In this document: in pieces, positions 1-64,000 of the stretch
How the letters are laid out: each line of letters starts with the position of its first letter
Position numbering within the stretch: the first letter of the stretch is position 1
DNA from: Escherichia coli
Lineage (GTDB): Bacteria; Pseudomonadota; Gammaproteobacteria; Enterobacterales; Enterobacteriaceae
Assembly (NCBI RefSeq): GCF_003334405.1
Contig: NZ_QOWM01000004.1
Reading direction: 5' to 3' (one strand)
DNA: 64,000 bases
Made by a program: the position numbers and the translations under genes
The notes under the pieces: generated by a model
The model's database searches: none
The model's input: the letters and a program-made list of their open reading frames with translations, nothing else
Told to the model about the DNA's origin: nothing

Positions 1-10772: not shown

Positions 10773-12527
10773 CGGAATAAACCAGTTCAGCCAACGTAAT
10801 GGCCATGGAAAACGGTGACGTCCTTCCTGTTGCGATGCTTGCGCGATACGTTCCTGGATGGTTTGCATCAGCGTCGTTTGGCCTTCGCCATCCCACACCA
10901 GATTTAATAATAACGGCAGTGCGTCAGTCACATCGTCTACTGCCCAGATGGTGAATTTGCCTTCTTCTACCGCTTTCACCAGTTCACTGTGAAGACTTAA
11001 ATGGCGAACGTTAGCTGTGGGGATAATGACACCTTGTTTCCCGGTTAACTCACGTTGCTGGCAAATAGCAAAGAAGCCTTCGATTTTCTCATTTAAACCA
11101 CCGACCGGCTGGGCGCGACCGAACTGATCGACTGAACCTGTGATAGCGATACTCTGATTCACCGGCACATCGGCGAGGGCGCTTATCAGGGCGCAGAGTT
11201 CAGCCATCGAGGCACTATCTCCATCAACTTCACTGTATGACTGCTCAAATGTCAGCGATGCTGAGAAGGGGATCTGTTGCTCAAGCTGTAGTTCCGACAT
11301 CAGGAACGCTTGCATGATCATCATCCCTTTCGCATGGATATTGCCGCCAAGCTCCGCTTTGCGTTCGATGTCGGTGAATTCACCATCGCCAATATGCACA
11401 ACGCAGCTAATGCGAGAAGGTTCGCCAAAAGCGCGTGGATGACCCGGAAATTCAATGACCGAAAGGGCGTTAATTTGCCCGATGCGTTCGCCTTCGGTTT
11501 CAATCAGGATTTGCTCCTGAAGGATCTCATCCTGCATACGTTCAGCGAGGAAACCTTCGCGCCATTCACGCTGCTGCAGCATTAAGTTTAGCTGCTCGCC
11601 GGAGAAGGTGTCGCCATCACACAGGGAGGCGACCTCTTTACACTGGCGGAGGATCCACTGCGGGCTAAGCGGAAGTGTTTCTTGTTCACCGGTGTAGCGT
11701 GCTGCTTCGCGGATAAGTATCGGCCAGGCATCCGCTCCCGGTGCAGGTAAGTGATTATGTCTGGCGGTAAATGTCACCCAGCGACACCACTGGGTTACTG
11801 ACTCCGCATCGACAATCTGCAGAGTATCTTCAAATTCGCTATAAATAGCCTGCTCTGAAAGCTCTGGCTCCATCTCCTGGAAATCAGCCAATGATTCGCG
11901 TTCGCCTACCAGAATGACTTTCAGCTTCAATGGCATCGAAGGCACAGAGACGGGGAGAGGGCGCGACTCATCAAACGCAACCCAGTCAAAACGCTCGCGG
12001 TTAACGATATTTTTCAGCCGCATCCACAGCAGAGGTTGCGCCAGCAGTGTACGCAAAGAGATAATGAGAATACCGCCATTTGCCTGATGCACCAGACCAG
12101 GCTGCAGGGTAATGTCGCCATTAAACTGGCGCAGGCAGCCAAAGAGTTGCTCCGCTTCTACCCAGTCGGCAGCGACAACTTGCGTTAAAGTCGCAAAATT
12201 ATCATCTGCACTCACTGCGTGACGTAAGCGGATGGAGTGGCCGGAAACCTCATAGTGACCGCCCACCAGTTGGCCTGCATCGCTTTGTAGCGTACGCGCG
12301 GCATTGGCAATAAGATTCAGATACTCAGACTCTTCCGGGGCCTTCGCCAGCATAAAAGAGGAGGATGCTCGCGTATGCAGCAACTGCTCCAGCGCAAATT
12401 GCAGCCGCGGTTGAGTATCACTGAATAAAGGATCGTTTTCGTCAATCAAATGTGGCTGAGCAAATATTTCCTGATAGCTATCGGTATCAGGAACCAGGTC
12501 ACGCCATGCAAGTTTCGTAATGGTCAA
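10767..12527 (-). CDS. ycbZ: Lon-like protease YcbZ (LonH), no recognisable AAA+ module
   Basis: 586-aa ORF; C-terminal Lon proteolytic domain with Ser (DGDSAS) and Lys (GGLNEKIEG) dyad motifs; no GxxxxGK[ST] Walker A seen. Confidence 0.9.
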
Positions 12528-12712
12528 AGTTGATGTTTTTTAGCCTGTTGTCAAAGCCGCGATTATACCGTAACCGGCACTACAGCACACGTAGAAAGCA
12601 CCGACAATACTCCTGGCATGGGCGTTAAAGCTCACAGGATGGAGATTCTTTTCTTCACTGGCCTAAAAAGCTGATATTCTGTAAAGAGTTACACGGTAAC
12701 ATTGAGATCGCT

Positions 12713-13165
12713 ATGAAATATCAACAACTTGAAAATCTTGAAAGCGGTTGGAAATGGAAGTATTTGGTTAAGAAGCATCGCGAAGGGGAGTTAATCACCC
12801 GTTACATAGAAGCCAGTGCCGCCCAGGAAGCCGTCGATGTGTTGCTCTCGCTGGAAAATGAACCCGTGCTGGTAAATGGCTGGATTGACAAGCATATGAA
12901 TCCGGAACTGGTCAATCGCATGAAGCAAACCATTCGGGCAAGACGAAAGCGCCATTTTAATGCGGAACACCAGCATACGCGCAAAAAATCGATCGATCTG
13001 GAATTTATTGTCTGGCAACGTCTGGCTGGTCTTGCGCAGCGTCGCGGTAAAACGCTTTCTGAAACGATTGTTCAGCTGATTGAAGATGCGGAAAACAAAG
13101 AGAAATACGCGAATAAAATGTCTTCTCTGAAGCAGGATCTGCAGGCATTGCTGGGTAAGGAATAA
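12713..13165 (+). CDS. matP: Macrodomain Ter organiser MatP
   Basis: 150-aa [29 protein letters not shown]... Confidence 0.93.
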
Positions 13166-13193
13166 CTGACGAAAGTCAGTTCAATTTACTAAA

Positions 13194-13226
13194 GGCAAAA
13201 AAAACCCCGCAGCAGCGGGGTTTTTC
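13194..13226. terminator. Bidirectional intrinsic terminator between convergent matP and ompA
   Basis: A8-CCCCGC-AGCA-GCGGGG-T5 perfect hairpin flanked by A-run and T-run. Confidence 0.75.
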
Positions 13227-13240
13227 TACCAGACGAGAAC

Positions 13241-14281
13241 TTAAGCCTGCGGCTGAGTTACAACGTCTTTGATACCTTTAACTTCGATCTCTACGCGACG
13301 ATCCGGAGCCAGGCAGTCGATCAGTGCAGCACGCTGTTTCACGTTGTCACAGGTGTTGCCAGTAACCGGGTTGGATTCGCCCATACCACGTGCGGAGATC
13401 TTGTCTGCCGGGATACCTTTGGAGATCAGGTAATCAACAACAGACTGAGCACGGCGCTCGGACAGACCCTGGTTGTAAGCGTCAGAACCGATGCGGTCGG
13501 TGTAACCCAGAACAACTACGGAACCGTCTTTCGGATCCAGGTTGCTCAGCTGGCTGTACAGCTGATCCAGAGCAGCCTGACCTTCCGGTTTCAGGGTTGC
13601 TTTGTTGAAGTTGAACAGAACGTCAGACTTCAGAGTGAAGTGCTTGGTCTGTACTTCCGGTGCCGGAGCTGGAGCCGGAGCAACTACTGGAGCTGCTTCG
13701 CCCTGACCGAAACGGTAGGAAACACCCAGGCTCAGCATGCCGTTGTCCGGACGAGTGCCGATGGTGTGTGCGTCACCGATGTTGTTGGTCCACTGGTATT
13801 CCAGACGGGTAGCGATTTCAGGAGTGATCGCGTACTCAACACCGCCAGCGAAGACCGGAGAAACGCCGGTGTCGTGGTTTTTACCATAAACGTTGGATTT
13901 AGTGTCTGCACGCCATACCATGCCACCCAGACGAGTGTAGATGTCCAGGTCGTCAGTGATTGGGTAACCCAGTTTAGCGGTCAGTTGAACGCCCTGAGCT
14001 TTGTATGCACCGTTTACAACGCTGCCTTTGTACGGCATACGACCTAACCAGTCGTAACCCATTTCAAAGCCAACATACGGGTTAACCTGGTAACCACCAA
14101 AAGCACCAGCGCCCAGTTGGTTTTCATGGGTCGGGCCATTGTTGTTGATGAAACCAGTGTCATGGTACTGGGACCAGCCCAGTTTAGCACCAGTGTACCA
14201 GGTGTTATCTTTCGGAGCGGCCTGCGCTACGGTAGCGAAACCAGCCAGTGCCACTGCAATCGCGATAGCTGTCTTTTTCAT
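13241..14281 (-). CDS. ompA: Outer membrane protein A
   Basis: ORF 13241..14353 trimmed to the Met at 14281 ([21 protein letters not shown] signal peptide), 346 aa; APAPAPAP hinge and C-terminal OmpA peptidoglycan-binding domain. Confidence 0.96.
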
Positions 14282-14414
14282 TTTTTGCGCCTCGTTATCA
14301 TCCAAAATACGCCATGAATATCTCCAACGAGATAACACGGTTAAATCCTTCACCGGGGGATCTGCTCAATATTAACTCTACCGATATCTTCGGCTTATGC
14401 CGAGCACCCCTGGC
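14282..14414 (-). promoter_or_regulatory. ompA long 5' leader region (approximate), known target of small-RNA regulation
   Basis: Placement is inference from the long non-coding stretch upstream of the ompA start plus established knowledge of the ompA leader; boundaries not verifiable here. Confidence 0.4.
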
Positions 14415-14637
14415 GATGTAAAGTCTACAACGTAGTTGAAAACTTACAAGTGTGAACTCCGTCAGGCATATGAAAAAAAAGTCTTGTATAAGGTATGTTT
14501 AATCTTTTTTGTCAGCGACAATTTACAGAAGAGAATCGCGGAAACCGCTTCAGACAAGCCTCCGCAAGGAAAATTAGTCACGACTGAAAGCATTGGCTGG
14601 GCGACAAAAAAAGTTCCAGGATTAATCCTAAATTTAC

Positions 14638-15147
14638 TTAATGATACAAATTAGAGTGAATTTTTAGCCCGGAAAGTTGTCTCGTGGCGTGAGAGGATGC
14701 GCTTACCGGACGCATAATAAACCCCATAGCGTTACCTTCATTTGCCGCATCAACAAGTTCAGCATGCTCTTCTTCAGTCAAATCATCTGCCAACCAACCG
14801 ATCACCACACTGTAATTGCCCGTGCGTAAAGCGCGAACCATTGACTCCACAGTGTGGCAAGGGGAGAGCTGGCTAATCTGCATTACTTTCGTTAAGGGTA
14901 GCCCAGATGCCTGAACCCATTCCCGACTCAGTTTTTGTTGCGGTGTTAACCAGAGTTGCCAGCGCGATTGCTGACCGAGTTGCTGTAACAATGGCAACAG
15001 TAGAAGTTGCGTCATCATGGGCTGATCTTCGCGATAGACAACTTCACTGATAAGCCCGGCTGTAGTGTTTTCCGTAGAGACACGCGCAATTTTACTTGCT
15101 GCGGATGAGAACGACGAAGAACGATGTGCATAGCCTGAAGTGTACAT
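14638..15147 (-). CDS. sulA: SOS cell-division inhibitor SulA
   Basis: ORF 14638..15153 trimmed to [13 protein letters not shown] (169 aa). Confidence 0.93.
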
Positions 15148-15169
15148 AATCAATCCAGCCCCTGTGAGT

Positions 15170-15189
15170 TACTGTATGGATGTACAGTA
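15170..15189 (-). promoter_or_regulatory. LexA operator (SOS box) of sulA
   Basis: Exact 20-bp palindrome TACTGTATGGATGTACAGTA (CTGT-N8-ACAG) just upstream of the sulA start. Confidence 0.9.
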
Positions 15190-15365
15190 CATCCAGTGAC
15201 AACAAAGATCAACCCTATTTTCGGAAAGAGCCTCGCAAATTTTGTCGTTGGTGACGGGAAAACATAAATTAATCTTGCCCCTTAAGAATAAGTTGCCTAT
15301 TTTCGTAGTTAACGGATCCGTTAATGTGAATCATTCTTTTATGTTATGATTTTAAAAGGAATTTT

Positions 15366-15995
15366 ATGAAAAGCCTCTCCTATAAGCGGATCTATAAATC
15401 ACAAGAATACCTGGCAACGTTGGGCACAATTGAATACCGATCATTGTTTGGCAGTTACAGCCTGACCGTTGACGACACGGTGTTTGCGATGGTTTCTGAT
15501 GGTGAGTTGTATCTTCGGGCTTGTGAGCAAAGTGCACAGTACTGTGTAAAACATCCGCCTGTCTGGCTGACATATAAAAAGTGTGGCCGATCCGTTACCC
15601 TCAATTACTATCGGGTTGATGAAAGTCTATGGCGAAATCAACTGAAGCTGGTGCGTCTGTCGAAATATTCTCTCGATGCAGCGCTGAAAGAGAAAAGCAC
15701 GCGCAATACCCGGGAAAGACTGAAAGATTTGCCCAATATGTCTTTTCATCTGGAAGCGATTCTCGGGGAGGTGGGGATTAAGGATGTACGGGCGTTACGT
15801 ATACTTGGGGCAAAAATGTGTTGGTTGCGACTGCGGCAGCAAAACAGTCTGGTGACAGAAAAGATTCTGTTTATGCTTGAAGGTGCCATTATCGGCATTC
15901 ATGAAGCTGCGCTCCCGGTGGCACGCCGCCAGGAGCTTGCAGAATGGGCTGACTCTCTTACGCCGAAACAGGAGTTTCCTGCGGAACTTGAGTAA
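15366..15995 (+). CDS. sxy: Competence regulator Sxy (TfoX)
   Basis: 209-aa ORF MKSLSYKRIYKSQEYLATLG... Confidence 0.92.
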   Translation: MKSLSYKRIYKSQEYLATLGTIEYRSLFGSYSLTVDDTVFAMVSDGELYLRACEQSAQYCVKHPPVWLTYKKCGRSVTLNYYRVDESLWRNQLKLVRLSKYSLDAALKEKSTRNTRERLKDLPNMSFHLEAILGEVGIKDVRALRILGAKMCWLRLRQQNSLVTEKILFMLEGAIIGIHEAALPVARRQELAEWADSLTPKQEFPAELE

Positions 15996-18111
15996 TCTGG
16001 CGTTGCAGACGACCAATCTCAGGCAGTAATGCAATCAATAATCCAACTTGTTGTACGACCAGAGGTTCTTTGCTGTCTGCCCGTGGTTCAAGTTGCTGCA
16101 TCCGCTGTTTCAGGCTAGCTAATGCCTCATTGACGCGTTCTTCATCAGCAGGTTGATGATGTAACGCGTCATCAACATAGCAAACTGCGTCATCAAGAAA
16201 CGCCAGAATTTCAGGATTAGTTAACTGCTCCCGGTGAGCACCGAGGGCTGAGATATAGCTGGTAAACGTATGGTTAAGGCACAGCAACCGAAACGCGGCT
16301 TCGCGAATTTGCGGGGTAACGTTCGGCTCGCTGGACATATTTGATACCACCGACGCCAGCTCAGCATCACGGTTGTGTGCATCGCGGCGGGCAATACGAT
16401 ACGCCAGACGGTTATCACGCCCCTGATGGTATTGCTCCAGTATGGCATCGAGATACCGACAGTTGGCCTCTGTGGCGCGTTCGAGCATGCGCGGCAGATT
16501 GCGAAACTGCCAGTCAGGCCAGATGTAGCTCACTGCCGCCCACGCAATGGCACAACCAATCAGCGTATCGATTACGCGAGGTAACGCTACTTCAAAACCT
16601 TCACCCAGTAAGTTAAAACACAGTAGCACCAAAAGTGTGATGAACATCGTTGCATGAGCGTATTGCACGTTACGGAAGGCAAAAAAGAGCACGCCGGTAA
16701 TAACCAGCAGCACCAGCTGCCCTTCCAGTGATGGCACAAACCACAGCACAGGAATGCCAATGGCGATACCTACCAGCGTACCAATAATCCTTAACTTCAG
16801 GCGGTGGCGCGTGGCGTTATAGTTTGGCTGGCAGACAAACAAACTTGTCAGCAAGATCCAATACCCGTGATGCATTCCGGTTATCTGAATGATGGCGTAG
16901 CCGAAGCACAACACCAGCGACATTCTTACCGCATGACGGAAGAGGGCGGATTCCGGCGTGAAGTGACGGCTAAGACGCAGCCAGATATCACTCAACCCGT
17001 GCGGGCTGTCATCAGCGAGCTCATTTTCGTCATTATTATGGGGTAGTGCCTGGGCCTGTTCTGATTCAATTGTTGCCAGTTGGGCATCAATGGCGCGTAA
17101 ATTGTTCAGCAAAAATCCCAGTGTTTTGAGTAAATCGGCGGGTGCGCCGTTATCGCGCATCCGCTCCAGCGCAGCATCAATATGCGTAAAAGCGCGCTCA
17201 AAATGCGGATCATGTTGATAAGGCTGACGCAACAAAATACAGCGTGACAGTTGCTGGCACGCCTGGCCCTGCATCGACATCAGCCGCTGAAAACGGAACA
17301 GCACGTCGCTGTGGCGAAAATGTTCACGCAATGTTTGATACTGAATATGAGAAGAGCTGGCACGCTCGTGAATATCCTGTGCGACAAAGTAATAATGCAG
17401 CGTGCGACGCGTTCCCCGTTGACCACGATCGCCACGTAAGCGGGTCAGCAGCGAGAGTTTCGTCTGATTCAATGTCGCCATCAGCAGACCGTTGGCGAGA
17501 GCCAAATCGTACAGCGGTGCCTGGCTTTGATCTTCAATATCAGGATCAAACATGCGCGACTTGAGCTCAAGATAACGCGCCAGTTGTTCATAGCAACGCG
17601 CCAGGTTGTCCTGCAGCGGGCGGACCGGGAACAGCAGATGACCAATAAGTGTCAGGACGTTGTACCAGACGGCACCGGCCAGCAGATACATCGGCTGCTG
17701 ATACCAGTGCTCATACAGTGATGTTCCCAACATAGTGTAAATGGCGATCAGCAATGCACCGAAGGCAATTGTTGCATAGCGTTGACCCAGACCGCCGAGC
17801 AAAATGAAGCCGCTGGTAGAGAGCGTTAAGCCAATCGCAAATAGCCAGGGCCAGGGAAACAGCAATTCTACTGAGGCCGAGGCGATAAAAAAGCAGAACA
17901 GCGTAATGATGAGGTTACGCAAACGTCCCGCCAGTCGGTCATCGAGATCGGTCAGCGCCGCTGCCACCATCCCCAGCGTTAGCGGAATCGTCAGTTTTAC
18001 ATCACCCAGCCACCACGGAAACGCTGTGGTTCCACAAAGCGCAATAAAAATACGCGCGTAATACAGCCAGGCGCTGTTCCAGGTATAGCGTTTGAGCAAA
18101 GGACTTAGCAT
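15958..18111 (-). CDS. yccS: Inner-membrane protein YccS (FUSC-like putative efflux protein)
   Basis: ORF 15958..18120 (720 aa); start placed at MLSPLLKRYTW to give the 717 aa I recall, but the 18120 start is possible; multiple hydrophobic segments in both halves. Confidence 0.85.
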   Translation of the reverse strand: MLSPLLKRYTWNSAWLYYARIFIALCGTTAFPWWLGDVKLTIPLTLGMVAAALTDLDDRLAGRLRNLIITLFCFFIASASVELLFPWPWLFAIGLTLSTSGFILLGGLGQRYATIAFGALLIAIYTMLGTSLYEHWYQQPMYLLAGAVWYNVLTLIGHLLFPVRPLQDNLARCYEQLARYLELKSRMFDPDIEDQSQAPLYDLALANGLLMATLNQTKLSLLTRLRGDRGQRGTRRTLHYYFVAQDIHERASSSHIQYQTLREHFRHSDVLFRFQRLMSMQGQACQQLSRCILLRQPYQHDPHFERAFTHIDAALERMRDNGAPADLLKTLGFLLNNLRAIDAQLATIESEQAQALPHNNDENELADDSPHGLSDIWLRLSRHFTPESALFRHAVRMSLVLCFGYAIIQITGMHHGYWILLTSLFVCQPNYNATRHRLKLRIIGTLVGIAIGIPVLWFVPSLEGQLVLLVITGVLFFAFRNVQYAHATMFITLLVLLCFNLLGEGFEVALPRVIDTLIGCAIAWAAVSYIWPDWQFRNLPRMLERATEANCRYLDAILEQYHQGRDNRLAYRIARRDAHNRDAELASVVSNMSSEPNVTPQIREAAFRLLCLNHTFTSYISALGAHREQLTNPEILAFLDDAVCYVDDALHHQPADEERVNEALASLKQRMQQLEPRADSKEPLVVQQVGLLIALLPEIGRLQRQITQVPQETPVSA

Positions 18112-18129
18112 AAAGGCCATATTAGTGGA

Positions 18130-18576
18130 TTATTCAAAACGACGACGTGCATTGGCTTCACGCGCAGCTTGCGCTGTTTCTACCGATACCACGCGACGAC
18201 CAACCGGCCATAGTGCAATAGCGGCAATTTTAAAGTTCGCAATGCCGACAGGAATGCCAATGATTGAAATACATTGTGCGATGCCCGTTGCAATGTGCAT
18301 CAGGCATAACCACCAGCCAAAGAAAATCAGCCAGAAAATATTCAATACCGTACCGCCAGTATTCAGCAGCACATTTTTGCCAGCCGGGTTCAGTTCATCG
18401 ACATGAATAGCTTCATTGCCATAAGGCACCAGAGACAGTTTAGTGATCTCCCAGCAGGATCGTGTCAGCGGTAAGGTAAAAATCAGCACAATACTGACCA
18501 GAGTCGCCAACAGCCAGCCCAGAGTGGTGGCAAATCCGCCAAGCACAAAGTTCAGAATGTTCAAAACGGTACGCAT
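18130..18576 (-). CDS. yccF: Inner-membrane protein YccF
   Basis: 148-aa hydrophobic ORF immediately upstream of yccS on the same strand. Confidence 0.9.
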   Translation of the reverse strand: MRTVLNILNFVLGGFATTLGWLLATLVSIVLIFTLPLTRSCWEITKLSLVPYGNEAIHVDELNPAGKNVLLNTGGTVLNIFWLIFFGWWLCLMHIATGIAQCISIIGIPVGIANFKIAAIALWPVGRRVVSVETAQAAREANARRRFE

Positions 18577-18698
18577 AAAACCTCGCTTTACTGTGGTTTT
18601 CAGTAATGGGCGGCAATTGTAACGTTTTTTTGGGCTGGAGCACGTTTTCTCTGACGGTTACACTGATAAGAAATAATTTCGTGTGGATCTACAGAGTC

Positions 18699-20753
18699 AT
18701 GGAACTGAAAGCGACAACGCTTGGAAAACGTCTGGCACAGCACCCTTACGATCGGGCGGTGATCCTCAATGCCGGGATTAAAGTCTCCGGCGATCGCCAC
18801 GAATACCTTATTCCTTTCAATCAATTACTGGCGATTCACTGTAAGCGCGGTCTGGTATGGGGCGAGCTGGAATTTGTACTGCCGGACGAAAAAGTGGTGC
18901 GTCTGCACGGCACCGAATGGGGCGAGACGCAGCGTTTTTACCATCATCTTGATGCTCACTGGCGGCGGTGGAGTGGCGAGATGAGCGAAATTGCGTCTGG
19001 TGTTTTACGCCAGCAACTGGATTTGATTGCCACGCGCACTGGGGAAAATAAATGGCTGACGCGTGAGCAAACCTCTGGCGTGCAGCAACAAATCCGCCAG
19101 GCTTTGTCGGCGTTGCCGTTGCCGGTTAACCGACTGGAAGAATTCGATAACTGCCGTGAGGCGTGGCGTAAATGTCAGGCCTGGTTGAAAGATATTGAAA
19201 GCGCTCGGTTGCAGCATAACCAGGCGTATACCGAAGCCATGCTTACCGAGTATGCGGATTTTTTCCGCCAGGTCGAGTCTTCACCGCTGAATCCGGCGCA
19301 GGCCCGGGCAGTCGTTAATGGCGAGCATTCTCTGTTAGTGCTGGCAGGTGCAGGAAGCGGAAAAACGTCGGTGCTGGTGGCCCGTGCAGGCTGGTTGCTG
19401 GCGCGTGGTGAAGCGTCCCCTGAGCAAATTTTATTGCTGGCGTTTGGTCGCAAAGCCGCTGAAGAGATGGACGAGCGGATTCGCGAACGGCTACATACCG
19501 AAGACATTACCGCACGCACGTTTCATGCGCTGGCGCTGCATATTATTCAGCAGGGCAGCAAAAAAGTTCCGATAGTCAGCAAACTGGAAAATGATACCGC
19601 TGCCCGTCATGAACTCTTTATTGCTGAGTGGCGCAAGCAATGCAGCGAAAAGAAAGCGCAGGCGAAGGGCTGGCGGCAATGGCTGACGGAAGAAATGCAG
19701 TGGTCAGTGCCAGAAGGTAACTTCTGGGATGATGAAAAATTACAGCGTCGCCTTGCCTCTCGCCTCGATCGCTGGGTAAGTCTGATGCGGATGCACGGTG
19801 GTGCACAGGCAGAAATGATTGCCAGTGCACCCGAAGAGATTCGCGATCTGTTCAGTAAACGTATCAAGTTGATGGCCCCGTTATTAAAAGCCTGGAAAGG
19901 TGCGCTGAAGGCAGAAAACGCTGTCGATTTTTCGGGCCTTATTCATCAGGCGATTGTGATTCTGGAGAAAGGTCGCTTTATCAGCCCGTGGAAGCATATT
20001 CTGGTTGATGAATTTCAGGATATCTCGCCGCAGCGGGCAGCGTTGTTAGCGGCATTACGCAAGCAAAACAGTCAGACGACGTTGTTCGCTGTTGGTGATG
20101 ACTGGCAGGCGATTTACCGATTCAGCGGTGCGCAAATGTCGCTCACCACCGCTTTCCATGAAAACTTTGGTGAAGGCGAACGCTGTGATTTAGACACGAC
20201 TTACCGTTTTAACAGTCGTATCGGTGAGGTGGCAAACCGGTTTATTCAGCAGAACCCAGGCCAGCTGAAAAAGCCGCTAAACAGCTTAACCAATGGAGAC
20301 AAAAAAGCCGTCACGTTATTGGATGAGAGTCAACTTGACGCTTTGCTGGATAAGCTCTCTGGTTATGCCAAACCGGAAGAGCGCATTCTGATCCTGGCGC
20401 GTTACCATCACATGAGGCCTGCCAGCCTGGAAAAAGCGGCAACACGCTGGCCGAAGTTGCAAATCGACTTTATGACCATTCATGCCAGCAAAGGGCAACA
20501 GGCGGATTACGTCATCATCGTTGGCTTGCAGGAGGGAAGTGATGGTTTTCCGGCTGCGGCGCGGGAGTCGATTATGGAAGAGGCGCTACTGCCACCGGTT
20601 GAGGATTTCCCGGACGCTGAAGAACGGCGGTTAATGTACGTGGCGCTGACCCGGGCACGCCATCGGGTATGGGCACTGTTTAACAAAGAGAATCCCTCTC
20701 CCTTTGTGGAAATACTGAAAAATCTGGATGTGCCGGTGGCGAGAAAACCGTAA
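18699..20753 (+). CDS. helD: DNA helicase IV
   Basis: ORF 18606..20753 trimmed to MELKATTLGKRLAQ (684 aa); UvrD-like Walker A GAGSGKTS. Confidence 0.93.
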   Translation: MELKATTLGKRLAQHPYDRAVILNAGIKVSGDRHEYLIPFNQLLAIHCKRGLVWGELEFVLPDEKVVRLHGTEWGETQRFYHHLDAHWRRWSGEMSEIASGVLRQQLDLIATRTGENKWLTREQTSGVQQQIRQALSALPLPVNRLEEFDNCREAWRKCQAWLKDIESARLQHNQAYTEAMLTEYADFFRQVESSPLNPAQARAVVNGEHSLLVLAGAGSGKTSVLVARAGWLLARGEASPEQILLLAFGRKAAEEMDERIRERLHTEDITARTFHALALHIIQQGSKKVPIVSKLENDTAARHELFIAEWRKQCSEKKAQAKGWRQWLTEEMQWSVPEGNFWDDEKLQRRLASRLDRWVSLMRMHGGAQAEMIASAPEEIRDLFSKRIKLMAPLLKAWKGALKAENAVDFSGLIHQAIVILEKGRFISPWKHILVDEFQDISPQRAALLAALRKQNSQTTLFAVGDDWQAIYRFSGAQMSLTTAFHENFGEGERCDLDTTYRFNSRIGEVANRFIQQNPGQLKKPLNSLTNGDKKAVTLLDESQLDALLDKLSGYAKPEERILILARYHHMRPASLEKAATRWPKLQIDFMTIHASKGQQADYVIIVGLQEGSDGFPAAARESIMEEALLPPVEDFPDAEERRLMYVALTRARHRVWALFNKENPSPFVEILKNLDVPVARKP

Positions 20754-20754
20754 G

Positions 20755-20780
20755 AAACAGGTGGCGTTTGCCACCTGTGC
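20755..20780. terminator. Hairpin between convergent helD and mgsA
   Basis: CAGGTGGC-GTTT-GCCACCTG perfect stem; weak U-tract. Confidence 0.4.
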
Positions 20781-20784
20781 AATA

Positions 20785-21243
20785 TTACTTCAGACGGTCC
20801 GCGAGATAACGCTGATAATCGGGGATCAGAATATCGACCGCGTCGTTGAAATGCGGCGACTGGATTATGAAGTCTGCCGTTGCCACGTTGGTGGCGACCG
20901 GAATGTTCCATACCGTCGCCAGACGCAGCAAGGCTTTCACGTCAGGATCGTGCGGCACGGCATTTAGTGGATCCCAGAAGAAAATCAATACATCAATTTT
21001 CCCTTCTGAGATCAATGCGCCAACCTGCTGGTCACCCCCCATTGGGCCACTCAACATCGCGTTGACGTTCATGCCGGTCGCGCGGGAAATTAAGTTACCG
21101 GTAGTGCCTGTTGCATACAGTACGTGTTGTTCCAGTAACGGTTGATGCCGTTCCACCCAGCTCATCAGCATTTGTTTGCAGTGATCGTGTGCCACCAGCG
21201 CAATATGTTTCCGCGCAGGTAAAGTGCGAGTCGTCAGTTCCAT
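20785..21243 (-). CDS. mgsA: Methylglyoxal synthase
   Basis: ORF 20785..21252 trimmed to [20 protein letters not shown] (152 aa). Confidence 0.93.
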
Positions 21244-21338
21244 AATGTACATCCGTAGTTAACTTTCCTACAGATTACTGTAAGCACTTATCGCTGCAAG
21301 ATAAAGACCGAAAAAGCCTGCGCACAGGCACAAAAATC

Positions 21339-22001
21339 TCAGGAAGATGGTTGTTTTTCCGCCCACTGCAGGAAAGTATTTCGCGTTTGTGGGTCAGCCA
21401 GTTTAAACCAATACTTCAGCCGTTGTTCTGTGAGCACCTGAGACTGCGGTGGAATAGCATCCAGCTCGGAAACACCCGAAAGCAGCGTACTGTCATCTGC
21501 CATCATCGTGGCAAATTGCGGTAGTGAAGCGCGTTTCGCGGATTTGTTATAGCGTTCAACCTCGACCTCATAATCAATCGTTTTTGCCGTTGAGGTAATG
21601 GCGAGAATATCCAGCTTTACCGGAATCGGCGTCGCATCGCCATCCAACAATTCAAGGCGCGGCGCGGCATCAAAATGGTTAGCTTCCCGCTCATTCTCCA
21701 GGCGAGGCAGGCGAAAATTGACCTGGTTGATGAGCTGGGTATTAAAACTGACCACCAGCGGTGGGGAGATATACAGCCGTTCTTCACTATTGGAAAGATG
21801 AATCGTCTTCTCAACGCGAAACACTAACTGATGCGGTCCATTATCCAGTTCAATGCTGTCCGCACCGCGCAGCAGAGAGCTGGAAACCTTCTTGCCGTCG
21901 AGTACCAGAAGATCGACATCGGTTGAAAGCCGCAGCGTGGTGGCAAAAACGGATACCGGCAAACATAATGCAATCAAGGTGGTCACGATGCCGGTTTTCA
22001 T
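21339..22001 (-). CDS. yccT: Periplasmic UPF0319 protein YccT
   Basis: 220-aa ORF with N-terminal signal peptide [20 protein letters not shown]. Confidence 0.9.
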
Positions 22002-22173
22002 AGGTAGCTCCTGTCAAAAGACCGCCCGAATAATAATGTGTCAAAATTTTTCTTTAATCATACTTACTAACATATAGACATATTTCCCGCTTTTGCTCTC
22101 ATTCATTCGTATTAGCTGCATGGTTGGCATGTCGGCTTTGTCGTACACTTTGTTAAACAGTCTGGAGGAAATA

Positions 22174-22587
22174 ATGAAAGAAACCGATATTGCAGGCATT
22201 TTAACGTCCACTCACACCATTGCGCTGGTGGGGGCAAGCGACAAACCCGATCGTCCCAGCTATCGCGTGATGAAATATCTACTCGACCAGGGGTATCACG
22301 TCATTCCGGTTTCGCCAAAAGTTGCCGGCAAAACGCTGCTGGGCCAGAAGGGGTATGGCACGCTGGCAGACGTTCCGGAAAAAGTCGATATGGTCGATGT
22401 TTTCCGTAATTCAGAAGCGGCGTGGGGCGTGGCACAGGAAGCTATTGCCATTGGCGCGAAAACCCTCTGGATGCAACTGGGGGTGATTAATGAGCAAGCG
22501 GCAGTACTGGCACGGGATGCCGGGTTAAATGTGGTGATGGATCGCTGCCCGGCTATTGAGATCCCTCGCCTGGGCCTGGCCAAATAA
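22174..22587 (+). CDS. yccU: CoA-binding domain protein YccU
   Basis: ORF 22093..22587 trimmed to [12 protein letters not shown] (137 aa). Confidence 0.9.
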
Positions 22588-22625
22588 AAAATCCCCGGAA
22601 GGCAAAAACCTTCCGGGGATTTGTT
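22585..22625. terminator. Bidirectional intrinsic terminator between convergent yccU and hspQ
   Basis: A6-ATCCCCGGAAGG-CAAAAA-CCTTCCGGGGAT-TTGTT perfect 12-bp stem. Confidence 0.75.
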
Positions 22626-22631
22626 CAGGGA

Positions 22632-23006
<375 letters not shown>

Positions 23007-24197
23007 TTACATGACGCGACAGGCAAACCCTTTCAGATATAGCCCTTCCGGATAGGTAGCGATCACCGGATGATCGGCTGCCTGACGGAACTGCTCTATA
23101 AATTGTACATCACGACCGGCATCAATTGCGGCATCCGCGATGATTTTCTGAAATAAATCGCTGGTCATCAGACCGGAACAGGAGAAAGTCAGGAGAATAC
23201 CGCCTTCATTCAGCAGCTGAATCGCCAGCATGTTGATGTCTTTATAACCACGACACGCGCCCATCAACTGGCTTTTATTCTCAACAAACTTCGGCGGGTC
23301 CATCACGATAACGTCAAATTTTTCACCGCGATCGCGATAAGTACGCAGCAATTTAAAGACATCATCACGGACAAACTCAGCCTTGCTCAGATCCAGTTTG
23401 TTCAGCTCAACGTTCTGCCGTGCAATATCCAGCGCTTCCTGGGAGGTATCAACGCTGACAACCTGGCTGCAACCGCCCATCAGTGCCGATACGGCGAAAC
23501 CACCGGTATAGGAGAAACAGTTCAGCACACGTTTATTTTCAACGTAGCGGCGGGTAGCCAGGCGGCTATCACGCTGGTCCAGGTAGTAGCCCGTTTTGTG
23601 TCCGTGCTGAATATCCACCAGCAGTTTCATTCCGTGTTCTTCAATCGGCAGCAGGGCAGGTGGCAACTCGCCGGTGACGGGGCCCTGGGTCAGCTCCATT
23701 CCTTCTTTTTTACGTACCGCGACGTCGCTGCGATCGTAAATCGAACATTCCGGGTACAGCGTTTGCAGGGCACTAATTAATGCCGCGCGCTGATATTCTG
23801 CCCCAGCACTCAGCAGTTGCAGCACCAGAAAATTACCGAAACGATCGATAGTAATACCCGGCAGGCCATCAGATTCTCCGGCGATTAAACGATAGCTGTC
23901 GAGGCCATCTTTTTGCGCCAGCCAGTCACGCCATTTTTGTGCTTGTTGCAAACGGCGGGAAAAAAAAGCAATGTCGATAGACTCAGACGGGTCAAACGTC
24001 CAGACGCGCGCCCGGATTTGCGAAGCTGGCGAATAAGCGCCGCGTGCTAACCATTTTCCCTGATGATCAACAATATCGATGGTTTCACCGAGGCTGGCTT
24101 TACCTTCCATGCGGGCAACGGCCCCGGAAAAGACCCACGGATGGCGACGAAGTAATGATTTTTCGCGCCCTTTGGCTAACACTAAACGTACACTCAT
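23007..24197 (-). CDS. rlmI: 23S rRNA m5C1962 methyltransferase RlmI
   Basis: 396-aa [26 protein letters not shown]... Confidence 0.93.
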
Positions 24198-24291
24198 AAT
24201 TTACTTTTCTGTCGATGCAAAGAAATGGGCGTCATTGTCCGGAGTTTTCCATGGATTTGCAACGCGTCCATTAAGGATAAGGAGAGCAGCA

Positions 24292-24570
24292 ATGTCGAAA
24301 GTCTGCATAATTGCCTGGGTTTACGGGCGAGTTCAGGGCGTAGGATTTCGCTACACCACACAGTACGAAGCGAAAAGACTGGGTTTAACCGGGTACGCCA
24401 AAAATCTTGACGATGGCAGCGTGGAAGTGGTTGCTTGCGGTGAAGAAGGGCAGGTGGAAAAATTAATGCAGTGGTTAAAGAGTGGCGGCCCGCGTTCTGC
24501 GCGTGTAGAACGGGTGCTCAGCGAGCCGCATCATCCCTCGGGGGAATTAACCGATTTTCGTATCCGTTAA
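24292..24570 (+). CDS. yccX: Acylphosphatase YccX
   Basis: ORF 24079..24570 trimmed to [21 protein letters not shown] (92 aa), the acylphosphatase signature. Confidence 0.9.
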
Positions 24571-24896
24571 ATACATTTTACCGGTTTTGGCAGGCCAGCA
24601 ATTTTGGTGGCTTGCTTAGCCGGACCTTTCGGAAACAGTCGGTATAAATAGCGGCTGTTACCTTTTTCTTCGCCAAATTTATTCGCCATCGCTTTTACCA
24701 GCATACGAATCGCCGGAGAAGTATTGAATTCCAGATAGAAATCACGCACAAAACGCACCACTTCCCAGTGTTCCGGTGACAGCGAAATCCCTTCGTTCTC
24801 TGCAATCACCACAGCCAGCGGCTCACTCCACTGGCTGCTTTCTTTGAGATAGCCTTCGGTATCCGTTTCTATCTCTTTACCTTCGAAGATCAGCAT
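24567..24896 (-). CDS. tusE: Sulfur-relay protein TusE
   Basis: ORF 24567..24953 trimmed to [17 protein letters not shown] (109 aa); 4-nt convergent overlap with yccX. Confidence 0.9.
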
Positions 24897-24986
24897 AATT
24901 ATTACTACCTTAATCAGACTGGCGGCAGTGTAACAAAAAACAAAGCCCCGCATAAAGCGAGGCTATGAAAGTGTTAGCGGGTGAGA

Positions 24987-25646
24987 TTAATCGCGGCTAG
25001 CGAAGCCCAGAATGCTCAGCAGGCTGACGAAGATGTTGTACAGCGAAACATACAGGCTAACCGTGGCACGAATATAGTTCGTCTCACCGCCATGAATGAT
25101 GTTGCTGGTTTCAAACAAGATAGCGCCAGAGGAGATCAGAATGAAGACCGCGCTGATCGCCAGATGCAGAGCAGGCAGCTGCAGGAAGATATTCGCAACC
25201 ATACCAATCAGCACCACCACAATACCCGCCATCAGCATACCGCCGAGGAACGACATATCTTTGCGGGTGGTCAGCACATATGCAGAGCAGCAGAAGAACA
25301 CTAACGCCGTTCCGCCCAGTGCCATAGCGATTACGTCACCCATTCCGGCAGACAGATAGGTGTTCAGAATAGGTCCGAGGATATAACCCAGAAAACCGGT
25401 AAAGGCGAATGCGGAGATAATCCCGGTCGGCTTATTCGCCGTTTTATAGGTCAGGAACATCAAACCATACATACCCACCAGCGTCAGAATCAGACCCGGA
25501 GATGGCAGCATCAGCACCGTACTGGCAGTTGCGGTAATCGCCGAAAAGGCCAGCGTCAGGCTCAGCAGAAAATAGGTATTACGCAGCACCTTATGGGTGC
25601 TAAGCAGTGATGTACGGTCATGTGAAGAACTAACAATACGATCCAT
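24987..25646 (-). CDS. yccA: Inner-membrane protein YccA (BAX-inhibitor-1 family, FtsH modulator)
   Basis: 219-aa multi-pass membrane [23 protein letters not shown]... Confidence 0.93.
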
Positions 25647-25819
25647 TGAGTCACTCTCTATGACAGATGTAATTAATTAAGCAGCATAATGATAATGCGT
25701 AAGGGCACCCAGAAGTTTTACCCATCTTTACGCATTTGATCTGGAACAGGTTTAACAGCGGATTATCAGGTCATTAAGCAAATATAACGCCCTGAGAATT
25801 TCGACAGGCAAAAGAAAAA

Positions 25820-25850
25820 GGGGTTAGCATTTAGCTAACCCCTTATCTTA
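25820..25850 (-). terminator. Intrinsic terminator of serT
   Basis: On the minus strand: GGGGTTAGC-TAAAT-GCTAACCCC followed by TTTTTCTTTT, directly after the tRNA 3' end. Confidence 0.75.
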
Positions 25851-25852
25851 TT

Positions 25853-25940
25853 TGGCGGAAGCGCAGAGATTCGAACTCTGGAACCCTTTCGGGTCGCCGG
25901 TTTTCAAGACCGGTGCCTTCAACCGCTCGGCCACACTTCC
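25853..25940 (-). tRNA. serT: tRNA-Ser (anticodon UGA)
   Basis: Reverse complement reads GGAAGTGTGGCCGAGCGGTTGAAGGCACCGGTCTTGAAAACCGG...GCTTCCGCCA with long variable arm and encoded CCA. Confidence 0.95.
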
Positions 25941-26366
25941 GGAATGACGCGCACTATAAACATCCCGATGCGGCGTGTAAACCCCTAATTTGTTTGTTTG
26001 CCTGAAAAACAGCCAAAAGTGCATTGATAGCGTGAAATAACAGCAGATTGATCATTTCATCACCATGAATTCCTTCTCTTTTACTCGTTTAGCAACCGGC
26101 TAAACATCCCCACCGCCCGGCCAAAAGAAAAATAGGTCCATTTTTATCGCTAAAAGATAAATCCACACAGTTTGTATTGTTTTGTGCAAAAGTTTCACTA
26201 CGCTTTATTAACAATACTTTCTGGCGACGTGCGCCAGTGCAGAAGGATGAGCTTTCGTTTTCAGCATCTCACGTGAAGCGATGGTTTGCCTTGCTACAGG
26301 GACGTCGCTTGCCGACCATAAGCGCCCGGTGTCCTGCCGGTGTCGCAAGGAGGAGAGACGTGCGAT

Positions 26367-27485
26367 ATGAATAACGAGGAAACATTTTACCAGGCCATGC
26401 GGCGTCAGGGCGTTACCCGGCGCAGCTTTCTCAAATATTGTAGTCTGGCTGCCACGTCGCTGGGATTAGGCGCGGGAATGGCACCAAAGATTGCCTGGGC
26501 GCTGGAGAACAAACCGCGCATTCCGGTGGTATGGATCCACGGTCTGGAATGCACCTGCTGTACCGAATCTTTTATCCGCTCCGCTCACCCACTGGCGAAG
26601 GACGTCATCCTTTCCCTGATTTCCCTCGATTACGACGATACTTTGATGGCTGCCGCCGGAACCCAGGCGGAAGAAGTCTTTGAAGACATCATCACGCAAT
26701 ACAATGGCAAATATATCCTCGCAGTAGAAGGTAATCCGCCGCTGGGCGAGCAGGGGATGTTCTGTATCAGCAGCGGTCGACCGTTTATTGAGAAACTCAA
26801 ACGTGCCGCTGCCGGAGCCAGCGCGATTATCGCCTGGGGAACCTGCGCGTCCTGGGGCTGCGTGCAGGCCGCGCGACCCAATCCGACGCAGGCAACGCCT
26901 ATCGACAAAGTCATCACCGACAAACCCATTATCAAAGTACCTGGCTGCCCGCCGATCCCGGATGTGATGAGCGCCATCATTACTTACATGGTGACCTTTG
27001 ATCGCTTGCCAGATGTCGACAGAATGGGCCGTCCGCTGATGTTCTATGGTCAGCGAATCCACGATAAATGCTATCGCCGCGCCCACTTCGACGCCGGAGA
27101 GTTCGTCCAGAGTTGGGATGATGACGCTGCCCGCAAAGGTTACTGCCTGTACAAAATGGGCTGCAAAGGGCCTACCACCTATAACGCCTGTTCCTCCACA
27201 CGCTGGAATGATGGCGTTTCTTTCCCAATCCAGTCTGGTCACGGCTGCCTGGGCTGTGCGGAAAATGGTTTCTGGGATCGCGGTTCGTTCTACAGCCGCG
27301 TGGTCGATATTCCGCAAATGGGTACTCATTCCACCGCCGATACCGTCGGTTTAACCGCGCTTGGCGTGGTGGCAGCGGCTGTTGGTGTGCACGCAGTCGC
27401 CAGCGCCGTTGACCAGCGCAGACGTCATAACCAGCAACCTACAGAAACCGAACATCAGCCAGGCAATGAGGATAAACAGGCATGA
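26367..27485 (+). CDS. hyaA: Hydrogenase 1 small subunit
   Basis: ORF 26340..27485 trimmed to [24 protein letters not shown] (Tat motif RRxFLK), 372 aa. Confidence 0.95.
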
Positions 27486-29275
27486 GCACTCAGTACGAAA
27501 CTCAGGGATACACCATCAATAATGCCGGACGCCGCCTGGTGGTCGACCCGATTACGCGCATCGAAGGCCACATGCGCTGCGAAGTGAATATTAACGATCA
27601 GAATGTGATCACCAATGCCGTCTCCTGCGGCACCATGTTTCGCGGGCTGGAGATCATCCTACAAGGGCGCGACCCGCGCGATGCGTGGGCGTTCGTTGAA
27701 CGTATCTGCGGCGTCTGTACTGGCGTACACGCCCTGGCTTCGGTTTACGCCATCGAAGATGCTATCGGTATTAAAGTGCCGGACAACGCCAATATCATCC
27801 GCAACATTATGCTGGCAACGCTCTGGTGCCACGATCATCTGGTGCACTTCTATCAGCTTGCCGGGATGGACTGGATCGATGTGTTAGATGCGCTGAAAGC
27901 CGACCCGCGGAAAACCTCCGAACTGGCGCAAAGTCTCTCCTCTTGGCCGAAATCATCCCCTGGCTATTTCTTCGACGTACAAAACCGCCTGAAAAAATTT
28001 GTTGAAGGCGGGCAGTTGGGGATCTTCCGCAATGGCTACTGGGGGCACCCGCAGTACAAACTGCCGCCAGAAGCTAACCTGATGGGCTTTGCCCACTATC
28101 TCGAAGCTCTCGATTTCCAGCGTGAAATTGTCAAAATCCACGCGGTCTTTGGCGGTAAAAACCCGCATCCAAACTGGATTGTCGGCGGGATGCCTTGCGC
28201 CATCAACATTGACGAAAGCGGCGCGGTCGGGGCAGTCAATATGGAACGCCTGAACCTGGTGCAGTCAATTATCACCCGCACGGCGGACTTCATTAACAAC
28301 GTGATGATCCCCGACGCCTTAGCCATCGGTCAGTTCAACAAACCGTGGAGCGAAATCGGCACTGGTCTTTCTGATAAATGCGTTCTCAGCTACGGCGCAT
28401 TCCCGGATATTGCCAACGACTTTGGCGAGAAAAGTCTGCTGATGCCTGGCGGCGCGGTGATTAACGGCGACTTCAACAATGTGCTGCCAGTGGATTTGGT
28501 TGATCCGCAGCAGGTGCAGGAGTTTGTCGACCACGCCTGGTATCGATATCCCAACGATCAGGTCGGGCGTCATCCGTTCGATGGCATCACCGACCCGTGG
28601 TACAACCCCGGCGATGTCAAAGGCAGCGATACCAACATTCAGCAGCTGAATGAACAGGAACGCTACTCGTGGATCAAAGCGCCACGCTGGCGCGGTAACG
28701 CGATGGAAGTGGGGCCGCTGGCGCGCACGTTAATCGCTTATCACAAAGGCGATGCTGCGACCGTTGAGTCGGTCGATCGCATGATGTCGGCGTTGAACCT
28801 GCCGCTTTCCGGTATCCAGTCAACGTTAGGCCGCATTTTGTGCCGCGCGCACGAAGCGCAGTGGGCCGCAGGTAAGTTGCAGTATTTCTTCGACAAGCTG
28901 ATGACCAACCTGAAAAACGGCAATCTCGCCACTGCTTCCACGGAAAAATGGGAACCTGCAACCTGGCCGACAGAGTGCCGTGGTGTCGGTTTTACCGAAG
29001 CGCCGCGCGGGGCGTTAGGCCACTGGGCCGCCATTCGCGATGGCAAGATTGATCTCTACCAGTGCGTGGTGCCGACCACCTGGAACGCCAGCCCGCGCGA
29101 TCCCAAAGGGCAGATTGGCGCTTATGAAGCTGCGCTGATGAACACCAAAATGGCGATCCCCGAGCAACCGCTGGAGATCCTGCGTACTCTGCACAGCTTT
29201 GACCCGTGCCTCGCCTGTTCAACACACGTGCTGGGCGACGACGGTAGCGAGCTGATCTCCGTGCAGGTGCGTTAA
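27482..29275 (+). CDS. hyaB: Hydrogenase 1 large subunit
   Basis: 597-aa ORF; N-terminal [10 protein letters not shown] and C-terminal DPCLACSTH NiFe-ligand motifs. Confidence 0.96.
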
Positions 29276-29293
29276 CAGCGAAGGAGAATCATC

Positions 29294-30001
29294 ATGCAAC
29301 AGAAAAGCGACAACGTTGTCAGCCACTATGTCTTTGAAGCGCCAGTGCGCATCTGGCACTGGTTGACGGTGTTATGCATGGCGGTGTTGATGGTCACCGG
29401 ATACTTTATCGGCAAGCCGCTACCTTCCGTCAGCGGCGAGGCGACGTATCTGTTCTATATGGGCTACATCAGGTTAATTCACTTCAGCGCCGGGATGGTT
29501 TTTACCGTGGTTTTGCTGATGCGGATCTACTGGGCTTTTGTTGGCAATCGATACTCCCGCGAGCTGTTTATCGTGCCGGTATGGCGTAAAAGCTGGTGGC
29601 AGGGCGTGTGGTATGAAATCCGCTGGTATCTGTTTCTGGCAAAACGTCCGAGTGCCGATATAGGCCATAATCCCATCGCCCAGGCGGCGATGTTCGGCTA
29701 TTTCCTGATGTCGGTCTTTATGATCATCACTGGTTTTGCGCTGTACAGCGAACACAGCCAGTACGCTATTTTTGCGCCGTTCCGTTATGTGGTGGAATTT
29801 TTCTACTGGACGGGTGGCAACTCAATGGACATTCACAGCTGGCATCGGCTGGGGATGTGGCTGATTGGCGCGTTTGTGATCGGTCATGTCTACATGGCGC
29901 TGCGTGAAGACATCATGTCCGACGACACGGTGATCTCCACCATGGTCAACGGCTACCGTAGCCACAAATTTGGCAAAATAAGTAACAAGGAGCGTTCATG
30001 A
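29294..30001 (+). CDS. hyaC: Hydrogenase 1 cytochrome b subunit
   Basis: 235-aa membrane ORF downstream of hyaB. Confidence 0.95.
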
Positions 30002-30585
30002 GCGAGCAACGCGTGGTGGTCATGGGGCTGGGCAACCTGCTGTGGGCCGATGAAGGCTTCGGCGTGCGGGTGGCGGAACGGCTGTATGCCCATTACCACT
30101 GGCCCGAGTATGTGGAGATTGTCGATGGCGGTACTCAGGGACTGAACTTGCTGGGGTATGTCGAAAGCGCCAGCCATCTGTTGATTCTCGATGCCATTGA
30201 CTACGGGCTGGAACCTGGAACGCTGCGAACCTATGCCGGAGAACGCATTCCGGCTTATCTCAGCGCGAAGAAAATGAGCCTGCATCAGAACAGTTTCTCC
30301 GAAGTGTTGGCGCTGGCGGATATCCGCGGACATCTGCCAGCACATATTGCCCTCGTCGGTCTGCAACCCGCAATGCTCGACGACTACGGCGGTAGCCTGA
30401 GCGAACTGGCACGGGAGCAACTGCCCGCTGCGGAACAGGCGGCGCTGGCGCAGCTTGCTGCGTGGGGAATTGTGCCGCAACCGGCTAATGAATCGCGCTG
30501 TCTCAATTATGACTGTCTGTCGATGGAAAATTACGAAGGCGTTCGCTTGCGCCAGTACCGGATGACACAGGAGGAGCAGGGATGA
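29998..30585 (+). CDS. hyaD: Hydrogenase 1 maturation endopeptidase
   Basis: 195-aa [25 protein letters not shown]; 4-nt overlap with hyaC. Confidence 0.93.
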
Positions 30586-30980
30586 GCAACGACACGCCAT
30601 TTGATGCGTTGTGGCAACGAATGCTGGCGCGCGGCTGGACGCCAGTCAGTGAATCCCGTCTTGACGACTGGCTTACGCAAGCGCCAGACGGCGTGGTGTT
30701 ATTAAGCAGTGACCCGAAACGCACGCCAGAGGTCAGCGATAATCCGGTAATGATTGGCGAATTACTGCGCGAGTTTCCCGACTATACATGGCAGGTGGCG
30801 ATTGCTGACCTTGAGCAGAGCGAAGCCATCGGCGATCGCTTTGGCGTCTTTCGCTTTCCTGCCACTTTAGTGTTTACCGGCGGAAACTATCGCGGCGTGC
30901 TGAATGGTATTCACCCGTGGGCGGAACTGATAAACCTGATGCGCGGGCTTGTCGAACCGCAGCAGGAGCGTGCCTCATGA
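30582..30980 (+). CDS. hyaE: Hydrogenase 1 operon protein HyaE
   Basis: 132-aa ORF, translationally coupled to hyaD. Confidence 0.92.
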
Positions 30981-31834
30981 GCGAAACTTTTTTCCATCTG
31001 CTGGGGCCAGGAACGCAACCGAACGATGACAGTTTCAGCATGAATCCACTGCCGATCACCTGTCAGGTGAATGATGAACCGAGTATGGCGGCCCTGGAGC
31101 AATGTGCTCACAGCCCGCAGGTGATTGCGCTGTTAAACGAGTTACAACATCAACTAAGCGAACGCCAACCGCCGTTGGGCGAGGTGCTGGCAGTCGATCT
31201 GTTAAATCTCAACGCCGACGATCGTCACTTTATCAATACGCTTCTCGGGGAAGGGGAAGTGTCAGTGCGCATTCAGCAGGCTGACGACAGTGAAAGTGAA
31301 ATACAGGAGGCGATCTTCTGCGGATTATGGCGGGTGCGCAGACGTCGCGGCGAAAAGTTGCTGGAGGACAAACTGGAGGCTGGCTGCGCGCCGCTGGCGT
31401 TGTGGCAGGCGGCAACGCAAAATCTCTTGCCGACAGATTCGCTGTTACCGCCGCCCATTGATGGCCTGATGAATGGCCTACCGTTGGCGCATGAGTTACT
31501 GGCACATGTACGTAACCCCGACGCGCAGCCGCACAGCATTAATCTGACGCAATTACCCATCAGCGAGGCTGATCGGCTTTTTCTCTCACGTCTCTGTGGG
31601 CCGGGAAATATTCAGATTCGTACCATTGGCTATGGCGAGAGCTATATCAACGCCACGGGGTTACGCCATGTCTGGCATTTACGCTGTACGGACACCTTAA
31701 AAGGCCCGTTACTGGAAAGTTATGAAATCTGCCCAATACCGGAAGTGGTGCTGGCAGCGCCAGAAGATTTGGTCGACTCTGCGCAGCGGCTTAGCGAGGT
31801 ATGTCAGTGGCTGGCGGAAGCTGCACCGACGTAA
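30977..31834 (+). CDS. hyaF: Hydrogenase 1 operon protein HyaF
   Basis: ORF 30917..31834 trimmed to [12 protein letters not shown] (285 aa); ATGA overlap with hyaE. Confidence 0.92.
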
Positions 31835-31967
31835 AAAGACGGTAAGTATCGCTTTCAGTCTTATGAATATCGCAATCGGCGAATACCTCTGGTCGTAGAG
31901 TTTCAGGATAAAGAGGGAGATCTACCATTATCGGGTTATTTTTCTCTCTTCGCCTACAGGAGTGCGC

Positions 31968-33512
31968 ATGTGGGATGTCATTGATTTATCGCGCTGGCAG
32001 TTTGCTCTGACCGCGCTGTATCACTTTTTATTTGTACCCCTTACCCTGGGGCTGATTTTTTTGCTGGCTATTATGGAAACCATTTACGTGGTCACCGGCA
32101 AAACAATCTACCGCGATATGACGCGCTTCTGGGGTAAGCTCTTCGGTATCAATTTTGCTCTTGGCGTGGCTACCGGCCTGACCATGGAGTTTCAGTTTGG
32201 TACTAACTGGTCATTCTATTCCAACTATGTGGGCGATATTTTTGGCGCACCGCTGGCGATGGAAGCATTAATGGCCTTCTTCCTCGAATCCACCTTTGTC
32301 GGGCTGTTCTTCTTCGGCTGGCAACGGCTGAATAAATACCAGCACCTGCTGGTGACGTGGCTGGTGGCGTTCGGTTCAAATCTCTCTGCGTTGTGGATAT
32401 TGAATGCCAACGGTTGGATGCAATACCCGACCGGTGCGCATTTTGATATCGACACCCTGCGTATGGAGATGACCAGCTTCAGCGAGCTGGTCTTTAATCC
32501 GGTCAGCCAGGTGAAATTTGTGCACACCGTAATGGCGGGCTACGTGACCGGGGCCATGTTTATTATGGCGATCAGCGCCTGGTATTTACTGCGCGGACGG
32601 GAGCGCGATGTCGCATTACGCTCGTTTGCCATCGGTTCCGTCTTCGGTACTCTGGCGATTATCGGTACCCTGCAACTCGGAGACAGTTCTGCGTATGAAG
32701 TCGCGCAAGTACAACCGGTAAAACTGGCGGCGATGGAAGGGGAGTGGCAAACGGAACCTGCACCTGCACCGTTCCATGTGGTTGCCTGGCCGGAACAGGA
32801 TCAAGAGCGTAACGCCTTTGCCCTCAAAATTCCCGCGCTGCTAGGGATCCTCGCCACTCACTCATTAGATAAACCCGTGCCGGGTCTGAAGAATTTGATG
32901 GCTGAAACCTACCCACGCTTGCAACGCGGACGTATGGCCTGGCTGTTAATGCAGGAAATATCGCAAGGCAATCGTGAGCCGCATGTGTTGCAGGCATTCC
33001 GGGGACTGGAAGGTGACCTGGGCTACGGCATGTTGCTCTCCCGCTATGCGCCGGATATGAATCATGTCACAGCCGCACAGTACCAGGCGGCGATGCGTGG
33101 CGCGATACCTCAGGTTGCGCCGGTATTCTGGAGTTTCCGCATCATGGTGGGCTGTGGTTCCCTGCTGCTACTGGTGATGCTGATTGCGCTTGTCCAGACG
33201 CTGCGTGGCAAAATCGACCAGCATCGCTGGGTGCTGAAAATGGCGCTCTGGAGTTTGCCGTTGCCGTGGATTGCGATTGAAGCCGGGTGGTTTATGACCG
33301 AGTTTGGTCGTCAGCCGTGGGCGATACAGGACATCTTACCGACATACTCCGCGCACTCCGCTTTAACCACAGGACAACTGGCTTTCTCACTGATCATGAT
33401 CGTAGGGCTTTACACCCTGTTCTTAATCGCCGAAGTCTACCTGATGCAGAAATATGCCCGTCTGGGGCCGAGCGCGATGCAGAGTGAACAACCGACGCAG
33501 CAACAGGGGTAA
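31968..33512 (+). CDS. appC: Cytochrome bd-II oxidase subunit I
   Basis: ORF 31962..33512 trimmed to [12 protein letters not shown] (514 aa). Confidence 0.94.
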
Positions 33513-33523
33513 AGGAGAAAATC

Positions 33524-34660
33524 ATGTTTGATTATGAAACATTGCGCTTCATCTGGTGGCTGCTGATTGGCGTGATCCTGGTGGTCTTTATGATCTCCGA
33601 CGGATTTGACATGGGGATCGGCTGTCTGCTGCCGCTGGTGGCGCGTAATGATGATGAACGCCGGATAGTGATAAACAGCGTTGGTGCACACTGGGAAGGC
33701 AACCAGGTCTGGTTGATCCTCGCTGGTGGGGCATTATTTGCCGCCTGGCCCAGAGTGTATGCAGCGGCGTTTTCCGGCTTTTATGTGGCGATGATCCTGG
33801 TGCTGTGCTCACTGTTCTTCCGCCCGCTGGCCTTTGATTATCGCGGAAAAATCGCCGATGCACGCTGGCGTAAAATGTGGGACGCCGGTCTGGTCATCGG
33901 CAGTCTGGTGCCGCCGGTAGTCTTCGGTATCGCCTTCGGCAACTTGTTGCTCGGCGTGCCGTTTGCCTTCACACCGCAATTACGCGTGGAGTATCTCGGC
34001 AGCTTCTGGCAACTGCTGACGCCATTCCCTTTATTGTGCGGATTGCTCAGCCTTGGGATGGTGATTTTGCAAGGTGGCGTCTGGTTACAACTGAAAACTG
34101 TTGGTGTGATTCATCTGCGTTCACAGCTGGCGACCAAACGCGCTGCACTGTTGGTGATGCTGTGCTTTTTGCTGGCGGGTTACTGGCTGTGGGTCGGTAT
34201 TGATGGCTTTGTACTGCTCGCCCAGGATGCTAACGGTCCTTCCAATCCGTTAATGAAACTGGTGGCAGTGCTACCTGGTGCCTGGATGAATAATTTTGTC
34301 GAGTCGCCCGTTTTGTGGATCTTCCCGCTGCTGGGATTCTTCTGCCCATTGCTGACGGTGATGGCGATTTATCGTGGTCGCCCGGGTTGGGGATTTTTGA
34401 TGGCATCATTGATGCAATTTGGCGTGATTTTCACGGCAGGCATCACGCTGTTCCCCTTTGTCATGCCGTCAAGCGTGAGTCCGATCTCCAGCCTGACGTT
34501 GTGGGACAGTACTTCCAGTCAGCTGACGCTGAGCATTATGTTGGTAATCGTGCTGATATTTTTGCCCATTGTGTTGCTCTACACTCTCTGGAGCTACTAC
34601 AAAATGTGGGGGCGCATGACAACAGAAACTCTCCGCCGTAACGAAAACGAGTTGTACTAA
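33524..34660 (+). CDS. appB: Cytochrome bd-II oxidase subunit II
   Basis: 378-aa membrane [20 protein letters not shown]... Confidence 0.94.
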
Positions 34661-34672
34661 GGAGCAGAAACA

Positions 34673-34765
34673 ATGTGGTATTTACTTTGGTTCGTCGGCA
34701 TTTTGTTGATGTGTTCGCTCTCCACCCTTGTGTTGGTATGGCTGGACCCGCGTCTGAAAAGTTAA
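34673..34765 (+). CDS. appX: Cytochrome bd-II accessory small protein AppX
   Basis: 30-aa ORF MWYLLWFVGILLMCSLSTLVLVWLDPRLKS with GGAG RBS 9 nt upstream; below the ORF-track length cutoff. Confidence 0.75.
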   Translation: MWYLLWFVGILLMCSLSTLVLVWLDPRLKS

Positions 34766-34770
34766 CGAAC

Positions 34771-34806
34771 GTAGGCCTGATGCGGCGCATTAGCATCGCA
34801 TCAGGC
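34771..34806. repeat. REP (repetitive extragenic palindromic) element
   Basis: GTAGGCCTGATGCGGCGC...GCATCAGGC palindrome between appX and appA. Confidence 0.6.
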
Positions 34807-34844
34807 AATCAATAATGTCAGATATGAAAAGCGGAAACATATCG

Positions 34845-45691: not shown

Positions 45692-45739
45692 TTTTGTGAA
45701 CATCACCCCGTGCGAGGTGATGTTCCGCTTGTTGCTAAT

Positions 45740-46813
45740 TTAGTGACCAATCATTGGCGCTTGTGGAATTAAGCGTCGGTACAATTCCTCCGGCACCGGG
45801 CTTTGCCATACTCCCGCATACATTGCGTAACCAATCACCGCAAACATAATCCCCAGAACCAGTAGCGTCATTAACCAGCCAGACAACGCAAAGGCTTTTT
45901 TATTTGCCGCAGGTTTTTGCAGTGAAAAGGTCAATGTTGAGGCTACCGGACATGACTCTACGCAAGTCATACAGCCGGTACATTCCACTGTTCGTACCTG
46001 AATTAATTTATCGACCGGGATCCGTGATGGGCAATTTTTTGCGCATTTGCCACAGTCGATACAACTTTCGGCATTGCGACGAATCTTAAACGGCGACAAT
46101 AGCGAAACCACGCCCATCAGCGCGCCATATGGGCAAAGATAACGACACCAGGCATGGCGAATAAACAGGCTGGCAATCAGCAAAACGGTCACGCTGATTA
46201 ATGTCGCGGTCCCCATATGACGAAAGAAATCGAGCATTTTAACGTCCATCACCACGCTGTAGGGCGACAACATAAAATAGTGAATCGCCTGAGCGGGCAT
46301 CAATAACGCGATATAGATAAAAAAACTCAACAGCAAATACTTCACGCCGCGCAGAGGAATATCCAGCCAGCGGGGAAGGACACATTGCCGACCAAACAGT
46401 TTGTTACCGAGATCGCCGATTAATTCAGAAAGCGTACCAACCGGGCATAACCATGAGCAAAAGGCCTTTTTGAGTAATAGACTGATGACGATAAAAGCGA
46501 CCAATAACAGCATCGCGGCGGCGTGGACGGACGGTAACTGACCTGTTACAAGGCTATATTTCAGATTCATCAGCCCGGCAATCGGTAGCCAGCCTTCGAT
46601 ACCTCCCGGTCTGGCGACAAATGTCGTGCTACTTGCCGTTTCGTAATAGCGCACCCAATACCAGAACGTGATGGCAATATAAATATTCATTGCCAACAGT
46701 AATAATTGCGTCGCTTTACGCCAGGTCGTGGCATTACGCCAGTCATTCCACGGTAATTTGCCACCCGTCGTGCCTGGCCGCCGCTGCCAGCGGGTTCTTT
46801 TATTCTCTGCCAT
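45740..46813 (-). CDS. yccM: Membrane-bound 4Fe-4S ferredoxin-like protein YccM
   Basis: 357-aa ORF with two CxxCxxCxxxCP clusters and N-terminal membrane segments. Confidence 0.92.
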   Translation of the reverse strand: MAENKRTRWQRRPGTTGGKLPWNDWRNATTWRKATQLLLLAMNIYIAITFWYWVRYYETASSTTFVARPGGIEGWLPIAGLMNLKYSLVTGQLPSVHAAAMLLLVAFIVISLLLKKAFCSWLCPVGTLSELIGDLGNKLFGRQCVLPRWLDIPLRGVKYLLLSFFIYIALLMPAQAIHYFMLSPYSVVMDVKMLDFFRHMGTATLISVTVLLIASLFIRHAWCRYLCPYGALMGVVSLLSPFKIRRNAESCIDCGKCAKNCPSRIPVDKLIQVRTVECTGCMTCVESCPVASTLTFSLQKPAANKKAFALSGWLMTLLVLGIMFAVIGYAMYAGVWQSPVPEELYRRLIPQAPMIGH

Positions 46814-46884
46814 GATTTTGCCAGTCCGTTAAGTTGTATACCAAATGCCACTATTCTAGTTGTTCTTAACTGGCTGATATTGAT

Positions 46885-49629
46885 TCAAATCGCGTTCAGG
46901 TCTTTCTTATGCAACCATGCTTCCAGAGCGGCAACACTGCGTGTAATTTCTTCGTGTGGAAGGGGGGCAGATAATGGCTGCTGCTCCAGTTGTGCGCATA
47001 GCTGGCTGGCGATATGCATTCCCAGACTCGAGCAACTGCTTTTTAGCTGATGCGCGGCACGCTTTATTTTCTCGCTATCCTGACTGGCGCGGGCAATGTC
47101 GATTTCATCGAGAAGCGGCAGGGCATGTTGTGTAAATAATACCAGCCATTCGTGGATCTTCTCCGTCCCCATTAACTGAGCATCTTCATTGAGTTGCGAT
47201 ACATCCAGCGATTGATCATTATTGACTTGCAGTTGGAGATAGTGCGCCAGTAACTGACCGAGCACTTCACGCGGCACCGGTTTAGGGATAATCCCGCGGA
47301 ATAATGAACTGGTACGCTGGCGCAGCGTTTCGTCAATGACATGGGCGCTAAAGCCAATCAAAACCAGCGACGGATATTGCTGTGCCAGTTGTCGGGCAAG
47401 CGTAATGCCGTCGATATCCGGCAGATCAAAATCCACCAGTGCGGCAGCAAACGGTTCGCTATTTTGCAGTGTCTCTAAAGCCTGCGCGGCATTGCCAACA
47501 GCAACAATCTGCGCACCACTGGTTTTCAGCATCTCAATGGTAATTCGCTGGGTTAGCGGGTTATCTTCAATTAACAGCAAACGTAAACCGTCAAGACGCA
47601 CCGCCTGATTGACTGTTTTTGGCACGGGTGCCGTGGCAACACGTAACGGCAAGCGTAAACAAAAACAGCTTCCAACCTCCGGCGTGCTGGTGGCGCTCAG
47701 TTCGCCGCCCATCGCCTGGGCCAGACGGCTACTGATAGTCAGTCCCAGCCCGGTGCCGCCGCGTTTGCCGCTTACCTGCACAAATGGCTGGAAGATTTCT
47801 GCCAGTTTCGCGGGATCAATACCGCAGCCGCTGTCTTCCACTTCGACCAGCCATTGCTCGCCATCAGTGCGACTACGCAGGATAATGTACCCTTCGTCAG
47901 TAAAACGCAGGGCGTTGCTCAACAGGTTGGTTATAACCTGACGAATACGTCGTGGATCGCCCATTAACGCGCACGGCATATCATCGGCAATTGCCGTTGC
48001 CAGGCGAATCGGGCGACCTTTCACCCGTCCGCTCATTAATTGCAGGGTACTTTCCAGCAGCGGGCGCGGTTCAAAGGGCTCATCGCTGACCGAAACATTC
48101 TTGCCACCTGCTTCGATAGCGGAATAATCGAGAATATCGTTGAGGATGGTCAGCAACGATTCACCAGAGTCAGTAATTGCCCGCAAATCATCACGCTGGG
48201 CGTTAAGTGCGGGGTTATCTGCCAGCAGTTGAGCAGTGCCGAGAATACCGTACAGCGGTGTGCGGATCTCATGGCTCATCGCCGCCAGAAACGCCGATTT
48301 TGCCTGGCTGGCTTTTTCTGCTTCCGCCCGTGCCTGTCGGTGTTCTATCACCAGTTCCTGCAATTCAGCTGTACGCGCTTTGACCTGCGCCGCCAGCTGT
48401 TCGCGGTGGCGATTCAGTGCATGAACATTGCTGCGAAACGCATCCATCAGCCGCCCGATGGTATCCAGCTCCCGTACGCCAGCGGTTTCCGGGAAAGGGG
48501 AGTCAATATCACCGTCCAGCAGCCGTTGCAGCGCCTGCGTTTGTTCGGCAAGTGGACGCGTGACTGAGCGATAAACCACGCGCCAGAGGATCAGAATCAG
48601 TGCGCAAAGTGAAACCATCCCCAGCAATAACAGGCTGTATTGCCCGCGTGCACTCGCTTTTTCCAGATGCGCCAGTCCGTGCTGATTACGCAGCTCAATG
48701 GTGTCGACCAGCTGACTGACTTCGCTACTAAACTGCGCGAACTGGGCGATGTTATTTTGTGCGAGAGTTTGTAGGTGATTGCTGATTTCACTGTCCTGCT
48801 GATACAGCGCCAGCAAATCGCTATATTGGCTAACGGTAGTTAACGTTGTTGCGACCTGCGCACGAACACCCGGATCTTCAATGCGTATTTGCCGACGTTG
48901 CAGAATTTTCACCGCATTATTGAGCTGCTTTTCCAGCGTTGGTGCATTTTTCTGGATCTGCTCCAGCCCCAGATTCATCACCATTTGCTGCACCCGCAGA
49001 GCGCTAAGGCGCAGTTCATTCATCTGGTTAACATACTCAAGATCGATATCAATCAGCCGATCGAGTGCACTTTCAGCAGCCTGACGCTGATCTTGTTCGA
49101 TCAAATCGTAAATCCCGGCCTGGGTCGCTCCAGCGGAAGTTGTCGCATTATTCGCCTGACCTTGCGCCAGGCGTGCGATCTCATCGGCGGCAGCGACTAT
49201 CTGCTGACTGAGTTGCTGTTGTTGCTGGCGCAGTTGCAAACGCTGCCCCACCAGTTCCCCTTGCTGACGTAACGAACGGGAGATCTCCTGCTCCTGTTGT
49301 TCAATAGCGGTGGTATCAAAACCTTGTTCCCGTAACGCTTGCAGCAACGCATTAATCTTCAGGCTTTGTGCGGTGAGCATTCGCCCCTGCGCCTGCCACA
49401 TCTTTTCGTTATCGGCACTGGTCAGGTTCTGCGCGGCGAAAAGTTCCCAGGCGCTGGCTTCGCTCAACTGGCGCGCCATATTCATGGTAGGAATCAATGC
49501 CTGAGTGTTGTCTTTTTCCACCTGGCTGATAAAGCGCAGGTTGTACCATCCCACCAGGGTACTGGTCAGGGTTAACAGCGCCATCAGGGCAAAGCCCATC
49601 CAGAGTCTTCGGGTCAGGGTTAAATTCAC
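46885..49629 (-). CDS. torS: TMAO sensor hybrid histidine kinase TorS
   Basis: 914-aa ORF; H-box (MSHEIRTPL), receiver and C-terminal Hpt domains. Confidence 0.95.
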
Positions 49630-49711
49630 GGTCGGTGCACTTTAGGTGAAAAAGGTTGAGTCGCAAAGCGGAATGCATCTAGCATAAAGCCTTATTATTG
49701 ATGAGGCTATC

Positions 49712-50740
49712 ATGCGCGTACTGCTATTTTTACTTCTTTCCCTTTTCATGTTGCCGGCATTTTCGGCTGATAACCTGTTGCGCTGGCATGATGCGCAGCA
49801 TTTCACGGTGCAAGCCTCTACGCCGCTTAAAGCCAAACGCGCATGGAAACTGTGCGCGCTTTATCCCAGCCTGAAAGATTCATATTGGTTATCGTTGAAC
49901 TATGGTATGCAGGAGGCTGCTCGCCGCTACGGTGTGGATTTAAAAGTGCTGGAGGCAGGCGGCTACAGCCAGTTGGCTACCCAGCAAGCACAAATCGACC
50001 AGTGTAAACAGTGGGGCGCAGAGGCCATTTTGCTCGGTAGTAGCACGACCTCATTTCCCGACCTGCAAAAGCAGGTAGCAAGTCTGCCGGTGATCGAACT
50101 GGTAAATGCTATTGATGCTCCCCAGGTGAAAAGCCGCGTTGGTGTGCCCTGGTTTCAGATGGGCTATCAACCGGGGCGATATCTGGTGCAATGGGCGCAC
50201 GGTAAACCACTGAATGTGCTGTTGATGCCCGGACCCGATAACGCCGGGGGCAGTAAGGAGATGGTCGAGGGTTTTCGCGCAGCCATTGCCGGAAGCCCGG
50301 TGCGTATTGTTGATATTGCGCTTGGTGATAACGATATTGAAATCCAGCGTAACCTGTTGCAGGAGATGCTGGAACGCCATCCAGAAATCGACGTCGTTGC
50401 CGGAACGGCCATTGCGGCAGAGGCGGCAATGGGGGAAGGGCGTAACCTGAAAACGCCGCTTACCGTGGTGTCGTTTTATCTTTCACATCAGGTGTATCGC
50501 GGGCTGAAGCGGGGAAGAGTGATTATGGCTGCCAGCGATCAAATGGTCTGGCAGGGGGAACTGGCGGTTGAGCAGGCCATCAGGCAATTACAGGGGCAAT
50601 CGGTTTCTGATAATGTCAGCCCACCGATTTTAGTTCTGACGCCGAAAAATGCCGACCGTGAACATATTCGCCGCTCGCTGTCACCAGGGGGATTTCGTCC
50701 GGTCTATTTTTATCAGCACACATCAGCGGCTAAGAAATAA
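49712..50740 (+). CDS. torT: Periplasmic TMAO-binding protein TorT
   Basis: 342-aa ORF with signal peptide. Confidence 0.94.
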   Translation: MRVLLFLLLSLFMLPAFSADNLLRWHDAQHFTVQASTPLKAKRAWKLCALYPSLKDSYWLSLNYGMQEAARRYGVDLKVLEAGGYSQLATQQAQIDQCKQWGAEAILLGSSTTSFPDLQKQVASLPVIELVNAIDAPQVKSRVGVPWFQMGYQPGRYLVQWAHGKPLNVLLMPGPDNAGGSKEMVEGFRAAIAGSPVRIVDIALGDNDIEIQRNLLQEMLERHPEIDVVAGTAIAAEAAMGEGRNLKTPLTVVSFYLSHQVYRGLKRGRVIMAASDQMVWQGELAVEQAIRQLQGQSVSDNVSPPILVLTPKNADREHIRRSLSPGGFRPVYFYQHTSAAKK

Positions 50741-51405
50741 CCTTCACCATGTTGCGTCACCAGTAAATCCGCGCTGAGTTTATGACGTAAACGACGAATT
50801 AACACATCGACGGTGCGCAGGTCAGGGTTTTCCACCCGACGCGCAGAAAGCATACGTAGCAGACGTTCACGGCTGAGAATTTCGCCCGGATTCGTCACAA
50901 ATGCCACCAACATTTCATACTCTGCGCGGGTCAGTTTAATCGGCTCGCCATCCCGCTCCAGCGTATGGCGCGACACATTCAGGCAATAACCGGCAAAGCG
51001 ATAGCAGTTGTCCTGAGTGTGCGGTTGAGCTTGTCGCGCGAGGTCGATTCGCCAGAGCAGATTTTTCACCCGTACTACCAGTTCGCGCAGTTCCAGCGGT
51101 TTGGTGACGTAATCGTCTGCGCCCATTTCCAGCCCAACAATACGGTCAATCCGATCGCTGCGTCCGGTAACCAGAATAATCCCCACCGTTGAGCGTTCTC
51201 GCAGGGCGCGGGTTAACATCAGGCCATTTTCATCGGGTAAGTTGATATCCAGCAGAATTAAATCTACCGACTGATTCTGCATAATTTCCCGTAGCCCGGC
51301 ACCGCTCGCCGTAACGGAAACGGTATACCCCTCCTGAGTGAAGTAGGATTGTAATCGCGCCTGGGTAACCGGCTCATCTTCAACAATAACAATGTGATGT
51401 GGCAT
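50713..51405 (-). CDS. torR: Response regulator TorR (OmpR family)
   Basis: 230-aa ORF MPHHIVIVEDEPVTQARL...; 28-nt convergent overlap with torT. Confidence 0.95.
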   Translation of the reverse strand: MPHHIVIVEDEPVTQARLQSYFTQEGYTVSVTASGAGLREIMQNQSVDLILLDINLPDENGLMLTRALRERSTVGIILVTGRSDRIDRIVGLEMGADDYVTKPLELRELVVRVKNLLWRIDLARQAQPHTQDNCYRFAGYCLNVSRHTLERDGEPIKLTRAEYEMLVAFVTNPGEILSRERLLRMLSARRVENPDLRTVDVLIRRLRHKLSADLLVTQHGEGYFLAADVC

Positions 51406-51423
51406 CAGAGGGTTTTACTCATT

Positions 51424-51486
51424 CTGTTCATATCTGTTCATATTCTGCCGTAAGCCGTTCATCCTGACCAGTGCCGCTGTTCATAT
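51424..51486 (+). promoter_or_regulatory. Tor boxes: four direct decamer repeats (three CTGTTCATAT, one CCGTTCATCC), TorR binding sites of the torCAD promoter
   Basis: Decamers read at 51424-33, 51434-43, 51455-64 and 51477-86. Confidence 0.85.
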
Positions 51487-51534
51487 TTGCTCATTAAGAT
51501 CGCTTCACTAAACCATAATTCTACAGGGGTTATT

Positions 51535-52707
51535 ATGCGGAAACTCTGGAACGCGCTACGCCGACCCAGTGCTCGTTGGTCGGTACTGGCGCTGGTCGCA
51601 ATTGGGATTGTGATTGGCATTGCGCTGATTGTATTGCCACACGTTGGGATCAAAGTCACCAGCACAACCGAATTTTGTGTCAGTTGCCACAGTATGCAAC
51701 CGGTGTATGAAGAATATAAACAGTCGGTGCATTTCCAGAACGCCTCCGGCGTGCGAGCTGAATGCCATGACTGTCATATCCCGCCGGATATTCCAGGCAT
51801 GGTGAAGCGCAAACTGGAAGCGAGCAATGATATCTACCAGACCTTTATTGCTCACTCCATTGATACACCTGAAAAATTCGAAGCCAAACGCGCGGAACTT
51901 GCCGAGCGTGAATGGGCGCGAATGAAAGAAAACAACTCGGCAACCTGCCGCTCCTGCCATAACTACGATGCGATGGATCATGCGAAGCAGCATCCTGAAG
52001 CAGCACGTCAGATGAAGGTGGCAGCGAAAGATAATCAATCCTGCATCGACTGTCATAAAGGTATTGCCCACCAGTTACCGGATATGAGTAGCGGCTTCCG
52101 TAAGCAGTTCGATGAGCTGCGCGCCAGTGCTAATGACAGTGGTGACACGCTGTACTCTATTGATATTAAGCCAATTTATGCGGCGAAAGGCGATAAAGAA
52201 GCCTCTGGTTCTCTGCTGCCTGCTTCGGAAGTGAAAGTCCTTAAACGTGACGGCGACTGGCTGCAAATTGAAATTACCGGCTGGACGGAAAGCGCCGGAC
52301 GTCAGCGTGTACTCACCCAATTCCCAGGTAAACGCATCTTTGTTGCCTCGATTCGTGGTGATGTGCAGCAGCAGGTAAAAACGCTGGAGAAAACCACCGT
52401 TGCCGACACCAATACCGAGTGGAGCAAGTTGCAGGCCACTGCGTGGATGAAGAAAGGCGACATGGTGAACGATATCAAACCGATCTGGGCTTATGCGGAT
52501 TCGTTGTACAACGGCACCTGTAACCAGTGCCACGGCGCACCGGAAATCGCCCACTTTGACGCTAACGGTTGGATCGGCACGCTCAACGGCATGATTGGCT
52601 TTACCAGTCTCGATAAACGTGAAGAACGCACCTTGTTGAAATATCTGCAAATGAATGCGTCTGACACCGCAGGTAAGGCTCACGGCGATAAGAAGGAAGA
52701 AAAATAA
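51535..52707 (+). CDS. torC: Pentahaem c-type cytochrome TorC
   Basis: ORF 51487..52707 trimmed to MRKLWNALRRPSARW (390 aa); five CxxCH motifs. Confidence 0.94.
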   Translation: MRKLWNALRRPSARWSVLALVAIGIVIGIALIVLPHVGIKVTSTTEFCVSCHSMQPVYEEYKQSVHFQNASGVRAECHDCHIPPDIPGMVKRKLEASNDIYQTFIAHSIDTPEKFEAKRAELAEREWARMKENNSATCRSCHNYDAMDHAKQHPEAARQMKVAAKDNQSCIDCHKGIAHQLPDMSSGFRKQFDELRASANDSGDTLYSIDIKPIYAAKGDKEASGSLLPASEVKVLKRDGDWLQIEITGWTESAGRQRVLTQFPGKRIFVASIRGDVQQQVKTLEKTTVADTNTEWSKLQATAWMKKGDMVNDIKPIWAYADSLYNGTCNQCHGAPEIAHFDANGWIGTLNGMIGFTSLDKREERTLLKYLQMNASDTAGKAHGDKKEEK

Positions 52708-55253
52708 TGAACAATAACGATCTCTTTCAGGCATCACGTCGGCGTTTTCTGGCACAACTCGGCGGCTTAACCGTCGCCGGGATGCTGGGGCCGTCATTGT
52801 TAACGCCGCGACGTGCGACTGCGGCGCAAGCGGCGACTGACGCTGTCATCTCGAAAGAGGGCATTCTTACCGGGTCGCACTGGGGGGCTATCCGCGCGAC
52901 GGTGAAGGATGGTCGCTTTGTGGCGGCAAAACCGTTCGAACTGGATAAATATCCGTCGAAAATGATTGCCGGATTGCCGGATCACGTACACAACGCGGCG
53001 CGTATTCGTTATCCGATGGTACGCGTGGACTGGCTGCGTAAGCGCCATCTCAGCGATACCTCCCAGCGCGGTGATAACCGTTTTGTGCGCGTGAGCTGGG
53101 ATGAAGCCCTCGACATGTTCTATGAAGAACTGGAACGCGTGCAGAAAACTCACGGGCCGAGTGCCTTGCTGACCGCCAGTGGTTGGCAATCGACGGGGAT
53201 GTTCCATAACGCTTCGGGGATGCTGGCGAAAGCTATTGCCTTGCATGGTAATAGCGTTGGTACGGGCGGAGATTACTCTACCGGTGCTGCGCAGGTGATC
53301 CTGCCGCGCGTAGTCGGTTCGATGGAAGTGTATGAACAGCAAACCTCCTGGCCGCTGGTATTGCAGAACAGCAAAACCATTGTGCTGTGGGGCTCCGATT
53401 TGCTGAAAAACCAGCAAGCGAACTGGTGGTGCCCGGATCACGATGTTTATGAATATTACGCGCAGCTAAAAGCGAAAGTCGCCGCCGGTGAAATTGAGGT
53501 CATCAGCATCGATCCGGTTGTCACATCCACCCATGAGTATCTGGGGCGCGAGCATGTGAAGCACATTGCGGTTAACCCGCAAACTGACGTGCCGCTGCAA
53601 CTGGCGCTGGCACATACGCTGTACAGTGAAAACCTGTACGACAAAAACTTCCTTGCTAACTACTGTGTGGGTTTTGAGCAGTTCCTGCCGTATCTGCTGG
53701 GTGAGAAAGACGGTCAGCCGAAAGATGCCGCATGGGCTGAAAAACTGACCGGCATTGATGCCGAAACCATTCGTGGGCTGGCGCGGCAGATGGCGGCGAA
53801 CAGAACGCAAATTATTGCTGGCTGGTGCGTGCAGCGTATGCAGCACGGTGAACAGTGGGCGTGGATGATTGTGGTTCTGGCGGCGATGCTGGGGCAAATT
53901 GGCCTGCCAGGTGGTGGTTTTGGTTTTGGCTGGCACTACAACGGCGCAGGCACGCCGGGGCGTAAAGGCGTTATTCTGAGTGGTTTCTCCGGCTCTACGT
54001 CGATTCCGCCTGTTCACGACAACAGTGACTACAAAGGCTACAGCAGCACTATTCCGATTGCCCGTTTTATCGATGCGATCCTCGAACCGGGGAAAGTGAT
54101 CAACTGGAACGGTAAATCGGTAAAACTGCCGCCGCTGAAAATGTGTATTTTTGCCGGAACTAACCCATTCCATCGCCATCAGCAGATCAACCGCATTATT
54201 GAAGGCTTGCGCAAGCTGGAAACGGTTATCGCCATAGATAACCAGTGGACCTCAACCTGCCGCTTTGCCGATATCGTACTGCCTGCGACCACGCAGTTTG
54301 AGCGTAACGATCTCGACCAGTACGGCAATCACTCCAACCGTGGCATTATCGCCATGAAACAGGTGGTGCCGCCGCAGTTCGAGGCGCGCAACGACTTCGA
54401 TATTTTCCGCGAGCTGTGCCGTCGCTTTAATCGCGAAGAAGCCTTTACCGAAGGGCTGGACGAAATGGGCTGGCTGAAACGCATCTGGCAGGAAGGTGTA
54501 CAGCAAGGCAAAGGACGCGGCGTTCATCTGCCAGCGTTTGATGACTTCTGGAATAACAAAGAGTACGTCGAGTTTGACCATCCGCAGATGTTTGTTCGCC
54601 ACCAGGCATTCCGCGAAGATCCGGATCTCGAACCGCTGGGCACGCCGAGTGGCCTGATTGAGATCTACTCGAAAACTATCGCCGATATGAACTACGACGA
54701 TTGTCAGGGGCATCCGATGTGGTTTGAGAAAATCGAACGCTCCCACGGTGGGCCTGGCTCGCAAAAGTATCCGTTGCATCTGCAATCTGTGCATCCGGAT
54801 TTCCGACTTCACTCGCAGTTATGTGAGTCGGAAACGCTGCGTCAGCAATATACGGTAGCGGGTAAAGAGCCAGTATTCATTAACCCGCAGGATGCCAGCG
54901 CGCGCGGTATTCGTAACGGTGATGTGGTACGCGTCTTTAACGCTCGCGGTCAGGTGTTGGCAGGGGCAGTGGTTTCTGACCGCTATGCACCCGGCGTGGC
55001 ACGAATTCACGAAGGGGCATGGTACGATCCAGATAAAGGCGGCGAGCCTGGTGCGCTGTGCAAATACGGTAACCCCAACGTGTTGACCATCGACATCGGT
55101 ACATCGCAGCTGGCGCAGGCGACCAGTGCGCACACTACGCTGGTGGAAATTGAGAAGTACAACGGAACAGTGGAGCAGGTGACGGCGTTTAACGGCCCCG
55201 TGGAGATGGTGGCGCAGTGCGAATATGTTCCCGCGTCGCAGGTGAAATCATGA
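52707..55253 (+). CDS. torA: TMAO reductase TorA (molybdoenzyme)
   Basis: 848-aa ORF with Tat signal [11 protein letters not shown]. Confidence 0.96.
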
Positions 55254-55849
55254 CCACGCTGACAGCACAACAGATTGCCTGTGTTTACGCCTGGCTAGCG
55301 CAGTTGTTCTCCCGTGAGCTGGACGATGAACAACTGACGCAAATCGCCAGTGCGCAGATGGCTGAATGGTTTTCGTTGCTGAAAAGCGAACCGCCGCTCA
55401 CTGCGGCGGTGAACGAGCTGGAAAACCGTATTGCCACGCTGACAGTACGTGACGATGCCCGTCTGGAACTGGCCGCGGACTTTTGCGGCCTGTTTCTGAT
55501 GACCGACAAACAAGCGGCGCTGCCGTATGCATCGGCCTACAAACAGGACGAGCAAGAGATTAAACGCTTGTTAGTTGAGGCAGGGATGGAAACCAGCGGC
55601 AATTTCAACGAACCGGCAGATCATCTGGCGATCTATCTCGAATTGCTCAGCCATCTGCATTTTTCGCTGGGAGAGGGGACCGTTCCTGCGCGAAGAATCG
55701 ACAGTTTGCGGCAAAAAACACTGACGGCGCTGTGGCAATGGTTACCAGAGTTTGTTGCGCGTTGTCGTCAGTATGACAGCTTTGGTTTTTACGCGGCACT
55801 AAGCCAGTTATTGCTGGTGTTAGTGGAGTGCGACCACCAAAACAGATAA
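55250..55849 (+). CDS. torD: TorA-specific chaperone TorD
   Basis: ORF 55217..55849 trimmed to [18 protein letters not shown] (199 aa); ATGA overlap with torA. Confidence 0.93.
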
Positions 55850-55857
55850 CGTCGTTT

Positions 55858-55992
55858 GTGCGCCTGAAAAGACGCGTTTAGCGTCGCATCAGGCATTATG
55901 GCGCAGTTGCCGGATGCGGCGTGAACGTCTTATCCGGCCCACAGGAACTGTAATCTTTGTAGACCGGTTAAGATGCGTCATCGCATCCGGCA
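55858..55992. repeat. BIME/REP cluster (three REP-like palindromes)
   Basis: GCCTGAAAAGACGCG...CGCATCAGGC, GCCGGATGCGGCGTGAACGTCTTATCCGGCC and GATGCGTCATCGCATCCGGC. Confidence 0.65.
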
Positions 55993-56000
55993 AACACACA

Positions 56001-56306
56001 TCACGGATGAGCTACAAACCGGGAAAGCCGCTGGCGCAGCAGGCGGTTTTCCTGCTTCAGGTGCGCAATATCATCCATTAACGTCAGCGCCACCGCGATC
56101 CCCGGCCAGTCCAGAGCCAGTTCATGACGCAGGCGTACCGCGCGTTGCACCACAATGGCGGCATGGTCGTCAAATACCCAGGTTGTTTCCTGGATCTCAC
56201 GCGGTTCAACCACCCCCAAACCGACAATTTCATTCAACTCCTCTTCAGAGATGCCGGTATGCAGGCAAAATTCGGTAATAGTAAAAGTCACCGTAACATT
56301 AGCCAT
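56001..56306 (-). CDS. cbpM: CbpA modulator CbpM
   Basis: ORF 56001..56321 trimmed to [18 protein letters not shown] (101 aa). Confidence 0.92.
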
Positions 56307-57226
56307 TATGCTTTCCCCCAATCTTTACGTGGATCAAAAGACGACTGGGCGTCTGCCAGTTGCTGCCACAGCGCGGCAGTGTTTTCATCCGGTTTCGGCG
56401 GCATCACGATTTTCAGTACCGCATACAGATCGCCGGTCTGTTTTTTGCTCACCAGACCTTTGCCTTTAACGCGCAATCGTTGCCCGGCCTGGCTGCCTGG
56501 CGGGATAGTCAGCAAAATGCTTTCTTTCAGTGTTGGAACGGTGACTTTAGCACCCAGCGCCGCTTCCCACGGGCTAACCGGCACCACAATTTCCAGATCC
56601 TGGCCGACAATATCAAACAGCGGATGTGGCGCAATATGAATCACCAGCCACAAATCGCCATTTGGACCGCCGTTTTCGCCCGGCGTCCCCTGGCCTTTCA
56701 GACGGATGCGTTGACCATTGCCGACGCCCGCCGGGATCTTCACATTCAGCGTTTTCGGAATTTCCTGTTCGATCATGCCAAAGGCGTTATAAACCGGCAG
56801 GTTATAGCTGATGGTACGCTTATGCTCAGTAAGCGTTTCTTCGAGGAATACCGCCACTTCGATTTCAATATCGTGGCCGCGTGTGGCGGGGCGTTGACGG
56901 CTCTGGCGGGCATGCTGACCGAAAATTGACGAGAAGATATCGTCAAAATCTTCGGCGTTAAAACTCTGACCGTCGCCATGGTGGAACTGACGGTTAAATT
57001 GCGGATCGTTGCGATGTTGCCACATCTGATCATACTCAGCGCGACGTTGTTCATCACTTAACACTTCCCAGGCTTCAGCGACCTCTTTGAAGCGGGCTTC
57101 GGCATCCGGTTCTTTGCTGACATCAGGATGGTATTTGCGGGCAAGTCGACGATAGGCGGTCTTGATTGTCTTGAGATCGTCCGTCGGTTTCACGCCCATG
57201 ATGGCGTAATAATCCTTTAATTCCAT
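56306..57226 (-). CDS. cbpA: Curved-DNA-binding DnaJ homologue CbpA
   Basis: 306-aa [38 protein letters not shown] (J-domain with HPD). Confidence 0.95.
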
Positions 57227-57486
57227 AGCGTTATCTCGCGTAAATCAACACAAATTGAAGGAACCCCTGTAAGGTAACTCCTATAAGTGTAGGGTAATCC
57301 TCAAAATTTCATATGCCAACACAGAATATGTTATTGAAATCATCGCGGAGAGGAGGTCGCCATCAAGATGGGTTGCTGAACATATTTTAAACAGGTGAAA
57401 AAGGGTGAGCGATTTTTGATAGTTGAACCAGGCACTTTAAGTTTAACTAGGGCGTCATTATTTATTAAATTTTATAGACGCTATAT

Positions 57487-64000: not shown

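Follow-up and report, generated by a model that had tools for sequence, protein, structure and literature searches.

The sulA and sxy (tfoX) genes of Escherichia coli lie next to each other within the 64-kb stretch of DNA analysed here (the window) and are read divergently from either side of a 218-bp intergenic spacer (Table 1). This arrangement had been proposed in a sequence-only reading of the window, and both its coordinates and its gene names agree with the RefSeq annotation of K-12. Gene calls and the K-12 annotation place ompA to the left of sulA, while yccS, which is convergent with sxy, lies to the right. SulA was matched over its full length by the NCBIfam equivalog model NF007892 (275.1 bits; curated cut-off 162), which assigns it to the SulA family. 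The Sxy protein possesses the domains TfoX_N (PF04993, E = 2.7e-25) and TfoX_C (PF04994, E = 6.7e-27) that define it as a member of the TfoX/Sxy family; no NCBIfam model matched it.

A sequence comparison of positions 14400 to 16200 with E. coli K-12 MG1655 revealed 100% identity. The transcription start site (TSS) maps published for K-12 are consequently valid for the window, and their positions were converted by subtracting 1,004,995 from the NC_000913.2 coordinate. The sulA–sxy locus was found in all of the complete E. coli genomes searched (5426/5426). An Rfam scan of the spacer gave no match at the gathering score, the sole match there being to a snoRNA at chance level (E = 0.58). The sulA–sxy spacer is a well-known and ordinary region of K-12, and the feature described here is already known.

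Table 1. Features of the sulA–sxy locus. Positions are those of the window; identity is the mean majority identity among 14 enterobacterial taxa.
Feature	Position	Strand	Identity	Description and evidence
sulA CDS	14638–15147	−		SOS-induced cell division inhibitor, 169 aa; ORF list, NCBIfam, RefSeq annotation of the identical K-12 sequence
Intergenic spacer, whole	15148–15365		0.81	218 bp
sulA 5' UTR	15148–15177	−		30 nt, TSS 15177; Kim et al. 2012, Table S1
LexA operator (SOS box) TACTGTATGGATGTACAGTA	15170–15189	.	0.95	−12 to +8 of PsulA, −141 to −122 of Psxy; CTGT and ACAG invariant in 14 taxa, Escherichia to Yokenella
PsulA −10, TACTGT	15184–15189	−		Within the LexA box; hexamer ends 6 nt upstream of mapped TSS 15177
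sulA promoter spacer			0.69	
PsulA −35, TTGATC	15207–15212	−	1.00	Contains GATC; placed by position relative to mapped TSS; invariant in 14/14 taxa
CRP-S site, 22-mer	15219–15240	+		Core CGGAA-AGAGCC-TCGCA 15222–15237, centre 15229.5
CRP-S half-sites			1.00 and 0.97	
CRP-S N6 centre			0.67	
Linker, CRP-S to sxy −35			0.66	
Psxy core promoter	15275–15303	+		−35 and −10 hexamers with 17-bp spacer
Psxy −35, TTGCCC	15275–15280	+	0.90	
Psxy −10, TATTTT	15298–15303	+	0.96	
Perfect 16-bp palindrome TTAACGGATCCGTTAA	15309–15324	.		−2 to +14 of Psxy; GATC at centre
Conserved 14-bp core TAACGGATCCGTTA	15310–15323	.	0.95	−1 to +13 of Psxy
sxy 5' UTR	15311–15365	+		55 nt, main TSS A15311; Kim 2012, Cappable-seq
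sxy (tfoX) CDS	15366–15995	+		CRP co-activator at CRP-S sites, 209 aa; ORF, Pfam, RefSeq annotation

Conservation of the spacer was assessed using sxy loci fetched from 20 genomes, together with 5 added genomes. At every locus for which the upstream gene was checked (18 genomes plus the 5 added), the order was sulA on the minus strand, a spacer of 216 to 218 bp and sxy on the plus strand. Gene calls for the 5 added genomes also placed yccS, on the minus strand, beyond sxy, and the same gene order is found in Klebsiella (Kim 2012, Table S5). The mapped elements are distinct conserved blocks, with mean majority identities of 0.90 to 1.00, that stand between variable linkers (0.65–0.69).

The LexA operator and the sulA promoter

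The 20-mer TACTGTATGGATGTACAGTA has one exact match in the window, at the sulA operator, with none expected by chance. When the window was searched with the γ-proteobacterial LexA consensus TACTG(TA)5CAGTA, comprising the arms of CTGT-N8-ACAG and their TA flanks, this box was the only match carrying three or fewer mismatches, and no such match arose in 100 shuffles. It agrees with the consensus at 17 of 20 positions. The arms, TACTGT and ACAGTA, are each perfect, and the three mismatches are all central. The box had been called perfect from the sequence alone; this description holds for the arms, but not for the three off-consensus central bases, nor is one half the exact mirror image of the other.

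The bare core CTGT-N8-ACAG occurred twice in the window against 0.87 expected, which is not significant alone. The second occurrence, CTGTTCACGACAACAG (54010–54025), resides within an ORF of 848 aa; it has no TA flanks and can be accounted for by chance. At 15178 to 15194 the K-12 sequence also forms a palindrome of 17 bp, GGATGTAC-A-GTACATCC, which runs into the right half of the LexA box. This palindrome is not retained beyond E. coli and so probably results from the symmetry of the box itself.

The start site of sulA was mapped by Kim et al. (2012, Table S1) to 1020172 on the minus strand, which gives a UTR of 30 nt; the sequence listed upstream of it is ...TTGATCTTTGTTGTCACTGGATGTACTGTACATCCA. 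The −35 and −10 hexamers of the sulA promoter (PsulA) are separated by 17 bp. A simple promoter scan missed both PsulA and the sxy promoter (Psxy), each of which falls below its threshold of 9 of 12 consensus positions. Because neither promoter was called, the hexamer assignments given in Table 1 rest on the mapped start sites together with conservation.

The LexA box ends 22 bp from the ATG of sulA, leaving 176 bp to the ATG of sxy, the 55-nt sxy leader included. These distances match the earlier estimate of a box close to the sulA start with approximately 170 bp left for sxy. The identification of the box as the textbook control element of sulA was likewise borne out by its placement across the −10 element and start site of the mapped promoter. 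In K-12, LexA binds and represses sulA, a classical tightly repressed SOS gene that is derepressed after DNA damage. With the operator spanning −12 to +8, a classical geometry for occlusion, repression would be achieved by steric occlusion of PsulA, and RecA-stimulated cleavage of LexA would then free the promoter.

Compared with the E. coli K-12 sulA (sfiA) promoter, in which the box overlaps the −10 element and the start site, the window is identical in sequence and shows no differences. Other Escherichia lineages carry variants of the box that are altered in the central bases, for example TACTGTATGAATATACAGTA, while the window has the K-12 form.

The sxy promoter and the CRP-S site

Two independent genome-wide datasets of 5'-triphosphate ends were available for sxy. 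Kim (2012) reported a start at 1020306 on the plus strand with a 55-nt UTR and 124 reads. In the Cappable-seq data the same position has a score of 58.6, and a weak start is present at 1020352 (window 15357; score 3.4); no plus-strand start is listed between 14726 and 15311. The −10 hexamer of Psxy lies 7 nt upstream of the mapped start at 15311, and the pair of hexamers with their 17-bp spacing (TTGCCC-17-TATTTT) was predicted in a SELEX study of the RpoD holoenzyme (PMC3946193). A Shine-Dalgarno sequence, AAGGA, precedes the sxy reading frame at 15356 to 15360. We also noted a conserved block, TATGATTT, within 15345 to 15357 that, with the preceding TG found in K-12, resembles an extended −10 element. 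This block is situated 7 nt upstream of the weak Cappable-seq start, which would give a leader of 9 nt.

The half-sites of the CRP-S site (a Sxy-dependent CRP site), 6 bp apart, match those reported for Psxy by Søndberg et al. 2019 (PMC6728893), namely TGCGA (promoter-proximal) and TTCCG (distal). In that study, for which the Psxy reporters were built on K-12 sequence identical to the window, activation of Psxy needed Sxy, cAMP-CRP and the activating region 1 (AR1) of CRP, at Class-I-like distances. The centre of the site, computed from public TSS data, is at −81.5 of Psxy and at −52.5 of PsulA, and the former position fits the Class-I-like description. Binding of cAMP-CRP and Sxy to this asymmetric site would activate Psxy in a Class-I-like manner, and sxy would be subject to positive autoregulation.

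The sxy promoter was reportedly first mapped by Jaskólska and Gerdes. Comparison with the E. coli sxy promoter as described (Jaskólska & Gerdes 2015; Søndberg et al. 2019) revealed the same half-sites, the same 6-bp gap and the same Class-I-like position, with no sequence difference.

A natural disruption of the CRP-S site was observed in E. coli NH-21 (NZ_CP148034.1), where a 768-bp IS1 element (1134–1901 of the fetched locus) has inserted in its centre. The element is accompanied by an 8-bp target duplication, AAAGAGCC, corresponding to window positions 15225 to 15232, and its flanking sequence otherwise shows no difference from the window. As a result of the insertion, the distal half-site and PsulA are parted from the proximal half-site and Psxy.

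A conflicting start has been described for sxy. Sinha & Redfield 2012 stated (data not shown) that transcription begins at a G residue 115 bp upstream of the ATG, which corresponds to window position 15251. Were Psxy to start functionally at about this position, the transcript would possess a long structured leader and the core promoter would lie over the CRP-S site and abut the sulA −35 element, such that interference with the LexA/sulA promoter complex would become plausible. However, neither Kim 2012 nor Cappable-seq contains a TSS at 15251, and the stretch from 15241 to 15271 is the least conserved of the spacer (0.66). Furthermore, the CRP-S centre would then be at −21.5, a position incompatible with AR1-dependent Class-I-like activation, and a 150-nt leader folds no better than its shuffles (z = 0.02). 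We therefore regard a functional start near 15251 as very unlikely, and the start at 15311 is used throughout.

Position of the LexA operator relative to the sxy promoter

The start sites of PsulA and Psxy are 134 bp apart and the promoters stand back to back. Between them the elements follow one another without overlap: the LexA box, the 17-bp promoter spacer, the sulA −35 element, 6 bp, the CRP-S site, 34 bp and the sxy −35 element. The LexA box is separated from the CRP-S 22-mer by 29 bp, from the sxy −35 element by 86 bp and from the sxy TSS by 122 bp. No further site with three or fewer mismatches to the LexA consensus exists in the spacer. A member of the LexA regulon would be expected to carry a box that overlaps or abuts its promoter elements; the sole box here occupies −141 to −122 of Psxy.

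The sequence-only reading had raised the possibility that LexA occupancy could interact with elements of the sxy promoter. Beyond adjacency we found no support for this suggestion, and the sxy promoter mapping that it had called for, taken from the published TSS data, places the sxy elements well away from the LexA box. LexA works by local steric occlusion and is not known to act at a distance. The proposal that LexA, bound at its box, directly represses or stimulates Psxy through the short shared spacer draws on the presence of box and promoter within the same 218 bp and on the short distance, 29 bp, from the box to where the CRP-S 22-mer begins. It is opposed by the location of the box at −141 to −122 of the mapped sxy start, by the sulA −35 element standing between box and CRP-S site, and by the literature searched, which links neither LexA nor SOS to sxy expression. 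That literature yielded neither a report that expression of sxy in E. coli depends on LexA or SOS nor an experiment measuring it in lexA mutants. In one meta-analysis, sulA and sxy both appear as multi-stress-responsive genes, with no mechanism given. A direct action of this kind thus appears highly improbable.

We further compared the locus with divergent pairs that share a regulator site, such as malT–malP or other divergent operons having a single shared CRP site. The sulA–sxy pair likewise has a short spacer with an activator site between the two −35 elements. Unlike those pairs, however, it has no known shared regulator, LexA serving sulA only, and the spacing of its CRP-S site is productive for sxy alone (−81.5 versus −52.5 for sulA). 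Taken as a whole, the spacer very probably contains two back-to-back σ70 promoters that are separately regulated, PsulA by LexA and Psxy by CRP–Sxy. Direct control of sxy by LexA is unlikely, and we infer that LexA exerts no direct effect on Psxy.

LexA might instead reach sxy by way of read-through, whereby a plus-strand transcript antisense to sulA runs on into sxy, with LexA acting as a roadblock that is lifted by SOS. Cappable-seq lists a fairly strong plus-strand start at 14432 (score 39.1) and weaker ones between 14530 and 14726, a simple terminator scan found no intrinsic terminators in 14600 to 16100, and an antisense RNA that fully overlaps sulA has been described (PMC4161252). In the same publication, however, the antisense unit and sxy are two distinct transcription units, and nothing points to LexA blocking an elongating polymerase at this site. 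Read-through of this kind is, in our estimation, extremely improbable, and separate regulation of the two promoters remains the preferred reading.

The Cappable-seq plus-strand starts antisense to sulA lie at 14432, 14530, 14691, 14705 and 14726. The strongest, at 14432, is divergent from ompA, whose start (14414) lies 18 bp away, and fits the known sulA antisense RNA. The start at 14726 follows 14689 to 14718, the sole promoter-like match returned by the simple promoter scan.

Proximity of the CRP-S site to the sulA promoter

The only geometric link between the two promoters is the CRP-S centre (15229.5), situated 52.5 bp upstream of the sulA TSS. The α C-terminal domains (αCTDs) of a polymerase bound at PsulA, a strong promoter, would occupy the zone that holds this centre. 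It is conceivable, then, that once PsulA is derepressed, αCTDs of polymerase at the LexA-freed promoter would contact the region from −42 to −63, which coincides with the CRP-S site, and compete there with CRP–Sxy. In variants of the same idea, CRP–Sxy would alter the firing of sulA, or divergent transcription would shift supercoiling at Psxy. A conserved T-tract beside the sulA −35 element (15216–15220) may be consistent with such contacts, in that it resembles a proximal UP-element subsite whilst also flanking the CRP-S site, and the spacer length is constant at 216 to 218 bp across genera. This constancy may, however, simply reflect a spacer that is full of essential elements. Furthermore, strain NH-21 is evidently viable with an IS1 element between the two promoters, and −52.5 is, from general knowledge of CRP spacing, an unproductive position for activation by CRP. 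We consider polymerase coupling of the promoters improbable.

The palindrome at the sxy start site and the sxy leader

A perfect palindrome of 16 bp, TTAACGGATCCGTTAA, spans the sxy start site. Its 14-bp core, TAACGGATCCGTTA, is invariant at 10 of 14 positions and has the same mean majority identity as the LexA box (0.95). In 7 of the 14 taxa, Salmonella, Leclercia and Yokenella among them, the core is perfectly palindromic, and the GATC at its centre (15315–15318) is kept in all but one of the compared genomes. Elsewhere in the 64-kb window, sites resembling TAACGGATCCGTTA were near-matches at chance level only. The most likely reading of this pattern of conservation is that TAACGGATCCGTTA is a candidate operator for a so far unnamed factor. 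The second Dam GATC of the spacer (15207–15210) was seen to reside inside the invariant sulA −35 element. In the one methylome paper searched, sulA and sxy are both unmentioned.

RNA structure was considered as the reason for the palindrome and leader and was rejected: a 90-nt leader gave z = −1.37, the 150-nt leader gave the near-zero value reported above (z = 0.02), and no covariation was detected. Two candidate structures, a long-range helix of 9 bp (GGAUCCGUU/AGCGGAUCU) and a 5' hairpin of 4 bp, similarly showed no covariation and were no better than shuffles. The apparent pairing is accounted for by the retention of GGATC on both sides, the downstream copy being kept because it encodes Arg-Ile.

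Two further candidates in this region were discarded. In K-12, the stop codon of a 7-codon upstream ORF, ATGATTTTAAAAGGAATTTTATGA (15347–15370), overlaps the ATG of sxy. This ORF is disrupted by indels in Citrobacter and absent in Lelliottia, and is probably non-functional. The sulA/sxy region was also recovered by genomic SELEX with the TetR-type regulator RcdA (YbjK); one table of that paper assigns the site to the spacer, whereas other parts assign it to the sulA ORF. RcdA was rejected as a regulator of the spacer since its footprint is described as falling within the sulA ORF and an rcdA mutant has unaltered sulA mRNA; no TTGTNNACA box was found in or near the spacer.

Discussion

The sequence-only reading correctly recognised a textbook K-12 locus, a result that is, as found, of little import. 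The mapped promoter positions argue against the interaction between LexA and sxy that it had proposed.

Two controls that would be undescribed may nevertheless be considered together. TAACGGATCCGTTA, whose conservation among enterobacterial genera equals that of the LexA box and the CRP-S half-sites, could be a putative repressor operator, possibly sensitive to Dam methylation, that silences sxy in the laboratory; or polymerase at PsulA could contend with CRP–Sxy at the CRP-S site, from its position at −52.5. That at least one of these is real seems to us possible, if doubtful. If true, competition by the PsulA polymerase at the CRP-S site would provide an indirect link from SOS to competence.

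No natural condition that induces sxy, and hence competence, is known in E. coli (PMC3330819). Three features of the spacer bear on the induction of sxy: the conserved palindrome at its start site, the CRP-S site lying within reach of PsulA, and the interruption of that site by a naturally occurring IS1.

Follow-up and report, generated by a model that had tools for sequence, protein, structure and literature searches.

The 38-bp coding overlap of sxy and yccS in Escherichia coli is probably an ordinary result of tight convergent gene packing

Introduction

Neighbouring genes on opposite strands whose transcripts overlap at their 3′ ends are described as convergent excludons, following the concept of Sesto et al. 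(PMC12288877), and the E. coli pair sxy–yccS has this arrangement. Here sxy encodes the competence regulator Sxy. The pair is one of 165 convergent excludons, each called in 50% or more of the 58 RNA-seq samples of MG1655 that were analysed (ExcludonFinder, NAR 2025, PMC12288877), so it is already catalogued in a genome-wide map. The criterion of ExcludonFinder is the overlap of coverage-defined transcript ends (PMC12288877). Genes with overlapping coding sequences receive such a call almost automatically, and therefore the listing tells little about function. The same study reports higher synteny for excludon pairs than for other neighbouring pairs, and validation of double-stranded RNA with p19 was not feasible there for convergent pairs (PMC12288877). 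An excludon in the proper sense implies that the expression of one gene suppresses the other, whereas sxy–yccS is placed in the class here by its geometry and by the published listing. It also differs from the typical member of the class in that the overlap lies in the coding sequence itself and not in the 3′ UTRs.

[quoted passage not shown] The mscL–arfA pair of E. coli, a model for regulation by antisense RNA and RNase III, resembles sxy–yccS in being convergent with complementary 3′ ends (PMC10070815). It differs from sxy–yccS in that effects on transcript stability and on phenotype have been measured for it.

Bidirectional intrinsic terminators at convergent gene pairs were reportedly described by Ju et al. 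in 2019. Such terminators and the sites of programmed collision share the geometry of sxy–yccS, and head-on collision is a plausible end for either of its transcripts. The difference is that a defined stem-loop separates the genes at those sites, and none is detectable at sxy–yccS. The collision of polymerases at convergent pairs is positioned by a stem-loop of the nascent RNA (Wang et al. 2022 preprint, bioRxiv 10.1101/2022.10.23.513370).

Results

Geometry of the overlap

The window is the whole stretch of E. coli DNA analysed here, a K-12-like piece of chromosome 64,000 nucleotides in length. It contains sxy (tfoX/yccR) at 15366–15995 on the plus strand (209 aa; stop TAA at 15993–15995) and yccS at 15958–18120 on the minus strand (720 aa; stop TAA, which is TTA on the plus strand, at 15958–15960), both assigned from the ORF list, RefSeq and Pfam. 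The upstream partner of yccS in the yccF–yccS operon is yccF, at 18130–18576 on the minus strand (ORF list, RefSeq, PMC4161252). A sequence-only reading of this locus had stated that the last 38 nt of sxy on the plus strand are also the last 38 nt of yccS on the minus strand, and the ORF coordinates and the MG1655 RefSeq annotation agree with it. This tail-to-tail overlap, at 15958–15995, is made of residues 198–209 of Sxy, residues 710–720 of YccS and the stops of both. Both TAA codons lie inside the overlap, and 32 nt serve as sense codons in sxy and yccS alike. Read from the sequence, the phase pairs the third codon position of each gene with the second of its partner, while the first positions face each other; therefore, any change there alters at least one protein.

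The MG1655 RefSeq record NZ_CP032667.1 contains identical sxy and yccS coding sequences with the same 38-bp overlap annotated. The 3.2 kb around the junction show 100% identity to MG1655, and the region was found in all 5426 of 5426 complete E. coli genomes. Regarding domain content, Sxy has TfoX_N (aa 14–106) and TfoX_C (aa 116–194) in Pfam, and YccS has FUSC-like (aa 69–348), FUSC_2 (aa 408–528) and FUSC (aa 413–685). The two are a convergent overlapping gene pair, and both are genuine genes.

The junction in relatives

To compare the junction among relatives, one genome per species was scanned, which gave 80 Enterobacteriaceae loci, or 81 with MG1655; stop codons in the relatives were located by anchoring 20 codons before the end of the HSP. 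The genes are convergent neighbours in all 81 loci, in one case (L050, Superficieibacter electus) with two genes in between. Their coding sequences overlap in 77 of the 81, by 4, 7, 11, 14, 16, 20, 23, 32, 35, 38, 41, 44, 47 or 80 bp. The remaining four loci comprise one with an overlap of 0, one with an 11-nt gap and two with insertions of 249 and 2286 bp.

The larger insertion, at 4616–6901 of the S. electus locus, brings in two extra genes, one a 425-aa ORF with many hydrophobic stretches, the other coding for a 200-aa protein. Despite this insertion, the sxy ORF of the locus remains full-length, and yccS is retained over its visible 560 codons. Located 39 nt past its sxy stop is a canonical hairpin, GGGCGGCGTCAGCCGCCC, followed by the T-tract CTTTATTG, so here spacer DNA goes together with a classic terminator. 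The 249-bp spacer, at 4625–4873 of the locus from Enterobacteriaceae bacterium UBA5654 (L049), contains a strong inverted repeat, CCCCTGTATCCC ... GGGATACAGGGG, which is possibly an inserted repeat element or a terminator. As a side observation, the tblastn match to yccS is interrupted by an in-frame stop in Citrobacter amalonaticus AUH_CA_2023_1 (L012) and in Enterobacter cloacae DSM 26481 (L041), where yccS is a pseudogene or the sequence contains an error.

More distant Sxy homologues, retrieved by a representative search, gave 7 loci beyond the 81. The overlap is 4 bp in an unclassified Enterobacteriaceae bacterium and 26 bp in the Erwiniaceae Tatumella and Rosenbergiella. The Yersiniaceae have gaps, of 44 nt in Chimaeribacter, where the spacer contains a 10-bp GC stem, and of 36 nt in Yersinia ruckeri. 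In Plesiomonas shigelloides (L093), sxy still follows ompA, the next genes are same-strand nuo (NADH dehydrogenase) genes and yccS is absent; therefore, the sxy–yccS junction is not universal in Enterobacterales. Stop codons come and go among the relatives, so the length of the overlap drifts, here from −44 to +80 nt. By this comparison, the tail-to-tail, near-spacerless layout is old, and the positions of the stop codons alone shift. In the Enterobacteriaceae, Erwiniaceae and Yersiniaceae relatives located, the whole block ompA–sulA–sxy–yccS–yccF–helD is syntenic, and therefore the adjacency of sxy and yccS need not be specific to the pair.

Protein tails and constraint on the overlapped DNA

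The 38-bp overlap consists only of the unconserved tails of Sxy and YccS and lies outside every Pfam domain. Among 18 aligned Sxy orthologues, invariant residues extend to W194, and beyond it both sequence and length vary; Salmonella Sxy, for example, has residue 201 as its last. The variable C-terminal tail of Sxy, past this last invariant residue and the end of TfoX_C, is aa 195–209, encoded at 15948–15992 on the plus strand (alignment, Pfam and the tails of the 81 loci). YccS is conserved in the 81 loci up to the ...LLPEIGRLQRQI motif (residue 709), with the variable part starting after ...RLQRQI, and its Pfam domains stop by aa 685. Its variable tail, past the motif, is aa 710–720, encoded at 15961–15993 on the minus strand (81-locus tails, Pfam).

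The conserved cores of sxy and yccS end at ~15947 and ~15994, respectively, ~46 nt apart. We modelled this interval as a 46-nt spacer of random sequence with a per-codon stop probability of 0.046, into which both convergent ORFs extend at random. An overlap resulted in ~85% of trials, and by this model the sxy/yccS overlap is not beyond chance expectation.

When 19 loci were aligned, their identity to E. coli was 0.58–0.72 in the bins of the overlap vs 0.69–0.94 in the adjacent bins, which puts the overlap at the low end of the junction. Within Escherichia, 16 of 190 compared sites differ in the overlap, and the cores of sxy and yccS differ at 148/1500 and 134/1500 sites, respectively, a comparison in which only 38 nt represent the overlap. 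Its divergence is thus about the total rate of the flanks (~0.09–0.10 per site), though the flanks allow synonymous change. Because the overlap changes at a flank-like rate even though each change alters a protein, selection on the Sxy and YccS tails appears to be relaxed. Dual coding constraint was considered and rejected, since the overlap is no better conserved than its flanks and both tails vary in sequence and length.

Termination signals

There is no intergenic DNA at the junction; therefore, the sxy and yccS mRNAs must be complementary at their 3′ ends, and the terminator of either gene must sit inside the other. We searched for such signals by several approaches. A consensus terminator scan of 14500–18700 gave six terminator-like sites, no more than in shuffled sequences, all of them away from the junction. 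On either strand, the junction RNA folded no more stably than shuffles (z −0.55 and +0.18), an inverted-repeat search found nothing within the overlap at 15958–15995, and there is no T-tract flanking the overlap on either side. Rfam gave no family on 14500–18700, the single hit being a chance snoRNA match (E = 0.47). When the 500 nt past each stop were scanned for a hairpin with a T-tract in the 81 loci, weak, non-conserved hairpins were found, with nothing canonical at the E. coli junction. Past the sxy stop, E. coli has a sole terminator-like feature, at 16103–16145 on the plus strand, inside yccS. It consists of a weak hairpin (16103–16137; −9.3 kcal/mol) with TTCTTCAT behind it, and in the 81-locus scan it occurs only in close Escherichia relatives. 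Weak matches that recur at +76 to +100 are antisense to the conserved ...PLVVQQVGLLIALLPE... coding region of YccS and are absent from E. coli. Finally, the Term-seq supplements of Adams et al. 2021, which we examined, have no entry for sxy, yccS or tfoX.

The composition profile of the minus strand shows a C-rich, G-poor stretch at 15750–15827, a candidate Rho-loading (rut) site with 31 C, 9 G and 20 YC dinucleotides in 78 nt. This stretch lies 130–210 nt beyond the yccS stop, antisense to sxy, has the composition of a rut site, which is C-rich and G-poor over about 70–80 nt, and may load Rho on the yccS read-through RNA. The first 500 nt of sxy read-through RNA contain no comparable stretch.

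These results refine what the sequence-only reading had concluded about termination. Its statement that the two genes cannot have independent terminators is borne out insofar as there is no intergenic DNA and the scans contain no canonical intrinsic terminator, but "cannot" is too strong, because each gene may have its own signal inside the partner. Its statement that either transcript must read into the partner holds in the structural sense: 38 nt or more of the two mRNAs can pair, and the pair is among the convergent excludons of published RNA-seq data. The scope that it saw for antisense or interference control of Sxy is plausible but drew no direct support from this analysis. Whenever sxy and yccS are both transcribed, a transcript overlap of at least 38 nt is unavoidable.

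Other convergent junctions

Of the 26 convergent junctions counted in 164 kb of MG1655 annotation, 6 have coding sequences that overlap, by 4, 4, 4, 7, 28 and 38 bp, and four of these six fall within the window. Besides sxy–yccS, they are ycbX–zapC (719–722; 4 bp, CTAA), tusE–yccX (24567–24570; 4 bp, TTAA) and torR–torT (50713–50740; 28 bp), all of which appear in the same 2025 excludome table as sxy–yccS (PMC12288877). The commonest type in the 164-kb sample is the 4-base TTAA or CTAA overlap, in which the stops are interlocked. The torR–torT, tusE–yccX and ycbX–zapC pairs resemble sxy–yccS in that genes on opposite strands have their last few to few dozen nucleotides and their stops in common, without an intergenic terminator. 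The sxy/yccS overlap differs in its length, 38 bp being the longest of the six, and belongs to this common class of convergent overlaps.

Neighbouring features of the window

Several further observations concern the DNA around sxy and the window as a whole. The divergent intergenic region of sulA and sxy contains the palindrome TACTGTATGGATGTACAGTA at 15170–15189, which has the form CTGT-N8-ACAG of a LexA box; presumably this is the SOS box known for sulA. A promoter-like site was found by consensus scan at 14689–14718 on the plus strand, inside sulA. An antisense transcription unit over sulA turns on in stationary phase (Conway et al. 2014, PMC4161252); this unit (~14638–15153, plus strand) would run in the direction of sxy, just upstream of it. 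Matches to a CRP-S-like pattern in the window did not exceed chance expectation and did not single out the sxy promoter. Compared with MG1655 NZ_CP032667.1, the window has 11 SNPs in ~49 kb and, at ~43997–44005, is missing a 777-bp block between cspH and gfcA (IS1D with its target duplication), which makes it closely related to that record but not a copy.

Discussion

We consider that the sxy/yccS overlap is probably an ordinary convergent overlap arising from tight packing, a by-product and not a purpose-built means of regulation. Between the conserved cores, the E. coli sequence has no early in-frame stop in either direction along the ~46-nt spacer, and therefore both ORFs run through it as short unconserved tails and overlap by 38 bp. 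Regarding the fate of the transcripts, the promoter of yccF would drive transcription toward sxy, and read-through from yccF–yccS may be stopped by Rho inside sxy via the C-rich stretch at 15750–15827. Read-through from sxy would end diffusely or by collision with oncoming polymerases, comparable to the collisions described in the preprint (10.1101/2022.10.23.513370). Some mutual interference is possible, and we would regard it as a side effect and not as a selected switch for Sxy. Two facts run contrary to the packing explanation. The pair is called an excludon in at least half of the 58 RNA-seq samples (PMC12288877), and near-zero spacing is kept across the sampled Enterobacteriaceae and two Erwiniaceae genera, which could reflect selection for coupled transcription.

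A rival explanation is that the pair is a functional convergent excludon, in which transcription of yccF–yccS into sxy, or the reverse, lowers expression of the partner by polymerase collision or by RNase III cleavage of the 3′ duplex, and in which selection would keep the terminator-free junction as extra control of Sxy. Crosstalk by 3′ antisense RNA can be functional, as mscL–arfA shows (PMC10070815), and an effect of the transcript overlap on Sxy levels is plausible. Neither gene is shielded by a canonical terminator, and across Enterobacteriaceae, Erwiniaceae and Yersiniaceae the two genes stay tail to tail, spaced by −80 to +44 nt. Several observations weigh against this explanation. The presence of the pair in the published E. 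coli excludome (PMC12288877) is weakened by the ease with which overlapping coding sequences satisfy a coverage-based definition, and the higher synteny of excludon pairs (PMC12288877) by the synteny of the whole ompA–sulA–sxy–yccS–yccF–helD block. The overlapped sequence is itself unconserved, and the junction has been opened in one species by two genes and in another by a 249-bp spacer. Our literature search found no report of yccS transcription affecting Sxy or of reciprocal sxy/yccS expression, and the Term-seq supplement lists neither gene. We therefore regard a functional excludon as rather unlikely. The stronger version, in which the terminator-free, near-zero spacing has been kept across Enterobacteriaceae and Erwiniaceae because transcription of the membrane-protein operon yccF–yccS gates production of the competence co-activator Sxy by head-on collision or RNase III, as a third layer beside CRP-dependent autoregulation and proteolysis, seems distinctly improbable to us.

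The remaining explanations concern the junction itself. A bidirectional intrinsic terminator could be hidden in the overlap, with a hairpin and A/U tracts that stop both transcripts and leave minimal antisense read-through. Bidirectional terminators are frequent at short convergent junctions of E. coli, where polymerase collisions are positioned by a stem-loop of the nascent RNA (10.1101/2022.10.23.513370). In the K-12 sequence a small stem, CCG/CAGGA ... TCCTG/CGG at ~15963–15984, can indeed be drawn. This stem is broken in loci L002 and L006, both of the genus Escherichia, and the junction folds are unremarkable against shuffles, with no inverted repeat in the overlap. There is also no T-tract on either side, and both scans are without a terminator at this place in any of the 81 loci, which makes a hidden terminator very improbable. 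Some long overlaps annotated in prokaryotes stem from misprediction, so the overlap might also be an annotation artefact, with one ORF not real or its end miscalled. The stops here are unambiguous, the Pfam domains of both proteins are strong, their orthologues are conserved across dozens of genera, and the overlap is at the 3′ ends and not at the starts. On these grounds the artefact was rejected, and we give it next to no credence.

There is a practical consequence for work on this locus. Constructs or deletions of sxy that reach past 15958 truncate yccS too, and the pair is without a conventional terminator. If transcription of yccF–yccS did limit Sxy, this would help to explain the rare activation of the competence regulon in E. 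coli, and sxy–yccS would provide a concrete, testable case of an excludon formed by coding sequences.

Follow-up and report, generated by a model that had tools for sequence, protein, structure and literature searches.

The window analysed here, a 64-kb stretch of Escherichia coli DNA, contains the genes torT and torR, which are oriented tail to tail and overlap at their 3' ends. The genes, the parts of the overlap and the regions from which torT and torR are transcribed were located as follows.

49712..50740, plus strand: torT coding sequence, periplasmic TMAO-binding protein of 342 aa (ORF list, translation and RefSeq)
50713..51405, minus strand: torR coding sequence, OmpR-family response regulator of 230 aa (ORF list, translation and RefSeq)
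50713..50740, both strands: shared segment of 28 nt, encoding TorT residues 335-342 plus stop and TorR residues 223-230 plus stop
50738..50740, plus strand: torT stop codon TAA, antisense to the third base of Gly222 and the first two bases of Tyr223 of TorR
50713..50715, minus strand: torR stop codon TGA, antisense to the third base of Tyr334 and the first two bases of Gln335 of TorT
46885..49629, minus strand: torS, on the same strand as torR (ORF list and annotation)
49630..49711: torS-torT divergent promoter region, the source of torT transcription, with a shared IscR site (Carey et al. 2019)
51406..51534: torR-torC intergenic control region, the source of torR transcription (annotation)

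In a sequence-only reading of this DNA, it had been claimed that the 3' ends of torT and torR share 28 nt in convergent orientation. This was confirmed, as the sequence, the ORF list, RefSeq and the MG1655 genome all agreed on the overlap. The names given to the two genes were also correct: the translations matched the RefSeq proteins WP_001264933.1 (TorT) and WP_001120125.1 (TorR), and homology to solved structures was found for both. Residues 46-332 of TorT were homologous to the solved structure 3o1h. Residues 1-121 of TorR matched the solved TorR receiver domain (1zgz), and residues 4-230 aligned with BaeR (4b09) up to the last residue; thus, the part of TorR encoded in the overlap belongs, according to this alignment, to the DNA-binding domain. 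Many RefSeq E. coli chromosomes contained a 1.9-kb query sequence with 100% nucleotide identity, and the relative coordinates of torS, torT and torR in the RefSeq records were identical to the layout in the window. The layout in MG1655 was alike, with torT at 1056261..1057289 and torR at 1057262..1057954. The junction was found in approximately 5,416 of 5,426 complete E. coli genomes.

The possibility that the overlap was an annotation artefact was considered and rejected, since homology backed both reading frames, as far as residue 332 in TorT and up to the final residue in TorR. The choice of start codons was irrelevant to this question because a 3' overlap is set only by the reading frames and the stop codons.

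The torT-torR pair is a member of the class of convergent overlapping coding sequences and shows all the defining features of this class. As in other such pairs, two genuine genes on opposite strands share short 3' ends, and TorT carries a non-domain C-terminal tail that exceeds the usual length in its family; no essential difference from the class was found. The overlap has long been present in every E. coli tor annotation, and it is of a common kind. For E. coli, 75 convergent coding overlaps have been reported (Huvet & Stumpf 2014, PMC4161906). Three further convergent overlaps were verified on the window sequence.

719-722: zapC/ycbX overlap, convergent, 4 nt
15958-15995: sxy/yccS overlap, convergent, 38 nt
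24567-24570: yccX/tusE overlap, convergent, 4 nt

The 28 nt shared by torT and torR are thus more than the two 4-nt overlaps and fewer than the 38 nt shared by sxy and yccS. In a count made from the annotation table for window positions 1-56000, coding overlap occurred at 4 of the 11 convergent junctions, torT/torR included. The zapC/ycbX, sxy/yccS and yccX/tusE pairs are also present in the list of convergent pairs published with ExcludonFinder (PMC12288877). The torT-torR overlap is therefore not unusual for E. coli.

Conservation of the junction and length of the overlap

The junction was compared among relatives by a scan with TorT as the query and one genome per species. The scan yielded 18 further loci, all of them in Enterobacterales, and torR converged on torT in 18 of 18. 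From the exact stop positions, the junctions were as follows.

28-nt overlap, 12 of the 18 loci: Escherichia (four lineages), Citrobacter (four), Providencia (three) and Enterobacter ludwigii
21-nt overlap: Serratia sp. H1w
54-nt overlap: Serratia liquefaciens MAG
4-nt overlap: Edwardsiella hoshinae
7-nt spacer: three other Edwardsiella species

Considering that homology was detected in both frames, that the junction was present in nearly all complete E. coli genomes and that the convergent layout was kept in every relative, it may be concluded that the overlap is real and inherited and does not reflect a chance ORF. The 28-nt overlap spanned genera whose TorT proteins were only 66-76% identical. 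In all 13 loci with this overlap, the torT stop codon was TAA or TAG, and the torR stop codon was invariably TGA. The TorR tail GEGYFLAA[DE]V-x was kept in 19 of 19 loci, and the TorT tail was conserved solely in the loci with the 28-nt overlap.

The reason for this exact length was sought in the codon phase of the two genes. The two reading frames overlap in such a way that the third codon positions of torT and torR fall on the same base pairs. When the 13 loci with the 28-nt overlap were compared, 9 of 10 shared third-position columns were variable versus 4 of the 18 other columns. Because the third positions coincide, most synonymous substitutions in torR leave TorT unchanged as well, and for this reason the overlap costs the two genes little.

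The positions at which torT can end in this phase are restricted by codon complementing. A torT stop codon can lie only opposite TAY (Tyr) when the preceding codon has T or C as its third base, or opposite CAN (His or Gln) when that third base is T. Going inward from the 3' end of torR, the first possible site was at Gly222-Tyr223 of the conserved GxGY motif. A recoding simulation was carried out in which the last 60 codons of TorR were replaced at random by synonymous ones, drawn at the codon frequencies of 24 window genes (20,000 trials). An overlap of exactly 28 nt was obtained in 72.5% of the trials; in the remainder, it was longer or unresolved, and it was never shorter. Selection on the length of the overlap is therefore unnecessary, since conservation of the TorR protein alone was sufficient in the simulation and since the junctions of Serratia and Edwardsiella vary. 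On these two grounds, selection for the exact length was considered and found not to be needed. The conservation of the 28 nt may still be read in selectionist terms, as the recoding shows that selection is unnecessary and nothing more. Caution is thus advisable when the exact length of an overlap is conserved across genera, as such conservation can be passive, arising from shared third positions and from stop sites opposite a conserved motif.

The two protein tails that meet in the overlap are of different kinds. The alignments of TorT to 3o1h_B (Vibrio parahaemolyticus TorT) and to 4yhs_A (a related binding protein) both stopped at residue 332, one short of the chain ends. Because the structural alignments end there, the overlapped residues 335-342 are taken as a short appendage beyond the fold. 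The length of the tail was compared among 86 diverse family representatives with pairwise identity of no more than 50%. In the family, the median number of residues past the position aligned with Tyr332 was 5 (mode 3); in E. coli TorT, it is 10. In prokaryotes, convergent overlaps usually come about when a gene is extended at its 3' end, probably because its stop codon was lost or had moved, and a TorT tail that extends beyond the end of the fold fits this origin.

In all, torT and torR are probably no more than two genuine genes with an ordinary overlap of their tails, which has been inherited and persists as a nearly costless arrangement rather than as a regulatory device. On this account, the conserved fold of TorT ends at about residue 332 (...GGFRPVY), and the last eight codons and the stop codon form a short non-domain tail that covers the end of torR, where the conserved last strand of the winged-helix domain (GEGYFLAADVC) is encoded. 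With Gly222 encoded as GGT or GGC, the overlap is fixed at 28 nt, so that TorR dictates the tail of TorT.

An observation apart from the length of the overlap concerns the origin of the relatives. The Providencia TorT proteins (loci L009, L011 and L012) were 70-72% identical to E. coli TorT, and these loci had the same 28-nt overlap. The Serratia TorT proteins (L017 and L019) were just 60-61% identical to E. coli TorT, and their junctions were different. Judging by these identities, the contrast between Providencia and Serratia may reflect horizontal transfer of the tor regulatory genes.

Termination around the junction

It had also been stated in the sequence-only reading that the face-to-face arrangement leaves no room for terminators. 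This was right insofar as there is zero intergenic space and no junction hairpin on either strand. It did not hold in the wider sense, as termination is possible inside the opposite gene, where a Rho region antisense to torT has been published (Adams et al. 2021). Zero intergenic space should therefore not be equated with the absence of termination, since Rho acts inside the opposite gene.

Signals for termination were looked for around the junction. In a consensus scan, no intrinsic terminator was matched past the stop codon of torT or torR; the sole two hits were inside torT, upstream of its stop codon. The structure at the junction was no more stable than that of shuffled sequences (fold z-scores of -0.29 and 0.01 for 211 nt on each strand), no hairpin was conserved across 15 orthologous junctions, and no Rfam match was present at the torT-torR junction. 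In the published Term-seq data, no curated 3' end was assigned to torT or torR under three conditions (Adams et al. 2021, PMC7815308), probably owing to their low expression.

These results bear on the idea that the junction is a collision-driven bidirectional terminator, in which a pause hairpin and head-on collisions set sharp 3' ends, as at SEnd-seq sites. In E. coli, reports place such terminators between convergent genes in hundreds of cases, and a convergent pair with no spacer would be a natural candidate. The known cases (Ju et al. 2019; bioRxiv 10.1101/2022.10.23.513370) resemble the torT-torR junction in that convergent transcripts end inside or beyond each other. However, the torT-torR junction differs in that it has no pause hairpin, that no sharp 3' ends have been reported for it, including the curated Term-seq set mentioned above, and that its expression is low. 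Moreover, its minus-strand read-through is Rho-dependent, whereas the known sites are Rho-independent and work best in highly expressed pairs. With a hairpin absent both in and around the E. coli overlap and not conserved at the orthologous junctions, the collision-driven terminator was regarded as very improbable; the junction is no bidirectional hairpin terminator, as the stem-loop that defines such terminators was not found.

Published data point instead to Rho. A Rho termination region that is sensitive to bicyclomycin was mapped on the minus strand, antisense to torT, at MG1655 position 1056830, with a score of 4.34 and p = 2.2e-5 (Adams et al. 2021, PMC7815308, supplementary file 2). Two features were placed in the window on this basis and by composition.

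50281, minus strand: peak of the published Rho region, converted from MG1655 1056830, 432 nt past the torR stop codon
50463..50612, minus strand: C-rich, G-poor RNA 101-250 nt past the torR stop codon, a candidate Rho loading region (by composition; its function is putative)

In the minus-strand RNA from +101 to +250 after the torR stop codon, the C/G ratio was 1.9-2.3, with up to 40% C. In the plus-strand RNA, the C/G ratio was 1.9-2.2 from +151 to +225 and from +376 to +450 after the torT stop codon, and no Rho region has been reported there. C-rich stretches are weak evidence for Rho because the antisense strands of genes are often C-rich.

The torT-torR junction is like known cases of Rho-dependent antisense termination in that a bicyclomycin-sensitive region lies approximately 430 nt past the torR stop codon and that C-rich, G-poor RNA lies upstream of this region. 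It differs from them in that the signal was on the minus strand only and the read depth was low: the reads of the bicyclomycin-sensitive minus-strand RNA numbered 39 and 14 in untreated cells versus 52 and 81 in treated cells (Adams et al. 2021, PMC7815308). Antisense positions constitute the largest class of Rho termination regions, 51.5% (Adams et al. 2021, PMC7815308). The read-through seen on the minus strand resembles, in its behaviour, the usual antisense RNA that is suppressed by Rho. The bicyclomycin-sensitive RNA may be either read-through from torR or a spurious antisense transcript from a promoter inside torT.

A weak sigma-70-like match, TCGGCA-17-TAAAAT, was noted at 50655-50627 on the minus strand, just past the torR stop codon and antisense to torT. 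The Rho-sensitive antisense RNA could start there instead. Promoter-like sites were not enriched near the junction, where 3 were found versus 2.4 expected from shuffled sequence.

On the preferred account of an ordinary overlap, each transcript, having no terminator at the junction, would run on as untranslated antisense RNA inside the opposite gene. Rho would stop the run-on RNA, as the published bicyclomycin data show for the minus strand and as is inferred for the plus strand. The torT and torR transcripts would then overlap by hundreds of nucleotides.

A more elaborate reading gives the escaped RNA a function: torR transcripts not stopped by Rho would continue as sense RNA of torS, torT transcripts not stopped by Rho would continue into torCAD, and the locus would amount to a latent "noncontiguous operon", with Rho activity governing how strongly its genes are coupled. 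The strands do alternate in the order torS (-), torT (+), torR (-) and torCAD (+) over window positions 46885-55253, and as in a noncontiguous operon, two co-directional genes, torR and torS, flank a gene of the opposite strand, torT. Neither path contained an intrinsic terminator in the consensus scan. In addition, bicyclomycin raised the minus-strand reads in an 800-nt interval that reaches the 5' end of torS, but this downstream interval includes torS's own transcripts, so the signal is ambiguous. The locus differs from a noncontiguous operon in that Rho normally ends the minus-strand RNA within torT; read-through is halted in untreated cells, and the read counts are very low. Only three noncontiguous operons of E. 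coli are listed by ExcludonFinder, and the tor locus is absent from this list (PMC12288877). The regulation of torS is explained by its own IscR-controlled promoters (Carey et al. 2019). A Rho-gated operon of this kind is therefore hardly to be expected, and a functional role for read-through across the alternating strands of the tor locus has only a very slight chance of being real.

Expression of torT and torR and the proposed coupling

In the sequence-only reading, it was proposed that the layout could couple the expression of torT and torR antagonistically. In its strongest form, this proposal would make the pair a functional excludon, in which torT and torR antagonise each other through polymerase collisions, RNase III cleavage of the paired 3' regions, or both, and in which the TorT:TorR ratio would be tuned, for example, when IscR repression is lifted anaerobically. 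The pair is like an excludon in that it is convergent with necessarily overlapping transcripts: because the two coding sequences overlap, the transcripts overlap unavoidably if each gene is transcribed to its stop codon. It is also in a published list, as ExcludonFinder (NAR 2025, PMC12288877) counts torT-torR as one of 165 convergent excludons in MG1655, detected in 50% or more of the 58 transcriptomes. Excludon pairs, this pair included, were more syntenic than controls (PMC12288877). Two further points in favour are that the convergent layout was kept in all 18 related loci and that minus-strand RNA reaches hundreds of nucleotides into antisense torT. However, the listing says little about regulation, because it is based on RNA-seq coverage and any expressed pair with overlapping coding sequences qualifies. 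In the literature, a TMAO time course included, neither reciprocal-expression data nor a pair-specific test was found for torT-torR.

The expression levels of the genes are informative in this respect. Under aerobic conditions, IscR represses torS and torT, so that their transcription is at an "extremely low level" (PMC6814406). During microaerobic growth, torT is upregulated approximately 3-fold. [quoted passage not shown] The stronger the opposing promoter, the greater the repression by convergent transcription, and it is weak promoters that suffer most from it (PMC4731013). The latter point favours the excludon, as interference hits weak promoters hardest; the former counts against it, as known interference needs appreciable transcription from a reasonably strong opposing promoter, whereas the torT and torR promoters are very weak and the pair was catalogued from coverage alone. 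Approximately 85% of head-on collisions are survived by polymerases on translated mRNA (PMC4731013), and collision-driven termination is least efficient in lowly expressed pairs (bioRxiv 10.1101/2022.10.23.513370).

The frequency of encounters was estimated by assuming approximately 1.8 kb between the promoter regions, elongation at approximately 45 nt/s and one initiation per 10-30 minutes. The chance of an encounter should then be 4-13% per transcript and the loss a few per cent at most, which is a rough, order-of-magnitude figure derived from assumed initiation rates. As polymerases that read through are removed by Rho, the actual loss should be even smaller. Collisions between polymerases should be infrequent because torT, torS and torR are all very weakly expressed. 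On the preferred account of a nearly costless overlap, head-on collisions and antisense pairing would therefore shift expression by a few per cent at most, again to an order of magnitude, the effect being this small because all three genes are transcribed very weakly.

Evidence on the Tor system in other arrangements was also considered. A refactored Tor system, in which torT, torS and torR were expressed from separate inducible promoters with no overlap, signals normally. Among the relatives, the junctions ranged from a 54-nt overlap to a 7-nt spacer, and in Vibrio the genes are apart: in Vibrio fluvialis, torS-torT and torR-torD are at separate loci (PMC10662104). Because torT and torR are at separate loci in this species, Tor signalling does not require their adjacency. 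The conservation of the 28 nt, which might otherwise have argued for a regulatory function, is covered by the passive account given above. Considering all of this evidence, a functional excludon was judged unlikely, and the antagonistic coupling proposed for torT and torR is probably weak.

The effect on torT deserves separate mention. TorS and TorT are scarce, and their ratio controls the bet-hedging phenotype (PMC6814406); given this scarcity, even a small effect on torT could matter. A broader functional reading can be built on this, in which the overlap is kept for its Rho-limited convergent read-through. The read-through would provide either a negative, IscR- and oxygen-dependent coupling between torT and torR or a feed from torR into torS and from torT into torCAD, and it would thereby shape the TorS:TorT:TorR ratios and the noisy, bet-hedging induction of TMAO respiration. 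This broader reading was considered distinctly unlikely. A real and large coupling would mean that this low-copy, bet-hedging signalling system is also controlled in cis, and it would be of interest to specialists in two-component signalling. As it stands, the torT-torR overlap matters little, and ExcludonFinder already includes the pair among its convergent excludons. In published work with torT-lacZ fusions, the fusion strains were also deleted for torR (Carey et al. 2019), so the overlap has already been worked around.

Neighbouring features

Three tor boxes, to which TorR binds, were located in the torR-torC intergenic region by a pattern search for CTGTTCATAT, and they were the only exact matches in the window.

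51424-51433: tor box
51434-51443: tor box
51477-51486: tor box

The torS-torT intergenic region (49630-49711) is 82 nt long, and no prophage is integrated there in this strain. The attachment site of phage HK022 lies in this region.

The annotated start codon of torS is a GTG at 49627-49629 on the minus strand, giving a protein of 914 aa. It has been demonstrated that only a downstream ATG supports the translation of torS (Carey et al. 2019, eLife). The torS start given in RefSeq and in the ORF list is thus probably too far upstream.

Elsewhere in the window, four RNA features scored above the Rfam gathering score.

44756-45178, plus strand: cspA-type thermoregulator leader, upstream of cspG
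55861-55939, minus strand: naRNA4 (REP-derived RNA), between torD and cbpM
61826-61868, minus strand: ES036 sRNA
25856-25940, minus strand: tRNA, annotated as tRNA-Ser at 25853-25940
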